From an uncultured Chloroflexia bacterium (GTDB taxonomy: Bacteria; Chloroflexota; Anaerolineae; JAAYZQ01): a DNA stretch of 64,000 nt. This document shows positions 1 to 64,000 of the stretch, piece after piece. The DNA lies in contig CAVOXA010000022.1 of assembly GCA_963700285.1 (NCBI GenBank), positions 224,001 to 288,000 on the forward strand, in the 5' to 3' direction. The position numbers and the translations under genes were made by a program. The notes below the pieces were generated by a model, which worked only from the letters and a program-made list of their open reading frames with translations, ran no database searches and was not told the origin of the DNA. Numbering within the stretch: position 1 is the first letter of the stretch; every line of letters begins with the position of its first letter.

Positions 1-3000
1 CTGGGGCAGCGCGGATGCCGAGTCAGGCGCCAGGGCCTGAGACTGGGCCGAGGCTGTTGCATCCGCTGCCTGGCCCAGCGCTCCGCCGCCTGCGCCGGGC
101 GTATAGGTGGCAGCGCTGGCACACTTGACAAAGTACCCCGTGTCATTGCTGAGGGCGAAATCGTTGAAGGGCAGGTCGCGGACGTGGCCTTCCCAGCGGC
201 CATCCTTCCACCGGTAGAGATCGGAACAGGCTCCACCCTGACTTGTGGCCTCTTCCAGCAGATCCTCAGCGCTCATCGGTGCGGGTAGCTTGGGCAAGCC
301 TATCAAGGTCCAGGTCGGATCAAGCTGTAGCGGAAGGGGGCTGCTGGGTGCTGTTCCGGTGCGGTACCAGGCGCTGGCTGGGTCAGCCTGGATAAAATAG
401 CCCTGGCCCAGTTCCAGCACAAAGTTGTTGGCGGGCGGCGCTCCATCATAGCACAGCCAGTCATCGCTGTCACTCAGCCAGGCGCAGAGTTGAAGGGCAT
501 TGCCACCCTGACTCTGGATCTCGGTGCGCGCCGTCTCGGCGTCGGTGGCTGGGTTGGTCTCTACATTGGGCGCGATCAGATTCCAATCGCTGGCCAGGTC
601 GTGGCTGGACAGAGCTCCAGGATCACCGTAGGCGATGTGTAGGGTTGGCGCCAGGCTGAGGTCACCATGGCTGTCGGCGCCGTCGTAGGACTCGGCGGTC
701 CGCCGCCCGGAGCCGGTGACGATGAGCGCCAGGCTGTGCCCGGAACTCCAGCCGGGCCGATTGACGATCTCTTGGATAATGGGCGTTAGATCGGAGCTTT
801 GGTACGCCTCATGGACCGCCACCCAGGGCGCGACGTCGTTCCAGCTCACCGAGGCCGCCGTCCTGCTCCGGTTAGAGATGTCATAGGCGCTGCTGGAAAA
901 TACTGCCGCGTCGTCGCTGGCCTGGCCGTAGAAGACGAGGCTGGCCGCGCCTGTCTGAACATCGTCGGCCCAAAACTCGACACTTGCCCCGGTGATGGCG
1001 GCCCCCTGGGGCACCGGCACGTTCTGAAAACGGAGGCCAACGGTCTGGAGCGCGCTGTCCTCCACCAGCTCCAGGTCGTCGCCCTTGAGGGCCACGTCGC
1101 CGTCGGTGGACCGCTCCTCGGCATCGTCCGAGGAGGCGACTATGGGGATATGGACGCTGCCGGTTGCGCCGCCACAGGCCGCGACGACCTCAAATGCGTC
1201 GTACCAGGGACCACCGTTGGCGGCAGCAAGCTCCAGCTCGAAGGTGAGGCTGTGGCCGTTGGGCGTGCCGGGCTGCAATTCGCACACAAAGGGCTGGTTG
1301 CTTAGCGCCGTCCCGCCAGCGGCAATGTCCGGGTAGGCGCTGGTCTGGCCGCTGCAGTTGACGTAAGGACTGGCGCTGCTCAGGCTGGCATGGACTCCGG
1401 TGGCCGCGCTGGCGCCCTGATTGTGCAGCTCGACAGTCAGCTCGATGGTCTCGCCGCATTCGGCCAGGCCGTCACCGTCGCCGCTGCTGGCCCCGTTTCC
1501 ATCGTCATCGATGCTGTGGCCGTCATACACCAGTGGCCCGGGTGCCGCGGCGCCAAAGTTGGCCGTGACCGACGCATTGCCCTCCATGGTCAGGCTGGCC
1601 GGGTTGCTGGCCCCCGACAAGTCACCGCTCCAGCCGGTGAAGGACTTGTCTGGGTCAGGGATGGCCGTGAGCCGGACGACGTCGCCATAGTGGTAGATAG
1701 CCTGGTCGGGGTCGACATCCACCGTACCGCCGCCCGAGGCGCTCACGGCCAGTGTGTACTCGGCCTGAGCAAAACGCGCGCTGACAGATTTGTTCCCATC
1801 TATCGTCAGGCTGGCCGGGTTGTCGCTCCCGGAGAGGTCGCCGCTCCAGCGGTCAAAGGTCCGGCCGGGGCCGGGTTCGGCTGTCAGGCTCACCTGAGTA
1901 CCGGCGGTGTAGGCGCCGGCGCCGCAGTTGGGCGTTGGGCCGGCGCTCACCGAGCCGCTGCCCGGTGGGTCGGCGTCGGTAGAGAGCGTGTGGCAGGTCT
2001 GCAGGCCAAAGGCATAGTTCTGGCCGATCTCGTCGTGGCTGAGCGCCCGGCAGTACAGGGCGACCAGGTGCAGCTTGCCCAGCCAGGGGCGTTCGCCTAC
2101 CGGCTCGTTGCCCAGGGTCAGCGGGTAGCTCGCGTCCCACCCGGTCAAGGCGCCGCCGACGACCTGCCGGACCTGCAGCTCGTCGTTGACATAGATCCTG
2201 GCTGTCCCGGCCTGCTCGCGGGTGTAGACCAGGTGGGTCAGTCCGGTCGTGGTGGCGCCATCCAGCGTCCATAGGGAAGGCTCGCCGTTGTCGGATTGCT
2301 CGGTCGTGCGCAGCCGCGAGTCAAAGACCTCGGGCTGCTCATCGCGGAACAGCAGCCCCTGGCCCAGCGTAAAGTTGCGGCTCTTGGTGTCGGGTGACAG
2401 GGTCACGATGCGCGCCGGACCGTCCTGGGTGATATTGTCTGGCTCGATCCAGGCTTCGACGGTGAGTTCGCCAGAGGCCTGGCAGGCGGTGTTGATCTTG
2501 GTCGCCGCGCCCGGGGAGGAGATGATCGCCGGCGAGTCCAGGGCAAGGGCGCCGTCCTCCCAGGTCACCGCGCCAAGATCGTCGATGCCCAGATCCAGCG
2601 GTTGGCCCACCCCGGAGACGTCGTGTACGGTGGAGCCGCCGCCCTCGTCGAAGGTATACAGTGCCTGCAGCCCATTGCTCACCCGAGCATCGACCACCGG
2701 CGGCTGCGCGGGCGGGCAGGCCCCCTGGCACTCGTAGGCGCCCAGGTCGGGCGCCGCGCCATTGTAGGCCAGGACCACCGCGTCGCCGGCGTTCCAGGAC
2801 AGGCTCTGGGAGACGGTGATCTGGTTGCCGCCATAGTCGATGGCGGTGATACGCACCGGGCTCCGGCCGCCGATCTGGATCTCATCGCCTGGGGTCACGC
2901 CCATGCCGTCGCCAAAGTAGCGGGCGTCCAGCAGCCGGACCGTCGTACCCGACCCGCTGCCGTCGGTGTGCGTCAGCGCCCCGCCCGCGTCGATGGCGGG

Positions 3001-4599
3001 TGAGTGGTCGCGGAGGCGGAAATCAAACTGGCCGTGCTCGCCCACCGGGCGCTCGGGAGCGTCCACAAACATCGGATCGGCGTAGAAACTGGCTGCTTCG
3101 TTGCCGGTGATCGAGTTCAGGCCCTCCAGCCGTCGCTGCCACATGCTCAGCGTCAGCTTGTCCCAGTCGCCGGCATCCCGGACGTGGGCGAAATAGGCGC
3201 CGTAGGTGTTATAGTACAGGTTGTGGTCGACTTGGCTGGTGCCATTCTGGTCTTCCGTGAGCAACAGCGACACCTCGGCCGAATTGTGTCCCACAAAGAT
3301 GTTGTTCTGGACGCCGATGCCGCCATCGCCCAGTTCTTTCTGGCGGACGCCCGTCCAGTTGGGCTTGTTAAGGGTATCCCATTCGCTGTTGGGCCCGGTA
3401 TAGTCGCGGTTGTTGCCCACGAGGGTGTTGTGATAGATCTTGTAGCCCTGGTGGGCGCGGATGGCCGGCGCGCTGTCAAAGATGAGGTTGTTGCGGATGA
3501 TGACGTCGCGGGTGCTGCTGGTGTTGCCCCGCGAGATGGAGGCGTGGGCGTCCCGGTTCCAGCCATACAGGGGGCCGTTGCTGCTGCCGATGATGCCATA
3601 GATGATGTTGCCCTCGATGACGACGTGGGCCGCACCCTTCAGGTCGATGGCGTTCTCGGCGTGGTAGCGAAAGATGTTGCCGCGGACGATGGTACCGAAA
3701 TTCGAGATGTCGTTTTCGCGCTCTGGCCCGTCGGGCAGATCCGTGTCCTGCAGGAACTGGATGCCATCTTCGACGGCGCTGCCCTCCAGCAGGTTGCCCT
3801 CGATGAGGTTGCCCTGCATCACCCCCTTGCCACTGCCGACGACGATGGAGCTCTGGCCTGTAGACGAGATGGTGTTGTTGCGGATGACATTGTAGCGCGG
3901 TGCGTTCTTGAGGTGCATGCCCTGGTTGACGCCGCTGATGGTGTTGCCCTCGATGAGGTTGTAGGTCGTGCCGCTCAGTACGATGCCGAATTCCAGGTAT
4001 CCGTCCTGGAACAACTGCAGGGGGTCGCCGGGGCGATAGATGGTACAGTTGCGGATCTCGTTGTGGTGCCCGAGTTCGCCCAGGTGTACCCAGGGCCAGC
4101 GCTTGTCGCCGCCCGGGGGTGCGTGGCCATAGCTCAGGGTAAAGCCGTCGACGACGATGTAACTCTGGTCGGGCAGGGCGACGAGGCTGTCGACGCCGGG
4201 CTGGCCGCGCAGCGTCACCGCTTCGTTCTGATAGTTGGTGTAGGTGATCTTGGCCCCGGCCGCGCCCGAGTTCTCTGGCTCAATAAACTCGTCGTAGGTT
4301 CCGGCCCGGACATAGACCGTGTCGCCTGCTTGGAGTACCTGGTTGGCCTTGGCGATCGTCCGCCAGGGCTGCTGCAAGCTGCCGGGGTTGGCATCGCTGC
4401 CGTTGGGGGCGACATAGTACACGGCGCCCTCGGGCGCCAGCGTCCGGCCGTTGTACGCGCTGGCAGCCAGGGCCGGCCCTGGCATGGAGGCAAGAAGCGC
4501 GGCGACGACCAGCATCACCACCGCGACCGAGCGGGCCGTACCGGCCACGCGGGCCAGTACGCCCTTTGCTGACACATCTGCGTACACCCAATCCCTCAT
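1..4599 (-). CDS. Large secreted modular protein, 3'-partial: right-handed beta-helix (DUF1565/pectate lyase-like), LamG-like domain, 2 InlB B-type repeats, SSDDAEE domain
   Basis: Absent from the ORF track because it runs off the window. Manual translation from ATG 4599 is open to base 1: signal peptide, YYVAPNGSDANPGSLQQPWRTI, repeated IEGN/IRNN strands, LYTFDEGGG..ELTVEAWI, F..WSGDLSG..NP repeats. Confidence 0.85.
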   Translation of the reverse strand, partial: MRDWVYADVSAKGVLARVAGTARSVAVVMLVVAALLASMPGPALAASAYNGRTLAPEGAVYYVAPNGSDANPGSLQQPWRTIAKANQVLQAGDTVYVRAGTYDEFIEPENSGAAGAKITYTNYQNEAVTLRGQPGVDSLVALPDQSYIVVDGFTLSYGHAPPGGDKRWPWVHLGELGHHNEIRNCTIYRPGDPLQLFQDGYLEFGIVLSGTTYNLIEGNTISGVNQGMHLKNAPRYNVIRNNTISSTGQSSIVVGSGKGVMQGNLIEGNLLEGSAVEDGIQFLQDTDLPDGPERENDISNFGTIVRGNIFRYHAENAIDLKGAAHVVIEGNIIYGIIGSSNGPLYGWNRDAHASISRGNTSSTRDVIIRNNLIFDSAPAIRAHQGYKIYHNTLVGNNRDYTGPNSEWDTLNKPNWTGVRQKELGDGGIGVQNNIFVGHNSAEVSLLLTEDQNGTSQVDHNLYYNTYGAYFAHVRDAGDWDKLTLSMWQRRLEGLNSITGNEAASFYADPMFVDAPERPVGEHGQFDFRLRDHSPAIDAGGALTHTDGSGSGTTVRLLDARYFGDGMGVTPGDEIQIGGRSPVRITAIDYGGNQITVSQSLSWNAGDAVVLAYNGAAPDLGAYECQGACPPAQPPVVDARVSNGLQALYTFDEGGGSTVHDVSGVGQPLDLGIDDLGAVTWEDGALALDSPAIISSPGAATKINTACQASGELTVEAWIEPDNITQDGPARIVTLSPDTKSRNFTLGQGLLFRDEQPEVFDSRLRTTEQSDNGEPSLWTLDGATTTGLTHLVYTREQAGTARIYVNDELQVRQVVGGALTGWDASYPLTLGNEPVGERPWLGKLHLVALYCRALSHDEIGQNYAFGLQTCHTLSTDADPPGSGSVSAGPTPNCGAGAYTAGTQVSLTAEPGPGRTFDRWSGDLSGSDNPASLTIDGNKSVSARFAQAEYTLAVSASGGGTVDVDPDQAIYHYGDVVRLTAIPDPDKSFTGWSGDLSGASNPASLTMEGNASVTANFGAAAPGPLVYDGHSIDDDGNGASSGDGDGLAECGETIELTVELHNQGASAATGVHASLSSASPYVNCSGQTSAYPDIAAGGTALSNQPFVCELQPGTPNGHSLTFELELAAANGGPWYDAFEVVAACGGATGSVHIPIVASSDDAEERSTDGDVALKGDDLELVEDSALQTVGLRFQNVPVPQGAAITGASVEFWADDVQTGAASLVFYGQASDDAAVFSSSAYDISNRSRTAASVSWNDVAPWVAVHEAYQSSDLTPIIQEIVNRPGWSSGHSLALIVTGSGRRTAESYDGADSHGDLSLAPTLHIAYGDPGALSSHDLASDWNLIAPNVETNPATDAETARTEIQSQGGNALQLCAWLSDSDDWLCYDGAPPANNFVLELGQGYFIQADPASAWYRTGTAPSSPLPLQLDPTWTLIGLPKLPAPMSAEDLLEEATSQGGACSDLYRWKDGRWEGHVRDLPFNDFALSNDTGYFVKCASAATYTPGAGGGALGQAADATASAQSQALAPDSASALPQ

Positions 4600-5000
4600 A
4601 CACACCTCACCCCGGATTCGTCGCCAGTCCACGCAGAAAAAGGCCCGCCATACCGCATGGGTAGCGCTGGGCCCGGCCAGGGGCCTCCACGCCACAACCA
4701 GCGCAGTGGGCGGGCTGTAAATTGCCTGCAGTCTTTTGCCAAGGGGCGCCGTCCGACTTGGCAGCGACCAGCGAATCGTTCAGAGGCTACGCGCCCGCGA
4801 GCCGGGCGCGCCTTCAGTCCAGGTGCCAGTATACCATGGGCGAACGTGCAAGTCAATGACGTTTACGTGACGGTCGGGGTACGGTTAGGGGGCGTTTTTG
4901 TGCGGAATCCGACCTCAATGCGATCCCATGGGCGCGATTCCCTTGGAAGCCGGTGAAAGAGGGCAGGCGCCAGCGACTATCTAGCTGATGGCCTACCAGT

Positions 5001-6956
5001 TCAACGGGCGTGCCAGACGCCGATGGGCAGATAGATCGACCTTGGCGGGACAAAGGGACCGGTGACATCAAATTGATCGATGATCTCACCCTCAATCGTC
5101 TTGAAATAGCCCTCAGCTTGATAGGGATCGCCATTTACATGAAAGGTGATGAACAGTGCACCATAGGCGGCGTCTGGATCTTGGTCGGTCGTGTAGACTT
5201 TGGCCCACTCTTGCTTGCAGCCGTAGGGAAAAGTACTGGGCAGACAGCGGTCCTGGTTTCTCATGCTTTTGCCACCGGCCCCAGAAACAAATACAAAGGT
5301 CCTGCCCGGACCGACACAGACATCGACGTCAGGCGTGTCGGGGTTGTCTTCACAGGAAAGGTCAACTTTTTGGTTTTCCGTACTGGTCAGGGTTCTGGTG
5401 CGCTGATAGCTGTGTTCGTGACCGGTAGCAATGATGGCGCCAAAATCGAGGCAGTTTTCATAGGCTTCCCAGCCAACCGCATCCCCCTTCACGCCGAGTT
5501 GCATGGCGTTTTGGTTCTTGTGCCAGGTACAAAGCTTCCAGATGTGAGCATCGTTTCGAAACTGATCGCGAATGTAGGAAGCGTCAGCAGAACTCAGCGT
5601 ACCGATACCAGAAAGGATAAAGGACAGGCCCCGATAGGTACAGGAGGCTTGGACCCCCAAATCGCCATCACAACTGGCACCCGGGGTTTTGTCGAGATGA
5701 CTCTGGAGTATCGATTGATAATCAGGCCAACGATCGCGCAGGATATCGTGATTTCCAACAGTGCCAAAGTATGGGTAACTGTCACCCAGGTGGTCGGATA
5801 TCACTTGCTCCCACTTTTTAGGTCCATCCTCATAGCCAAAGTCGCCCTGATGGAGGACCATGTCAGCGCCTTCCGCTTTGATGAGGTCCAAGACGGCCCC
5901 AAATTCAGCCCCGGCGCCCGAATCACCGATGAAAGCGACCTTGAGGCCGGAATCGGTAGGAATGGGAGTGACTTCGGTATACTGAAAGTGGGCAGCGACA
6001 GAGTGGTTGGCGTCCATGGTGAGGGTGTCTGGGTTGGTGGAACCGGTCAGGTCGTCGCTCCAATTGCTAAAGGCATAATACTTGGCTGTGGGTTCAGCCG
6101 TCAGTTCCACCGTCTCCCCCATGTAGTACTTGCCATCCGCACAGTTGGGTGGCGGATCAGCCACCACTGTCCCCGCGCCTGGGGGGATGACGTTCGTGGT
6201 CAGGGTGACGCAGGCAGTCTCACCGGCGAACGTGACGACCAGCTTGGGGCTCAGGGCCACGTTTGACTGGTCTTTGGCGCCGTCGTAGGATACCGCGGTC
6301 CGCCGGCCTGCCGTACCGGTGATCTGAAAGGCGATGGCGTTGCCGGGCGTCCAGCCCGCGCGCCGCACGATCTCCTGGACGATGGCGCTCAGGTCTGGGC
6401 TTCGGTGCGTTCCGCCCTCCTCCGGCCAAACCGGCACAGAGTCCCAGTCCACCGACGCAGAAGTCTTGGGCCGGCCACTGATGTCATAGGAGGCGTCCCC
6501 TTCTTTGTACGTGGCAGCGGTGTCACTGGCTTCGCCAGAGATGGTCAGATCGGTGGGGTCAAGATTCCCTCCAGGATCCGTGGCCGTGAACTCGATATAG
6601 GCCTGCTCAATGCGGACACCCTTGGGGATGTCCAGGTTGGCGAAGCGAAGGCCCACGTATTGGGGCCCCACCGGGCCGAGACCAAGCTCCAGTGTATTGC
6701 CGCGGTCCTGTACTTTGCCTTCCCAAGGAGCCTCGACATGCTCCTCGGCGTCGTCGGAGGACTGGCTGACCCTCACCTCGATGGTATCGGTGGCGCTTGC
6801 CAGGACGCCGGCGCCTCCGCTTCGGCTTTGCATGGGCAGATCCGCGCTGCCGGCCGCCCGGGCAACCGAGACCAGTACGACCATCAGGAGCAGGGACACA
6901 GTTATCAGACCCAATACACGGATCAGACGTTTCAAGAGCATCATTTCTTTGACCAA
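5001..6956 (-). CDS. Secreted calcineurin-like metallophosphoesterase with SSDDAEE domain and InlB B-type repeat
   Basis: Signal peptide; FIGDSG, HQGDFGY, VGNHD and TGHEH motifs; C-terminus SIYLPIGVWHAR. True start may be a few codons downstream. Confidence 0.85.
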   Translation of the reverse strand: MVKEMMLLKRLIRVLGLITVSLLLMVVLVSVARAAGSADLPMQSRSGGAGVLASATDTIEVRVSQSSDDAEEHVEAPWEGKVQDRGNTLELGLGPVGPQYVGLRFANLDIPKGVRIEQAYIEFTATDPGGNLDPTDLTISGEASDTAATYKEGDASYDISGRPKTSASVDWDSVPVWPEEGGTHRSPDLSAIVQEIVRRAGWTPGNAIAFQITGTAGRRTAVSYDGAKDQSNVALSPKLVVTFAGETACVTLTTNVIPPGAGTVVADPPPNCADGKYYMGETVELTAEPTAKYYAFSNWSDDLTGSTNPDTLTMDANHSVAAHFQYTEVTPIPTDSGLKVAFIGDSGAGAEFGAVLDLIKAEGADMVLHQGDFGYEDGPKKWEQVISDHLGDSYPYFGTVGNHDILRDRWPDYQSILQSHLDKTPGASCDGDLGVQASCTYRGLSFILSGIGTLSSADASYIRDQFRNDAHIWKLCTWHKNQNAMQLGVKGDAVGWEAYENCLDFGAIIATGHEHSYQRTRTLTSTENQKVDLSCEDNPDTPDVDVCVGPGRTFVFVSGAGGKSMRNQDRCLPSTFPYGCKQEWAKVYTTDQDPDAAYGALFITFHVNGDPYQAEGYFKTIEGEIIDQFDVTGPFVPPRSIYLPIGVWHAR

Positions 6957-7346
6957 TCTTGTGCCTTCCTGCCAGAGGCGTTACAGCTCACCAGACTCAG
7001 CAGCCGGATCGATCCCCGAGTGGGTGGGCGAGACCCACCCAGACAGGGGCACAGACCACGGCTCCCGTTTATCATGATTTCGGACATTATAGCGCAATTT
7101 CATGAGAAAGGCAAAAGTCACGGTCCCCCCTGCCAGGGTTGTTGCCAAGTCGCACTCGAGATCCTCCCGCAGGATTCTGGCACGCAGTGGGCCACCCCTG
7201 GCACCCTCGCCGCCAGCCTCAACATCCGCCGAATTCCGAGGGGCAAAGCGACCAGCCTTGACCTCTGACGGCCGCGAGATCGTGTCTCCACCATCACCGA
7301 CCTGCTCCGCGTCACCCGCGTCTGGTGCCTGTAGGGGTGGCCCTAC

Positions 7347-7378
7347 AGTGTCATCCCCGCGCAGGCGGGGATCCATCC
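7347..7378. repeat. REP-like palindrome, TGTCATcCCCGCGnAGGCGGGgATCCA family
   Basis: GTCATCCCCGCGCAGGCGGGGATCCA; related copies at about 12640-12666 (reverse), 29000-29340 and 61500-61530. Confidence 0.65.
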
Positions 7379-7432
7379 TCCGCGCATTCTCGCGACCGGG
7401 CGTGCACGGGTCTCGTCACCCAAGACTTCTTG

Positions 7433-9826
7433 CTAGTTCTCGCGCATGACAACGGGCAGGTGGATGCAACCCAGTTGTTTGAAGCTCCAGGCCGGCGACC
7501 ACGCACCGTGACCGCAGTCGGTGGCAGCGCGCACGCGCCAGTGATAGCTGCCCGCTGACAGAGGCGTTGCCGGGGTAAAGCTGGTGCCGGAAACCTCACT
7601 GTCGATTTCTGGCGAGGAAAAGTCAGCGTCATTGTCCACCTGGATCCGGTAGGAGCCTGCACCGGTGGCCGCTGACCAGGCAAAGGTCGGCGCCGTGCGG
7701 CCCGTGTTGCCGCCATCGGGCGGTGAGGAGAGCTCGGGCTGGGAGTCGCTAACCACAACCTCCAGACCAAAATACTCCGCGAAGGCTGGATCCTCATAGT
7801 CCAACCAAATAGAGGTTTCAACGTCACAGGACGGGGCCTCTGGAAGGAACTCATCTGTCAGACCTGGCCCGAACTTCACATACAAGCGAACGTCATAGTC
7901 CTCGGGCACATTTGCCAAATGGGCCTCCGTGTAGCGGTCGTTATGCTCCACGGCAACGACGGAAATGCCCGACGCATGGTCGGTGTAGTCACGCGTGTTG
8001 GCATTGGCAATCTGCCGGGCAACCCCATCCGGTCCGGTCACGACAACGGCTACGGCACCCCCACCTCGCTTGGGGTTCAGCTTACTTATGGGTGGGGTCC
8101 GGTTGGTGCACTTTTCGTAGTGTTGGCTGATTACAAGATCCTCCAGCGCTGTCTCTCCGGTTTCGGCGCTAGAGACCGCATCGTACTCACCAGGGGTGTA
8201 GTTGCGCACCTTGCAGCTTGGCCTTAGCTCGGCCTCAATCGTAAAAGTCTGCTGGTTGGAGTCGGAGTCCAGCTCAGTACCCAGATAGGTGCCGCCGGGG
8301 CAGTCGATCCTGTCGTCATTGAACCAGCCATCGCCGTCGTTGTCCTGCTCGAAACAGGAATCCGCCTGGGTGTAGCGGCTTTCGCCAAAGACTGGAGTAG
8401 GAGGTTCTGAGACACTTATTCTAGCCCATTGAATGGAGTTCTTGTTGTCAATAGATAGTGTACCGTCGGGGTGAAGAGACACCTCGAAAAACAAATCGGG
8501 GTACTTCTCTTTGTCCCAATCTTTGGGGGGGTAGCCGGTCGAAGGAAGCGTGTACATCATGATCTCGTTCGAGTTGATGGGGTTAAAGTCATGAGTATCT
8601 GAATTCCGGACAGATCCATCTGTGGTATTCCAGATATAGGATTTGGCTGCATGGACGTGACCTGTAATTACTGCCTTGATTTTCGGAGCACGATTTTCGA
8701 GCAAGTCTATGTAGGCATCGGCTGTGTCTTGGCATAAAGTAGGAGCGGTTCCGCGTATTTCGCCCTCCGGAGAAACATGCCAGAACAAAATGGCCGTCTT
8801 TCCGGAAACCTTTTCATCCAAATAAGCATCGAGGCCCAACAATTGGTCTATGCTGAAACGCACACAACTTCCTTCCGCAAAGCTGTGCACTGCTTCACCG
8901 CTATGCAATAAATAGAAATGCCACCCGTTGGTTTGAGTTGCAGGAATTTCGTCTGCTACTGGAATGAATGGTGTAACACGATACCAACTGGAATAATCTG
9001 TAAACTGAGCCACGGCCTCTGGCAGGTGAATACTCTGCTTCTTCCCATAGTCTCTTATGTCGTGATTACCCAATACCGTGTAATGGGGCACGTAGGGGAA
9101 AGTCTCGCTGACATATTTGAAATACCATAAAGGCGTAGTAGTATCGGGAAAGAGACCCGTATATTCGAGATACAAGTCTTCGATAGCATCCCCAAGGGCG
9201 ACAACAAAACCAGGATGAAAACCATCCGTGCGTAGACGTGCGCCTACATCCTCCAGGCGCGCCCTTTTGTGATCCTTCTCGGTTTTGTATTGACAGGGCC
9301 ACTTTGTGGGGGGCGAGGGGGCGGGCCACGGTGGCCAATTCGGCGGATAAGAGGGGTTACAGATATGTGAGTCAGCGTACACAGCAAACTGCACCTCTCC
9401 CACCTCTCCTCCTACCGAGAAGTAGGCTTCCACCGAGCCCTTGCCGGGAGAACTACTGAATTCGTAGAGCACATAGAGGCGATGTGGGCCGTAACTCAAG
9501 CTGCTGGGGTCGTAGCGGATGGAGAACGGGGGAGTGGAACTCGTACCTACGGGGCGGTCGAAGATGGTTTGGCGATCGATCCAGAATATCGCCTCGAAGG
9601 TATCGTCTGGTAGACCAGGGTCGAAAAAAATGTAGAACGGACCGTTAACCAGCGCACCCTCCAGTGGCTTCGCTGTTGAAGGGTCGTTTGAATAGCTATA
9701 GGTGATCTCTATTGTCGCTGCAGGTCCTGACGCCAGTGCCACTGCAGATTCTGTCACCAGGAGTACCAGCAAGACAGCGACTGCTTTCTGTAGGTTTCTC
9801 ATCTCTCTCCTCCTCCCTGCAATCAT
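7433..9826 (-). CDS. Secreted metallophosphoesterase with C-terminal FN3/Ig-like domain
   Basis: Signal peptide; ADSH, LGDAIE, LGNHD and TGHVH motifs; PTFAWSAATGAGSYRIQV..YHWRVRA; C-terminus CIHLPVVMREN. Likely start ATG 9802. Confidence 0.8.
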   Translation of the reverse strand: MIAGRRREMRNLQKAVAVLLVLLVTESAVALASGPAATIEITYSYSNDPSTAKPLEGALVNGPFYIFFDPGLPDDTFEAIFWIDRQTIFDRPVGTSSTPPFSIRYDPSSLSYGPHRLYVLYEFSSSPGKGSVEAYFSVGGEVGEVQFAVYADSHICNPSYPPNWPPWPAPSPPTKWPCQYKTEKDHKRARLEDVGARLRTDGFHPGFVVALGDAIEDLYLEYTGLFPDTTTPLWYFKYVSETFPYVPHYTVLGNHDIRDYGKKQSIHLPEAVAQFTDYSSWYRVTPFIPVADEIPATQTNGWHFYLLHSGEAVHSFAEGSCVRFSIDQLLGLDAYLDEKVSGKTAILFWHVSPEGEIRGTAPTLCQDTADAYIDLLENRAPKIKAVITGHVHAAKSYIWNTTDGSVRNSDTHDFNPINSNEIMMYTLPSTGYPPKDWDKEKYPDLFFEVSLHPDGTLSIDNKNSIQWARISVSEPPTPVFGESRYTQADSCFEQDNDGDGWFNDDRIDCPGGTYLGTELDSDSNQQTFTIEAELRPSCKVRNYTPGEYDAVSSAETGETALEDLVISQHYEKCTNRTPPISKLNPKRGGGAVAVVVTGPDGVARQIANANTRDYTDHASGISVVAVEHNDRYTEAHLANVPEDYDVRLYVKFGPGLTDEFLPEAPSCDVETSIWLDYEDPAFAEYFGLEVVVSDSQPELSSPPDGGNTGRTAPTFAWSAATGAGSYRIQVDNDADFSSPEIDSEVSGTSFTPATPLSAGSYHWRVRAATDCGHGAWSPAWSFKQLGCIHLPVVMREN

Positions 9827-10131
9827 GTCCGTGACACGCGCCAGCTTGCAGTCAACTTGGGGGTTAAGACCTTGTCTAGTATAACATACATTGCGCCGGG
9901 GGTCAAGCGACTTCTGAGCGACCCATACGGCTGTTGCAAAGTCGTCATCTGGTTCTAGCGCGCGTCCATTCTGCTATTCCCTGCCGAGTGGTTGACCCTC
10001 ACGCCCTTGACCTCGGAGCAAAGCACCAGCGGTTGCCCTTTTCCAGGAGCGGTGGTATACTGCCACAGTAGCCCGGTCCAGCTACCAGGACCGGAACCAT
10101 CTCAAGCCAAGAAAAACAGGGAGGAAACACA

Positions 10132-11112
10132 ATGAAAGTCCGCTGGGGTGTTCTGAGTACCGCCGATATCGGCATGTCCAAGGTTCTGCCCGCCATGCAG
10201 CAGGGCGAATACATCGATCTGATGGCCATCAGTTCCCGGGACCTGGCCAGGGCCCAGGCCGCGGCCGCCCAACTGGGCATCGCCAAAGCCTACGGCTCCT
10301 ACGAGGAGATGCTGGCCGATCCCGAGGTGCAGGCCGTCTACAACCCGCTGCCCAACCACCTGCACGTTCCCTGGTCCATCAAGGCCCTGGAAGCGGGCAA
10401 GCACGTGCTCTGTGAAAAGCCCATCGGGCTCACCTCGGCCGAGGGCCAGCGACTGGTGGACGCGGCCAGGGCCTTTCCCCATCTGAAGGTGATGGAAGCC
10501 TTTATGTACCGCCACCACCCCCAGTGGGTGCGGGCCAAGGAGATCGTGCGGGAGGGCGGCGTCGGCGAGCTGCGCACCATCCAGACCTTTTTCTCCTACT
10601 TTAACGACGATCCCGGCAACATCCGCAACATGGCCGGCATTGGCGGCGGCGGGCTGATGGATATTGGTTGTTACTGCATCTCTCTGTCGCGCTATATCTT
10701 TGACGACGAGCCGCGGCGGGTCCTGGGCATCCTGGACTATGATCCCGACTTTGGTACCGACCGGGTGGCCTCGGGCATCATGGACTTTGGCCGGGGCTGG
10801 TCCACGTGGACCTGCGCGACCCAGTTGAGCGACTACCAGCGGGTCAATATCGTCGGCACGGAAGGCCGGGTCGAGATCGAGATCCCCTTCAACGCCCCGC
10901 CCGACCTGCCCACCAGGATGTGGCACCAGCGCGGCGGCGAGATCGAGGAGATTGTCTTTGGCGTCGTCGACCAGTACACCATCCAGGGCGACCTCTTTTC
11001 GCTGGCCGTACTCAACGACACCCCGGTCCCCACGCCCATCGAAGACGCCGTGGCCAACATGAAGGTCATCGAGGCCATCGTCGAGAGCGGCCAGACCGGC
11101 GCCTGGGTTTAG
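10132..11112 (+). CDS. Gfo/Idh/MocA family oxidoreductase
   Basis: VRWGVLSTA.IG, NPLPNHLH, GKHVLCEKP, GGGLMDIGCY; SD GGAGG. Confidence 0.92.
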   Translation: MKVRWGVLSTADIGMSKVLPAMQQGEYIDLMAISSRDLARAQAAAAQLGIAKAYGSYEEMLADPEVQAVYNPLPNHLHVPWSIKALEAGKHVLCEKPIGLTSAEGQRLVDAARAFPHLKVMEAFMYRHHPQWVRAKEIVREGGVGELRTIQTFFSYFNDDPGNIRNMAGIGGGGLMDIGCYCISLSRYIFDDEPRRVLGILDYDPDFGTDRVASGIMDFGRGWSTWTCATQLSDYQRVNIVGTEGRVEIEIPFNAPPDLPTRMWHQRGGEIEEIVFGVVDQYTIQGDLFSLAVLNDTPVPTPIEDAVANMKVIEAIVESGQTGAWV

Positions 11113-11257
11113 GCACTGATGCTGCGCTTCGCCTTGGTGCATCGCAAGTTCTTCCACGGTGCCTGGGGCGCCACTCCATGTGGAATGACGCCGCCAATCT
11201 GCCATTGCGAGTGCTCCATGGCACAGGGCGCCACTCTAAATGGAATGACACCTGACC

Positions 11258-11378
11258 TCGTCATTGCGAGCGGAGGCGCTTTTTGCCGGAGCAAGCAATC
11301 CCCAACTACACAAGTGGAGACTGTCACCGCGAGGCCCGTGGCGGTGCCTCGCCCCAAAGGGCGGGCCTCGCAGTGACG
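11258..11378. repeat. REP-like doublet, GTCATTGCGAG..AAGCAATC..CTCGCAnTGAC family
   Basis: GTCATTGCGAG at about 11260 pairs with CTCGCAGTGAC at about 11367; relatives at about 31250-31280 and 53930-54060. Confidence 0.55.
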
Positions 11379-11405
11379 CGGTTGGTGTCAAAAAAAGGTA
11401 GGCAG

Positions 11406-12536
11406 ATGAAAAGACGTGTTGTGGTTGGCTGCTTGTTGGTAGTACTGCTGGTGATGGCTCCGGCATGGGAGACTGCCCTGTCCGCGGGCCCGGAGCCTGC
11501 GCCGGGCAACGGCTGGCAGGCCGAGATTGTGGACGGCCAGGATAGCGACGCAGGTGCATCTACCTCGGTCGCCGTGGATAGCGCCGGGCGCCCGCGCATT
11601 TCATATTGTGCCGGCAATGAACTCAGATATGCCGCATACGATGGTGCGGTGTGGCAGATAGAGACCGTGGAGGACAATCACTGCGCGGGCACTTCGCTGG
11701 CGCTGGATGGCGCGGGCCGTCCCCACATCAGCTACTATTCTGCTGCCCTGGCCGATCTGAGGTACGCCTGGTATGACCAGGGCGGATGGCAGATTCAGGT
11801 TGTGGCTGATGAGGGCAGGGTGGGAGCTTATAGCTCGCTGGCGCTCGACCGGGCTGGCAGACCCCATATCGCCTACTGGGACGACACCCAGAAGGCCCTC
11901 AAGATCGCCCACTGGGATGGGGCTGCCTGGCAGTTCCAGGTCGTGGATGCCCAGGTCACCATCGTGGTTCCGGTTTCCCTGGTGCTGGACTCGGCGGACC
12001 GGCCGCATCTGGTCTACCGGACCCACAAGTCACCCTACACGGTCTACTATGCGCGCCACGACGGGAGCGGTTGGCAGATCGAGCCGGTCAGCGCATCGTC
12101 CACCGGCCTGTATGCCTCGCTGGCCCTGGACGCCGGCGACCGGCCCCACGTCTGCTACCAGGATTGGCACCTCAAATATGCCCATCTCGATGGTGGTACG
12201 TGGCACAGGGCGACGGTGGAGGAGGGCTTGACCGCTGGTGATTTTTGCTCTCTGGCACTGGACGAGGCCGGCCGGCCCTCCATTGCCTACGCGGACTGGG
12301 AGCCCCCCGAGCACTATGTGCATTTTGCTTACAGGGCTGGCTCAGCGTGGCAGATTGAGCGCGTGGATATGGTTGCCCAGATACCCCACCGATACGTGGA
12401 CCTCTCTCTGGCCCTGGGCCAGGACCGCCAGCCGCACATCAGCTACCACGAATTGGGCGCCTACGACCTCAAGTACGCCACCAAGGCAGTACTGCCCATC
12501 CGCCAGATCTACCTGCCGCTGATTGCAGGCCGGTAG
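11406..12536 (+). CDS. Secreted repeat protein, probable beta-propeller
   Basis: Signal peptide; about 7 repeats of W.IE.VD..G..SLALD..GRPHISY; C-terminus QIYLPLIAGR. Confidence 0.8.
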   Translation: MKRRVVVGCLLVVLLVMAPAWETALSAGPEPAPGNGWQAEIVDGQDSDAGASTSVAVDSAGRPRISYCAGNELRYAAYDGAVWQIETVEDNHCAGTSLALDGAGRPHISYYSAALADLRYAWYDQGGWQIQVVADEGRVGAYSSLALDRAGRPHIAYWDDTQKALKIAHWDGAAWQFQVVDAQVTIVVPVSLVLDSADRPHLVYRTHKSPYTVYYARHDGSGWQIEPVSASSTGLYASLALDAGDRPHVCYQDWHLKYAHLDGGTWHRATVEEGLTAGDFCSLALDEAGRPSIAYADWEPPEHYVHFAYRAGSAWQIERVDMVAQIPHRYVDLSLALGQDRQPHISYHELGAYDLKYATKAVLPIRQIYLPLIAGR

Positions 12537-12809
12537 GTGATGGTGGGAGGTCTGACCGTTCGGCCGAGGTCATCTCGAAGCCTTGTACAGGGCCAGCCCG
12601 ACAGGTTGGGGACGCCCCGAGCAGGAATTTGGCCACAATAGACGCCCGCCTGCGCGGGCATGACACACCATCTCTCCATTGCGATGCGGCTGCATTTGCG
12701 CCACGGGCCGAAAAATGGTACACTCTATGGGATCCTGCGGGATCCCACGGGATCCCGCAGGACCCCGTCTTGCGGCCATCGGCCACGGCCAGGGAGGCTC
12801 TGGGCAGAC

Positions 12810-12965
12810 ATGTCAGATCAGCGCAAGCAGGCAGCGGAGAAGCGAGAATACCCGCCGGTCTATGAAAAACTGGTGCCCATCGCGCTAGGCATCATCGCCG
12901 CGATCATTGTCTTGCTCCTGCTGATCGTCCTGGCCGTGTTGCTGGGCCTGTTCCCAGGGAGCTAG
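12810..12965 (+). CDS. Small single-pass membrane protein
   Basis: GGGAGG upstream; YPPVYEKLVPIALGIIAAIIVLLLLIVLAVLLG; upstream TGGTACACT -10-like box. Confidence 0.65.
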   Translation: MSDQRKQAAEKREYPPVYEKLVPIALGIIAAIIVLLLLIVLAVLLGLFPGS

Positions 12966-13008
12966 CACCGGGCGCACCGGCAAATTCAGATCAAGGTGAG
13001 GCGTAGAC

Positions 13009-13785
13009 ATGGGTTCTCTGAATATCCTGCTGCCACTGGCTTCGAGCATCATCAGTTTCTTCCTGGCCATCCTGCTCTTCAGGCGCTACGCCGCCCGCAA
13101 GGGGCTGCACCTGCTCCTGTGGGGCATCGGCATGGTCTTCTATGGCATCGGCGGCTTCTGCGAGGCCTACTATGGCCTGCTGGGCTGGAACGCGCTCATC
13201 TTTCGCCTGTGGTACCTGTGCGGCGCCATGCTCGTCGCCGCCTGGCTGGGCCAGGGCACGGTCTACCTGCTGGTCAGCCGCCGCTGGGCCAACGTGCTGA
13301 TGGCCATCCTGCTGCTGGCCTCGCTCTATGGCGCCTTCCGCGTCTTCACGGCCGAGCTGGACCCCGGCCTGATGACGGCCAGCGTGCACACCGGCAGCGA
13401 GTTGAGCGGCAGCGCCATCGTCACCCCCGGCGTGCGCATGCTCACGCCCTTTTTCAACCTCTATGGCACCATCACCCTGGTCGGCGGCGCGCTCTATTCG
13501 GCCTGGATCTTCTGGCGCAAGCGCGTCCTGCTGCAGCGCACCATCGGCAACATCCTCATCGCCGCCGGCGCCATCCTGCCGGCCTTTGGCGGGACTTTTA
13601 GCCGGATGGGCGTGCCCAACGCCCTCTATCTCAGCGAGCTGCTGGGCGCCATCCTGCTCTTCTTTGGCTTCCTGCGGGCCATCACGCCCATGGGCGAGTC
13701 GCTGTGGCAGACCGTCAAGGATCCCACGGTGCGTCGTGTTGTCGCGGCCTCTGCAGGGGATGGCACAGAGGAGCAGCCAGACTAG
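13009..13785 (+). CDS. Polytopic (about 7 TM) membrane protein
   Basis: Multiple hydrophobic helices, high-GC3 codon usage, SD GAGG. Confidence 0.8.
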   Translation: MGSLNILLPLASSIISFFLAILLFRRYAARKGLHLLLWGIGMVFYGIGGFCEAYYGLLGWNALIFRLWYLCGAMLVAAWLGQGTVYLLVSRRWANVLMAILLLASLYGAFRVFTAELDPGLMTASVHTGSELSGSAIVTPGVRMLTPFFNLYGTITLVGGALYSAWIFWRKRVLLQRTIGNILIAAGAILPAFGGTFSRMGVPNALYLSELLGAILLFFGFLRAITPMGESLWQTVKDPTVRRVVAASAGDGTEEQPD

Positions 13786-13856
13786 GGCCGGGCAAGAAGC
13801 TGCCGCGAGACGGGAGGCCTATTGACGCTCCGGCCTGCCCGGAGCAAGGGGGCTTG

Positions 13857-14324
13857 ATGATGGGGAAACTGGTGGCGGCGGCCTCTCTTCTTTTTCTGCT
13901 GGCGCCCATGCCCTGGGGCATTGCCCTCAACCACGAGACCCGGGAGTGCGGCGGCTTCTGGGGCGGGGACGAGTATGGCGGCTACCGCCTGCCCGAAGGA
14001 TGGGTAGCCTATTATCCCAGGCTCGGCGTCATTGAAACCGAGGTTGGGAGTTGCAACTTTCCCAGCCCGTCAGGCTACGAGCCTCCCAGCGAAGGCCGGG
14101 CCGCGGTTGCGGAAGCCTGCTGCCAGGAGCTGGGCTACACCTACGCCGGGACTCCCATTGGCGAGTCGATGGTCACACCGCTGACGTGGGGCCCGGCGCT
14201 CGTCGCCGCTCTGTCGGCGTGTGTCGTTTGCCTGGGCCTGGTGCTGGGCCTGTGCCTGATCACCGGCGGCGTTGTGCTGCTGCTCCGCCGGCGCCGCCGG
14301 AAGAAACAGGAAGAGCCAGCCTGA
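13857..14324 (+). CDS. Exported Cys-containing protein with C-terminal TM anchor and basic tail
   Basis: Signal peptide, CGGFWGGDE..CCQELGY, TM helix followed by RRRRRKK. Confidence 0.65.
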   Translation: MMGKLVAAASLLFLLAPMPWGIALNHETRECGGFWGGDEYGGYRLPEGWVAYYPRLGVIETEVGSCNFPSPSGYEPPSEGRAAVAEACCQELGYTYAGTPIGESMVTPLTWGPALVAALSACVVCLGLVLGLCLITGGVVLLLRRRRRKKQEEPA

Positions 14325-14399
14325 TGATCTGGCCTGGGGCGGCAACGATCGCCCTCCGAGGCCGGCTTGTGCCAATTCACCCTCAGAGACGCAAGATCG

Positions 14400-14632
14400 C
14401 AGGAAGGGTTGCCCGGTACCATGGTCCATCAAGCATCCGGCTTGCCGCCAGGGGCGCGCGCTATCAGTTCACCTACCGGCAGCTAAACGCCGCCGCGAAC
14501 CGCATCGCGCGCGCCATCCTGGACCGGCGGAGCACGGGCGAAGGGCCGGTCGGGGTCTTGCTCGACAACGACGCCCTGGCGGTTGCCGCCATTCTGGGCA
14601 TACTGAAGGCCGGCAAGGGCTATGTGCCCCGC
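14400..14632 (+). pseudogene. Remnant of an NRPS-type adenylation (AMP-binding) domain
   Basis: FTYRQLNAAANRIA (A1-like) and ILKAGKGYVP (A2-like), then similarity ends abruptly. Confidence 0.7.
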
Positions 14633-14985
14633 CATCGTTGCAGCGGTCACCCGCCAGAGAAGCCAATGAGCAGAGACCGCACAGGGTGGCCAGGCGCTCG
14701 CTGGGCGCGGGAAGCCGCCAGAATCTTTTTGCCGGCAAAAAGAGAATTTTGTCGCGGGGCGTAACTTCTCCTGACGGCGAGGGTTATAAGGTAAGGATCA
14801 AGGAGACTGCATCGTGCACTTGCAGCCGCTTGAGCCCATGCAGTGGCGTCGCGTCTTCGGGCCAGTAATGGCCTCAGGAGAGGAGGTGTCTACGAGCAAA
14901 TAGCCTGTCCACCAGCAACGAACGCATAGTACCCATCTATCTGTTTTGTCAATCATACTTACTATCTGCTGAAAGGAGCACAAAC

Positions 14986-15351
14986 ATGGGACCAATTCTT
15001 GCACTGGTGATCGCGATCCTGGTTAACGCACTGGTGATCTGGATCGTTTCGAAACTCAACCTGGGTCTCACGATCAAGGGCTATGTCGGCGCCATCGTGG
15101 CGGCTATCGTCATTGCCATCGTGAGCTATATCATTTTCTGGCTGCTGGGCCTGATCGGCATTACCATCGGCGGCGGCCTCCTATGGGCGATCGCCACCAT
15201 TATCATCGCGGCGGTCGTTCTGCTCATCAGCGACAAGTTCCTGCCGGGCATGGAGGTCAAGGGTTTCACCGGCGCCATCGTGGCCGCAATCGCCATGGCC
15301 GTCGTTGCCTGGCTTGTTACCTGGGTGCTGGGGCTCATCGGCCTGGCGTAA
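14986..15351 (+). CDS. Phage holin family (YvlD/4-TMS-like) membrane protein with internal duplication
   Basis: Two halves (GLTIKGYVGAIVAAIVIA / GMEVKGFTGAIVAAIAMA); SD AAGGAG. Confidence 0.75.
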   Translation: MGPILALVIAILVNALVIWIVSKLNLGLTIKGYVGAIVAAIVIAIVSYIIFWLLGLIGITIGGGLLWAIATIIIAAVVLLISDKFLPGMEVKGFTGAIVAAIAMAVVAWLVTWVLGLIGLA

Positions 15352-15556
15352 ACGATCCACTGCATTTCCTCTCCTCTGTTTACCTGTTCTCGTGACGCCC
15401 GAGGCGCTGCTCCAAAGGAGCAGCGCTTCGCACTTTGCAGTACCACTGGGTCGTGGACTTTAGGAGTGAAACACACCCCGAAGCGAGCCTTGCCAAAGGT
15501 GCTTGATGGTTGCTCTCAGTAGGGTGCAACGCATCACAGGAGATTCGATATCCGCC

Positions 15557-15910
15557 ATGAAAATCGCACCCGTCAAACCGACCATTCCTTTTGACCTGCT
15601 CGAAAAGATCGATGTCCGCGTTGGCACCATCGAATCGGTAGCAGAGGTGCCCAAATCCGACAAACTCTTGAGCCTGACCGTGGATTTCGGCGACCACAAG
15701 CGCAACATCCTGGCCGGCATGAAGCAGGAGCGCCAGGACCCCAAAGAGATCGAGGGCAGGCAGGCGCTCTTTGTCGTCAATCTGGAACCAAGAAAGATGA
15801 TGGGCCAGGTCTCGGAGGGCATGCTGTTCGACCTGGGCTATGCCGACGGCATCACGCCCGCCCTGGCCGTTCCGGAAAAACCGGTGCCCAACGGCACCAG
15901 GGCCGGGTGA
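15557..15910 (+). CDS. tRNA-binding OB-fold protein (CsaA/Trbp111-like)
   Basis: IDVRVGTI..VPKSDKLL.LTVDFG..VVNLEPRKMMG..SEGML..VPNG. Confidence 0.88.
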   Translation: MKIAPVKPTIPFDLLEKIDVRVGTIESVAEVPKSDKLLSLTVDFGDHKRNILAGMKQERQDPKEIEGRQALFVVNLEPRKMMGQVSEGMLFDLGYADGITPALAVPEKPVPNGTRAG

Positions 15911-16554
15911 CCGGTCAGAAAGCGCCGCAGATGGCCTCAAGGCTGGTGGTGATCAGCGGCGGGCCGGGCTCGGGCAAGACCACGCTGGTCGACTACCTGG
16001 GCTCGATGGGCTATGCCACCGTGCCCGAAGCCGCCATCCAGATCATCGACGAGCGCAACCAGGCACTGGGCGTGCCCGGCCAGATCGCCTGGCGGCAGCG
16101 CCATCCCAACGAGTTCCAGCGGCTTGTCGTGGAACGCCAGGTGGCCCTCGAAGCGGCCTGCCGGATAGCCGCGGGCGCGTTCGGCTTCTGCGACCGCGGC
16201 CGCCCTGATACGCTGGCCTACGCGGCGCTCGTGGGCGTAGAGCTTGACCGGGATATCAGAGCGCTCGTCGAGGGACAGCGCTATCTTCAGGTCTTTGTCC
16301 TGGACACGCTCGCCTGCTTTGAGGAGCGCCCCGCCACAGGACGAACCAGCGACCGCCAGCGCTCGGTGCGCATTCGCGACCTGCTGGAGGCGGCCTACCG
16401 CTCCCTCGGCTACGCGCCCTGTCGCGTGCCGGAGCTGTCCATCGCGGCTCGGGCCAGCTTGGTCCTGTCCAAACTCGGCGCGGATCCCCCGGCGCAAAAG
16501 CCCCTGTCCGGCGGGCGGCGGTACCCACCGGAGGCTTTGAGTTCCCATGACTGA
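15907..16554 (+). CDS. AAA_28/NadR-like P-loop ATPase
   Basis: VVISGGPGSGKTTL, VPEAA, FCDRG..D; overlaps the upstream stop (GTGA). Confidence 0.82.
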   Translation: MTGQKAPQMASRLVVISGGPGSGKTTLVDYLGSMGYATVPEAAIQIIDERNQALGVPGQIAWRQRHPNEFQRLVVERQVALEAACRIAAGAFGFCDRGRPDTLAYAALVGVELDRDIRALVEGQRYLQVFVLDTLACFEERPATGRTSDRQRSVRIRDLLEAAYRSLGYAPCRVPELSIAARASLVLSKLGADPPAQKPLSGGRRYPPEALSSHD

Positions 16555-16801
16555 ACCTGTTCTAGCAATCAAGGCCACCGATCTGGCCAAACGCTACGGC
16601 CCGCCCGATTCAGGCCAACTGGCGGTCGATTTTCCGATGATGTTTCTGGGGGGCGTTTTTGTACCGGTGGCGTCGCTGCCTCCGGGCCTGCGCGTCGTGG
16701 CCCGCCTCCTGCCCCTGACCTATGCCGTCGAAGCGCTGCGCGCGGCCCTGGCCGGCGGCCCGCCGCATGACCTAGGCCGCCCCGGCCGCCAGGGCGATTG
16801 A
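16547..16801 (+). pseudogene. Deletion chimera of an ABC ATPase N-terminus and an ABC-2 permease C-terminus
   Basis: AIKATDLAKRYG...LAVD joined directly to FPMMFLGGVFVPVASLP..LLPLTYAVEALR. Confidence 0.7.
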
Positions 16802-16939
16802 CTACAACGAATTGAGAAAAGAGCGAATTTGCACTCTTCCGTGCTAGCACCGGCTCTTCCAGGCCGGTGCGATACAAACGGTCTCCACCAGATCTGGCCT
16901 CCATTCCAGACCTGTGGTATAATCAACCCACCGCAAGCG

Positions 16940-16998
16940 CCCGTTCGTAGTGCGCGCTTCAGCGCGCTTCCTGCTGCCAGGAACCCCACCACGAACCC
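16940..16998. repeat. Single GTAG-type REP element
   Basis: CCCGTTCGTAGTGCGCGCTTCAGCGCGC...CACGAACC, same family as the 22.7 kb and 55.6 kb arrays. Confidence 0.7.
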
Positions 16999-17066
16999 AC
17001 ACTGCGGCCAACCGGCACCGGGCGCGGGCGGCCGGCAGCCCGCCCGGACCAAACAGGAGCGAGAGG

Positions 17067-20000
17067 ATGACCCCAACCCTCCGTCTGGAGATGACCGACT
17101 ACCTGGACGCCACCCGCTGGCGCTGGATACTGACCGACAGCAGCGGCACGTACCTGGCCGACCACGAGGTGCGCCTGGACCCCACCAGCCGCGAGTACGG
17201 CGGCTTTCTCGATCTGAGCGGGTACCTGGACTACCACCAGCCCATCTCCACCGCCTGAGGAACAACTGGCCACCCTGGGCGCCTGGATCGGCGAGCAGGT
17301 CTTTGGCGACCTGCGGCCGGCCCTGTGGCAGAACCGGAGCCGACCGGCCGTGGCGGTGCGGGTGTCGCTGCCCGACGCGGCCCACGGTCTGCTGCTGCGC
17401 CCCCTGGAGCTGGCCTGTTTCGCCGATGGCACCAGCTTTCGGGCGGCGGGCATACGCTTCGTCTACCAGGTCGGGACCGCGCCGGCCCGCCGCCAAAGAC
17501 CCGGTGGGGCAAAGCCTGCGCATCCTGGCCGCCTTCAGCCTGCCGGTGCGGGCCAACCCCCTCAACCTGCGCCGCGAGCGCTACGGCCTGCAATGCCTGG
17601 TGCGCGAGCTGAACCAGACGCGGGGCCTGGCCATCGAGCTGCGGGTGCTGCATTACGGCGCGACGCGCCAGATCCTGCGCGACGCCCTGCTGGAGGCCGA
17701 GGGCTGGGACGTCGTCCACCTGTCGGGCCACGGCCGGAGAGGCGAGCTGCTGCTGGAGGACGAGCAGGGCGGCAGCGACACGGTCGGCCGCGAGGAGCTG
17801 GGCGCGCTGCTGGACCCGGCGCGGGCGCGGCTCAAGCTGCTGATCCTGGACGCCTGCTACAGCGGCGCCGGCAGCCACGCCGCGGCCCGGGCCCAGGTGG
17901 GCCTGGACCAGGACCCCCGGCGCCAGGAGGGCGCCGAGGGGGAGGCGGTGGAGGCCACCGCGCCCACCCTCCTGCCGGGCCTGGCCCAGTCCCTGTCGCA
18001 GCGGCTGGACTGCGCCACGCTGTCGATGCGCTACCCGGTGGGCGACGGCTTTGCCACCGACCTGATGCTGTCGCTGTACGACAAGCTGCTGGACCGGGGC
18101 CAGCCCCTGCCCGCGGCCCTGCAGGTGGCCCTGGACGAGGCCCTGGCGGCCGGCGGGCACCCATCGCCCCTGTCGGCGGCCACGCCCATCCTGGTGGGCC
18201 GGCAAGCGGCCGGCCTGGACCTGGCGCCGCCGGAGCGGGCGGCCGGGGGTTTTGTCCTGCCCGCCGTCGGCCTGGGCATCGCCTTCCCGCCCGAGCCGGA
18301 GCGCTTTGTGGGCCGCCTGCAGCCCATGCTGCGCGCCAGCCAGGCGCTGGCCCCGCGCAGCCCGGTACGGGGCGTGCTCCTGTACGGCATGCCCGGGGCG
18401 GGCAAGACGACCTGCGCCCTGGAGCTGGCCTACCGCCACGCCGAGGGCCGCTTCCGGGGCTATGTCTGGTACCGCGCCCCCGAGGCGGGCAGCGACATCT
18501 CGTCCGAGCTGTTCAACGTCCTCTTTGAGATCGAGCGCCAGCTCAACGCCCCCGGCCTGGGGCTGACCACGGCCCTGGACGATCCCCAGCGCTTCCGGGC
18601 CTTTACCCTGCCCCGGCTGCGCGCCCTGTTGGGCCAGAACTCGCTGCTGCTGGTGCTGGACAACCTGGAGACGCTGCTGGCCGCCAGCAACGCGTGGCGC
18701 GACCCGCTGTGGGGCGATTTCGTGGCGGCGCTGCTGGGCCACGACGGCCCCTCGCGGGTGGTCATTACCTCGCGGCGCTGTCCGGAGGGCATGGTGGACC
18801 ACCCGCGCCTCCAATCCGAGGCCATCCACGCCCTGAGCTTCGCCGAGAGCGTGCTGCTGGCCCGCGAGCTGCCCAACCTGGGGCGCCTCTTTGACGACGA
18901 GGCCGGGCTGGCGCTGCTGCGCGAGACGCTGCGCCTGGCCCAGGGCCACCCCAAGCTGCTGGAGCTGGCCGGCGGCCAGGCGGCCGACCGGGCGGCGCTG
19001 GCGGCGCGGGTGGCCGCGGCCGGCGACGAGCTGGCCGACCGGGCCGAGGTGCTGGACGCCTTTTTCGCCGTGGACGTGCCGCGCGAGGGCGAGACCCGGC
19101 AGGAGGACGAGGACTTTGTGGCCGCGCTGCGGGAGCTGGACCGGGCGGGTGGCCGGCGGCCTGCCGCCCGCGGCCGGGCTGCTGCTGGCCTTCCTCTGCC
19201 GGCTGGAGCCCGAGGACCGGCAGCGTCAGATCGTGGAGGCCAACTGGCAGGACTTTTTGACGCGGCTGGGCGAGGGGCACGCCGCCGCCGTGGCGGCCCG
19301 GGCCGAGCCGGAATTGGGGCTGCCGGCGGCGCTGGCGGCGCTGGAGCGCGCGGGCCTGGTGGCGGTGGTGCACCCGGAACTGGACCCGGCGCAGGTGGCG
19401 AGGCTGGCCGCGGCGCTGGCCGGGGGTGCCGGGGACCTGGACCCCGCGGCCCTGCCGGGGCTGCTGGCCGGCTTTATGGCGGGGGCGGCGACCTACACCA
19501 TCCACCCCGGCGTGGCCGAGGCCGCCCGGGCCGGGGCCGGGCCGGGCCTGCTGGACGCCGCCGACGTCGAGCTGGGGGACTTCCACGTGGCCATGTTCAT
19601 GCAGGCACTGGAGCGGGAGATGGAGGGCCAGGGCGGGGTGGTGGTCGCCAGCGCCCGCCGCGCCGCGCCCTACCTGCTGCGCCAGGCGCGCTGGGAGGAG
19701 GCGTCCACCCTGCTGGAGCGGATGCTCCAGCGCGACAGCAGCCCGGCCAGCCTGGCCTTCGCCCTGCCGCTGCTGCGCCGCATCGCCGCGGCCACGGAGG
19801 GCACCGAGCGGGAGTTGATCGACGCCGGCGTCCTGGCCAGGGCGCTGTGGCAGGCCGGCCGCACCGCCGAGGCGGAGCAGATGCTGCGCGACCTCGTCGC
19901 CCGGGCCGCCGCGCAGGGCGAGTACCGCACCGCCTCGGCATCTGCCGGCGACCTGCTCAACCTGCTCCTGAGCAGCGGCCGGCTGGCCGAGGCGCTGGCC

Positions 20001-21325
20001 GCCGCCGGGGAGATGGCCGGCTACACCCGCCAGGCCGGGCTGGGGCCCTGGACGCAGTTGGCCGACGAGGGCATGCGCCTGCAGGTGCTCAACGCCATGG
20101 GCCGCTACGACGAGGTGCTGGCCGCGGTGGAGGCGCTGCGGCCGGGGATGGAGGCGCTGCCCCTGGAGAGCGAGGCCGAGGAGACGGCCAACCCCTGGAA
20201 CGTGCGCGAGGGGCTGCTGGACACCGGCCGCGCGGCTGCCGTGCGCAGCGAGCGCTGGGAGGCGGCGCTGGCGCTCAACGCCGAGATGGTGGAGGTCACC
20301 AGAGGCGCGGGGCGCCGGCGCGCTGGAGCTGGCCCGCGCCCGCTTCAACGACTACGGCCCCCTGCTGCGCCTGAGACGCTACGCCGAGGCGCGCGCCCTG
20401 CTCCTGGAGTGCCGGGCCGTCTTTGAGGAGGAGCGGGACGTCGCGATGCTGGGCAAGGTCTACGGCGCCCTGGCCGACCTGGAGGACAAGACCGGGGACC
20501 GGGCCGCGGCCGTGCGCTTCGAGGAGGTCGCCCTGGGGTTCACGTACCAGGCCGGCGATCCGGAGGACTGCGCCATCAGCCACAACAACCTGGCCAACTA
20601 CCTGGAGCGCCAGGGCGCCGATCCGGCTGCCGTCCTGGCCCAGCGCCTGGCCGCGGCCGTCATCTGGCTGCAGATGCAGTCTGGCCGGCTTCGCCACCAC
20701 CCTGCGCAATCTGGCCCGTTCCGATCTGCCGCCCGCGCCGCCCCCCTTCGCCGCCGTCGTCGCAGGCGTGGAGGCCGTGGAGGGCGTGCGCTTCCGGGCG
20801 CTGTTCGAGCGCCTGCCCCGCACCGCCCCCGACGGCGACGCCGCCCTGGCCGCCGTGTGGCAGATGGTGGCGGAGGAGAAGGGGCGCAGGCAGCGACAGG
20901 AGGCCGTGCTGGCCTCGCTGCCCGCCGCCGTCCGGGCCGCCTTTGAGCTGGAGGATGAGGCCTTCCGCGCTGCCCTGCGTGCAGCGCTGGACGATCTGCC
21001 CGAGGAGGAGGCGGAGGCTGTTGTACAGCAACTGCGAGAGGCGGGCTTGATCGGCGGTTCAGGCGGGCCGGACATGGCGCGGGTGCTGCGCGAGTTCGAG
21101 CCGCTGCTGCGGGGCATCGCCGCCGCGGCGGGCGACGAGGGCCTGCGGGACGACATCGAGCCCGCACTGGCGCAAGTGGAGGAGAACGGCTGGATGCTGA
21201 GGGACGCTGCCCATCGCATCTGGGCCGGCGAGCGGGACCCGGCGGCCCTCACCGCGGGCCTGGACGAGCAGGACAGCGCGCTGGTGCGCCGCGTGCTGGA
21301 CCTGCTGGCCGATCCCTCGTCGTAG
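17067..21325 (+). CDS. CHAT (caspase-like) protease - NB-ARC/STAND NTPase - TPR protein, with about 5 frameshifts in this assembly
   Basis: ATG 17067 after AGGAG/GAGG; CHAT motifs VHLSGHG and LDACYS; FVGR, Walker A GMPGAGKT, Walker B LLVLDNLE, VVITSR, GHPKLLEL; TPR-like helices (AISHNNLANYL). Frame changes near 17250, 17490, 19135, 20300 and 20685. Confidence 0.85.
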
Positions 21326-21337
21326 GGCGTCCTGGAC

Positions 21338-21424
21338 CGCGAAGGACACGAAAGGGGCGAAAGACACGAAAGGGGGAGTCGCACCTTTCGCGCCTTTCGC
21401 CCAATTTCGCGCTTTTCGTGTTCC
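21338..21424. repeat. Imperfect inverted repeat (CGAAA/TTTCG-rich) between the CHAT and S8 genes
   Basis: CACGAAAGGGGCGAAAGACACGAAA ... TTTCGCGCCTTTCGCCCAATTTCGCGCTTTTCGTG. Confidence 0.55.
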
Positions 21425-21461
21425 AAAGGCCCGACCCAAGGTAAAAGAAAGGAGCCGAGCC

Positions 21462-22683
21462 ATGGACACAGACACCTATCTCATCCTGCGCGTCACGGGC
21501 ACCAGGGGGCCGGCCTACGACCCCCTCCGGCCCTCCACCTGGCCCAAGGGCGTTTCAGGGCGAACCGGCGGCCGCGCCCGACTACCAGGTCGAGGCCCAG
21601 GCGCTGGACGCCCGCGACTACCGCGAGGCGCGCAGCGACCCCCAGGTCGCCGGCCTGGCCCGGCCCATGCCCCTGCGGCTCATCGAGCCGGTCCCAATGG
21701 CGTCGGATGACGCCGCCGCGGCCAACGCCTATGGCGCCACCTGGGGCGTGTACGTCACCGGCGCCTTGCAGAGCCCCTACGTGGGCCGCGGCGTGACCGT
21801 GGCCGTGCTGGACACGGGCATCGACGCCGGCCACGAGGCGTTCCAGGGCCTGACCCTGGTCCAGAAGGATTTCACCGGCGAGGGCGACGGCGACGCCCAC
21901 GGCCACGGCACCCACGTGGCCGGCACGATCTTCGGCCAGACGGTCGGCGGCACCCGCTACGCCGTGGCGCCCGGCGTGCGCCGCGCCCTCATCGGCAAGG
22001 TGCTGGGCCAGGAGACCTCGGCCACGACGGCGGAACTGGTGGCCGCCATCCAGTGGGCGGTGGACGAGGGCGCGTCGGTCGTCAACATGTCGCTGGGCTT
22101 TGACTTTCCGGGGCTGGTCCAGTGGTGGGCGGGGCAGGGCCTGGAGATCGACCTGGCCACCTCGCGGGCCCTGGCCCAGTACCGGGACAACGTGCGCTTT
22201 TTCGACAGCCTGGTCGGCCTGCTGCGCGCCCGCGGCGCCCTGGAGCCCAGCGCCCTGCTCGTCGCCGCCGCCGGCAACGAGAGCAAGCGCCAGGTCCGGG
22301 CCGACTATGCCATCGAGGCCGGGCCGCCCGCCGCGGCCGAGGGCATCGTGGCCGTGGCCGCCCTGCGCAGCCTGGGCCCGCCCCACGACACGCTGGCGGT
22401 GGCGCCCTTTTCCAACACCCGCGCCGCCGTGGCCGGGCCGGGCATGGACGTCTATTCGGCCCGGGCGGGCGGCGGCTATACGACCATGAACGGCACCAGC
22501 ATGGCCAGCCCCCACGCCGCCGGCGTGGCCGCGCTCTGGGCCGAGCGGCAGCTCAATCGCAGCGGCTCGGTGACCATCAGCGGCCTCAGGTCCCGGCTGC
22601 GGGGCACCGCTACCCTGGACAAGATCCTGGACGCGGACTATATGGACGTCGGCGACGGGCTGGTCGCCGCGCCGCAGGACTGA
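21462..22683 (+). CDS. S8 family subtilisin-like serine protease without a signal peptide (one frameshift near 21560)
   Basis: Catalytic triad motifs VAVLDTG, HGHGTHVAG and GTSMASP, oxyanion AAGN; SD AAGGAG before ATG 21462. Confidence 0.9.
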
Positions 22684-22688
22684 GAAGC

Positions 22689-23082
22689 GCCGGCTACGAA
22701 CGGGTGGCTGCCGGGTGGGGACCCGTTCGTAGTGCGCGTTTCAACGCGCTCTCGCCGGCCACGAACGGGTGGCTGCCGGGTGGACCCGTTCGTAGCGCGC
22801 GTTTCAACGCGCTCTCGCCGGCCACGAACGGGGGCTGCCGGGTGTGGACCCGTTCGTAGTGCGCGTTTCAACGCGCTCTCGCCGGCCACGAACGGGCGGC
22901 TGCCGGGTGGGGACCCGTTCGTAGTGCGCGTTTCAACGCGCTCTCGCCGGCCACGAACGGGTGGCTGCCGGGTGGGGACCCGTTCGTAGTGCGCGTTTCA
23001 ACGCGCTCTCGCCGGCCACGAACGGGTGGCTGCCGGGTGGGGACCCGTTCGTAGTGCGCGTTTCAACGCGCTCTCGCCGGCC
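22689..23082. repeat. Tandem array of 6 x about 65-bp REP-like palindromic units
   Basis: CCCGTTCGTAG starts at 22722, 22785, 22849, 22914, 22979 and 23044; each unit has ACGAACGGG..CCCGTTCGT and GCGCGTT-TC-AACGCGC hairpins. Confidence 0.9.
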
Positions 23083-23842
23083 CCTCAAAAAAGCCACAGA
23101 AACGCTCAAACCCCAGCCGCTCATAGATGCGCACCGCCCCCTCGTTGGCCTGGCCGACGTTGAGCACGACGTCGTCGATGCCCTGCGCCAGCAGCGCCTC
23201 CACGACGGCGCCGGTCGCCGCCGTGCCATGGCCCCGGCCGCGATAGCCGGGGTGGGTAAAGACGTTGCCCACGGCGGCCACGCCGTAGGTTGGGCTGGCC
23301 AGGTGGGTGCCGCCCACGGAAACCAGCTCTCCCTGCTCATAGATCCCGCAAAATACCCCCTGCTCGATCTGGGCCGGGCTGAAGGCCAGGCCGCCGCCCA
23401 GCTCGTACAGCGCCGCCAGCCGCCCGGCGTCGCCGGCACGCAGCCGGACGCAAGGGGCCGCCGTGGGTTGGAACCTCGACGGCCGCAGCACCATGCGCCA
23501 CATGGGCACCGGCTCCGGCCAGTCGTAGAACTCGCGGGCCAGCGGCACCTGCTCCGGCCGGCAGGTCAGATAGACCGGGTCGGGGCGCAGCTCCTGCTCG
23601 AGGATGGCCCGCAGGCCGCCCGCCGTCCCGGCCAGGAACAGGGCGGCGGGGGTCAGGCCGCGATAGTGCAGGACCAGCGCCTGCTGGACGCCGGCCTGCC
23701 AGGCCCCGGCCCAGGTGCAGTCCTCGAACAGCCCCGGCTCCAGGTCGCCGATGGCATAGGCCGTGTAGAGGCGGTCCTGCTCCAGGTAGGCCAGGATCTG
23801 GGCCCGGTCCTCGAGCCTGGAGGTGTGGTAGGCTGAGGTCAT
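23063..23842 (-). CDS. GNAT family N-acetyltransferase
   Basis: AVGNVFTHPGYRGRGHG, N..A.RIYERLGF; SD GGAGG; the stop codon lies inside the last REP unit. Confidence 0.88.
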   Translation of the reverse strand: MTSAYHTSRLEDRAQILAYLEQDRLYTAYAIGDLEPGLFEDCTWAGAWQAGVQQALVLHYRGLTPAALFLAGTAGGLRAILEQELRPDPVYLTCRPEQVPLAREFYDWPEPVPMWRMVLRPSRFQPTAAPCVRLRAGDAGRLAALYELGGGLAFSPAQIEQGVFCGIYEQGELVSVGGTHLASPTYGVAAVGNVFTHPGYRGRGHGTAATGAVVEALLAQGIDDVVLNVGQANEGAVRIYERLGFERFCGFFEGPARAR

Positions 23843-23956
23843 TCCTTCCTCCCACGCAGCAACATGGCGGTTGCCCCTGTCTGGGGCTGATCCCGCCGCC
23901 CCAAGCCCTCCGGTCACGGACCGGAGGAGAGCAGCGCCGAGGAGCGGCGCAGATGG

Positions 23957-25321
23957 CTAGCGCACCACCAGTGGCAGCCAGAGCGCGTGGGGGACCCAGG
24001 CGTGCCCATAGATCTGGCTGCTCACGGTCGGGTCGCCGGTCGCATCGCCTTCAAAGGCGATGAGATAGGTGGGCGGGCTCGCTGCTACCGCGGGACTGCT
24101 CTCCTCCCAGAACTCTGCCCCGGGGACACTGAGCCACTCCGCCGCCAGTCCTTCGCCCCAGCGCCGCGCGGCGATCGCCTGCCCGTTGGGCATCGCCCGC
24201 TGCCAGACGGCCAGATATTCGGGCGGGCTGTCCCGGCTGGCCACGATGACGGGTTGTGTTTCGTCCTGGGCCAGGTTGCTGACGGCGAACCACGTCCCCA
24301 CGGTTGCGCCCTTCTTGTTCACCTTGCGGGCATAGATATCGCGGTCTGTTGGCTGGAACTCGTACTCCCAGACGGCCAGATAGTCGCCCTTGCCGTCGGC
24401 GGTCACGCGTGGCGCGGTCTGGTTCTGGACCCCCGAGTGGATCTTGATCGCCCCTGGTGGGTTGACCACGGCATTGTCGTGGCTTATCCGCAGGCCATAA
24501 ATATCGTCGCCGGTGGTCTCCAGGCTGTACGACCGGACAAAGACCACAAAGTACTCGTCCTCGGCCCAGCCGTAGGCCACGTCGGCCTGGTGGGGATAGG
24601 TAGAGGTGGTGAGAACGCGGCCCTGCAACAGATTGCCTTCGTTGTCTAGGAGCACGCTGGAGACGTCGGTGGGGTGATGCGGAGTTGTCGTATCAAAAGC
24701 CGTCCAGACGACCAGGTACTGGTTCCGGTTGTGGTTCCAGGCCACGCGTGGCGCCACCATTGATCGGTCCGGCCAGGAGATGATCTTGAACTCGGGTTTC
24801 TGGTAGGATCCGTCCCAGGCGACGATCCGGCCCCAGATCTCGTACTGGGTCCCGTTGCCGCTGGCGTCGTACATCCAGACGATCAGGTACTCGGCGTCCG
24901 CGGCGTTGTAAGCGGCCGCCGGTCGAATCCGGTCGCTGGCCCCCGTTGTGATGGCGAGCCAGCTCAGCTTGCGGCCGTGCTGGGTTACGCGCCGGGCATA
25001 GATGTCCCTCCGCCCGTCAGGCCACTCGTTGTCCCAGACCACCAGGTATTCGCCTCGGACATAGTTGGCCGCGATGGCGGGGGAGTGCCGGTCCGCTTGG
25101 GGCATGCCGGCTGCCTCGGAGATCCAGATCTCGGGGCTGAGACGCCCCTGGTGGGCCCTGTTTTCCCCCGGCGACGCGCCGGCCAGTGGAGTTTTTCCCC
25201 CCTCCTGCGGGGCGGTGGGAGCCCCGGCGGCCGGGAATGCCCGCCCCGTGGAGAATGCCCGCGGCGGCAGCAGCACAACGGCCGCGATCAGCAGCGCGAA
25301 CGACAGCTTCCGGGCGAACAT
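23957..25321 (-). CDS. Secreted repeat protein, probable beta-propeller
   Basis: Signal peptide; repeats of P..AYN....YLVVW....DIYARRV; C-terminus ALWLPLVVR. Confidence 0.8.
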   Translation of the reverse strand: MFARKLSFALLIAAVVLLPPRAFSTGRAFPAAGAPTAPQEGGKTPLAGASPGENRAHQGRLSPEIWISEAAGMPQADRHSPAIAANYVRGEYLVVWDNEWPDGRRDIYARRVTQHGRKLSWLAITTGASDRIRPAAAYNAADAEYLIVWMYDASGNGTQYEIWGRIVAWDGSYQKPEFKIISWPDRSMVAPRVAWNHNRNQYLVVWTAFDTTTPHHPTDVSSVLLDNEGNLLQGRVLTTSTYPHQADVAYGWAEDEYFVVFVRSYSLETTGDDIYGLRISHDNAVVNPPGAIKIHSGVQNQTAPRVTADGKGDYLAVWEYEFQPTDRDIYARKVNKKGATVGTWFAVSNLAQDETQPVIVASRDSPPEYLAVWQRAMPNGQAIAARRWGEGLAAEWLSVPGAEFWEESSPAVAASPPTYLIAFEGDATGDPTVSSQIYGHAWVPHALWLPLVVR

Positions 25322-25815
25322 GGTACCTCCCTTCTACCTACTCTATCCCATCGCGACCGGATCGCCAGAACCCGCAGATCCCATTATAGTTGAGCAAGGG
25401 CCGCCTGTCAACCCTGGGCGACCTTGTACTGTGCCTATCATCTGGGGATTGGTGGTTTCTACTGAAAACAGTCTACTCCATACCGTCCCCGGATTACACC
25501 CAAAACTCCTCCCTGAAGGGGATAGATGCAGCGGCGCGCCTGTGCTATAATGGTTCCATTGACCTTGCTGCGGCGGTCTTCCCAGGGCCGCCGCCGGCTG
25601 GATGGGCATGGTTGCCACAGCTGCTTGGTTGGCCTGGGCCCCTCGGAGGCGGTGCTGTCTGGAGGGCCAAACACCCTCTGGCGGCCATACCCAGTGGCTG
25701 TGTGTTTGCGAAGCGGTTGCGGGCAGCGGGATGGCCTGCGAGGAGGTGTTGCCAATGTAAGACCGGCTCCGGGTTTGGCTCTCTATCAATATCCATCTCA
25801 GGGAGGAGTGAAACG

Positions 25816-26319
25816 ATGAAAAAGACTAGATTGGTCGTGCTTATTGTGTTGGCGTTACTGCTGGTGATCGCGTCCACAGCCTGGGCCGCGCCGGCCGAGG
25901 CCGCGCCGGCGGCCAAGAAAGCAGCCTGCGGCAGTTGCACCTACCACGTGAAAAAGGGCGACACCCTGTATTCCATTGGCGTGCGATTCGGGGTATCGGC
26001 CAAGACGCTGAAGAACTGCAACCGCATCAAGAACGCCAACAAGATCTATGTGGGCCAGAAGCTGGTGGTGCCCTGCAAAAAGGTGGCCAAGCACCCCGTA
26101 AAGCCGCCCAAGAGACCGCCCGTAAAGCCGCCCGCCAAGCGCACCCCGAACTGCCGAATACTCTATGTTGTCCAGCCGGGCGATACGCTGTCCGGAATCG
26201 CCAGGTACACCTGTTCGACGGTGGGTGCCATCTCCCAGCGGAACCACATCTGGAACCCAAATTGCATCCGTTCGGGCCAGAGGCTCTGCATCCCCATCCG
26301 GCCCTATTGGTGCAGGTAG
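25816..26319 (+). CDS. Secreted LysM x2 peptidoglycan-binding protein
   Basis: Signal peptide; [24 protein letters not shown] and [13 protein letters not shown]; Pro/Lys linker. Confidence 0.9.
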
Positions 26320-26409
26320 ACCCGATGACACGATGAGACCTGGCAGGTTTCAGCATCCGCCGGATGCCCAGCATCCGCCCTGTCAGGTCTCTTGACCTGC
26401 AAATTGACC

Positions 26410-27273
26410 ATGCCCCAACCCACAATCCGCATGCTTGGCCCTGGCGACGAAGGCTTGCTGGAGGCCTTTTTGCTGCCCCGCGTGGCGACCTCCATGTTTC
26501 TCATCGGCAACATGCGCGATGCCGGCCTGGCCGACCAGGGCCAGCGCTACCAGGGCGCCTACGCCGCCGCCTTTGAGGGCGGGCAGATCGCGGCCGTGGT
26601 CGCCCACTATTGGAACGGAAACCTGGTCCTGCAGGCACCGCGCCACCTGGACGCCCTGCAGATGGCTGCCGTCGCGGCCTCGGGCCGGCCCATCCAGGGC
26701 ATCCTCGGCCCCGATGAGCAGGTAGCAGCCGCCAGGCAAGTGCTCGACATAAACGACTCCCGCGTCCGGCTGGACGAGACCGAAAAGCTCTACAGCCTCT
26801 CTCTGGCCGACCTGAGGACGCCGGAGCCCCTGCGCTCGGGCCGGCTCCGCGGGCGGCGCATCGAGCCCCGCGACCTGGATCTCATCGTGCAATGGCACGT
26901 GGCCTTTAGCCTAGAGTCGCTGGGCGAGGTGGATAGCCCGGAACTGCGCGCGCAGGAACGGGCTACGATACAGAGCCTGCTGCAGGAAGGGCGCACCTGG
27001 ATCCTCGAGGACCGCGGCCAGCCCGTGGCCACCAGTTCCTTCAACGCCTCCATCGCGGAGGCGGTACAGATCGGTGGCGTTTGGACCCCGCCCGAATTGC
27101 GCAGCCGCGGCTACGGCCGGGCAGCGGTCGCCGCCTCGCTGCTCGACGCTCGGAATGAGGGCGCCACCACGGCCATTCTTTTCACCCCGCAGGGCAACAT
27201 CCCCGCCCAGCGGGCCTACGAAGCCCTGGGCTTCCGGCACATTGGCGAGTACCGCCTGCTCCTGCTTCACTGA
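26410..27273 (+). CDS. GNAT family N-acetyltransferase
   Basis: VQIGGVWTPPELRSRGYG, NIPAQRAYEALGF. Confidence 0.88.
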   Translation: MPQPTIRMLGPGDEGLLEAFLLPRVATSMFLIGNMRDAGLADQGQRYQGAYAAAFEGGQIAAVVAHYWNGNLVLQAPRHLDALQMAAVAASGRPIQGILGPDEQVAAARQVLDINDSRVRLDETEKLYSLSLADLRTPEPLRSGRLRGRRIEPRDLDLIVQWHVAFSLESLGEVDSPELRAQERATIQSLLQEGRTWILEDRGQPVATSSFNASIAEAVQIGGVWTPPELRSRGYGRAAVAASLLDARNEGATTAILFTPQGNIPAQRAYEALGFRHIGEYRLLLLH

Positions 27274-27343
27274 TCCCTTGATGGGCGCAGGTCACCTCAA
27301 GACTTTCAAAGTTTTCTGAAACTTTGGAAATCTGACGTCCCAG

Positions 27344-27904
27344 CTAGTGATGGTGATGATGGTGATGCTCGTGCAGGTGCTCATGCGGCACGGCCTCCAG
27401 CTCAAAGTCCTTCTCCCCGGCGCGGATTGCCACCTGGAGCCGGTTCTCCGGTGGGGGAAAGGGACAGCTATAGTGCGCCGAGTAGGCACACCAGGGATTG
27501 TAGGCCAGGTTAAAGTCCACTTCAAAACGGTCCCGGCCCACCGGCTCGATCTCCAGGTAGCGTCCGGCGCCGTAGGTTTCCCGCCCGCTGGTGGCATCGG
27601 CAAAGGGCACAAAGGCCTCGCCGTCGCCCGCCGAATAGACGGTCAGCTCGGCCGGCTGGCCCTCTACCTCAAAGCGGAACCTGCCATAGCGGACATAGTC
27701 CTGGACGTCACCCGTGCTCGTCTGCATCTTGATCGTCTGTGGATCCTTGAATCGCTCCACCTTGACCTCAAAGCGCAGGTCCGGGTTTTCCGGGTAGTAG
27801 GCCAGGCCCGAAAAGCTTTGCCGTAGGGCAGGCGGCAGCGGTGACTGCGCGTCCTCCCTGAAAAAGTGGTCCTTGTTCGCGCGAAACTCGGCTAGTTGTG
27901 ACAT
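27344..27904 (-). CDS. DUF1684 family protein with His-rich tail
   Basis: PFADATSGRETYGAGRYL, DFNLAYNPWCAYS..YSCP.PP.ENRL...IRAGEK; ends HEHLHEHHHHHHH. Confidence 0.88.
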   Translation of the reverse strand: MSQLAEFRANKDHFFREDAQSPLPPALRQSFSGLAYYPENPDLRFEVKVERFKDPQTIKMQTSTGDVQDYVRYGRFRFEVEGQPAELTVYSAGDGEAFVPFADATSGRETYGAGRYLEIEPVGRDRFEVDFNLAYNPWCAYSAHYSCPFPPPENRLQVAIRAGEKDFELEAVPHEHLHEHHHHHHH

Positions 27905-28147
27905 TTTCTCTCCTATGTCTGCGGTTTTGCCAGCGTCAAGGTCATCGTTCCCTTGCTCCAGTCCTCTGGACGCGTCCTGCTTGTCCGATCTTACGACCTC
28001 AGAGGTTGGGGAAACCTTCCGAAGTCCAGATCCGCCAATCCCGCCCATCCGTGTTCCAAACGAGCCCCCGGAACCCCGACTTGACTTGAGCCGCGATCCT
28101 GCTACAATCCACCACACAAACCACAACCATCGAGAGCAGGTGACAGG

Positions 28148-28942
28148 ATGCAGATAAGATCCATAGAGAACGCGGTAGACTGGGTCAAAACAGCGGGTGC
28201 CATCGCCCTACAGGCTCAACAGGGGGACGACTTTGTGCGGAGAAGCTACAAGGCGGACGGATCCGTCCTGACCGAGATAGACAAGCGGGTCGAGGACTAT
28301 ATGGTGGCGCAGATCTTGGAGGCCTACCCCCAGGCCAACATCGTCACCGAAGAGACACCTTTGCCTTTCGATCCCGCCAAGGCCTACACCTTTGCCCTGG
28401 ACCCCATCGACGGTACCGATGTCTTTAGCCTGGGCATGCCCGGCTGGTGCGTGTCGCTGGGGCTGCTGGACAGGGAGCTGGCGCCGGTGGCCGGCATTCT
28501 GTACTCCCCCAGGTTGGATCTGCTCCTCTTTGCCGACCTGGGCCAGCCCCTGCGCGGCCAAGGCTGCGAGATCGTGCCGCCGCGCACGGTGGATCTGGCC
28601 TCCGCCCGGTCGAGCCTGATGGCCTCATCCCGGATCCACCGCCACCTGGACCTGGGGCCCTACGTGGGCAAGGTGCGCAGCATCGGCAGCGCCGCCCTGC
28701 ACCTCAGCTTCCCGCTGATCTATCCTACGGTAGATGGCGCCCTCCAGCACCGGGGCGTCCACATCTGGGATCTGGCCGGGGCGCACGCGCTGCTGCGCTC
28801 CCACGGTCTGGACCTGGCCTATCTGGGCGGGCAGCCCGTAGACTATGGCCCGCTGCTGGACGGCAGCGCCACCCGGGAGGTCATCGTCGCCGGCTCGTCC
28901 CAGGCGGTCGAGGGCCTGCGCCGGCTCCTGCCCAGGCACTGA
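28148..28942 (+). CDS. Inositol monophosphatase family protein
   Basis: TEE, LDPIDGT, RSIGSAAL, WDLAGA motifs. Confidence 0.9.
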   Translation: MQIRSIENAVDWVKTAGAIALQAQQGDDFVRRSYKADGSVLTEIDKRVEDYMVAQILEAYPQANIVTEETPLPFDPAKAYTFALDPIDGTDVFSLGMPGWCVSLGLLDRELAPVAGILYSPRLDLLLFADLGQPLRGQGCEIVPPRTVDLASARSSLMASSRIHRHLDLGPYVGKVRSIGSAALHLSFPLIYPTVDGALQHRGVHIWDLAGAHALLRSHGLDLAYLGGQPVDYGPLLDGSATREVIVAGSSQAVEGLRRLLPRH

Positions 28943-28999
28943 GCGCGCCCCGCTGGATCCGGGCCATCGCACCGGCGGCGCAGAACCCTTGGCGAAGGC

Positions 29000-29342
29000 A
29001 GTGTATGCTTGTCTGGCCAGGCGGGAATCCACACCACCGGTAACCGTTACCGCCGCAGAGTGGATGCCCGCTAGAACCATGCGGGCATGACAGGTGAGCG
29101 CTGGTGGTCATGACGTGCACCGAAATGATGCGCTGCGTTGGCCAGGGAACGGTTCAATTCCGGCGGAAATGCCACCAAGCTGATCTGTCATTCCCGCATG
29201 CTTTTGGCGGGAATCCACACCACCGGCAAGCGTTACCGCCGCAGAGTGGATGCCCGCTAGAACCATGCGGGCATGACAGGATCGTTGGTGGATGCCCGCT
29301 AGAACCATGCGGGCATGACAGGATCGTTGGTGGATGCCCGCC
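29000..29342. repeat. Cluster of REP-like elements (GGCGGGAATCCAC / TGGATGCCCGCTAGAACCATGCGGGCATGACA)
   Basis: TGGATGCCCGCTAGAACCATGCGGGCATGACAGG occurs three times; GGCGGGAATCCACACCACCGG occurs twice. Confidence 0.8.
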
Positions 29343-29519
29343 GGGACGAAGCGGACAGTCACCCTTTGTCCTTCGCTCACACAGGGCCCGACCCAACTCA
29401 AACTGCCACCGAAAGATATGCACCGGCGCTGGCGACACCTGTTGTTCGCGGGCTGGATCTGTGGTAAAATACTGCGGCACAAAAAACATCTCCATTCAAA
29501 CCTCGAGAGGAATTGCCCA

Positions 29520-29855
29520 ATGAAGACACACGTGCTGTTCATCCTGGTCATCACATCCTTGCTGCTGGCTGCTTGCGGCGGGACGGCCCAGCCGCCGGCG
29601 ACGGTTGCCCCGGAGAACGTGATCCGGGCTACCTTTGTCTGCCCCGATGGAACCAGCATCGAGGCGGTCTTTGACAACGCTGCTGATACGGTCACCGTCA
29701 CCCTGCCCGACGGTACGCTGACCCTGCCCCACGTCGAGTCCGGATCCGGCGCCAGATACAGTGACGGCACCACAACCTTCTGGAACAAGGGCGACGAGGC
29801 CCTGGTCGAGGTGGACGGCCAGATCGTCTACGAAAGCTGTGTGACGCAGGACTGA
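29520..29855 (+). CDS. MliC/PliC-like lipoprotein (lysozyme-inhibitor family)
   Basis: Lipobox LLAAC; SGSGARY and FWNKGDEA signature with a Cys pair. Confidence 0.82.
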   Translation: MKTHVLFILVITSLLLAACGGTAQPPATVAPENVIRATFVCPDGTSIEAVFDNAADTVTVTLPDGTLTLPHVESGSGARYSDGTTTFWNKGDEALVEVDGQIVYESCVTQD

Positions 29856-30041
29856 GGGGGTTGGGCCATCTGTGGGCATACGCGGACGCGCCATCGCGCT
29901 GGAGCTGCCCTTTTTGCCCTGCGGGCTGTGGCTGCTGTGCGGCCACCCGCGGGCGGCCGCGCCCGCTGGATATCCAGATAACGACAGATTCCCGTCAGGC
30001 GGATCCGGGCGAAAGCATGTAGACTGCTTGGCAGGAGAACC

Positions 30042-30165
30042 ACGAAATCACTCGTAGTCTATGACTCGCGCTTTGGCAACACAAAGATCATCGCCGAGGC
30101 CATCGGCGAGGCCCTTCCCTGTGAAGTGGAGGTCCTGTATGCGGCCGACGCACGCATCGGATCCG
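30042..30165 (+). pseudogene. Flavodoxin N-terminal remnant
   Basis: AGGAG followed by ACG (mutated start), then KSLVVYDSRFGNTKIIAEAIGEAL; decays afterwards. Confidence 0.65.
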
Positions 30166-30377
30166 TGACCCGATGCTGCATGCAAAGGCGGGAAGAACCG
30201 CCCGATCGCGGACCGATTGCCAAGGCCTACCGCGGGCTTGGCTTGCGGAGAACAACCAACATCCCTGCCTTGAAGCGCGACCAGCGCAGGAAGACGAGGG
30301 GGCTGAGTTAGCGTCTGAAGGAGAGATGGACGAAACCCATCGCCAGCAGCACGGGCATAACGTAGAAAGGCGTTACG

Positions 30378-31290
30378 GTGAGCGCACAGATCTTTTACTT
30401 TTCAGGGACAGGCAACTCGCTGCATGTGGCCAGGCTGCTGCAGGAGCGCCTGCCGGGGGCCGAGCTGATCCCCATCATTGCTCTGGCCGGTGATGGACCG
30501 GTAGTCGCCAGCTGGGGAAACGGTGGGCTTTGTATTCCCCCACTATGCTTCCAGTCTGCCCAAGGTGGTCAGCGATTTTATCGAGAGACTTGACCTGGCC
30601 GCGGCCCGGTACCTGTTCGCCATCGCCACCCGGAGCGGCACCCGGACGCTGGCCTTTGTGGAGATTGACAAAATCCTGAAAAAGAAGGGCCGGCGTCTGG
30701 ATTCCTTCTTTGTCCTCACCATGGGCTCCAGTACTGAACCGCTGCTCCAGCGCTATGCCAGCCGGATCACGGCGGAGCGTATCGGCAAGCTAGAAGCAGA
30801 CATGCTGGCCCGGCTGGACGCGATCCAAAAGACCATCGTGGCTCGGGAGGTCAACCGGGATGAGGATACGGGGGCCGCCAACGTGCCCGCTCCCTGGCTG
30901 GTTCCCTTCATGCCACTGCTCGAGGCCGTAGCCCCTCTGCTGTTGCCGCTGGGTAAGCTGGCCGAGTCCAGCTTTGAATTCTATGTCGATGACAGGTGCG
31001 TGGCTTGTGGGGTCTGCGAGCAGATCTGTCTTTCTGGCAAGGTCCGGCTGGTGGCTGGAGCGCCCGTATGGACGGAGGGGGTGGAATGCCACGGTTGCTT
31101 TGCCTGCCTGAACTTCTGCCCGGAAGAAGCGGTCCAGGTTGCATCCAGGTGGTATCTGAGATCGCATACGGAGACAAACGGACGCTACCACCATCCGCAG
31201 ATCACGGCCGGCGACATCGCGGCGCAGAAAACGGCGGATGGGTTGTTTTTGCCAGGAGCGCAGCGACAAAGCAATCTCCCTTTGACATAA
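30378..31290 (+). CDS. EFR1-type flavodoxin-ferredoxin fusion (frameshift near 30515)
   Basis: IFYFSGTGNS, VGFVFP.Y, CVACGVCEQIC and CHGCFACLNFCP, RYHHP. Confidence 0.85.
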
Positions 31291-31305
31291 GAAAAGGAGG
31301 ACAGG

Positions 31306-31827
31306 ATGGACGACAAAGTTCTGGTGGCCTATGGCACCAAGTATGGCGCTACGCAAGAGATAGCCGAAAAGATCGGCGAGGTGCTCCGCGGGGCAGGCTT
31401 GCAGGTGGACGTGCAGCCGGCAGACCGCGCCGGGGACCCGAGCCCGTACGGAGCGGTGATTCTGGGCAGCGCGGTCTATATCGGCCAGTGGCGCAAACCG
31501 GCGGTCAAGTACCTGCAGGCCAACGAGGAGGCGCTGACCGGCAAACCGGTCTGGCTCTTCTCCAGCGGGCCTACAGGCGAAGGGGACCCAGTCGAGCTGG
31601 CGCAGGGCTGGCGCTTTCCGGGCAAGCTGCAGCCCATCGCCGATCGCATCGGCGCCCGCGACATCGCCCTCTTTCACGGCTCGGCCGACGCGAGCAAGAT
31701 GAATTTCCTCGAAAAGTGGATGCTCAAGAACGTCAAAGCGCCCAGCGGCGACTACCGGGACTGGGCGGCCATCGCCGCCTGGGCCGAGGCCATCGCCGCT
31801 GAGCTGGGAGAAGGGGCTACGTCATAG
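31306..31827 (+). CDS. Flavodoxin domain protein (HemG-like)
   Basis: VLVAYGTKYGATQEIAEKI, GSAVYIG, VWLFSSGP, DYRDW. Confidence 0.88.
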   Translation: MDDKVLVAYGTKYGATQEIAEKIGEVLRGAGLQVDVQPADRAGDPSPYGAVILGSAVYIGQWRKPAVKYLQANEEALTGKPVWLFSSGPTGEGDPVELAQGWRFPGKLQPIADRIGARDIALFHGSADASKMNFLEKWMLKNVKAPSGDYRDWAAIAAWAEAIAAELGEGATS

Positions 31828-31847
31828 ACATAACCCCACTCCTTCGT

Positions 31848-32972
31848 TCAGGTTGAGATCTGGCTGATAACGTTGTGGATGCGGTCCAGACCGGCACGCA
31901 GGTGGTCAGGCTGCAAGCCGTACGAGATCCGGAGGTGATGGTCCAGGCCAAAGTGATCCCCGGGGATGATGAGCACACCCTGCTCCTCGCAGATTCGCTC
32001 CACCAGTTCGGAAGAGTTGATGTCGAGGTGATAGCGCGCAAAGGCGATGGCTGCCGCCTGGGGCGGAACAATCTCAAAGAGCCCTTCGTGGCTCTCCAGC
32101 CAGCCGTCCAAGATGGGATAGCCCCGCCGTATATAGTCCCGGGTACGCTGGATCAGGCGTGGGCGTACCTCGGGCGACAGGGCGATGGCCGCCAGGTGGT
32201 TGGCCAGCATGGTTGTGCCAATGGTCGTGTAGTCATGCCGGGCCCATGTCTCCTCAATGGTGTCGGTTGGACCTACCATCCAGCCAATGCGCAGTCCCGG
32301 CAGGCCATATGCCTTGCTCAGGCTGTTGTTGGCCAGCACTTTGTCATACCGGCCCCAAAAGGAGGGAGTCTGGGTATCGGTAAGCCGTTCGGCCCCGCTG
32401 TAGACCTCGTCGGCCACCAACCAGGCGCCTGCGTCCGCGGCCACAGCCACAATGGCATCCATCTCGGCCTCGGTGAGGATGTAGCCTGTGGGATTGTTTG
32501 GGTTGCAGACGGCGATGAGCCTTGTGTTTTCCGAGACAACGTCCCTGAATTCATCCAGGTCGGGAGCCCAGCCCCTTTCCTCTCTCAGGTGAAATGCCTT
32601 GACCTTCAGGCCCAGGTTGTGAGCGATGCCCCAGAGCTGCAGATAGTTGGGCATCATGATGACCACCTCGTCCCCGGGAGCGAGCAGGGTCTGAAGCGCA
32701 AGATAGTTGGCCTCAGCGCAGCCGACGGTGACCAGGACATGGTCGACGGTCGCGCTGGGGTAGAGGGCCGCTATATGCTCCCGCAGTTCGATGATGCCAT
32801 TGGTTTGCGCATAGTTCAGCTCGGTCGTCAGCAGTTGTTCAATCATTACGGGGTCGTCAATGAAATCGCGGATCGTAGCCGGATGAACACCGCTCTCTCC
32901 GAGGTCGTAGGGCACGACGTTCTCCCACTTGGACATCATGCGTTCCTGCACGAAGGGCAAAAAGGTGGTCAT
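31848..32972 (-). CDS. Class I/II PLP-dependent aminotransferase
   Basis: CNPNNPTG, DEVY, SLSKAYGLPGLRIGW. Confidence 0.92.
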   Translation of the reverse strand: MTTFLPFVQERMMSKWENVVPYDLGESGVHPATIRDFIDDPVMIEQLLTTELNYAQTNGIIELREHIAALYPSATVDHVLVTVGCAEANYLALQTLLAPGDEVVIMMPNYLQLWGIAHNLGLKVKAFHLREERGWAPDLDEFRDVVSENTRLIAVCNPNNPTGYILTEAEMDAIVAVAADAGAWLVADEVYSGAERLTDTQTPSFWGRYDKVLANNSLSKAYGLPGLRIGWMVGPTDTIEETWARHDYTTIGTTMLANHLAAIALSPEVRPRLIQRTRDYIRRGYPILDGWLESHEGLFEIVPPQAAAIAFARYHLDINSSELVERICEEQGVLIIPGDHFGLDHHLRISYGLQPDHLRAGLDRIHNVISQIST

Positions 32973-33236
32973 GTGATGACGAGTGCGCCAGGGTCCAGGG
33001 GGCAGGACGATCGGTGCACTCCCTCCTTTCCTGTTGTTTTTCGGTCCAAGACCGATTGCGTACCTGCAGATCCATTGTGGCACGTTTTTCTGGTTTTGTC
33101 AAGGAGGCGCCGGAGCGCTTTTGGGGAGCGACGCCCGCCATGCAGCGACTGTGGTGGCGCAGATTTGCCGAAAACATCGGTCATAGAATACAATAGGGCG
33201 CCGGCTACGAATGGGTCCGTGCTGGAGGGATAGATT

Positions 33237-33914
33237 ATGAGAAGAGCGACGCGGACGACGGCCACGGTGCTGGGCCTGATCGCCGGCGGGGCCGGCATCG
33301 AGCACGGCTGTTTTGAGATCCTGCAGGGCAGTACGCGGCCGGAGGGCCTCATGATCGCCTCCATCGGCCCTCCCTGCGTCCCGGAACTGACCTGGAACGC
33401 CTGCGAGCCGGCCATGACGGTCTTGCCCAGCTTCCTGCTCACCGGTATCCTGGCCCTCCTGCTGGGCGCGGCGGTCATGGTCTGGTCGGCCTTTTTCCTG
33501 CAGAGAAGATATGGCGGCCTCGTGCTAATCCTTCTGTCCGTGCTGCTGCTTCTTTTCGGAGGAGGCATCTTTCCGCCCATCATCGGCATCGTCGCTGGTG
33601 CGCTCGCGACGAGGATCCAGAAGCCGCTGACTCCGGAGGCGAGCCGCCTATCGGGCGGGCTCCTGCGCTTCCTGGCCGCGCTGTGGCCGTGGGCGCTGGT
33701 CCTGTTTGTGGCCTGGGTCCTGGGCCAGTGGGTCATAGGCTATCTGTTCAACGACTGGCTGCTGGCAAACGGATACCTCATCATTCTCATGGTCCTGGGA
33801 ACCCTATTGCTTTCCGTTGTTTCGTGCTATACTTGGGACCTGCAGAGAGCGAGTCTTGATCCATCTCTGGAAAGTGGAGATTCTTCGCCTCCGCTGCGCT
33901 ACGGATCAGAATGA
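33237..33914 (+). CDS. Hypothetical membrane protein
   Basis: GIEHG.FEILQG, EPAMTV.P, several TM helices; SD GGAGG. Confidence 0.75.
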   Translation: MRRATRTTATVLGLIAGGAGIEHGCFEILQGSTRPEGLMIASIGPPCVPELTWNACEPAMTVLPSFLLTGILALLLGAAVMVWSAFFLQRRYGGLVLILLSVLLLLFGGGIFPPIIGIVAGALATRIQKPLTPEASRLSGGLLRFLAALWPWALVLFVAWVLGQWVIGYLFNDWLLANGYLIILMVLGTLLLSVVSCYTWDLQRASLDPSLESGDSSPPLRYGSE

Positions 33915-33998
33915 CGTGCGGGCGACTTTCCATAGCCGCCAAACCCAGAAGCAGTGGGACAGTTCAGCATACTGAGAAGAACGGGAGGAGATTGAGCA

Positions 33999-34478
33999 AT
34001 GAAAGCAATGGTCGTTTACGATTCAGCCTATGGCAACACAGAGAAGGTCGCCCTGGCAATCGGCGAGTCGCTCGCTGCCGCGGCGGAGGTGGAGACGAGC
34101 CGGGCGGCCGAGGTGCGCCCGGAACAGTTGGCGGGGGTCGACCTGCTCGTCGTCGGCTCTCCCACCCAAAGGTTCCGGCCCCTGCCGGCCACGACGACAT
34201 TCCTGAAAGCTATCCCCGCAAAGGGCCTCCAGGGCGTCAAGGTCGCGGCCTTTGATACCCGCATTACCGAGGCTGCCATAAACAGGGTCCGCGTCCTTGC
34301 TTTTTTCGTCCGTGTCTTTGGTTACGCCGCCTCGCCCATCGCCGATCGACTGGAGAAAAAAGGCGGGACGTTGGCGGCTCCTCCGGAAGGGTTCTACGTG
34401 GCCGACACCGAAGGCCCTTTGCTGGAAGGCGAGCTGGAGAGAGCGGCGGAATGGGCGGCCAAGCTCATCCAGGGCTGA
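33999..34478 (+). CDS. Flavodoxin family protein
   Basis: VVYDSAYGNTEKVA, VVGSPT, AAFDTR, EGPL.EGELERA..W. Confidence 0.9.
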   Translation: MKAMVVYDSAYGNTEKVALAIGESLAAAAEVETSRAAEVRPEQLAGVDLLVVGSPTQRFRPLPATTTFLKAIPAKGLQGVKVAAFDTRITEAAINRVRVLAFFVRVFGYAASPIADRLEKKGGTLAAPPEGFYVADTEGPLLEGELERAAEWAAKLIQG

Positions 34479-34563
34479 ACCGGCAGCCGAGGCCGGTCCG
34501 TGTCCGCTACGCCCTGCTCATGGCGTGGGTGGTGTTTCGGCGGATTGAGGGGTGAGGGGAGCC

Positions 34564-35346
34564 ATGGCCGAAAAGGGTCTCTACAGAACCGGCGCGGCGG
34601 CCGCGCTGGCCGCCGTCCTCTACTTCGGGTGGAAGATCTACAACCGCCGCTCGCGGGAGCGTGTGGTCAGCCAGGAGGGCCTGGACGATCCGCCGGTTGC
34701 CCAAGCCTTTGGCTTGGTCTCGACCCTGCCTCCGATGCGCCTCCTGCGCAGGTACGTGACCCGCCGCGCGGTGGCCCTAACGCCCTCCGGTCAGGCCGCC
34801 GACCTGGGTTGCGGCCCGGGCCACCTGGCCATCGAACTGGCCCAAGCGGCCCCCGGCTTGGAGGTGACGGGCGTCGACCTCTCGGACGAGATGCTGGCCC
34901 AGGCCCGGGGCTACGCCCAGCTCGCCGGCCTGGGAGAGCGCGTTGCGTTCAAACGGGGCGACGCGGCGCGGATCCCCTTCGCCGATGCCTCCCTGGACCT
35001 GGTCGTCAGCACCCTGTCGCTGCACCACTGGAGCGACCCGGCTGCCGTTCTGGACGAGATCGCCCGGGTGCTGCGGCCCGGCGGCTCCTTCCTGGTCTTT
35101 GACCTGCGGCGGGATATGGCCGCGCCTTTCTACCTGCTGCTGTGGTTCGTCACCCGCTGCGTGGTGCCTGGCGCCCTGCGCCGGGTCAACGAGCCGCTGG
35201 GCAGCCGCAACGCTGCCTTCACGCCCGAGGAAGCCGCGGACCTGGCGGGGCGCTCGCGCCTGGCAAGGCCAGCTCGCCTGGCCCGCTGGCAGGTGACCCA
35301 TGGCCCACTGTGGCTGACCATTGAGGGTATCCGGGCTCAGGGGTAG
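34564..35346 (+). CDS. Class I SAM-dependent methyltransferase
   Basis: ADLGCGPG, GVDLS..ML, GDA..IPF.D.S.DLVVS, RVLRPGG. Confidence 0.9.
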   Translation: MAEKGLYRTGAAAALAAVLYFGWKIYNRRSRERVVSQEGLDDPPVAQAFGLVSTLPPMRLLRRYVTRRAVALTPSGQAADLGCGPGHLAIELAQAAPGLEVTGVDLSDEMLAQARGYAQLAGLGERVAFKRGDAARIPFADASLDLVVSTLSLHHWSDPAAVLDEIARVLRPGGSFLVFDLRRDMAAPFYLLLWFVTRCVVPGALRRVNEPLGSRNAAFTPEEAADLAGRSRLARPARLARWQVTHGPLWLTIEGIRAQG

Positions 35347-35446
35347 CTCCCCATATCTCACCGCAGAGGCGCAGAGAGCCCGGAGAAAGCCCAAATACCG
35401 TCCCAACTCCGTGTGCTTCGCGTCTCTTCGGTGCAAGAGGATTGAG

Positions 35447-35845
35447 ATGAACGACCTGCCCTTCAAGATCACGACCCTGCTGACCGGTGCGCTCGTGGCC
35501 GGCGAGGCGCTGGCCCTCCTGGTAGGCATGCACCTCCTGAACGAGGGCGATCATGCCTGGGTATCGGTCAAGAACGATCTCTTTCTGGTGTTCGACATTG
35601 TGATCGGCCTGAGCCTGGTCTACCTGGCGCTGGCCCAGCGGGGAGCGGCGTGGCCCTATGCCTTCTACATCGTGGCTGGGCTCGCGCTGCTGACCCATGG
35701 CTACCGTGAGTGGGAGTACCTGGCTGGCGCCGCCAACCCGTTCTGCGCCAACGTACCGCTTTTCGTTGCCAACCGCCTCAAGCTCGCCGGGCCGCTGGCC
35801 GCGGCCATCCTGGGCGCGCCGCTGGCCCTGGCGGCAAGTCTGTGA
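35447..35845 (+). CDS. Hypothetical membrane protein
   Basis: About 4 hydrophobic segments, coding-like codon usage, SD GAGG. Confidence 0.65.
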   Translation: MNDLPFKITTLLTGALVAGEALALLVGMHLLNEGDHAWVSVKNDLFLVFDIVIGLSLVYLALAQRGAAWPYAFYIVAGLALLTHGYREWEYLAGAANPFCANVPLFVANRLKLAGPLAAAILGAPLALAASL

Positions 35846-35962
35846 GCCAGCGCGAAGGCCGGATGTGAGCGCGCTATCTATTCGTTTGTTTCTGAATTCG
35901 TTGTTGTGTCCCGCCGCACCTGCGGCACAGGCCCCGAACAAGGGCCCAGGCAAGGAGCTAGC

Positions 35963-36334
35963 ATGAGCACCGCAGCAGTCGCCATCATCGTGGGCTTGTT
36001 TTTCTCCCTTGTACTTCTGTCCGGCCTGTGGCTGAGCCGGTCCGGCCGGCCGCTCAAAGCAGGCATTTCGGCCATGCACAAGCTGATCTCGCTGGGGGCC
36101 GGGATCTATCTCCTGGTGGTCATCTATCAGCAGAATCGGTCCGCGGCCCTGGGTCCTACAGAGTGGATCGCCGTCGCCGCTACGGGGATCTGCTTCCTGG
36201 CCACCGTCGCTTCGGGCGGCCTGCTCTCCTCTGAGCAGCCGCGACCCGCCGCCGTCCTGCGGGTCCACCAGATCGTGCCGGTGCTGACTGTACTCTCATC
36301 CGCCCTGACCCTGTTCCTGGTGCTGGGCCTCTGA
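35963..36334 (+). CDS. Hypothetical 4-TM protein with two His residues
   Basis: SD AAGGAG; MHKLISL and VHQIVP; overlaps the next start codon. Confidence 0.7.
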   Translation: MSTAAVAIIVGLFFSLVLLSGLWLSRSGRPLKAGISAMHKLISLGAGIYLLVVIYQQNRSAALGPTEWIAVAATGICFLATVASGGLLSSEQPRPAAVLRVHQIVPVLTVLSSALTLFLVLGL

Positions 36335-36898
36335 TGGACGCGTTGACCATTCTCAAGCTTGCCACTTTCGTTCTGGGCACCATCTGCCTGGCCTACGTGT
36401 CCCGCGCTTCGCTGGCAGCGCCCGGTTCCCATGGCTTCTACCGGTTTTTCGCCTGGGTAGCCATTTGGGGACTGGCCTTGCTCAACGCTGGGGTCTGGTT
36501 CCGCGATCCCTTCTCCTGGCACCAACTCATCTCCTGGCTGCTGCTGGTGATCTCGGCCGTTCTGGTTATCGTTGGCGTGCGCCTGCTCCGGCAGCGCGGC
36601 GAGCCCGATGCTTCGGCGCGACGACGTGCCCCTGGTCGCCTTTGAAAAGACCACGACCCTGGTTACCACGGGCGCCTACCGCACCATCCGCCATCCCTTG
36701 TACAGTTCGCTGCTCTTTCTGGCCTGGGGCATCTTTTTCAAGGCGCCCTCCTGGTTCGGCAGCCTGCTGGCCCTGGCCGCGACCCTGTTCCTGGTGGCCA
36801 CGGCCCGCGTCGAAGAGGCCGAGAACCTGCGCTACTTTGGCCCGCCCTACCGCGATTATATGCGGCGGACCAAGATGTTTGTACCTTTTCTGTTCTAA
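36334..36898 (+). CDS. Isoprenylcysteine carboxyl methyltransferase/PEMT family protein (frameshift near 36615)
   Basis: LVTTGAYRTIRHPLYSS, EE..NLRYFG..Y.DYM.RT..FVP. Confidence 0.82.
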
Positions 36899-37021
36899 AA
36901 GCCGTCCACCTCGTGGCGCGTGCATCCCGAAATGCGACCGGACCACGCAACACGCAATACGCATCGCCCAAGCTCGCCGCCAGCGGCACCGCGGGTCAAA
37001 AACATCACACACGGAGGCAAC

Positions 37022-37567
37022 ATGAACAAAATACTGGTCGTATACGCAACCTGGACGGGAGCCACGCGGGGCGTGGCCGAGGCCGTCGCCGAGGAACTGC
37101 GCGGCGACAACACGGAAGTCGATGTGCGCCGTGCCAAAGAGGTCCGCGACCTCAAGCCCTACCAGGCCGTCGTCGTCGGCGCGTCGGTGCACATGGGCCG
37201 GCTGATGGGCGAGATCCCCAGCTTTTTCAAACGGCACCGAGAGGCTCTGAGCCGCCTGCCGGTCGCTTGTTTCATCGTCTGTCTGTCGCCCACCGAGGAC
37301 AGTGAGAAAAACCGCCAGGAGGTGCTCAAGTACGTCGAAAGCATGCGTCAGGCTGCCTCCGGGGCGGACCCGGTGGACATCAAGGTCTTTGCCGGCGCCG
37401 TGCTGACCGATACGGAAGAGTTTGAGAAGCTGTTCTTTGGCATCCGGATCTTTGCCAACGCCATGGCCAAGTCCGGCGATCTGGAGGACCACCGCGACTG
37501 GGACGAGATCCGAGCCTGGGCGCGGAACGTGCGTCCCGCGCTGTTGGGGGAGTCCGAGAGGGTTTGA
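37022..37567 (+). CDS. Flavodoxin domain protein (HemG-like)
   Basis: [38 protein letters not shown]. Confidence 0.88.
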
Positions 37568-37856
37568 CCCAAATGATGACCCTGCACGATGGTAGTCCAA
37601 AAATGGATATCCACACCCAGTATGGGTTTCAGGCGGACCAATCGGCCAGCTCAAGCACCCCGGGCGATCATCTGGCCAAGGCTGGTTTCCGGAATGGTGC
37701 CTGGTATGCGGGAGTGCATGTGCGGAACGAGGGCGATGGCAGAGAAATCGCCAGCTTGCCTTTTTCGTCGTCATCCTCATCGCCATCGGCGTCCCGGTCG
37801 CAGTATGTCACCCTGGTCTCTCCGGTCTTTCGCTCCAGTTTGTCAACGCGGTGCCC

Positions 37857-37885
37857 TTGACCTCTGCTTGTGGACATGGTACAAT
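37857..37885 (+). promoter_or_regulatory. Sigma70-type promoter of the DUF2294 gene
   Basis: TTGACC-17 bp-TACAAT with extended TG; conserved in the duplicate at 48791-48819. Confidence 0.75.
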
Positions 37886-37941
37886 AGCCGGGCCGCATAC
37901 ACTGTGCAGAGCCTTGATGATTCCTTGAGCGAGGCGCAGAA

Positions 37942-38316
37942 ATGTCTCTTACCCAAACCAAAGGCCAGTTGGAGGCCAAGATCGCCACGGCCATCACACA
38001 GTTTGACCGGGAGCACCTGGGGCGTGGCCCTCACAAGGTCCGCGCCTGGATCATCCAGGACATGATCCTGCTCCGTCTCCAGGGCGTCCTAACCCCTGCC
38101 GAAGAGACACTGGCCCGGGATCCGGAGGGGCACCGCTTAATCAAGGAGGTTCGTCGGCGGTTGGTCGAGGGTTCTCGTCCCCTGCTCGGTGATATGATCG
38201 AGGGCCTTTCCGGGGTTGAAGTGGTCAGCTTGCACAGCGACATGAGCATCAAGAAGGGCGAACGGATCATTGTCTTTACCCTGGCCGAAGATCTGGAGGC
38301 CAAGTTCAAACGGTAG
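37942..38316 (+). CDS. DUF2294 (MpsC-like) protein
   Basis: TKGQLE..I..F.REHLGRGP..V...DMIL.RL.GVLTPAE..L...G..LIK..R..L....SLHSD.S...GERIIVFTL. Confidence 0.88.
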   Translation: MSLTQTKGQLEAKIATAITQFDREHLGRGPHKVRAWIIQDMILLRLQGVLTPAEETLARDPEGHRLIKEVRRRLVEGSRPLLGDMIEGLSGVEVVSLHSDMSIKKGERIIVFTLAEDLEAKFKR

Positions 38317-38376
38317 CGCCGACAATGCCGCCACCCTTGCATTCTGGTCTCCTCTCTGCAATCGAATGCGTGGCGG

Positions 38377-38490
38377 ATGCGCTGCCGGCCAGATCGGTCA
38401 TTGCCAGGCGCGCCGTTTGCGCCGATGCACCGCCACGGCCGCTACGCGTTCTCGCGGCTGACGCACGCGATGACAGCCTTGCAACAGCTC
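38377..38490 (-). mobile_element. Degenerate MITE/REP-like element, inverted copy of 53915-54078
   Basis: Reverse-complement similarity (GTCATTGC.AGGCGCGC.GTTTGCGCCG ... GCGATGAC...TTGCAACAGC); this stretch is missing from the duplicated cassette near 49.3 kb. Confidence 0.6.
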
Positions 38491-38511
38491 CGGTATCTGG
38501 ATGATTTGCGT

Positions 38512-38540
38512 TTGACAAGCAAAGATTCCTGTGCTAGACT
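38512..38540 (+). promoter_or_regulatory. Sigma70 promoter of ion-transport operon 1
   Basis: TTGACA-17 bp-TAGACT with extended TGn; identical boxes at 49337-49365. Confidence 0.85.
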
Positions 38541-38566
38541 CCGGCCAGTCACATAGGATACAGTTT

Positions 38567-38664
38567 GGCAGGTAGGGTGGAAGGTAAGCTCGTGGCATAC
38601 GAGCAGACCAGCCACTGGGTAGGCCAACACCGCACCCTGAAAGGGTAGCTGGCGTTGGCCTTTT
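38567..38664 (+). ncRNA. Candidate riboswitch/attenuator copy 1 with overlapping intrinsic terminator
   Basis: GGTG..CACC outer stem, GCTCGT/ACGAGC hairpin, conserved GTAGGCCAAC, terminator GGCCAAC..GTTGGCC-TTTT. Confidence 0.7.
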
Positions 38665-38690
38665 AAGTTTCACGTTGACCCGAGATGGAC

Positions 38691-38790
38691 CGGCAGACGC
38701 GGCGGTAGTTAGGCCCTTCGCACAAGGGCGGAGCAGCCGTAGCGTGGGCCAACGCCGAACCTCAAGGGCGTACCAGCTGTTGCCCCTTTA
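38691..38790 (+). ncRNA. Candidate riboswitch/attenuator copy 2
   Basis: Compensatory GGCG..CGCC and GCCCTT/AAGGGC stems, GTGGGCCAAC; weaker terminator GTTGCCCC-TTT. Confidence 0.65.
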
Positions 38791-38823
38791 TCTATACCAC
38801 CCAGGTGGTGGGAGGAAACCATC

Positions 38824-39168
38824 GTGCCGAATGCTGATAGCCAAGACATACATACAGACCTGGCACATGCCCTCCAGGAGTACTGGGGCGAGTATACAGG
38901 TATCCGCCCCACCCGTGTCCGGGTGGTTTCCGGTGAAGGGGCCATTGTGGTGTGGTTGGAAAATGTCCTGTCCCCGGCCGAACGACAGATGTCCAGTACC
39001 CCGGCGGGTCGCAAGGTGCTGCGGGATCTTGAGGAGCGCATCGTGGAGCAGGCAAGGCCCCAGATGCAGCGCCTGGTGGAAGCCGCCGTGGGGCAGGAAA
39101 GCGCTCCGGCCAGAGTCCTTCTCGATGTCGAGAATGGAAGCGTTCTGGGGTTCTTCCAACTGGCCTGA
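38824..39168 (+). CDS. Divergent DUF2294-like protein
   Basis: Aligns by eye with 37942-38316 (G.RP..VRV....I...L.NVLSPAE......G..V); SD GGAGG. Confidence 0.75.
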   Translation: MPNADSQDIHTDLAHALQEYWGEYTGIRPTRVRVVSGEGAIVVWLENVLSPAERQMSSTPAGRKVLRDLEERIVEQARPQMQRLVEAAVGQESAPARVLLDVENGSVLGFFQLA

Positions 39169-39234
39169 TCGGATGGGGGATGGGGCCCGGAAAGTCGTCA
39201 AGATTGTGAAATCTGAAAGGGGTTGAGGAAAGCG

Positions 39235-40113
39235 ATGTTCTACCTGTTGATTGTCATTCTGGATGATTTGAGGCTCATGCCTGAGCTGCTTCGGGTCTGG
39301 AAATCGATCGGCGTTCCGGGAGCAACCATCCTGGCAAGCGCTGGGGCCCACCGCACGAGTACCTGGCTCAGTCGCGTGGGTCTGGGGGCCATCGATCGCC
39401 TCTTTGAGGCTGAAGAAGTACGCCGGCGCACACTCCTGGTCGCAATTGAGGGCGACGACCTGCTGGCTCAGGCTATAGCCGAGGCCGAGCGAGTGGTGGG
39501 CGGGTTTGACCGGCCCGACAGTGGCCTGCTGCTGGTCTTGCCCATGGCCCAGGTCAGAGGATTGCACAAAGTCCAGCCCAAGCCTCGCCAGGACAAACTG
39601 CCTCCCGCGGTACGCCCGGACTGGGTGGTCCAGCGAGATACACCGATACAGGTCGTCGTTGACACCCTGAATCTGGAGCCGACGCTTGTTCGCCTCGACA
39701 CGCCCTTGGACGAGGTAGTTCAGGCCATGCTTGCCCACCCCAGGGTACACACGGCTTGCGTGCTGAACGACGACGGGCGATTGGTGGGGGTGCTCGATCT
39801 GCGCACGCTGGCCGACGACTTCTTTTTTCATCTCATGCCCGAAGAGTTCCTGAGCGAGATTACCGACCTGGAGCATGCGATGGCCTTTGCCGCGAGAAGC
39901 GGCATGCGCACCGCCGCCGACGCCATGCAGGCGCCGGTGTGGGTAAAGAACGGGCGGACGGTAAAGGATGCTTTCAAGCGCATGCACGAGCACAATCTGC
40001 AGGGATTGCCCGTGGTGGACGATCGCTACCATGTCACAGGCTATATCAACCTGTTGGAACTGATGGCCTGCTGCCTGGAGCCTTTGGCAGGCAACGCGGA
40101 GGTGAAGTCGTGA
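39235..40113 (+). CDS. P-II-like domain fused to a CBS pair
   Basis: N-terminus (VILDD...W..IGVPGATIL.S.G...RTL......G.FD.PDSGLL.V.P..QV.GL) is paralogous to 50974-51336; C-terminal CBS motifs (VLNDDGRLVGVL, LPVVDD...GYI). Confidence 0.8.
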   Translation: MFYLLIVILDDLRLMPELLRVWKSIGVPGATILASAGAHRTSTWLSRVGLGAIDRLFEAEEVRRRTLLVAIEGDDLLAQAIAEAERVVGGFDRPDSGLLLVLPMAQVRGLHKVQPKPRQDKLPPAVRPDWVVQRDTPIQVVVDTLNLEPTLVRLDTPLDEVVQAMLAHPRVHTACVLNDDGRLVGVLDLRTLADDFFFHLMPEEFLSEITDLEHAMAFAARSGMRTAADAMQAPVWVKNGRTVKDAFKRMHEHNLQGLPVVDDRYHVTGYINLLELMACCLEPLAGNAEVKS

Positions 40114-41372
40114 ACCCCGTGTGGCTGGCTGGCGGCGTCTTTTTGATTACCTACGCCCTGATCGTTACCGAACGGGTGCACCGCACCGTGTCGGCTCTGC
40201 TGGGCGGCGTGGCCGTGATTCTCCTGGGCGTGCTCTCCCAGGATGAGGCGTTTCACGCCATAGACTGGAACGTGATTTTTCTGCTGCTGGGCATGATGGT
40301 CATCGCCAGCGTGCTGCAGCAAACCGGCCTCTTTCAATGGGTCGCTATCCAAGCTGTCAAGTCGGGGCAAGGCGATCCCTTCCGCATCCTGGTCATTCTC
40401 TCCGCAGTGACCGCTGCCTCTTCGGCGCTCCTGGACAACGTGACCATCGTTATCTTGGCTGCCCCGGTGGCCTTGTTCGTGGCGGCCAGTCTCAGGGTGA
40501 ACCCACTGCCCTTTCTCATTGCCACGATCCTGGCGTCCAATATCGGTGGTACTGCGACCCTCGTCGGCGATCCGCCCAACATCCTCATCGGCAGTGCGGC
40601 CGGAATAGACTTTCTGACCTTCGCTGCTAATCTGACCCCGATCAGTCTGCTGATCTTGTTCCTCTTTCTCGGGCTGTGTTGGTTTCTGTTCAGGAGCGAT
40701 CTGCGAACTGCGCAGAGTGGCGCGTTGGATATCGACGCCCTGGAGACAGAGGCGCTGATCACAGACAGATCGCTGCTACGCAAAGCGTTGGTCGTCATGG
40801 CCGGCGTGATCGTGGGCTTTCTCATGCACGGGACGCTTCATCTGGAACCGGCGACCATCGCTCTGGCCGGCGCCACGATCCTACTCCTGTGGGGGCGGAG
40901 CGATCCGCATCACGTCCTGCGAGAGGTCGAGTGGACGACCCTCATCTTCTTTATCGGTCTGTTCATCATTGTGGAAGCCGTGGTACAGGTGGGGATCATC
41001 GAGGCCGTGGCCGAGGCATTGCTGCGCCTGACCGGTGGTAACCTCCAAGTGACCTCGATGCTGCTCCTGTGGTTCTCGGCTTTTGCTTCGGGCATCGTGG
41101 ACAATATCCCCTATACGGCAACCATGATTCCCATCGTGGAGAACCTGGGGCAGAGCATGCCGGTAATGCCCCTATGGTGGTCGCTGGCATTGGGGGCTTG
41201 CCTGGGAGGCAACGCCACCCTGGTGGGCGCCGCAGCGAACGTGGTGGTGGCGAACCTGGCCGAGAAGAGTGGCCATCCCATCAGTTTCAGACGCTTCCTG
41301 GGCTACGGCCTGGCGACCACCGCGATGTCGCTGTTGCTGGCGACGGGGTACGTGTGGCTGCGCTATCTGTGA
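40110..41372 (+). CDS. ArsB/NhaD (ion transporter superfamily, SLC13-like) permease
   Basis: IDWNVIFLLLGMM, SALLDNVT, ASNIGGTATLVGDPPN, SGIVDNIP, LGGNATLVGAAAN. Confidence 0.9.
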   Translation: MNPVWLAGGVFLITYALIVTERVHRTVSALLGGVAVILLGVLSQDEAFHAIDWNVIFLLLGMMVIASVLQQTGLFQWVAIQAVKSGQGDPFRILVILSAVTAASSALLDNVTIVILAAPVALFVAASLRVNPLPFLIATILASNIGGTATLVGDPPNILIGSAAGIDFLTFAANLTPISLLILFLFLGLCWFLFRSDLRTAQSGALDIDALETEALITDRSLLRKALVVMAGVIVGFLMHGTLHLEPATIALAGATILLLWGRSDPHHVLREVEWTTLIFFIGLFIIVEAVVQVGIIEAVAEALLRLTGGNLQVTSMLLLWFSAFASGIVDNIPYTATMIPIVENLGQSMPVMPLWWSLALGACLGGNATLVGAAANVVVANLAEKSGHPISFRRFLGYGLATTAMSLLLATGYVWLRYL

Positions 41373-41479
41373 ACAGGAGAGCAAGTCTAGATCTGCAGCA
41401 CTAGCCCAAGGCTGGTGCCGCAATGGCCATCCCGCCGATGGCCGCAGAGCCCTGCGCGGGCGGAAAGGAGGCTCGAGCT

Positions 41480-41923
41480 ATGTACAAGCGTGTTCTTTTG
41501 CCCCTGGACGGATCACCTCTGGCCGAACAAGCGCTGCCCCATGCCATCGCCCAGGCCAGAAACTCTCAAGCAGAGTTGGTCCTGCTGAGAGTCGTAGAAC
41601 CATTTGACCGCGGCACAGGCTTATCGCTGGCGGCCCATGAGCGGCTAAACGAACAGGCGGCGATCTGGGCTCGCGAGTACCTGGAACCCATCGCTGCTGA
41701 CGTTCAACAGCAAGGTATTCGGGTTCAGGTGGTCATCGTCGAGGGGCGCCCTCATGTACAGATCGCTGAATTCGCGGAGGGCAATCAGGTGGATCTGATT
41801 GTAATCTCTGCACGCGGGAAATCTGGACTCAGCCGCTGGCTGATGGGCAGCGTCGCCGATCGCATTGTGCGTGGAGCCACGGTGCCGGTGCTGTTGGTGC
41901 GCGCCCTGAAGGAAGAGGCTTAA
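41480..41923 (+). CDS. Universal stress protein (single domain)
   Basis: YKRVLLPLDGS..AEQAL, DLIVISARG.SG..RW.MGSVADRIVR.A..PVLLV. Confidence 0.92.
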   Translation: MYKRVLLPLDGSPLAEQALPHAIAQARNSQAELVLLRVVEPFDRGTGLSLAAHERLNEQAAIWAREYLEPIAADVQQQGIRVQVVIVEGRPHVQIAEFAEGNQVDLIVISARGKSGLSRWLMGSVADRIVRGATVPVLLVRALKEEA

Positions 41924-41940
41924 AGAGTGAGGAGGTGGTT

Positions 41941-43008
41941 GTGCAACGATTCAAGAACATTCTTGTGGTCGTTGATGAGAAAACTGAAAACAGGGTAGTC
42001 GTCGAACGGGCCGTGACCCTGGCTCAGCGAAACCAGGCTCGCCTGACGGTCGTCGACACCGTCAGAGACCTGCCCCGCCTGGTGCCCGTTCCAAAAGGCC
42101 CTGAGCCACTCGTCGACATCGACATTGTCGAGGAATGGCCCCCCGATGCGGACCGACCAGCCGCGCTGGAGCCGCCGGTGACTCTCAGCGAACAGCCCTA
42201 CGAAGCTCAGGCAGCGGCTGCAGAGGTGGCTGTGGTGATTCGGGAGCGTATCGTCGAGGAAGAGAGCCAGCGTCTGGAGCAGTGGCTAGACTTCATCCGA
42301 CGGAGAGGAGTTCCGGCTGACGGCAAGATGTTGTATGGAACGGCGTTTCTCGAGATCATCCGCGAGGTGTTGCGCAACGGGCATGACCTGGTGATGACCG
42401 CCGCCGAGGGCCGCGCCGCCGTGAAAGACAGGCTTTTTGGCAGCACAACCATGCACCTGATGCGCAAGTGCCCGTGTCCGGTGTGGGTAGTCAAGCCCGC
42501 CCAGCCCGAATGGCATACCCGCATCCTGGCCGCAGTGGATCCGTACTCTGCGGACGAGGAAAGGCACGCCCTCAATATCAAGATCATGGACCTGGCGACA
42601 GCGCTGGCCCGTCGGCAGCAGTGCGAACTGCTTGTCGTCCACACCTGGGCCTTTCCGGCTGAGTATTCCCTGAGAAGCGGGCATCTCGTGGCGTCAAGCG
42701 AGCTGGACAGGTGGGTCGGTGCGGACCGAGATTTGCGCAGGATCAGGCTTTCCGAGCTTGTGCAGCCGTACGCTTCGCAGGACCTAAAGTCTCAAGTGTA
42801 CATGTTGAAGGGCGAGCCGGGATACTTGATTCCCGAGGTAGCAGCAAAGATGGAGGCAGAACTGATCGTCATGGGTACGGTGAGCCGCACCGGGGTGGCC
42901 GGATTACTCATTGGCAACACCGCCGAAAGGATCCTCCGCCAAGTGGACTGTTCCGTGCTGGCGGTCAAACCTGATGGCTTCGTTACCCCAGTCACGTTGG
43001 ATGAATAG
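41941..43008 (+). CDS. Tandem-domain universal stress protein (UspE-like)
   Basis: FKNILVVVD, LFGSTTMHLMRKCPCPVWVVK, LIVMGTVSRTGVAGLLIGNTAE.IL. Confidence 0.92.
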   Translation: MQRFKNILVVVDEKTENRVVVERAVTLAQRNQARLTVVDTVRDLPRLVPVPKGPEPLVDIDIVEEWPPDADRPAALEPPVTLSEQPYEAQAAAAEVAVVIRERIVEEESQRLEQWLDFIRRRGVPADGKMLYGTAFLEIIREVLRNGHDLVMTAAEGRAAVKDRLFGSTTMHLMRKCPCPVWVVKPAQPEWHTRILAAVDPYSADEERHALNIKIMDLATALARRQQCELLVVHTWAFPAEYSLRSGHLVASSELDRWVGADRDLRRIRLSELVQPYASQDLKSQVYMLKGEPGYLIPEVAAKMEAELIVMGTVSRTGVAGLLIGNTAERILRQVDCSVLAVKPDGFVTPVTLDE

Positions 43009-43093
43009 CCAAGACCTGTCAGGGTGGGAGCGTGGAACTATCACCGTGCCGTGAGGCTGCAACTCGACAATGAACCGTGGGAGATGCATCAAC

Positions 43094-45852
43094 ATGAAAC
43101 ATGGGCGACAACCGTGGACCTTGACAGCAAGCCAGGTCCTGGAGCTGCTCGACACCCCGCCCGAGACGGGGTTGAGTCAGGCCGAGGCCGCCCGCCGTCT
43201 GGTCGAGCATGGCCACAACGAGCTGGTCGGGAGTGGATTGAGAAACCCGTGGCGTATCCTGGCCACCCAGTTCATCGAGGTGATGGTCGTCGTCCTCATG
43301 GTGGCGGCCGCCATCTCACTCCTCGTCGGCGACTTCAAGGACGCCGTGGTCATCCTGATCATCGTCGTCCTCAACGCCGCGCTGGGCTTCACCCAGGAGT
43401 ACCGCGCCGAGCGGGCCATGGCTGCCCTGAAACAGATGGTCGTGCCCCAGATCAAGGGTGCGACGCGATGGACAGGTGTACGAGATATCGGCTCGCGGTC
43501 TGGTGCCGGGCGACTTGTTCCTGCTCGAAACCGGGGGCGCGGTGCCGGCCGACGGCCGCTTGCTGGAGAGTGTCAACCTGCGCCTGCAAGAGGCAGCCCT
43601 CACCGGCGAATCGGTGCCGGTCGAAAAAACGACTGAGGCCCTGGCCGGCGAGCATGCAGGCGTAGGCGACCGGCGCAACATGGTGTTCATGGGCACGGCT
43701 GTCACCTACGGGCGCGGGTTGGGCATCGTCACCGCCACCGGCATGGAGACCGAGCTGGGCCACATCGCCACCATGATCCAGGATGTAGAGGCCGAGCCAA
43801 CCCCCTTGCAGCGGCGCATGGCCCAATTGGGCAAGGGCCTGGCCGTGGCCGCCCTGGCCCTGGTGGGTCTCATCTTTGCCATTGGCCTGCTGCAAGGGAC
43901 GGACCTTACGACGATGTTCATGGTAGCCATCAGCCTGGCCGTGGCCGCCGTACCGGAGGGCCTGCCGGCCGTGGTTACCATCGCCCTGGCCTTGGGCGCC
44001 CAGCGAATGCTCAAGCGGCGCGCTCTCATCCGCAAGCTGCCGGCGGTGGAAACCCTGGGATCGGTCACGGTTATCTGCTCGGACAAGACCGGCACGCTGA
44101 CCGAGAACCGCATGACGGTGACCATTCTGGATGTGGCCGGGCATACGGTGGACCTGGTGGAGAAACTGCGCAAGTCCGGCCCCCTGCTCAGTCCCGACGA
44201 CACCCCGCTGGATACGCCCGAAGCGCCCCTGTCGCTGCTGCTGACGGCGACCGCTTTGTGCAATGACGCCATCCTGGAACCGGACGCAGAGCCCGGCGGC
44301 TACCGGGCCATCGGCGACCCTACCGAGGGGGCATTGGTGGTCGCCGCGGCGCGCATGGGCCTGTGGAAGGCAGACCTGGAGGCAGACCTGCCCCGCGTGG
44401 CCGAAGCGCCGTTCACCTCGGAGCGAAAACGCATGACGACGGTGCATCGGGGATTGCTAGATGGGAATGGTGCCCTATCTACCCGCCCACAGGGCATACC
44501 ACCATACCAGTATACCGCTTTCACCAAGGGCGCGGTGGATAGCCTGCTGGCGGTGAGCGATCGGGTGTGGGCCGACGGCCGGATCGAACCGCTGGACGGC
44601 GAGTGGCACCGTCGCATCGAGGCCGCCAACGACCGCCTGGCCCAGGAGGGGATGCGGGTACTGGGCGCCGCCTTCCGCCCGTTGGACGAACTGCCGGCCC
44701 CGGGCCACGAGGCAGAGCCTGGAGCAGGAGATGATCTTTGTCGGGCTGACCGGCATGATCGACCCGCCGCGGCCCGAGGTGCGCCAGGCCATCGACACCT
44801 GCCACACGGCCGGGATCCGCACGATGATGATCACCGGCGACCATCCCCTCACAGCGGCCAGCATCGCTCGCGAGTTGCGCATCGCCGACCCGGAGACGGG
44901 CAAGAACGGCACGCGCGTCGTCAGCGGCATGGAACTGGACCAGATGTCCGCGGCTGACCTGGAGGCGGTGGTGGATGAGGCGACGGTCTATGCCCGTGTC
45001 TCGCCGGAGCACAAGCTAAAGATCGTGGAGGCGCTGCAAGCCCACGGCCACATCGTGGCCATGACCGGCGATGGCGTGAACGACGCCCCGGCGCTCAAGC
45101 AGGCCGACATCGGCGTGGCCATGGGCATCACCGGCACCGACGTCAGCAAAGAGGCGGCCGACATGGTGCTGACCGACGACAACTTTGCCACCATCGTATC
45201 GGCCGTGGAGGAGGGCCGCACCATCTATGACAACATCCGCAAGTTCATCAAGTACACCCTCTCCAGCAACGTGGGCGAGATCGCGGCCATGCTCCTGGCC
45301 CTGCTCGCGGGTCTGCCCCTGCCCCTGACGGCGCTGCAGATCCTGTGGATCAACCTGGTGACTGACGGGCTGCCCGGACTGGCCCTGGGAGTGGAGCCCT
45401 CAGACCCGGATGTCATGGATCGCCCGCCCCACCATCCCCAGGAGAGCATCTTTGCCCGGGGCATGTGGCAGTATGTGCTCTGGGTGGGTGTCCTGATGGG
45501 CGTCATCGTCCTGGGCATCCAGTACGTGTTCTACCATGCCGGCAACCCAGCCTGGCAGACGATGGTCTTTACCACCCTCTGCCTGTCCCAGATGGGCAAC
45601 GCCCTGGCTATCCGTTCGGACAAGTACTCGCTCTTGGCCATCGGCCTCTTTTCCAACCCGGCGTTGGTGGGCGCGGTGCTGCTCACCTTTGGCCTGCAAA
45701 TGGCGGTGGTCTATGTGCCCTTCCTGCAGAACATCTTCAAGACGGTGGCCCTCAGCCCGCTGGAGCTGGCCATCTGCCTGGGTGCCAGTGCACTGGTCTT
45801 TTTGGCCGTCGAGGGGGTCAAGTGGATCAGGCGGCAGAGGGCCGGTCACTGA
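43094..45852 (+). CDS. Cation-transporting P-type ATPase, P2A-like (frameshifts near 43455 and 44715)
   Basis: [47 protein letters not shown]. Confidence 0.92.
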
Positions 45853-45891
45853 CGGGGCGATTCAGCCCGTACATTCTTGAGGAGATAACCT

Positions 45892-46545
45892 ATGGATATC
45901 TTGCATGACCTGATCGCGTGGACCACAAGTTGGGCCGATAGTCCCTACGGCGGGCTAGCACTGTTTGTCATCGCCTTTGCCGAATCATCGTTTTTTCCGG
46001 TGCCGCCGGATGCATTGTTGATCCCTCTGGCACTGGCCAAGACCTCCTGGGCACTGCTATTCGCTGTCGTAGCTACGGTCGGCTCGACGGTTGGTGGTAT
46101 CCTGGGCTTTTGCATCGGCGACAAGGGGGGACGCCCGTTTCTTCAACGCTTCTTCAAGCCGGAAAAAGTCGCCCTGGTGCAAGGCTATTACCGGCGCTAC
46201 GACGTATGGGCAGTGGGTATGGCCGGCTTCACTCCCATTCCCTACAAGCTCTTTTCCATCTCGGCGGGAGCGTTCGGGTTGGACCTCAAGCGATTCGTTC
46301 TGGCCTCAATCGTGGGGCGGGGAGGGCGTTTCTTCCTCGTAGGATTGGCGATCCTGTTCTTTGGCGAGTCGGTGAAGGCATTTCTCGACGAGTACTTTGA
46401 CCTGGCGCTGGTGGCCTTTGCTGTGCTGTTCATCGGCGGCTTCTATGCCATCAACCTACTTGCCCGGCGAGGAGCGCGCCAGGAAGAGCAGGTTTCTCCA
46501 CCACCGGCCAGCGGCCCTCCCTTTTCCTCAGCGAGGGAAGACTAG
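45892..46545 (+). CDS. DedA/YqaA (SNARE-associated) membrane protein
   Basis: AFAESSFFPVPPD, AGFTPIPYK.F, GRGGRF. Confidence 0.9.
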   Translation: MDILHDLIAWTTSWADSPYGGLALFVIAFAESSFFPVPPDALLIPLALAKTSWALLFAVVATVGSTVGGILGFCIGDKGGRPFLQRFFKPEKVALVQGYYRRYDVWAVGMAGFTPIPYKLFSISAGAFGLDLKRFVLASIVGRGGRFFLVGLAILFFGESVKAFLDEYFDLALVAFAVLFIGGFYAINLLARRGARQEEQVSPPPASGPPFSSARED

Positions 46546-46581
46546 ACCCGCCGTTGCACCGCCACAAAGAGGGGAATCGAT

Positions 46582-47844
46582 TTGGAAAGCTGGCTGAGCA
46601 ATCTATCACTGGAATTGTGGCAAAAGTTCGCTCTGGCCGCACTCATTGGACTCATGGTGGGCCTGGAACGAGAACACTCGCAGCAGGAGGAGACAGCCCA
46701 CTTTGCCGGCATCCGAACCTTTCCGCTGATCGCCCTGCTCGGCTGTACCGCCGCGCTGCTATCCGCGGAAGGACAATCCTGGCTTTTTGCCGTCGGCTTT
46801 GCCGGGTTGGCGGCTCTCGTCGTGACCGTGTACGCTTTTTCTGTCCAGCACGGCAACCTGGGGGTTACGACCGAGGCTGTCGTGCTTTTGGTCTATCTGA
46901 TTGGCGGGATGATCTATTGGGATCAGATCTGGCTCGCTATCGCGCTGGGCATAGTAGTCACGGTCTTGCTGGTCTTGCGCCCTACCCTGCACAAGCTGGT
47001 GGATCGCATCGATCGAGAGGATATCTATGCGGCCCTCAAGCTGGCGGTGGTCAGCGCTGTTGTTTTGCCACTTCTTCCCAACGAGGCCTACGGCCCTCTA
47101 AACGTACTCAATCCCTTTCGCATCTGGCTGATGGTCGTGTTTGTATCAGCGGTCAGCTTCTCGGGCTATATCGGCATCAAACTACTGGGCCCGCGAAAGG
47201 GTGTAGGGTTCGCGGGTTTGCTGGGAGGGTTGATCTCCAGTACAGCGGTGACCTTGGGTTTTTCCCAACGCAGCAGGGAAACGCCATCTCTGGGGCCGTA
47301 TCTTGCCTTGGGTATTACGTTGGCCTCCACCACCATGTACCCCATCATTGTTCTCCAGGTCCTGGCCTTCAACTCAACTCTGGCAGAACGGGTATGGCCG
47401 CCCATGGCTCTGCTCGCCGGTCTGGGCGCGGGAAGCTGTATCATCCTCTGGCGGATTGCAGGCTCGGGAGAAACAGAAAGCACGGACTTTGCCAACCCTT
47501 TTCGCCTCTGGCCAGCGATCCAATTCGGGCTGCTTTTTGGGGTTGTGCTATTGGTGACAAAAGCGGCACAGGTTGCCTTGGGCGACGTCGGTGTCTACGT
47601 AGCCAGTTTCCTGGCTGGCCTGACCGGCCTGGATGCGATCACACTCTCGATGGCCCAACTGGCGGGCAGCGAGGTCTCCTACCAGGTGGCGACTCAGGCG
47701 CTTCTTCTGGCAACTGTGGCCAATACTCTGGCCAAAGGTGGCCTGGTCCTCGCCCTCGGTGCGCCAGCGTTGCGCCGCAGCACGCTTCCGGTGTTCGGCC
47801 TTTTGTCCTTGGCTGGCCTGGGCCTGGCCGTTTGGCTGTCCTGA
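46582..47844 (+). CDS. MgtC/SapB family protein with DUF4010-type C-terminus
   Basis: IGL.VGLERE, AGIRTF.LI.LLG, G.TTE, GGLISSTAVT, GLTGLDAIT; TTG start. Confidence 0.88.
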   Translation: MESWLSNLSLELWQKFALAALIGLMVGLEREHSQQEETAHFAGIRTFPLIALLGCTAALLSAEGQSWLFAVGFAGLAALVVTVYAFSVQHGNLGVTTEAVVLLVYLIGGMIYWDQIWLAIALGIVVTVLLVLRPTLHKLVDRIDREDIYAALKLAVVSAVVLPLLPNEAYGPLNVLNPFRIWLMVVFVSAVSFSGYIGIKLLGPRKGVGFAGLLGGLISSTAVTLGFSQRSRETPSLGPYLALGITLASTTMYPIIVLQVLAFNSTLAERVWPPMALLAGLGAGSCIILWRIAGSGETESTDFANPFRLWPAIQFGLLFGVVLLVTKAAQVALGDVGVYVASFLAGLTGLDAITLSMAQLAGSEVSYQVATQALLLATVANTLAKGGLVLALGAPALRRSTLPVFGLLSLAGLGLAVWLS

Positions 47845-47879
47845 AGGCTGTCAGAGCAGCCATGCGAACCACGGGAGCT

Positions 47880-48010
47880 AGTCCAGAAGTGCGCCAAGCG
47901 GGTCAACCTTTTAGGGGAGTTCAATGACTGGGATACCATGTCAACACCTATGACTCGCAAGCGGGCCGATGCCAATTGGAAAGCGATCGTCGAACCGGAA
48001 ACCGGCTGGC
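47880..48010 (+). pseudogene. Fragment of a CBM48/isoamylase early-set domain
   Basis: Manual translation VNLLGEFNDWDTMSTPMTRKRADANWKAIVE; no complete gene around it. Confidence 0.6.
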
Positions 48011-48460
48011 TGTCCTGGCCGAATATTCTCATCCGTTCTAGAAAAACGACCCATACCGTCGTTCCGTGGTAGAGAAGTAGGCTGCGATGGTGACTCGTGC
48101 TTTATATCACACGACAAGGCCACGGTCAAGACTCTTGGGCATCTCGCAGTGTGTCCATTTCGGTGGAAACTCCTGTGGCACGGATCGCCCCGGGCCAAAG
48201 TCGCAGAGCCACGGAGCGGTGCCGGTTCAAACCGGCTGAAATGCAGCAACCGACCTCGCCGGTATCGTCTCGCGCCCTGGGCTTTTAGACGACATAGATA
48301 AGGTTAGGTTGGGTTCTGCACCACCTAGAGCTGCGCGTGAGGCGGTTCTGTGGTAGACTATGTACCAGTGTTCCACTGGCGGGTCCGCGGTCCACAAGCT
48401 GGGCAAAGAAGAGCTTGCTATCAAAGAGTCGACCGGGCATACCAGCGAGAGGAGAGGAAG

Positions 48461-48768
48461 ATGGCGGAACAACCGAAGGGGCCGTACAACATCCTATTCG
48501 TACTCACGGACTAGGAACGGCATTTCGACGAGTACCCCGAGGGCGTGGAGCGCCCTGCCCTCCAGCGCTTGCAGGCCATGGGCACCACCTTCACCAACCA
48601 CCAGATCTGCAGCGCCGTGTGCACGTCATCTCGGTCGAATATCTTTGCCGGTCAGCACATCGTGCACTCGGGCATGTTCGACAACACCAACTTTGCCTGG
48701 CAGGGCAACCTGTCGACCGAGGTCCCGACCATGGGCCACCGCATGCGCCAGGCGGGCTACTATCAGCG
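48461..48768 (+). pseudogene. Sulfatase N-terminal fragment with in-frame TAG
   Basis: YNILFVLTD*ER (TAG at 48512), SAVCTSSRS active-site motif, PTMG..M.QAGYY; truncated at the edge of the duplicated cassette. Confidence 0.8.
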
Positions 48769-48790
48769 CCGGTTAGTGGTCGCGGTTTCT

Positions 48791-48819
48791 TTGACCTCTG
48801 CGTGTGGGCATGGTACAAT
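48791..48819 (+). promoter_or_regulatory. Sigma70-type promoter (duplicate)
   Basis: TTGACC-17 bp-TACAAT. Confidence 0.72.
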
Positions 48820-48875
48820 GACCGGGCCGCATATCCGTAGCAGACTTCTTACGATCCCTTGAGCGAGGCGCAGAT

Positions 48876-49250
48876 ATGTCTCCTACCCAAACCAAAGGCC
48901 AGTTGGAGTCCAAGATCGCCACGGCCATCACCCAGTTTGACCGAGAGCACCTGGGGCGCGGCCCTCATAAGGTGCGCGCCTGGATCATCCAGGACATGAT
49001 CCTGCTCCGTCTCCAGGGAGTCCTTACCCCAGCCGAATAGACACTGGCCCGGGACCCGGAGGGGCATCGCCTGATCAAGGAGGTTCGCAAGCAGTTGATC
49101 GAGGGTTCTCGCCCCCTGTTCGATGATATGATCGAGTGCCTTTCCGGGGTTCGCGTGGTCAGCTTGCACAGCGACATGAGCATCAAGCAGGGCGAACGGA
49201 TCATCGTCTTCACGCTGGCCGAAGACCTGGAGTCCCAGTTCACGCCCTAA
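48876..49250 (+). pseudogene. Second DUF2294 copy with a nonsense codon
   Basis: Same length as and near-identical to 37942-38316; GAG to TAG at 49038-49040. Confidence 0.85.
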
Positions 49251-49336
49251 TGCAGGCGACGCCGCCATCTTTCCATTCTGGTATCCGTCGCCCAGTCTGC
49301 TGGGCGATCCTCCCGTAGGTTCTGGATGACTTGCCT

Positions 49337-49365
49337 TTGACAAGCGGCGATTCTTGTGCTAGACT
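49337..49365 (+). promoter_or_regulatory. Sigma70 promoter of ion-transport operon 2
   Basis: TTGACA-17 bp-TAGACT with extended TGn. Confidence 0.85.
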
Positions 49366-49390
49366 ACGATTAGTCAGATAGGACACAGCT

Positions 49391-49492
49391 TGGCAGGCAG
49401 GGTGGAAGGTAAGCTCTAGGAACAAGAGCAGACCAGCCGCTGGGTAGGCCAACACCGCAGCCTGAAAGGGTAGCTGGGAGTTGGCCTTTTTT
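49391..49492 (+). ncRNA. Candidate riboswitch/attenuator copy 3 with terminator
   Basis: GGTG..CACC, GCTCT/AGAGC, GTAGGCCAAC, GTTGGCC-TTTTTT. Confidence 0.7.
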
Positions 49493-49517
49493 AGTCTCGC
49501 GTTGACCAGATACTGAC

Positions 49518-49620
49518 CGGCAGATAAGGTGGAAGCTAGGCCCTTGCCACAAAGGCAGACCAGCTGTAGCGTAGGCCAGCACCGCACCCTCTTGAGGGTG
49601 CCGGCTGTTGGCCTTTTTTT
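49518..49620 (+). ncRNA. Candidate riboswitch/attenuator copy 4 with terminator
   Basis: GGTG..CACC, GCC(C)TT/AA(A)GGC, GTAGGCCAGC, GCACCCTC/GAGGGTGC, GTTGGCC-T7. Confidence 0.7.
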
Positions 49621-49738
49621 CTATACCCGGGTGATGAGTTGTGTGGGAGCCCAGAAAGTCGTAAAGCATGCTTCCTGTTGGGTGCTGGTGGTACGGTGAG
49701 AGAAAGGCCGGTTCACAAATGAGAAGGATCCAGGCCTG

Positions 49739-50956
49739 ATGCTTCCATTCTTGCAGTTTATCTTTGCCATCGCCATCATCATCGCTGCCGCAAAGGCGGG
49801 CGGCTACCTGAGTCACCGATTGAGGCAACCCGCGGTTGTAGGTGAAGTGCTCGCCGGCCTGATACTGGGGCCTTCGGTACTGAATTTCCTGCAGTGGTCC
49901 ATATTTACCAACCCACACCTGGGCGAGAGTATCGTCTATCTCGCGGAGCTGGGTGTCTTGTTGCTGATGTTCATTGCCGGTCTTAACCTCCATCTCTCCG
50001 ATCTGGCAGAATCGGGCAAAGTTGCTCTACTGGCCGGTAGTCTGGGGTTCGCATTTACCCTGGGATTGGGGTTCCTCCTGGCAATGGCCTTCTCTTTTGA
50101 TCCCCGGCAGGCCCTGTTTCTGGGCTTGCTCCTGGCTCCAACCAGCATTGGCATTTCAGCCCAAACCCTGATAGAACTCAAGGTGTTGCGCACCAGAGTG
50201 GGAGTCAGCCTCCTGGGTGCAGCAGTAGTTGATGATTCCTTGGCAGTGTTGGGCGTGTCCGTGTTTCTTGCTCTATTGGGAAGCGGAGCCACGGATGGCC
50301 TGGCAAGTGGAATCTTGGTTCTGGTGAGAATGACGCTGTACCTGGTCGTTGCTTCCGCCCTGGGCATCTGGCTGGTTCCGAAATTGAGCCGTATCGCAGA
50401 GAAGCTGCCGGTCAGCCAGGGGCTCATCGCCTTTGTGTTTGTCACGGTGTTGCTGTACGCCTGGGCGGCCCAAGTACTGGGCGGGATGGCGGCGATCATC
50501 GGTGCGTTCATGGCCGGCCTCTTCCTGGCGCGCTGCCCGCTCAGGCAGCGCATCGAAGTCGGATTCGCACCTCTGGTCTATGGCATATTTGTGCCCATCT
50601 TTTTCGTCAGTGTTGGCCTCTCGGCCAATCTTCGCCAGATCACTGCTAGCGGTATTGTGCTCGTTGTTGCCTTGTGCCTTGTGGTCATCCTGACCAAACT
50701 GCTCGGGGCCGGTCTTTCTGGTCTTATCGGAGGAATGAGAGGTCAGGAAATCCTGCAACTGGGCTTCGGAATGATACCCCGTGGGGAGGTGACGCTGATT
50801 GTCGCCACCGTGGGAGTCACGGAAGGCTTGATCGGGGTGGAGATCTTTTCGGTCGTGGTTGGGATAGTAATCGTATCCGTGTTGCTGACGCCTCTGTTGT
50901 TGCGGCGCGCGTTCGCCCGGCCCGCGGCACCCAACCTGCACCTGCAGGGTTCCTAA
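49739..50956 (+). CDS. Cation:proton antiporter (CPA2, NapA/KefB-like)
   Basis: QPAVVGEVLAGLILGPS, AELGV.LLMF.AG, TSIGIS, AAVVDD, PIFFVSVG, GMIPRGEV. Confidence 0.92.
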   Translation: MLPFLQFIFAIAIIIAAAKAGGYLSHRLRQPAVVGEVLAGLILGPSVLNFLQWSIFTNPHLGESIVYLAELGVLLLMFIAGLNLHLSDLAESGKVALLAGSLGFAFTLGLGFLLAMAFSFDPRQALFLGLLLAPTSIGISAQTLIELKVLRTRVGVSLLGAAVVDDSLAVLGVSVFLALLGSGATDGLASGILVLVRMTLYLVVASALGIWLVPKLSRIAEKLPVSQGLIAFVFVTVLLYAWAAQVLGGMAAIIGAFMAGLFLARCPLRQRIEVGFAPLVYGIFVPIFFVSVGLSANLRQITASGIVLVVALCLVVILTKLLGAGLSGLIGGMRGQEILQLGFGMIPRGEVTLIVATVGVTEGLIGVEIFSVVVGIVIVSVLLTPLLLRRAFARPAAPNLHLQGS

Positions 50957-50973
50957 TAAACAAGGAGATGTGC

Positions 50974-51336
50974 ATGGCTCATTTGGTCGTGTTGGTACTA
51001 GATGATCCGGACCGATGTCGAGACGTGTTGGATGCCTGGGAGGCGGCAGGCGCGCCAGGGGTCACGATTCTGGATAGCTCAGGCTTGGGCCGGGTGCGCC
51101 AGGCGGGCATACGAGATGATATGCCGCTCTTGCCCAGCTTGAGCGATCTGTTCCGACGTCAAGAGGATTGTCACCGGACCCTGTTCTCTGTAGTCAAGGA
51201 ACAGTCTCAGGTAGAGGCCATCGCCCAGGCAACCCAAGCAATCATCGGTGAACTCGACCGTGGACACACAGGCCTGCTGTTCGTCGTCCCGGTCGGCCAG
51301 GTCTACGGACTGAACAAGAAAAGGGAGAGCGATTGA
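50974..51336 (+). CDS. Stand-alone P-II-like protein
   Basis: LVLDD....VLDAW..AGAPGVTILDS.G...HRTLFSVV....IG.LD..HTGLLFV.PV.QVYGL; SD AGGAG. Confidence 0.8.
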   Translation: MAHLVVLVLDDPDRCRDVLDAWEAAGAPGVTILDSSGLGRVRQAGIRDDMPLLPSLSDLFRRQEDCHRTLFSVVKEQSQVEAIAQATQAIIGELDRGHTGLLFVVPVGQVYGLNKKRESD

Positions 51337-51345
51337 TCTACACGC

Positions 51346-51472
51346 GTGTTCGGGCGCCCTCGCGCGAGTATGACCCGGTCTGCAGAAGCAAACGAGGTAG
51401 CGCTGATCGTTTTGTCCACTCGCGGGCGATCTGGCTCCAGCCACTGGCTGATGGGCAGCGTGGCCGATCGTA
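51346..51472 (+). pseudogene. Remnant of a single-domain USP
   Basis: AEANEVALIVLSTRGRSG.SHWLMGSVADR matches the C-terminal half of 41480-41923. Confidence 0.7.
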
Positions 51473-51537
51473 AGGAGTGCTGCACTACATTCGGTTGCCG
51501 ACCAGGCAGGGAGGGTGATCATAAAGAGGAGGACATT

Positions 51538-52605
51538 GTGCAACGCTTCAAAGATATTCTTGTAGTCGTTGATGAGAAAACTGAGAACAGGCCGGTCGTC
51601 GAACGGGCCGTGACCCTGGCTCAGCGAAACCAGGCTCGCCTGACGGTCGTCGACACCGTCAGAGAACTGCCCCGCCTGGCGCCCGTGCCGGATGTCCCTG
51701 AGCCACTCGTCGACATCGACATTGTCGAGAAATGGCCCCCCGATGCGGACAGACCAGCCGCGGTGGAGCCGCCGGTGATGCTCAGCGACCAGCCCTACGA
51801 AGCGCAGGTACCGGCTGTAGAGGTGGGTGTGGTGATTCGGGAGCGTATTGTCGAGGAAGAGAGCCAGCGTCTGGAGCAGTGGCTAGACTTTATCCGGCAA
51901 AGAGGAGTCCCGGCTGGCGGCAAGATGTTGTACGGCACGGCGTTTCTCGAGATCATCCGCGAGGTGTTGCGCAACGGACATGACCTGGTGATGACCGCTG
52001 CGGAGGCCCGCGCCGCCGTGAAAGACAGGCTTTTTGGCAGCACAGCCATGCACCTGATGCGCAAGTGCCCGTGTCCGGTGTGGGTAGTCAAGCCCACCCA
52101 GCCCGAAACGCATACCCGCATCCTGGCCGCAGTCGATCCGTACCCTGCGGACGAGGAAAGGCACGCCCTCAATATCAAGATCATGGACCTGGCGACAGTG
52201 CTGGCCCGCCGGCAGCAGTACGAACTGCTCGTTGTACACACCTGGACCTTTCCCGCTGAGCATTCCTTGGGAAGCGGGTATCTCGTGGCGTCAAGCGAGC
52301 TGGACAGGTGGGTCCGTATGGACCGAGATTTGCGCAAGATCAGGCTTGCCGAGCTTGTGCGGCCCTACGTTTCGCAGGACCTAAAGTCTCAAGTGTACAT
52401 GTTGAAGGGCGAGCCGGGATACTTGATTCCCGAGGTAGCAGCAAAGATGGAGGTAGGACTGATCGTCATGGGTACGGTGAGCCGCACCGGGGTGGCCGGA
52501 TTGCTCATTGGCAACACCGCCGAGAGGATCCTCCGCCAGGTGGACTGTTCCGTGCTGGCGGTCAAGCCTGATGGCTTCGTTAGCCCTGTGATGTTGGACG
52601 AATAG
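51538..52605 (+). CDS. Tandem-domain universal stress protein, near-identical paralog of 41941-43008
   Basis: Colinear, highly similar protein and DNA; SD GAGGAGG. Confidence 0.92.
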   Translation: MQRFKDILVVVDEKTENRPVVERAVTLAQRNQARLTVVDTVRELPRLAPVPDVPEPLVDIDIVEKWPPDADRPAAVEPPVMLSDQPYEAQVPAVEVGVVIRERIVEEESQRLEQWLDFIRQRGVPAGGKMLYGTAFLEIIREVLRNGHDLVMTAAEARAAVKDRLFGSTAMHLMRKCPCPVWVVKPTQPETHTRILAAVDPYPADEERHALNIKIMDLATVLARRQQYELLVVHTWTFPAEHSLGSGYLVASSELDRWVRMDRDLRKIRLAELVRPYVSQDLKSQVYMLKGEPGYLIPEVAAKMEVGLIVMGTVSRTGVAGLLIGNTAERILRQVDCSVLAVKPDGFVSPVMLDE

Positions 52606-52662
52606 ACAAGACCTATGGCGTAGTCGATCTCCGTCATTATTCACTATTTACGTAATCTTAAC

Positions 52663-52691
52663 TTGACAAATACCCTCCTTCAGCATAGAAT
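52663..52691 (+). promoter_or_regulatory. Sigma70 promoter
   Basis: TTGACA-17 bp-TAGAAT with AT-rich upstream sequence. Confidence 0.75.
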
Positions 52692-52759
52692 AAAGATGAA
52701 GCGGGACGCGGCCCGGCGCTCTTCTGAGCAGATTGAAAACCAACGACAGGGAGAAAAGC

Positions 52760-53043
52760 ATGAAAAAGTTCGTCCTGGCACACTATGGCTATGAGACACC
52801 GACACCGGAGATCATGGATGCCTGGGGCAACTGGTTTTCATCCCGGGGATCGTCGAAAACGTCGGCCCGTTTGGGACTGGGGTTGAGATCAGCGACACCG
52901 GCACCAGGGAGCTGCCGCTGAACGAGGAAGCAGCGACCGGCTACTCTATCATCGAAGCGGAAAGTCTTGATGTCGCGGTGGCCATCGCACAAGAGTGTCC
53001 GTTCATCACAAGCATCAGGGTCTACGAGGTTATGGCGATGTAG
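52760..53043 (+). CDS. YciI/DGPF-like protein (frameshift near 52845)
   Basis: MKKFVL...MDAWGNWF / GPFG.G.EIS..G..ELP....ATGYSIIEAESLD.AV.IA..CP....IRVYE. Confidence 0.72.
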
Positions 53044-53066
53044 CGTTGCTGGGCGGTTCAGCCCCT

Positions 53067-53837
53067 CTAGCCCGGGCGGCTATGGGAGGGCGGTTTCGCC
53101 AGTTCAGTCCAGGGCGCCGGTCTGGTGCCGCTGTCTGGGCCTCGCCCTCCACGCCCGGGCGCCCGGGCCAAAAAAAAGGCCAGGATGGCGATACTGGCGG
53201 CTACGCCTGCCAGGGTCGCCAGCAGCGGCTGGCCCACCGCAAAGCCAACCCCGTAGGCCGTGGCAATCACGATGGTCACCGGCGCCGACGCCTGCAGCAG
53301 GGGTACCCTCCACTGCTCGAACTCGGGCGTTCCGGTCTCCGAATCAGGCGCAGTCTGAGCCCGTCGAGATGCCGCCAGGAAACCAATCAGCAGCGCAGGC
53401 CTGAGCAGATTCGTCGCGTTCTGCAGCGTGTTGCCGGGGGCCAGGTTGCCTGTCGCCGCGATGTCCATCAGGTGGACGATGGTTGCTCCCAGGGCAAAGA
53501 CCGTCACGGCGATGACCGTGGCCTCGCGAAAGCCGTCGCGGCGGCCTACTGCCACCATGCCCAGGACACCCAAGGCCAGGTTGGCAAAGGCCACCTCGAG
53601 CTGGAAGGGGCTGCCCGCCTCCCAGCCGATCGATTCGGCCACGATATCGGAGAGAAAAAAGTGGGCCAAAAAGTTCGATATCCCCGACCCGGCCACGGCA
53701 ATCGCAAAGAGAAAGATCAAAACGGTCTCCAATCTCTTTTCTCTGGACGAGGTGGATCTGTCGAAAAGCATGACCACACCGGCGAGCAGCAGGGGCAAAA
53801 GGGCAAAGACAAAGACACGAACTCCGACAGCCTCCAT
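53067..53837 (-). CDS. Membrane protein (DUF6790-like)
   Basis: HFFLSD..AESIGW..GSPFQLEVAFANL; SD GGAGG; promoter TTGACA-17-TATTAT at 53897-53869. Confidence 0.75.
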   Translation of the reverse strand: MEAVGVRVFVFALLPLLLAGVVMLFDRSTSSREKRLETVLIFLFAIAVAGSGISNFLAHFFLSDIVAESIGWEAGSPFQLEVAFANLALGVLGMVAVGRRDGFREATVIAVTVFALGATIVHLMDIAATGNLAPGNTLQNATNLLRPALLIGFLAASRRAQTAPDSETGTPEFEQWRVPLLQASAPVTIVIATAYGVGFAVGQPLLATLAGVAASIAILAFFLARAPGRGGRGPDSGTRPAPWTELAKPPSHSRPG

Positions 53838-53914
53838 TGTGCATCCTCCTTGGGCGGAATATACTGCAATAATATCATATTAATGATTTCTTGTCAAGTT
53901 GGGCCAATCATCTG

Positions 53915-54078
53915 CTACGGCTGTTGCAAAGTCGTCATCGCGAGCGTCAGCGCATGTCCCGAGCATGTCCTGAGTCCGCGAAGGGCCTGCCGAGGGAAAG
54001 CGATCTCCACTTGTGCCCTGGGGATTGCCACGGCGCAAACAGCGCGCCTCGCAATGACAGATCTGACTGGCAGTGCAT
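53915..54078 (+). mobile_element. MITE/REP-like composite element
   Basis: Begins TACGGCTGTTGCAAAGTCGTCATC (same string at about 9926-9949); internal GTCATCGCGAG..CTCGCAATGAC palindrome. Confidence 0.6.
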
Positions 54079-54213
54079 GTCAAGGGACAATGCAGCAGCC
54101 GTCAGGGGCGAGGCATTCCAGGCGAGCAGTGGCTCAACGTGCGGACATCCCTCAACGAAGGGGCTTTGGCATAGCAGGGGGATGCTGGGATTGCCTCGCC
54201 CCTACTCCGACCT

Positions 54214-54243
54214 TTGCTTAAAATGCAGATTTCGTGGTATAAT
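54214..54243 (+). promoter_or_regulatory. Sigma70 promoter upstream of the TGA-containing small ORFs
   Basis: TTGCTT-18 bp-TATAAT with extended TG. Confidence 0.65.
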
Positions 54244-54355
54244 CGCACGACTCCGCCCAAGAGATCGTCGATCTGGGCCGGATCAGTGGCGAGTCTGGGG
54301 CGCGTCCGGCGCAACGCCCGCAACGCTCGCCAAAACACAAGGAGGTGTAGGAACA

Positions 54356-54541
54356 ATGTGGTGGTGGATCGGTGCTTTTGTGGCCTGGCTCATTGGCTTG
54401 GTCTGAATCCTGTACCTGATGGCGGACGTGTTCCGCGGAAGAACAAAGGGGTTCAGCTTCAGCCTGCTGCCAGGGTATCTGTTTCACGGCCTGTTTGCGG
54501 TTCTAGCCCTGTGGTTCGTATTCAAGGCCATCGGGGCCTAG
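54356..54541 (+). CDS. Small 2-TM protein with in-frame TGA at codon 17 (candidate selenoprotein A)
   Basis: SD AAGGAGGT; MWWWIGAFVAWLIGLV*ILYLMADVFRGRTKGFSFSLLPGYLFHGLFAVLALWFVFKAIGA; hairpin GCGGA-CGTGT-TCCGC downstream of the TGA. Confidence 0.6.
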
Positions 54542-54566
54542 GGTTCCAGGAGAAAGGGGGATAGCC

Positions 54567-54791
54567 ATGAGGATCGTTGCCGGAATCGTCGGGACCCTGC
54601 TGCTGCTTGCGGGTCTGATATGACTTGTCTACATCTTGAGAGGCGTGTTCTCTCAGGCTGAAGGATTCACCGCGTTGGGCGCCTTGTGGGGGCCTCTGGC
54701 CTTTCATGCCGTCACCACGGGGCTGGGCACCGCGCTGCTGGCCAGGGCGGTGGCCCCCCAGGACGCTATCCAAGCTCAGCCGGCTGAGTGA
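54567..54791 (+). CDS. Paralogous small 2-TM protein with in-frame TGA at codon 19 (candidate selenoprotein B; apparent indel in a TC run near 54653)
   Basis: SD AAAGGGGG; MRIVAGIVGTLLLLAGLI*LVYILRGVFS/RLKGFTALGALWGPLAFHAVTTGLGTALLARAVAP; hairpin TGAGAGG-CGTGT-TCTCTCA. Confidence 0.5.
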
Positions 54792-54974
54792 TCGACAGGA
54801 ATTCGGATGCGCGTAACCTGGATCTGGTGAAAGCGTTCTATCATTGCGATCTGACGCAGACCTGACAGGTTCTTTGGTATCTGCATCATCCAAGCCCTGG
54901 CGGGCTGGCGGAAAGACACCATACTTTGCGATCTGGCATGAACCTGTCAGATCCTAACTCAAAAGGGGGTACCG

Positions 54975-55616
54975 ATGAAAGAAGTCGTTTTCGGCGCAAA
55001 AGTTGAATGTACAGACGGAGAGGCCGGTGAGGTTGTGAATCTCCTCGTCGATCCTGTGAGCCGGGATGTGGCGCACTATGTCGTCAAGGAAAAGGCGCGT
55101 CCCCATACGGAGCGCCTGGTTCCTGCCTATCTGGAGATTGAGAGCACCCCGGAACTCATCAAGCTGAAATGCACGCTGGCAGAGCTCGCCGACATGACTG
55201 CGTACCGTTTCAATGTGGCTTACCAAACCAACCCATCAGCTTCCATGGGAGCGGATCCCTACGGGGGGGGTCTCGCGAACCGGACCTATGTCATTGAGAG
55301 GACTGTGGTGCCCCAGGGCGAGCAGGCTTTTTCCATGCATTCCAAGGTGGAGGCAAAGGATGGTACTGTGGGCCGGGTGGATGGGGTCCTGACCGATGAG
55401 GAGACGGGCGAGATCACGCACATGCTCATGCGCAAGGGGCACGCCTGGGGCGAGAAAGAGGTCGTAATTCCGGTGTCGCTCATCGACCACTCGCATGAGG
55501 GTACGGTCTATCTCAAGGTCAACAAGGATGAGGCGTTGGACCAACTCACCCTGTCGGCCGCGTGGGGGCACGGGCCCTCCGAGGACGAGCTGGAGGACCT
55601 GCTGGACGGCGAGTAA
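54975..55616 (+). CDS. Tandem PRC-barrel domain protein
   Basis: GAKVECTDGEAG.V..L.VDP....V.H.VV and KVEAKDG.VG.VD.V..D...G.ITH..MRKGH.WG.KEV.IP. Confidence 0.85.
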   Translation: MKEVVFGAKVECTDGEAGEVVNLLVDPVSRDVAHYVVKEKARPHTERLVPAYLEIESTPELIKLKCTLAELADMTAYRFNVAYQTNPSASMGADPYGGGLANRTYVIERTVVPQGEQAFSMHSKVEAKDGTVGRVDGVLTDEETGEITHMLMRKGHAWGEKEVVIPVSLIDHSHEGTVYLKVNKDEALDQLTLSAAWGHGPSEDELEDLLDGE

Positions 55617-55617
55617 G

Positions 55618-56556
55618 CGTTCGTAGTCGGCGATTCAGCGCCGTAAGTAAGTGCGATGAATCGCGCACTACGAACGGGGCGATACCAGGCGAGCAACCGT
55701 TCGTAGTCGGCGATTCATCGCCGTAAGAAAGCGCGATGAATCGCGCACTACGAACGGTACTGTGGCGGGCGCGAAACTGTTCGTAGTCGGCGATTCATCG
55801 CCGTAAGAAGGCGCGATGAATCGCGCACTACGAACGGGGCGATACCAGGTGAGCAACCGTTCGTAGTCGGCGATTCATCGCCGTAAGAAAGCGCGATGAA
55901 TCGCGCACTACGAACGGGGCGATACCAGGTGAGCAACTGTTCGTAGTCGGCGATTCATCGCCGCAAGAAAGCGCGATGAATCGCGCACTACGAACGGTAC
56001 TGTGCCGGGCGCGAAACTGTTCGTAGTCGGCGATTCATCGCCGTAAGAAAGCGCGATGAATCGCGCACTACGAACGGGGCGATACCAGGTGAGCAACCGT
56101 TCGTAGTCGGCGATTCATCGCCGTAAGAAAGCGCGATGAATCGCGCACTACGAACGGGGCGATATCAGGTGAGCAACTGTTCGTAGTCGGCGATTCATCG
56201 CCGTAGGAAAGCGCGATGAATCGCGCACTACGAACGGGGCGATACCTGGCGAGCAACCGTTCGTAGTCGGCGATTCATCGCCGCAAGAAAGCGCGATGAA
56301 TCGCGCACTACGAACGGGGTGATACCAGGTGAGCAACCGTTCGTAGTCGGCGATTCATCGACGTAGGAAAGCGCGATGAATCGCGCACTACGAACGGGGC
56401 GATACCAGGTGAGCAACCGTTCGTAGTCGGCGATTCATCGCCGTAGGAAAGCGCGATGAATCGCGCACTACGAACGGTACTGTGGCGGGCGCGAAACTGT
56501 TCGTAGTCGGCGATTCATCGCCGCAAGAAAGCGCGATGAATCGCGCACTACGAACG
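55618..56556. repeat. Tandem array of 12 x 80-bp inverted REP doublets (REPIN/BIME-like)
   Basis: Unit GTTCGTAGTCGGCGATTCATCGCCG-taagaaa-GCGCGATGAATCGCGCACTACGAAC starts every 80 bp from 55618 to 56498; only two linker classes. Confidence 0.95.
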
Positions 56557-56605
56557 GGGGCGTCGCGTGCCCGAAGGCGAGCAACCGGCGAAGGAGAAAC
56601 GTGCC

Positions 56606-57991
56606 GTGCCCAAGATCACACTGATTGGAGCGGGGAGCGCGGTATTCGCCCGGAATCTGATGGGCGACATCCTCAGCTTCCCGGATCTGTCAGACAGCAC
56701 GCTTACCCTCCACGACATCGACGAGGAACGACTGCGAACCTCAGAGATCGTGGCCCACAAGCTGGCCGCCAAGCTGGGGGCCCGGCCCCGGATCGAGGCC
56801 ACCACCGACAGGCGGGCGGCCCTGGACGGCGCCGACTATGCCATCACCATGTTCCAGGTGGGCGGCTACGAGCCCAGCACGGTGATTGACTTTGAGATCC
56901 CCAAAAAGTACGGCCTGCGCCAGACCATCGGTGACACGCTGGGCGTGGGCGGCATCATGCGCGGCCTGCGCACCATCCCGGTACTGCTGGATATGTGCCA
57001 GGACATGGAAGAACTGTGCCCCGACGTGCTGCTCCTGAACTATGTGAATCCCATGGCCATGCTCTGTTGGGCGCTCAACGAGGCGACGGCCATCAACACC
57101 GTGGGGCTGTGCCACAGCGTTTTTCTCACGGCCAAAGAACTCTCGCGCGACATCGGCCTGCCCCTGGCAGAGATCAACTATCTCTGTGCCGGCATCAACC
57201 ACATGGCCTTCTTCCTGACCTTTGAACGCGACGGCCAGGACCTCTACCCTCTGATCCGCCAGGTGATCGAGGAGGGCCGGGTGCCCGATTCCAACCGGGT
57301 GCGCTACGAGGTCTGCAAGAGGCTCGGCTATTTTGTCACCGAGTCCAGTGAGCATTTCAGCGAGTACGTGCCCTGGTTCATCAAGCGCGACCGTCCCGAC
57401 CTCATCGAGCGCTTCAATATCCCCCTGGACGAGTACCCCAACCGCTGCCTTCTGCAGATCAGGGCCTGGGAGCTGATCAAGGACAGCCTGGAAAAGGACG
57501 TCACTCCCTCGGAGGAGGATCTGCGTCGCGTGTTGGAGGGCGTGACGGTCATGCCCTTCATCGCCGCTGCAGCGGAGCGCAGACTGGCGGCCGTGGAAGG
57601 CTACGAGTTCAGCAACGAGTACGGCTCCGAGATCATCCACAGCATCGAGGCGGGCACGCCTCGCGTCATCTATGGCAACGTGCCCAACCAGGGCCTCATC
57701 GACAACCTACCCCAGGACTGCATCGTCGAGGTGCCCTGCCTGGTGGACAAGAACGGCGTCCAGCCGGTGCGCATCGGCAGCCTGCCGCCGCACCTGGCGG
57801 CGCTGATGCAGACCAACGTCAACGTGCAGGCTCTGACGGTGGAAGCCGCCCTGACCCGCAAGCGGGAGCACATCTACCACGCGGCCATGCTCGATCCCCA
57901 TACCGCGGCCGAGTTGGACCTGGACCAGATCTGGAACCTGGTCGATGACCTCATCGAGGCGCACGGCGACTGGCTGCCGGCCTATCACTGA
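56606..57991 (+). CDS. melA: Family 4 glycoside hydrolase, alpha-galactosidase (MelA-like)
   Basis: [54 protein letters not shown]. Confidence 0.9.
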
Positions 57992-58141
57992 TGGCAATCG
58001 GGCGAGATAGTGCGTCCGTAGAACTGGGCCGCATCGAGAAGTGGGGAGACTCCTTGCTGATATCCTGCACGAGTCGGTTTCGCTGCAGCGTTTTCTACTG
58101 GACAGGGGTGGCGGGAAGCGCAAGTCTCGCGGCCAGAGGGC

Positions 58142-59254
58142 ATGAGTTCGATGGAGACGAGTCGCACGAAAGTCGGCACAGCTATCATCGGCACGGGCAA
58201 GGTGGCCCACGCCCACGCCGCGGCCCTGGCCGCGAACCCCCTTTCCAGATTCGAAGCCGTCTGCAACCCGGACCCGGAGCTTGCCAGCTCCTTTGCCCGG
58301 CGCTACGGCGTGCGCGCCTTTACCGACGCCGGCGAGATGCTCCAGGACCCCGCGGTTGACGCGGTCTGCATCTGCACGCCCCATCCCAGCCACGCCGATC
58401 TGGCCGTCATGGCCGCCACGCAGGGGGTGCACATCCTGGTCGAAAAACCCATGGCCCTCACCCTGGGCGATTGCGACCGCATGATCGAGGCCGCTGCTCA
58501 GGCCGGCGTCAAGCTGGGCGTCATCAGCCAGCGCCGCCTCTACGAGCCGGTCCAGCGCTTGAAACGGGCCATCGACGAGGGCAGGATCGGCCGGCCCATC
58601 CTGGGGACGGCCACCGTCCTGAGCTGGCGCGGCCCCGAGTATTACGCCCTGGATGATTGGCGCGGCACCTGGGCCGGGGAGGGCGGCGGCGTCCTGGTCA
58701 CCCAGGTCGTCCACCATCTCGATCTCCTCCAGTGGTTCATGGGGCCCATCGCCGAGGTCTCGGCCTACTGGTCCAACCTGAACCATCCTTTTATCGAGGT
58801 CGAGGATACCGCCGTCGCCTCGCTGCGCTTCACCAGCGGCGCCCTGGGCAGCATCGTCGTCAGCAACTCGCAGAACCCGGGGCTCTATGCCCGCATCCAC
58901 GTCCACGGCTACTCGGGCGCCACCGTCGGCGTGCAGACCGACGGCGGCACGCAGTTCATCACAGGCGTGAGTGAAGAGGCCGAGCCGCCCTACAACGATT
59001 TCTGGACCGTCCCGGGCGAGCAGGATCTCCTACCCGGCTGGCAGGCCGCCGACCGGGCCCGGGCAGGGGAGATCGATATCATGAGCCACTACCACGGCCT
59101 GCAGATCGCCGATTTTCTGGAGGCCATCGTGCAGGACCGTGAGCCCATGGTTCCAGGCCGGGAGGGGCGCAAGATGGTCGAGCTGGTGCAGGCCATCTAT
59201 CGCTCTGGCTCCCAGCAGCGCCCGGTCCGCTTCCCGGTTCCGGGCGACGATTGA
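58142..59254 (+). CDS. Gfo/Idh/MocA family oxidoreductase
   Basis: IIGTGKVA, ICTPHPSH, LVEKPMA, WRGTW..EGGGVL..Q..H.LD. Confidence 0.92.
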   Translation: MSSMETSRTKVGTAIIGTGKVAHAHAAALAANPLSRFEAVCNPDPELASSFARRYGVRAFTDAGEMLQDPAVDAVCICTPHPSHADLAVMAATQGVHILVEKPMALTLGDCDRMIEAAAQAGVKLGVISQRRLYEPVQRLKRAIDEGRIGRPILGTATVLSWRGPEYYALDDWRGTWAGEGGGVLVTQVVHHLDLLQWFMGPIAEVSAYWSNLNHPFIEVEDTAVASLRFTSGALGSIVVSNSQNPGLYARIHVHGYSGATVGVQTDGGTQFITGVSEEAEPPYNDFWTVPGEQDLLPGWQAADRARAGEIDIMSHYHGLQIADFLEAIVQDREPMVPGREGRKMVELVQAIYRSGSQQRPVRFPVPGDD

Positions 59255-59279
59255 ACGCATCTTGGAAGGAACGGATACT

Positions 59280-60311
59280 GTGAAAGCTCTCGTGTTGGAA
59301 CAGCCCAACCAATTGACCTACAAGGATGTACCCCTGCCCTCTCCCGGCCCGGCCGAGGTTCTGGTCCAGGTGCGGGCCTGCGGCATCTGCGGCAGCGACG
59401 TCCATGGCCTGGACGGCAGCACCGGCCGGCGCATCCCGCCCCTGATCATGGGCCACGAGGCGGCCGGAGTTGTCGAGGCCGTGGGGCCCGAAGTAAAGGG
59501 CTGGCAGCCCGGCGACAGGGTGACCTTTGATTCGACCATCTACTGCGGGGAGTGCTACTACTGCCTGCGGGGTATGATCAATCTGTGCGACAATCGCCGG
59601 GTGATGGGCGTTGCCTGCGCCGACTATGTGCAGGACGGAGCTTTTGCCGAGTACGTTGCCGTCCCTCAGCATCTGCTCTACCGGCTGCCCGACGCCCTCT
59701 CCTTTGAGCGAGCGGCGGTGGTCGAGGCCCTGTCCATCGCATACCATGCCCTGCAGCGCTCCCGCGTCTCGTTGGGGGATACAACCTGCGTGATCGGAAA
59801 CGGCATGATCGGCGTTCTCATCACCCAGTTGCTGTCCCTGGCAGGCTGCCGTCACGTAATCGCGGTGGACGTGGATGAGAGCCGCCTGGCCATCGCCCGG
59901 CGTTTTGGGGCCGACCGGGTGCTGGTGCCCGGTCGCGACGACGTCGTGGCCGAGGCGCTGGCAGCCACCGCTGGTCGAGGCGTCGACGTCGCCTTTGAGG
60001 TGGTGGGCATCAGCGACACGTTGGACCTGGCCGTACGGTGCGTCCGCAAGGGCGGTCAGGTAGTCCTGGTGGGCAACGTGGCAGCCGAGGCACGCTTGCC
60101 CCTGCAGTACACGGTGACGCGAGAGCTGGACCTGCGAGCCTCTTGCGCGTCACGGCTAGAGTATCCGGCCTGCCTTGACCTGCTGGCGCGAGGGGCCGTG
60201 GACGTCGATCCCATCATCAGCGCTGTGGCTCCCCTGAGCGAGGGTGCGGCCTGGTTCGCCAGGCTGCAAAAGGGCGAGCCGGGCCTCATGAAGGTCATTC
60301 TGGTCCCCTGA
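59280..60311 (+). CDS. Zn-dependent polyol dehydrogenase (galactitol-1-P/iditol dehydrogenase-like)
   Basis: CGICGSD, MGHE, CGECYYC......LC, IGNGMIG. Confidence 0.9.
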   Translation: MKALVLEQPNQLTYKDVPLPSPGPAEVLVQVRACGICGSDVHGLDGSTGRRIPPLIMGHEAAGVVEAVGPEVKGWQPGDRVTFDSTIYCGECYYCLRGMINLCDNRRVMGVACADYVQDGAFAEYVAVPQHLLYRLPDALSFERAAVVEALSIAYHALQRSRVSLGDTTCVIGNGMIGVLITQLLSLAGCRHVIAVDVDESRLAIARRFGADRVLVPGRDDVVAEALAATAGRGVDVAFEVVGISDTLDLAVRCVRKGGQVVLVGNVAAEARLPLQYTVTRELDLRASCASRLEYPACLDLLARGAVDVDPIISAVAPLSEGAAWFARLQKGEPGLMKVILVP

Positions 60312-60324
60312 GGGAGAACCGTCG

Positions 60325-61443
60325 ATGAAGACGAAGCAAGAGAGAATTGGTACGGCCATCATTGGTACAGGCCTGGTGGCGCACACCCACGCCGCGGCAT
60401 TGGTGGCGGATCCTCGCTCGAGACTCGTTGCCGTCTGCAGCCGCGACTTGGAGAAGGTCCGCGCTTTTGCCCGGCGCTATGGCGTGCGCGCTTATTCGGA
60501 TGCGAGCGAGTTGCTCCGGGATCCGGCGGTTGGCGCGGTGTGCATCTGCACGCCCCATCCCAGCCATGCGGACCTGACCGTCATGGCCGCCCGGCAGGGA
60601 GTACACGTGCTCGTTGAAAAGCCGATGGCCATCACGGTGGCCGATTGCGACCGCATGATCGAAGCCGCGGATCAGGCTGGCGTCAAGCTAGGCGTCATCA
60701 GCCAGCGCCGCCTCTACGAGCCGGTCCGGCGCGTAAAACGGGCCATCGACGAGGGCAGGATCGGCCAGCCCATCCTGGGGACAGTCACCGTCCTCGGCTG
60801 GAGGGGCCCCGAGTACTATGCCATGGATGCTTGGCGGGGTACCTGGGATGAGGAGGGCGGCGGGATCCTGGTCAACCAGGTGGTCCACCAACTGGATCTC
60901 TTCCAATGGTTCATGGGACCCATCGCCGAGCTCTCGGCCTACTGGTCCAATCTGAACCATCCCTTTATCGAGGTCGAGGATACCGCCGTCGCCTCGCTGC
61001 GTTTCGCCAACGGCGCCCTGGGCAGCATCGTCGTCAGCAACTCGCAAAACCCAGGGCTTTACGCCAAGATCCACGTCCATGGCTACTCTGGCGCCACCGT
61101 TGGCGTGCAGACCGACGGCGGCTCGACCTTTGTGGCGGGCGTGACCGAAGAAGTGGATCCGCCCCACAATGACGTCTGGACGGTGGCCGGTGAAGAGGAA
61201 CATCTGGCCAAGTGGCAGGCCGCTGACCGGGCCCGGGCTGGTGAAGTGGACATCATGAGCCACTACCATGTCCTGCAGATCGCCGATTTCCTGGAGGCCA
61301 TCGCTCAGGACAGGGAGCCCATGGTCACCGGACGGGAGGGGCGCAAGTTGGTCGAGCTGGTCCAGGCCATCTATCGCTCCGGCGCCCAGCAGAGCCCGGT
61401 CCGCTTTCCGGTACCGGCCGAAGGCCCCGAATGCCCTTCGTAG
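60325..61443 (+). CDS. Gfo/Idh/MocA family oxidoreductase, close paralog of 58142-59254
   Basis: Same motifs, with long identical stretches. Confidence 0.92.
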   Translation: MKTKQERIGTAIIGTGLVAHTHAAALVADPRSRLVAVCSRDLEKVRAFARRYGVRAYSDASELLRDPAVGAVCICTPHPSHADLTVMAARQGVHVLVEKPMAITVADCDRMIEAADQAGVKLGVISQRRLYEPVRRVKRAIDEGRIGQPILGTVTVLGWRGPEYYAMDAWRGTWDEEGGGILVNQVVHQLDLFQWFMGPIAELSAYWSNLNHPFIEVEDTAVASLRFANGALGSIVVSNSQNPGLYAKIHVHGYSGATVGVQTDGGSTFVAGVTEEVDPPHNDVWTVAGEEEHLAKWQAADRARAGEVDIMSHYHVLQIADFLEAIAQDREPMVTGREGRKLVELVQAIYRSGAQQSPVRFPVPAEGPECPS

Positions 61444-61756
61444 GTTTCTGGCCGGGTTGCCGGGCCCGGCACCCATGCCTGTCATTCCCGTCACCCACCT
61501 TGTCATTCCCGCGCAGGCGGGAATCCACTGCCCGCGAGCCACAACGCCCAAGGTCATCTGTCGCAAGCGCAAGGCCAGACTTCGGGGGTTCAAGAAAACC
61601 CCGAGGTTGATGAGCCGGGGGGCCTGGCCCCGTAGGGCCAGACTGATGCTTCCTTGCCCCCCTTTTGCCCCAGGCCAGGATCCGTGATAGAATGCCCCGA
61701 AGCGGAGGCAATCACTGGGACCGTGCCGTGCGACGGTGCGCCATGAGGGAGACAGG

Positions 61757-62317
61757 ATGTCCGAACTGGGCAAGACAAACGAGATCGCGGATGAATTGGT
61801 CATGGAATCGGTCAAGGAGGAGAGGCCCGGGCAGAAAACCCTCGATTGGCACAATTGGGTTGGCCTGACTACCCTGCTGCTGGCGCTGCTGGCCGCCATC
61901 GGCGCCCTGCTGGCCGGCCTCACCGCCAACGAGGCGGTCCTGGACAGGACCATGGAGGCCATCGAAGCCTCGAAGCTGGCGGGGGCTCAGGTTAGGGTTG
62001 AGGTGTTGAAGGCCAAGCAGGAGATCCTGCTCAACGCGGGCCATGCGCCCGACGCGGGCGAGGAAGCAGAACTCCGGGCCTACCAACATCAGGTGTCGCA
62101 GCTCTTGGCAGACGCGGCTGGCGACGAGGCAACTGTGGCCGCCACCCGCTACGCCCACCTGGTCCTGGCGGTTGCGGTAACGATCCTTTCCGTCGGCATT
62201 GCGCTGTGCGGCATGGCCGTCGTCATAGAGCGAAAGTGGTTGTGGGCCGCCGGCCTCGTTGTCGGCGTCGCCGGCACCATCGGCCTGGGCATCGGCATTG
62301 CCACGATGCTGAGCTAG
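61757..62317 (+). CDS. Membrane protein (DUF4337-like, 3 TM)
   Basis: WVGLTT.LLA.LAAI..L, soluble helical middle region, AVTILSV.IAL..MA. Confidence 0.65.
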   Translation: MSELGKTNEIADELVMESVKEERPGQKTLDWHNWVGLTTLLLALLAAIGALLAGLTANEAVLDRTMEAIEASKLAGAQVRVEVLKAKQEILLNAGHAPDAGEEAELRAYQHQVSQLLADAAGDEATVAATRYAHLVLAVAVTILSVGIALCGMAVVIERKWLWAAGLVVGVAGTIGLGIGIATMLS

Positions 62318-62514
62318 CCTGACTCAATATGACAACGGATCCGGTCTCGGCCGATTCGCTGAATCCCTTGAACCGCTGTCATGTTGGCCGGCGACCCCGG
62401 AAGCCCCAAGCGCCTTCAGGCCGCGTACCCATTTGCCGCATGTCCAGGACTGTGGTATACTCACGCCTAATGAAACCGCCACGACTCCGCCACCAACCCT
62501 GAAAGGCGATACCC

Positions 62515-64000
62515 ATGATAGATCTCTTGCTCAGGAACGCTCGCATCGTGGATGGGACCGGAAATCCCTGGTACAGGGGCGATCTAGCCGTCGAGGGCGG
62601 CAGGATCGCGGCCATCGGCCGCCTGGGCCCGGCCAAAGCCCGGCGCGTCCTCGACGTGGAGGGCAACTTTGTCGCCCCGGGCTTTATTGACATTCACGGC
62701 CACTCCGATTACCTGGTGCTGGCCAATCCCCAGGCCGAGAACAAGATCATGCAGGGCGTCACGACCGACATAGCCGGCAACTGCGGTTTCTCCGCGGCCC
62801 CCATTGGCGACGTCTGGCTGCAAGAGTGGTGGGTTGAAGACCCCAACGAGCGTTTTACCGTGGTCTCTCGCGAAGCGGGGCGACAGGTTCTGGGCCGCCA
62901 CGGCATCGAGCTGGACTGGTCCACTCTGGGCGAGTACTATGACCGCATCGGCCAGCGGGGTACGGCCGTCAACTATGGCAGTTTCGTGGGCCAGGCCGCC
63001 CTTCGCCTGGCCGTGACCGGCGACTATGCCCGCATTCCCAGCCCGGAAGAGCTGGAACAGATGCAGGGCTTGCTGGCGCAGGCCATGGAGCAGGGCGCCC
63101 TGGGTTTCTCCACCGAGAGCGGAACCCACAAGGGGATGGATTTTGCCATCGAGGAACTGATTGAGTTGTGCCGTGTCGCGGCTGGCTACGGCGGCCGCTA
63201 TGCCTGTCACATCCGCGACTATGGGGACAAACTGATCGCCGCGGTCAAAGAGGCCCTTTTCGTGGCCGAAGAGGCGGGCATTGAGCTTATCCTCAGCCAC
63301 ATGATGGTCTATGGCCTGGAGAATACCGGCAAGGCGGCCCACGCCCTGCAACTGGTCGAACAGGCGCGGGCGCGGGGGCTGCCCGCTGTGGCCGACATGT
63401 TCCCCTATTGGTTCAACGAGGCGCTGCATTTCTCGCCCTTGCTCACCTCGCTCCTGCCCGCCTGGTTTGTCCAGGGCGGCGACGGCGCCATACTGGAGCG
63501 ATTGCGCGATCCGGAACAACGGGCCAGGCTGAAAGGGGAACTTGAGGCGGGCGAATCCTCCACCTGGTACGTCGTGCCGGGGCGGACCAAGGACGAGGCC
63601 TACGGCCAGAGCCCCCTGGCCCGCGCCCACTGGGAGGACGAACTTGTCCTGCTTTCCTGCCGGAACGGAGAGCAATATCAAGACCAGACCATGGGCGCCA
63701 TTGCCCGGTCCATGGGGGCCGATCCCTTTGAGGCGATCTTGAATTTGCTGGCGCTGGACCCGCAGGCGCGCAAGGTCTTTGTATCGCCCAACGAGGACGA
63801 TCTGCGAACCTTCATGCGCTATCCGGGCATGGCTTTTGGCACCGATGGCGGCCTGATCAAGGCCATCCTCCGGCCCGGCGTGCCCAACCCGGTGCTCTAT
63901 GCTTCCTTCCCCCACGTGCTGGGCAAGTATGTGCGCGAGGAAGGGCTGCTGACCCTGGAAGACGCGGTGCGCAAGATGACTTCCCTGCCGGCTCGAGCCC
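62515..64000 (+). CDS. N-acyl-D-amino-acid deacylase / amidohydrolase 3 family, 3'-partial
   Basis: DLLLRNARIVDGTG.P, VAPGFIDIHGHSD, QGVTT...GNCG.S, HIR, SH, GTDG, LEDAVRKMTSLPA. Confidence 0.9.
   Translation, partial: MIDLLLRNARIVDGTGNPWYRGDLAVEGGRIAAIGRLGPAKARRVLDVEGNFVAPGFIDIHGHSDYLVLANPQAENKIMQGVTTDIAGNCGFSAAPIGDVWLQEWWVEDPNERFTVVSREAGRQVLGRHGIELDWSTLGEYYDRIGQRGTAVNYGSFVGQAALRLAVTGDYARIPSPEELEQMQGLLAQAMEQGALGFSTESGTHKGMDFAIEELIELCRVAAGYGGRYACHIRDYGDKLIAAVKEALFVAEEAGIELILSHMMVYGLENTGKAAHALQLVEQARARGLPAVADMFPYWFNEALHFSPLLTSLLPAWFVQGGDGAILERLRDPEQRARLKGELEAGESSTWYVVPGRTKDEAYGQSPLARAHWEDELVLLSCRNGEQYQDQTMGAIARSMGADPFEAILNLLALDPQARKVFVSPNEDDLRTFMRYPGMAFGTDGGLIKAILRPGVPNPVLYASFPHVLGKYVREEGLLTLEDAVRKMTSLPARA

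Follow-up and report, generated by a model that had tools for sequence, protein, structure and literature searches.

A conserved tandem RNA with ON-switch architecture, linked to mpsC (DUF2294) genes, and its possible role in MpsC-dependent antitermination

The stretch of DNA analysed here, 64,000 nucleotides from an uncultured Chloroflexia bacterium (the window), hosts two gene clusters for ion transport and universal stress proteins, each preceded by a pair of structured RNAs (Table 1). The first-pass annotation of this DNA described four RNA copies in two tandem pairs, each pair behind a matching promoter. The copies are real, with starts at 38567, 38692, 49392 and 49519, the last three 1 nt away from where they had been placed. 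The paired arrangement is borne out by the sequence and by a promoter search, which found one consensus promoter in each region against 0.1-0.2 expected. Directly upstream of each pair lies an mpsC/DUF2294 gene, which had been overlooked. As for the genes downstream, the CitMHS/ArsB-like transporter, the P-type ATPase and the CPA2 antiporter were correctly recognized, but nothing matched NhaD, and the first gene behind pair A is an mpsC paralogue.

Table 1. Features of the two RNA-bearing loci, in window coordinates
Feature	Position	Strand	Evidence or remark
mpsC-a1 promoter-like site	37857..37885	+	TTGACC-17-TACAAT, TG extension; conserved in duplicate module
mpsC-a1 (DUF2294/YbcI, PF10057), candidate antiterminator protein	37942..38316	+	intact, 124 aa; Pfam E 4.7e-37
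Leader A promoter-like site	38512..38540	+	TTGACA-17-TAGACT, TG extension
RNA copy A1	38565..38668	+	antiterminator hairpin 38567-38625; overlapping terminator 38621-38664
RNA copy A2	38690..38793	+	hairpin 38692-38750; degenerate terminator 38746-38790
mpsC-b, divergent acidic paralogue, first gene behind leader A	38824..39168	+	Pfam E 5.7e-13
P-II-like N-terminal part + CBS domain protein	39223..40113 (probable start 39235)	+	CBS by Pfam; P-II-like by similarity to 50674-51336 protein
CitMHS/ArsB-type ion transporter	39756..41372, open frame (probable start about 40110)	+	domain search
Two universal stress protein (Usp) genes	41423..43008	+	Pfam
P-type (IIA-like) cation ATPase	43070..45852	+	three overlapping open frames (frameshifts)
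VTT/DedA membrane protein + MgtC/DUF4010 protein	45892..47844	+	possibly same operon
mpsC-a2 promoter-like site	48791..48819	+	sequence
mpsC-a2	48876..49250	+	89% identical to a1; in-frame TAG at codon 55 (position 49038)
Leader B promoter-like site	49337..49365	+	TTGACA-17-TAGACT, TG extension
RNA copy B1	49390..49496	+	hairpin 49392-49450; terminator 49446-49493
RNA copy B2	49517..49624	+	hairpin 49519-49577; terminator 49573-49620
CPA2 cation/H+ antiporter	49739-50956	+	domain search
P-II-like protein	in frame 50674-51336	+	domain search
Usp protein	51346-52605	+	domain search; region with CPA2 49739..52605

The window copies share a mean column identity of 80%. They are the sole four in the 7.05 Mb genome, where a profile search finds them at E 6e-30 to 2e-26 and no further copy below E 2.9. 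Pairs A and B are one duplicated module (mpsC, promoter and two RNAs) whose halves are 81-87% identical, therefore the four copies are not four independent samples.

Each unit is one long irregular hairpin, the base of which covaries across 46 homologues and overlaps a predicted terminator. In the 46-row alignment 87.6% of cells pair under this long-hairpin model, where GGYGG pairs with CCRY. The GGTG/CACC helix proposed in the first-pass annotation pairs in just 65.8% of cells, with one of its four pairs failing in 34 rows, and on this comparison we rejected it as the conserved fold. The covariation noted for the distal stem (GCTCGT/ACGAGC, GCCCTT/AAGGGC, GCTCT/AGAGC) is real. Visual inspection of the alignment led us to reject a small 3′ hairpin resembling P2 of nhaA-I. 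Across phyla, conservation is limited to the hairpin base, GG-H-R-G-RY paired with RY-R-R-G-CC, some 14 nt in all, while the length of the distal stem varies between roughly 30 and roughly 170 nt.

The 3′ strand of this base doubles as the left arm of the terminator. Computed folds support the proposal that the two structures are mutually exclusive and follow ON-switch logic: the terminator comes out as the lowest-energy fold in 41 of the 46 homologues, with a median gap of 6.9 kcal/mol, and in A1 it reaches a computed -25.9 kcal/mol, favoured by 9.8. The terminators attributed to the window copies are intact in three (-22 to -30 kcal/mol) but degenerate in A2 (about -12 kcal/mol); the counterpart of A2 in a same-genus genome has an intact one. 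The evidence supports a conserved cis-regulatory RNA with a default-OFF, ON-switch architecture, arranged in tandem and outside Rfam.

Comparison with known families was negative. DUF1646, nhaA-I/II and c-di-AMP had been named for comparison, and the search matched no family. No Rfam 15 covariance model, nhaA-II and c-di-AMP included, matched the window, whether at the gathering cut-offs or with E relaxed to 10, and homologous loci gave no match either, 20 being scanned at gathering and 10 with E relaxed to 1. Weak matches to GlsR17, MS2, cold-seep-1 and Six3os1 fell far under their respective cut-offs and were discarded. For RF03071 (DUF1646, Na+-I) the gathering cut-off is 40.5 bits and the best score genome-wide is 15.8 bits, at another place; for RF03057 (nhaA-I) none of 31 genomes exceeds the gathering cut-off of 37 bits. 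The places of the RNA copies are not among the entries of these two families for this genome. We also looked for hallmark strings of Na+-I, Li+-I and Na+-II taken from published constructs (supplement). Among the Na+-I hallmarks (GGTTG...CAAGA in P1; GGGT(GG/AA)GA in the P2 loop) the loop string occurs in 0 of 46 rows. The nhaA-I hallmarks AGGTT (after P1) and CGGGCCG (P2 loop) are absent from the four window copies and occur in 2 and 1 of the 46 rows, respectively. The window copies contain a hallmark string only once, a CAAGA within B1's variable stem. Neither Rfam nor the hallmark strings support the earlier suggestion that these RNAs are a tandem form of the Na+ (DUF1646) or Li+ (nhaA) riboswitch.

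The RNA and mpsC occur together across genomes. Of 151 genomes in the class, 12 carry both, one the RNA only and 138 neither; the 12 comprise 11 found by model and one (G050) added for a core with a long insert. Among 23 genomes of the order the counts are 8 with both, 2 with the RNA only, 1 with mpsC only (at a contig end) and 12 with neither. Model R1, built before the metagenome mpsC loci were fetched, matches all 20 such loci of at least 60% identity with at least 180 nt downstream. A relaxed pattern, written after inspection of the 51 loci concerned, matches 45 of them and none on the opposite strand. Of 30 Bacillota mpsC loci that had been held out, 20 show a model match with an overlapping terminator; the other ten lack a convincing match within 1.5 kb, one of them being a variant recognized by eye. 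In many Bacillota-type loci a terminator lies 50-110 nt past the mpsC stop, and 92 of 301 sampled Bacillota genomes carry MpsC/DUF2294. Model R2 was trained on many class hits, and the related genomes are non-independent.

Some candidates did not stand. A pattern scan of the genome collection gave 31 stretches, of which nine are real (Chloroflexota, at least 42 bits) and 22 score at most 28 bits; the latter were rejected, with terminators absent in the five inspected. Five class matches of R1 at 28.7-31.7 bits (G023, G092, G093 and G126 among them) lack terminators in the four inspected and are gone with R2. The strict core pattern has no match in the S. pettenkoferi mpsA leader or the Anoxybacillus mpsC-sbtA region; as a regular expression it is unspecific at genome scale, with 45 other matches in the window genome.

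The window genome and a genus-mate have two and three leader loci, respectively, and a single intact mpsC-a each, thus action in trans would fit. A change of the 3′ core from GCC to TCC is restricted to one well-supported MpsC clade (7 rows). The RNA persists in two near-complete genomes where no intact mpsC was found. In G015 (95% complete) no mpsC was found, and promoter, hairpin and terminator stand before a gene for a B12-binding domain; in G101 (97% complete) mpsC is reduced to a 5′ remnant and the hairpin pairs are kept. Termination may be weaker in these orphans, as the G101 hairpin folds at -17.9 against -26.9 in its sister, a result that varies with the stretch folded, and the U-run of G015 is shorter. 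A general relaxation of mpsC-less copies to ON did not prove robust.

For MpsC itself, Pfam gives PF10057 alone, with no NCBIfam match and no PDB sequence match below E 0.2, and these searches found no CAT/PRD, HutP or ANTAR domain. The AlphaFold model of MpsC-a1 (pLDDT 94.7) has no clear fold match (best Z 7.2; none in Foldseek at E 0.001). RbfA and type-II KH folds score Z 4.6-6.1 (RbfA: Z 6.1, rmsd 3.7, 88 aligned), within background, and an ESM Atlas search gave no usable match. MpsC is also found as the only domain joined to a receiver domain, and no relatives were found in viral contigs. MpsC-a has conserved basic residues (K7, R28, R34, R45, K68, R71, R79, R/K108), six of which are missing in MpsC-b, and is not basic overall (median pI 6.2). 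Two metatranscriptome runs gave low-depth contigs over parts of mpsC only; the leader was uncovered and the runs are uninformative on termination.

In other genomes the RNA precedes the carboxylation genes PEPC, PEPCK, POR and PurE/K, and the wider gene set also includes PurC, DUF4914 and surface proteins. This set, together with the RNA's very close linkage to an mpsC gene upstream, weakens the case for a purely ion-sensing riboswitch; a signal related to CO2 or to pH, the latter also suggested earlier, is plausible.

We propose that the leaders are tandem attenuators at which MpsC binds the ~14-nt hairpin base and antiterminates, probably in response to CO2, bicarbonate or pH, a reading we hold at a probability of about 0.6. 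MpsC-a would be made from its own upstream promoter and, once activated, would bind the base and let polymerase read through; when the base is not stabilized, the terminator is computed to win. Two or three units in series would multiply the probabilities of read-through, so that the antiporter, ATPase and Usp operons would be shut off more tightly and would respond more steeply. More speculatively, the switch might respond to dissolved inorganic carbon or to cytoplasmic pH, which is linked to it, and MpsC-b, the acidic product of the first gene of operon A, might act as a feedback inhibitor. Co-occurrence, gene arrangement, the pairing of MpsC with a receiver domain, the fit with action in trans, the basic residues of MpsC-a and the clade-confined core change suggest such a role. 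Against it stand the RNAs kept without mpsC in G015 and G101, the ten Bacillota mpsC loci without a convincing RNA, the non-basic character of MpsC-a, the want of a clear fold match, and the S. pettenkoferi mpsA leader and Anoxybacillus mpsC-sbtA region that the strict core pattern fails to match. We also count against it that deletion of mpsC in S. aureus left growth at atmospheric CO2 unaffected, according to the part of PMC6689103 consulted. Adjacency of mpsC and RNA alone could reflect a co-transferred cassette.

The same observations can be read in other ways. The RNA might be a new ON-switching riboswitch that senses bicarbonate/CO2, protons or a cation without a protein, with mpsC as a travelling helper or a co-regulated gene. 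In its favour, G015 and G101 keep the RNA without mpsC. The ON-switch architecture is that of Na+-I and Na+-II as described in the consulted parts of PMC9337991 and PMC9646797, tandem and triple riboswitches ahead of cation transporters are on record, the purine-rich internal loops are repeated, and the target genes have a CO2/pH theme in common. However, in Chloroflexota mpsC precedes the promoter of the leader and is therefore not regulated by the RNA, yet it is linked in 12 of the 13 RNA-positive genomes of the class. The core, which varies in step with MpsC clades, would be very small for a small-molecule aptamer, and both orphans carry the hints of relaxed termination noted above, window-dependent in G101. 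On balance we consider a protein-free switch unlikely.

Alternatively, MpsC may act indirectly, by making, binding or sequestering the signal or by regulating promoter DNA, with the RNA bound by some other factor or metabolite. This would explain the linkage with no need for a basic surface; conserved S96, H98, D100, S102 and E107 could form a ligand site, and the promoter between mpsC and leader is also conserved. We find it rather improbable, as mpsC and RNA in Bacillota-type loci often lie too close together for a promoter to fit between them, and the inspected loci showed no second gene that co-occurs. A distant tandem variant of Na+-I, Li+-I or Na+-II is very improbable indeed. The target genes in the window resemble those of these riboswitches, and GGCC at the terminator base recalls the Na+-II construct, but the Rfam and hallmark searches speak against it, as does a single hairpin in place of P1+P2.

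The MpsC antiterminator reading can be extended, and we do so tentatively. MpsC/DUF2294 may be a widespread and so far unrecognised family of RNA-binding antiterminators that sense CO2/bicarbonate or pH and govern carboxylase, carbon-uptake and cation/H+ homeostasis genes. Some Chloroflexota would stack two or three attenuators into a near-digital switch, shut off by an RNA-blind paralogue that is the first gene induced. This offers a testable function for a widespread orphan family named after the S. aureus mps operon, where it had no phenotype, and suggests that inorganic carbon or pH is sensed at the RNA level. Whether MpsC proves to be another type of antiterminator protein acting on its RNA, or the RNA a riboswitch for bicarbonate or pH, the result would be new. 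A literature search that covered few subscription journals found nothing published about this RNA and no paper that treats MpsC as a regulator; in the literature as far as consulted, DUF2294 appears in one unrelated paper only. The main texts of PMC11109978 and PMC8632094, in the parts consulted, contain no MpsC/YbcI term, and their supplements may hold the motif unnamed. The locus is well suited to experiments: the units are short and occur naturally alone, in pairs and in threes, A2 is a naturally weakened unit, MpsC-b is a candidate inhibitor, and G015 and G101 provide two natural mpsC-less controls.

How does this RNA compare with known systems? Na+-I (RF03071), Li+-I (nhaA-I, RF03057) and Na+-II are likewise ON-switches that work via terminator overlap, with transporter genes downstream and tandem cases described. 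They differ in sequence and fold, and the sources in the parts consulted report no obligate protein neighbour, whereas the RNA here is nearly always next to mpsC and has a wider target set. The principle of RAT, HutP and ANTAR systems recurs here in these features: a hairpin exclusive with an intrinsic terminator, a computed default-OFF state and, save in G015 and G101, a dedicated regulator gene linked to the RNA. RAT also has the shape of an irregular hairpin. Unlike RAT hairpins, the RNA here has no Rfam match and comes as two or three full units in series. In the BglG/SacY/LicT systems too, the 3′ arm of the leader hairpin overlaps a default-OFF terminator and the regulator is encoded in or beside the operon (PMC12591593, part consulted). 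Those regulators have a CAT or PRD domain and sugar targets, whereas MpsC has neither domain and its targets concern ion and carbon homeostasis. The hut terminator is situated between hutP and hutH (same part of PMC12591593), and this order, a small alpha/beta regulator gene and then a terminator, recurs in Bacillota-type mpsC loci. The HutP hexamer, however, binds single-stranded NAG repeats, the conserved part here is a paired hairpin base, and HutP is absent from the listed fold matches of MpsC. The ANTAR regulators AmiR and EutV antiterminate at the RNA level; the receiver-domain fusion of EutV is paralleled in MpsC, and AmiC as a negative partner parallels the role proposed for MpsC-b. 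The helical ANTAR domain recognizes a pair of small hairpins, whereas MpsC is an alpha/beta domain associated with one long hairpin.

The four RNA repeats recorded in the first-pass annotation are present and 80% alike by alignment column, and a profile search of the 7.05 Mb genome recovered these four only (E 6e-30 to 2e-26; next match E 2.9). The promoter proposed ahead of each pair was also found, as a TTGACA-17-TAGACT site about 25 nt upstream. The pairs are parts of a single duplicated module (81-87% identity), which also contains an mpsC gene (DUF2294/YbcI, PF10057) with its own promoter-like site. When the genome collection was scanned with a pattern, the genuine matches were all titled Anaerolineae, Chloroflexia or Chloroflexi (9/9). 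A genome of the same genus carries three leader loci with six RNA copies, as well as additional Usp/CitMHS duplications.

Features of the window and of fetched loci (L-numbers); A and B are the two leaders, and the terminator gap is a computed energy
Feature	Position	Gap (kcal/mol)	Observation
RNA unit A1	window, GGCAG at 38567	9.8	
RNA unit A2	window, GGCAG at 38692	0.7	
RNA unit B1	window, GGCAG at 49392	4.8	
RNA unit B2	window, GGCAG at 49519	11.1	
b-type mpsC	window 38824-39168		first gene behind leader
P-type ATPase over three open frames; other genes with overlapping frames	window 43070-45852, 49739-51336		pattern expected from assembly frameshifts
Ion-transport block	window 39202-52605		96% identical to same-genus genome (L166/L167)
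~60-nt unit at 80-160 nt spacing	window 55859-56240		between PRC-barrel and family 4 glycosyl hydrolase genes; four matches to a single place in a relative
RNA copy of G050	L168:720-960		~130 extra nt of branched distal-stem structure; before PEP carboxykinase
Three RNA units around one mpsC	L099:2781-4293		one before, two after
RNA units opposite-strand to, or divergent from, mpsC	L228:554-924, L232:756-1358, L220:1307-1360		
Receiver domain with MpsC as only output (G250)	L183:1030-1830		no RNA seen in 420 nt downstream
mpsC of Anoxybacillus plasmid NZ_CP015439.1	L250:6800-7500		immediately 5' of sodium-dependent bicarbonate permease; hairpin/terminator-like sequence both sides; strict core not matched

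Each unit is computed to fold as a single long hairpin: P1 (GGC/GCC), an AG/AG loop, P2 (RY/RY), a 3x3 loop, P3 (GYGG/CCRY), then P4 and P5, each preceded by an AR/AG loop. The GGTG/CACC helix of the first-pass annotation does not hold in the alignment of homologous copies. Among 13 close copies 95.5% of cells are paired, with both-side changes in 6 of 17 pairs; among 46 diverse copies the figures are 87.6% (21-46% in slid controls) and 14 of 17, the shuffle control taking no account of kinship. Across lineages only the hairpin base is conserved, with G3, G4, G7 and both the G and the last C of GCC unchanged in 46/46; the distal part is about 30 nt long in Bacillota-type loci and reaches about 170 nt in G050. 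The 3' strand of the hairpin, RGCCRRY, also forms a terminator's left arm, bearing out the overlap proposed earlier. This terminator is the computed minimum-energy state in 41/46 units (median gap 6.9 kcal/mol). The small gap of A2 indicates that its terminator is largely lost; that of the same-genus orthologue is not.

The gene mpsC lies directly upstream, on the same strand, in almost every homologous RNA locus. Among 151 genomes of the class, PF10057 is found in 12 and R2, a model of the unit whose training set included several of these matches, in 12; 11 have both and 138 neither. The genome with MpsC only by model (G050) carries a long insert along with the RNA core and the terminator, and the one with RNA only (G101) has a short 5' mpsC remnant where its sister G059 keeps the whole gene. 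Among 23 genomes of the order, eight have both (one of them, G022, with only the divergent b-type mpsC seen and its leader near a contig end), two have RNA only (G015, and G002, whose leader is at a contig end), one has mpsC only, at a contig end, and 12 have neither. The units around mpsC in L099 are arranged like pyrR leaders, and opposite or divergent units elsewhere suggest that leaders pointing either way share a single mpsC.

The linkage also appears when the search starts from the protein. Excluding six of 57 metagenome mpsC loci with <180 nt downstream left 51; R1, a model built before these were fetched, matches 20/20 at >=60% identity. A relaxed pattern, written after the loci were seen, matches 45/51 (several being near-duplicates) and 0/51 on the opposite strand. 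When genomes were sampled at class level around one from Oscillospiraceae, R2 matches 3/150 of them, two beside mpsC and the third weakly (E 0.047) in a genome without it; mpsC occurs in 9/151, strongly a-type (the candidate antiterminator) in five, and the element or a by-eye variant adjoins 5/5. In Bacillota, PF10057 is present in 92/301 genomes. R2 matches 21 of the 30 best mpsC loci, none in training, with an overlapping terminator in 20/20 read. A strict pattern matches 7/30 of these loci against 2/300 shuffles and 0/20 control loci; it was matched 3' of mpsC in Acetoanaerobium noterae, with no match in the Staphylococcus pettenkoferi mpsAB-mpsC leader or the Anoxybacillus mpsC-sbtA locus.

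AlphaFold predicts a confident alpha/beta domain for MpsC (pLDDT 94.7), and a search of solved structures gave no clear relative. The a-type (median pI 6.2) keeps G27-R28-G29-P30, R45, K68, R71, R79 and an S96/H98/D100/E107 cluster. In many Chloroflexota loci the first gene behind the leader encodes the b-type; this protein is acidic (median pI 5.0) and has none of K7, R28, R45, K68, R71 and R108, which suggests an RNA-blind paralogue and candidate feedback inhibitor. One Clostridia-type protein fuses a receiver domain to MpsC. Of the two mpsC-a copies in the window genome, one is intact and the other carries TAG at codon 55, possibly an assembly error given frameshifts elsewhere in the assembly; in the genus-mate the reverse copy is broken. 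One intact mpsC-a per genome fits a trans-acting factor. On a 44-row tree, the 3' core has its TCC form in a single MpsC clade of 7 only (98/91), which is weak evidence, since kin share labels.

In the window and close relatives, the genes that follow two or three units encode CPA2 antiporters, CitMHS/ArsB transporters, Usp, and CBS and P-II-like proteins. Those behind a single unit encode P-type ATPases, surface proteins, PEP carboxylase (2 genomes), PEP carboxykinase (4) and pyruvate:ferredoxin oxidoreductase. Bacillota-type targets are PurE (8 loci), PurK (2), PurC (1), DUF4914 (4), and a P-II protein with a Na+-pumping decarboxylase beta subunit. DUF4914 is often first behind the RNA (L112, L114, L121, L131), where PEPCK or PurE stands elsewhere, a hint of a carboxylation role. 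Because PEPC, PEPCK, POR and PurK/PurE consume or release CO2/bicarbonate, and cation/H+ antiport is a means of pH control, a common signal of inorganic carbon or pH would suit better than Na+ or Li+; surface-protein and B12-domain targets do not fit it. From the ion- or pH-sensing class first suggested, pH is kept as a plausible signal and Na+/Li+ recedes with the wider target set.

We favour direct antitermination by MpsC, at a probability of about 0.6. Sequence, fold, covariation, terminator overlap and linkage are observed or computed; from these we infer that MpsC-a would bind the hairpin base and let polymerase pass, stacked units would multiply read-through, CO2/HCO3-/pH would be the signal, and MpsC-b might close the loop. 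In G015 (95% complete), promoter, hairpin and terminator are all intact ahead of a B12-binding-domain gene, and mpsC was not found by family, profile or DNA search, in which positive controls were detected. The G101 hairpin keeps its pairs after mpsC loss, and both genomes show computed, weak hints only of relaxed termination. RNA without intact mpsC argues against a strict mpsC requirement. A new riboswitch class is accordingly worth keeping in mind, if unlikely, beside the mpsC linkage; indirect action of MpsC is less likely still. Deletion of mpsC in S. aureus gave no growth defect, in the available part of PMC6689103.

The tandem variant of Na+ (DUF1646) or Li+ (nhaA) riboswitches first proposed is very improbable. 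Rfam 15 gave no match in the window or homologous loci, which places the RNA outside that release, and the repeats were not among places reported for RF03057 and RF03071. The four copies lack the strings that mark Na+-I, Li+-I and Na+-II in the constructs of PMC9337991 and PMC9646797 (accessible text), save one CAAGA in the B1 variable stem. Tandem and triple nhaA-I-type switches do precede cation transporters (PMC9646797, in part), so stacking itself has precedent. We found no description of the RNA, or of MpsC as a regulator, in the literature, where supplementary files may still hold the motif. Leader RNAs before ndhF/mpsA, B. subtilis ncr181 (PMC2965217) and S. aureus RsaX05 (PMC2790875), are reported without mechanism in the portions available. 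Judging from the accessible part of PMC12591593, the MpsC-RNA system resembles RAT/BglG, HutP and ANTAR in its proposed working, while standing outside each of these families.

Follow-up and report, generated by a model that had tools for sequence, protein, structure and literature searches.

Two tandem genes for small membrane proteins with conserved in-frame UGA codons define a candidate selenoprotein family with a predicted antiparallel arrangement

The window analysed here is a 64,000-nucleotide stretch of the genome of an uncultured Anaerolineae bacterium (contig CAVOXA010000022.1, positions 224,001 to 288,000). Within it, two adjacent short open reading frames, ORF A and ORF B, lie on the + strand, and each carries one in-frame UGA followed by a hairpin. 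The features of the locus, in window coordinates, are as follows.

54235-54243, + strand: extended -10 promoter-like motif TGnTATAAT, TGGTATAAT, a match by sequence only, 113 nt 5' of ORF A
54340-54346, + strand: Shine-Dalgarno (SD) sequence of ORF A, AGGAGGT, read from the sequence
54356-54541, + strand: ORF A, 61 aa by translation, with the UGA as likely Sec17 and a TAG stop
54404-54406, + strand: in-frame UGA of ORF A (codon 17, likely Sec17), conserved in homologs
54422-54436, + strand: SECIS-type hairpin of ORF A, 5-bp stem, loop CGUGU at 54427-54431
54485-54487, + strand: His44 of ORF A, kept family-wide
54554-54560, + strand: SD-like purine run of ORF B, AAGGGGG, read from the sequence
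54567-54791, + strand: ORF B, 74 aa, with the UGA as likely Sec19, no frameshift and an ordinary UGA stop
54621-54623, + strand: in-frame UGA of ORF B (codon 19, likely Sec19), conserved in homologs
54635-54657, + strand: SECIS-type hairpin of ORF B, 9-bp stem, loop CGUGU at 54644-54648
54705-54707, + strand: His47 of ORF B, kept family-wide

The initial annotation had placed TGA codons at 54404 and 54621, a TGnTATAAT motif and strong SD sequences ahead of the genes, and had predicted products of 61 and 74 aa upon readthrough with a conserved histidine in the second helix; all of these are present, the motif as sequence, although it is absent from the output of a consensus promoter scan. SD-like motifs also precede 75 of the 76 UGA-containing family genes, a count for which start codons were chosen in favour of an SD. 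The proposal that ORF B requires an indel correction had to be abandoned. ORF B runs in a single frame throughout and reads ...RGVFSQAEGF..., its SQAEGF segment is identical in orthologs, and an independent RNA-library contig spanning 54644-54794 crosses the suspected positions 54650-54656 with no differing letter and no gap. Both TGAs are also found in contigs from other sequencing runs and therefore are not assembly errors. Three RNA-library contigs cover parts of the A and B genes at a depth of ~2, which is no proof of transcription, and no sequencing run holding half of the stretch was found. The flanking genes, a DUF6790 gene on the opposite strand and a PRC-barrel gene downstream, are unrelated to the pair.

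The UGA site is conserved among relatives. Among 61 related genomes, ORF A was matched in 10 (its own included; 39-98% identical, one TGA in each) and ORF B in nine, of which eight have the TGA and one is a fragment. A family profile found matches in 12 of 401 genomes of the class and 6 of 301 of the phylum, and it also matched 27 of 190 pattern hits from metagenomes. When the site codon was read directly from DNA in 92 distinct genes, it was TGA in 76, TGC or TGT (Cys) in 15, ATC (Ile) in one and TGG in none; this set required the His and a start codon, so that its His is invariant by construction, and many of its members are close kin. Protein libraries yielded 183 aligned rows, 115 of which do not reach the Sec column, as expected when genes are called after the stop. 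The remaining 68 rows have 52 Cys, 8 Trp, 2 Leu, 2 Gly and one each of Ile, Val, Thr and Ser. The residue at this site in homologs, which had been named as a check, is thus Cys in most database rows, and the TGG codon for Trp is missing from the genes read as DNA. Cys-form loci come from Vulcanimicrobiota, KSB1, Planctomycetota, Bacteroidales and Desulfobacteraceae, and named Cys-form proteins come also from Symbiobacteriaceae and Margulisbacteria. P0023, the post-UGA half of an ortholog from the same family as the host, is filed at NCBI under Anaerolineae, which makes the host a likely member of that class. One of the eight Trp rows, P0004, is the B protein of locus L058, whose DNA has a TGA both internally and terminally, each called as W; this Trp is a code-4 gene-calling artefact. 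Codes 4 or 25 were apparently used on short metagenome contigs for P0003, P0004, P0065, P0111 and P0124, as shown for P0004 only, and such calls appear to turn Sec codons into Trp or Gly.

Among close pairs, pN/pS was 0.14 (A) and 0.27 (B) upstream of the UGA and 0.21 downstream. These values are low on both sides of the UGA, which indicates that both halves code for protein and bears out the earlier observation that homology continues past this codon. The same data weigh on the possibility that the genes are pseudogenes, or that each UGA closes a short leader peptide ahead of a separate protein. Gene callers do list many 40-65 aa fragments that start past the UGA, and decayed copies exist in G015, where only half of B is left, and in G472, where A is broken and B has Tyr in place of His. 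We nevertheless give this explanation almost no credence: the same codon is retained in both paralogs and in 76 genes, with proteins 39-98% identical, purifying selection acts on both sides of it, and the Cys homologs are uninterrupted.

A hairpin follows each UGA. The loop CGUGU begins at the 21st base after the UGA in both genes (spacing 20), and the identical loops on different stems that had been reported, GCGGA/UCCGC in A and UGAGAGG/UCUCUCA in B, are as described, the latter extendable to 9 pairs. These hairpins, with stems of 5 and 9 bp, fit the geometry of the bacterial SECIS model, which in the available text of PMC13188914 comprises a 3-9 nt loop, a 4-16 bp stem, a G in the first two loop positions and a location 16-37 nt after the UGA. 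Isolated stem-loop energies are -6.0 (A) and -9.8 (B) kcal/mol, and 56-nt folds give -16.8 and -13.9 kcal/mol; these are not bSECISearch scores, to which the bSECIS energy criterion of <= -7.5 kcal/mol applies. In single-sequence folding neither hairpin is more stable than shuffled sequences (z = -1.16 for A and -0.20 for B), and against synonymous recoding the single hairpins gave p = 0.085 (A) and 0.04 (B), so the case rests on conservation. A 7-pair stem aligned in 19 genes has 85.7% paired cells, with 20 cells changed on both sides, and a covariation of 0.545 compared with 0.284 for shuffled and <= 0.262 for slid alignments, the shuffle test being inflated by relatedness. This supports the compensatory stem change that had been suggested from the two genes.

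The hairpin also distinguishes UGA genes from other sequences. With a G required in the first two loop positions and a threshold of our own choice of <= -4 kcal/mol, a hairpin 18-23 nt 3' of the codon was found in 74 of 76 UGA genes and in 1 of 16 non-UGA genes, and the same criterion was satisfied at 112 of 1555 ordinary terminal TGAs of the host genome. Without the energy threshold, the geometry is present in all 76 UGA genes. Mean hairpin energy is -7.7 in the UGA genes against -1.4 in synonymous recodings of the same peptides, and synonymous divergence in the hairpin codons is reduced 3-5-fold (pS from ~0.5 to 0.10 in A and from 0.42-0.46 to 0.14 in B). The caution that conserved Val-Phe codons might account for the loop identity is not upheld, since the recoding comparison and the synonymous suppression together show that the loop is not merely a by-product of these codons. 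The commonest loops in the family are CGUGU (38 genes) and GGUCU (13 genes); in the comparison with known SECIS elements of the genome that had been suggested, GGUCU proved to be the loop of the host FdhA SECIS as well.

The machinery for Sec insertion, which had been listed for confirmation, is present: selA (E = 8.5e-174), selB, selD and a tRNA-Sec were all found in the host genome. The selD gene carries an in-frame UGA of its own. Both selB (G000:C10:2126954-2128870) and selD (G000:C9:56688-57628) are frameshifted in the host assembly, and the selA copies in G015 and G124 are likewise frameshifted; these probably reflect indel errors in long-read assembly and not genuine breaks. Other UGA-containing host genes encode FdhA, MvhD, peroxiredoxin and HdrA. 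They lie at G000:C1:67790, C1:1379341, C22:53849, C10:1161302, C5:106317, C14:726816, C7:68239 and C10:849625 and comprise two FdhA-like, one MvhD, three peroxiredoxin-like and two HdrA genes, with loops GGUCU, GGUC, CGUG and others. In a further HdrA match, at C15:230688, the TGA lacks a hairpin and may simply terminate the gene. The presence of selA in all 20 other UGA carriers tested adds little, given that 347 of 401 class genomes also have it (two unpublished genomes being part of this count).

A changed genetic code or a suppressor tRNA could also allow readthrough, with UGA decoded as Trp, Gly or Cys. The eight Trp and two Gly database rows speak for such a reading, which we consider very improbable. 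The Trp of P0004 was written over a TGA, the single tRNA-Sec is the sole host tRNA with a UCA anticodon, and UGA is the terminal stop of 1555 long ORFs on three host contigs. It also closes 36 of the 76 UGA family genes, so that recoding is context-dependent. Taken with the conserved codon and hairpin, the comparisons indicate that both UGAs are very likely read as selenocysteine.

A-type and B-type genes occur together in 43 of 49 loci, separated by gaps of -4 to 157 nt. Six loci are unpaired, of which two are halves of one genome's pair and three are effects of duplicate removal or contig edges; G018 has A alone, with no B within its locus. All eight true Cys loci are paired, with B ahead of A and the gene ends overlapping or almost touching; 3 of 11 GTDB pattern hits were dismissed as chance matches. 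The A+B pair is present across at least six phyla. Pfam scanning of 126 neighbouring ORFs revealed no flanking family shared beyond close kin, and A+B is a stand-alone two-gene unit. The ccmC/ccmE genes at L075 and a reductive dehalogenase at L089 each occur once among the neighbourhoods. At L075:155-4102, ccmC, ccmE and a ccmF-like gene are arranged divergently to the pair. At L089:3-1163 (G479) the reductive dehalogenase (TIGR02486) is codirectional with the pair and stops 340 nt 5' of it; no small anchor gene was seen in the gap, and the two other genomes of the genus have different genes upstream.

Rows of the A and B types are 22-33% identical. In a poorly resolved tree of 84 rows and 65 columns, Sec A genes grouped with Cys A genes and Sec B genes with Cys B genes, and a constraint that placed all Sec genes together was rejected (p-AU = 0.011). 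Because the Sec genes group with Cys genes by type, the A/B duplication likely predates the Sec/Cys switch, which would then have occurred in both paralogs, in either direction. The Sec pairs of L017 and L034 (G032, G078) are arranged in B-A order like the Cys lineages, have a spacing of 23 and the loop GGUC, and lie downstream of a PnrA-like ABC binding protein; their B falls near the A-types in the tree and may represent a separate duplication. Fused or longer forms were absent from 7996 candidates of 243-2000 aa, from 3824 of 31-242 aa and from a 1.84-billion library, whose two long hits were dropped as low-complexity noise; this is weak evidence of absence. Library searches returned no balanced singleton form of the family. 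The 58 pattern matches among viral contigs included no relative. In the phylum of G413, that genome was the only carrier among 301 genomes, a match in G711 being noise.

An AlphaFold2 model of A consists of a two-helix hairpin (helices 2-26 and 35-59, pLDDT 95.7), and a model of a Cys-containing B ortholog has helices 2-29 and 37-60 (pLDDT 87.7), from which the helix bounds of B were taken. The distribution of positive charge differs between the types. Among UGA genes, Lys and Arg are concentrated in the loop in 37 of 38 A-type proteins and at the termini in all 38 B-type proteins, and the lone A-type exception is a short-tailed B misfiled by the sorting rule. The Cys genes show the same bias, with A loop-heavy in six of eight (two level) and B termini-heavy in seven of eight. 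A is therefore predicted to place its loop inside and its termini outside, and B its termini inside and its loop outside. In the available text of PMC3755343, paired Fluc genes (La1/La2) with a converse Lys/Arg bias form obligate antiparallel heterodimers. From this shared opposite bias we infer an antiparallel A-B bundle, and by that analogy A and B probably form a heterodimer.

The His is invariant in all 74 aligned rows not selected for His. Sec17 and His44 of A are predicted to face each other, as judged from the helix bounds of the model. Conserved Gly, Ala and Ser residues lie on the same helical faces as Sec and His, which suggests that Sec and His likely point into the bundle. Fold searches returned only generic hairpins (best Foldseek E = 4.9; best VIA Z = 8.3 among many ties), a PDB sequence search found no family (best E = 0.48), and an ESM Atlas query made with a Cys homolog retrieved unnamed clusters only, all below 0.9.

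In the arrangement we propose, SelB and tRNA-Sec would insert Sec at both UGAs through the downstream hairpins, and A and B would enter the membrane in opposite orientations and pair as a four-helix bundle. The Sec-His pair of A would lie roughly one turn to one side of the membrane centre and that of B roughly one turn to the other, and facing the bundle interior they would make up either a single Sec2His2 site or a stack of two Sec-His sites. Sec or Cys together with His forms a metal-ligand set. Because of this ligand set, because antiparallel pairs are usually carriers or channels, and because membrane selenoproteins are mostly metal or metalloid transporters (as catalogued in the available text of PMC13188914), the site may be a buried soft-metal site that binds an ion and likely passes it across the membrane, a reading that we regard as plausible rather than probable. 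The ligand would be a thiophilic metal ion, by analogy only and with Cu, Ni, Co, Zn and Hg not distinguished, and the pair would serve as a stand-alone minimal carrier or trap. Against this reading, neighbours vary by locus with no conserved neighbour or family match, and four helices are few for a transporter. In addition, six database rows have Leu, Ile, Val, Thr or Ser at the site and the B copy of L075 (KSB1) has Ile instead of Cys, so the full Cys2His2 set is not always kept. The hgcA profile scored above its cut-off in 8 of the 27 carriers and in 1 of the 10 non-carriers (p = 0.39), which gave no link to mercury handling.

Sec usually stands in for a redox-active Cys. The two Sec residues might accordingly make and break a diselenide near the membrane centre, as in a CcdA-like transmembrane relay that carries reducing equivalents across the membrane with the His residues as acid-base helpers. 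The two Cys of CcdA bridge ~12 Å, near the offset that we estimate for A and B (PMC7329351, available text), and one Cys locus, L075, adjoins ccmC/ccmE. This relay is the main alternative, though an unlikely one. No thioredoxin-like partner is encoded among the 126 neighbouring ORFs, the B protein of L075 lacks the Cys and could form no inter-subunit disulfide there, there is no Pfam DsbD_TM match, and the His is left without explanation. DsbD/CcdA domains also occur in 20 of 27 carriers, with no pattern of replacement; the apparent association (20 of 27 against 3 of 10, p = 0.02) was rejected as kinship, the figures within the host family being 3 of 9 and 3 of 10.

The placement of Sec opposite His within a single hairpin would also suit a catalytic dyad of an intramembrane enzyme, such as an acyl carrier or a reductase of lipid hydroperoxides or quinones. 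L075 fits this reading, since a single intact dyad would be enough, but the retention of two oppositely oriented partners would be unexplained and no substrate-related neighbours are present, and we consider the dyad rather improbable. A minimal b-type cytochrome, in which the two His, or His together with Sec, would ligate haem inside the four-helix bundle, is improbable as well. The His is better conserved than Cys/Sec, the Gly/Ala-rich helix faces could give haem room, and 2 of 74 rows weakly match TIGR02970 cytochrome b556 (best E = 0.003). However, hemB and hemC were found in only three of five carriers tested; G479 (one contig, 99% complete) and G551 (99% complete) have neither of these biosynthesis genes although their pair is intact, import aside. 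Of the readings considered, the metal site remains our preferred one. In its broader form, in which an obligate antiparallel heterodimer of 60-75 aa hairpins would use a Sec2His2 core to move a metal ion or electrons and both paralogs would have switched between Cys and Sec in parallel, each with a SECIS of its own embedded in the coding sequence, the pair would be the smallest Sec-based membrane carrier, with an architecture unmatched among catalogued selenoproteins, a proposal that falls narrowly short of probable.

The decoding appears to be ordinary bacterial Sec insertion, and the protein family and its architecture appear new relative to the catalogue. In-frame UGA, a coding-region hairpin, Cys homologs and sel genes are common to A/B and the SelB/bSECIS selenoproteins described in the available text of PMC13188914. 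Unlike those proteins, A and B have no UxxC, CxxU or CU motif but a lone Sec in a transmembrane helix, partnered by His, and both genes of the operon are Sec paralogs. The family is absent from the 119 families of Table 1 in the available text of that catalogue, a few entries of which (CDD or PANTHER identifiers only, or no representative) were compared by name and motif. No consistent Pfam or NCBIfam match at E = 0.05 was obtained for 74 members, and no description was found in the literature searched, which did not extend to subscription journals. The literature covered included passages of the deep-Sep (PMC12013277) and Dehalogenimonas genome (PMC4918011) papers, and BSepDB (PMC13326102) gave no match in the text covered, which probably excludes its Table S2. 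The earlier statement that the family is unlike known selenoproteins therefore holds for the catalogue and profile libraries searched.

Architectural parallels exist among other membrane proteins. Fluc/SMR gene pairs are, like A/B, tandem homologs ~25% identical with a converse Lys/Arg bias (PMC3755343, available text). A and B differ from them in having Sec/Cys and His in the core and no CrcB or SMR profile match. Fluc and SMR subunits have four helices, compared with two in A and B. CcdA/DsbD resembles A/B in that two thiol-type residues from inverted halves meet in the membrane, but CcdA is one six-helix chain with two Cys and A/B are two two-helix chains with an invariant His (PMC7329351, available text); no PF02683 match was found in the family. 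Membrane-buried Sec/Cys is shared with transport selenoproteins (PF02411 mercuric transport, SaoP, YeeE/YedE and SO_0444 Cu/Zn efflux), as far as these are described in the available texts. In SaoP permease a Sec pair meets at the gate (bioRxiv 10.1101/2022.07.06.499078, available text), and in YeeE, a pseudo-symmetric fold of two-helix units, substrate is relayed along Cys residues (PMC7449682, available text). A and B are much smaller than these transport selenoproteins, have no sequence match to them, and have no ATPase, binding protein or conserved operon. As regards MerT/MerF, A and B have no PF02411-type match and a single Cys/Sec in the first helix. MerT and MerF carry a Cys pair in that helix.

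The selenoprotein family added here, like the Cys family found in several phyla, has escaped annotation; database entries are mostly post-UGA fragments or unnamed hypothetical proteins. The pairing of A and B across phyla and their opposite predicted membrane orientation go beyond the initial annotation. A Sec in a lipid-embedded helix, facing a His within an oppositely oriented pair, would place selenium chemistry in a new setting. With four helices and 135 residues, the system is small enough for synthesis, reconstitution and structure solution. The likely parallel Sec/Cys switch in both paralogs would offer a clean case for the origin of SECIS elements under coding constraint. Even streamlined genomes of 1.8-1.9 Mb retain the pair, in one case immediately downstream of a reductive dehalogenase gene. 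This retention suggests that anaerobes truly profit from the pair and points to likely cultivable hosts.

The host itself has an hgcA match above the NCBIfam cut-off (G000:C22:135163-136098) and is likely a mercury methylator. Downstream of the pair, at 55608-56559 of the window, an 80-bp palindromic unit is repeated in tandem (11.9 copies, 90% alike) and resembles a REP-type repeat. A similar 80-bp palindromic repeat is also found upstream of the pair in L031.
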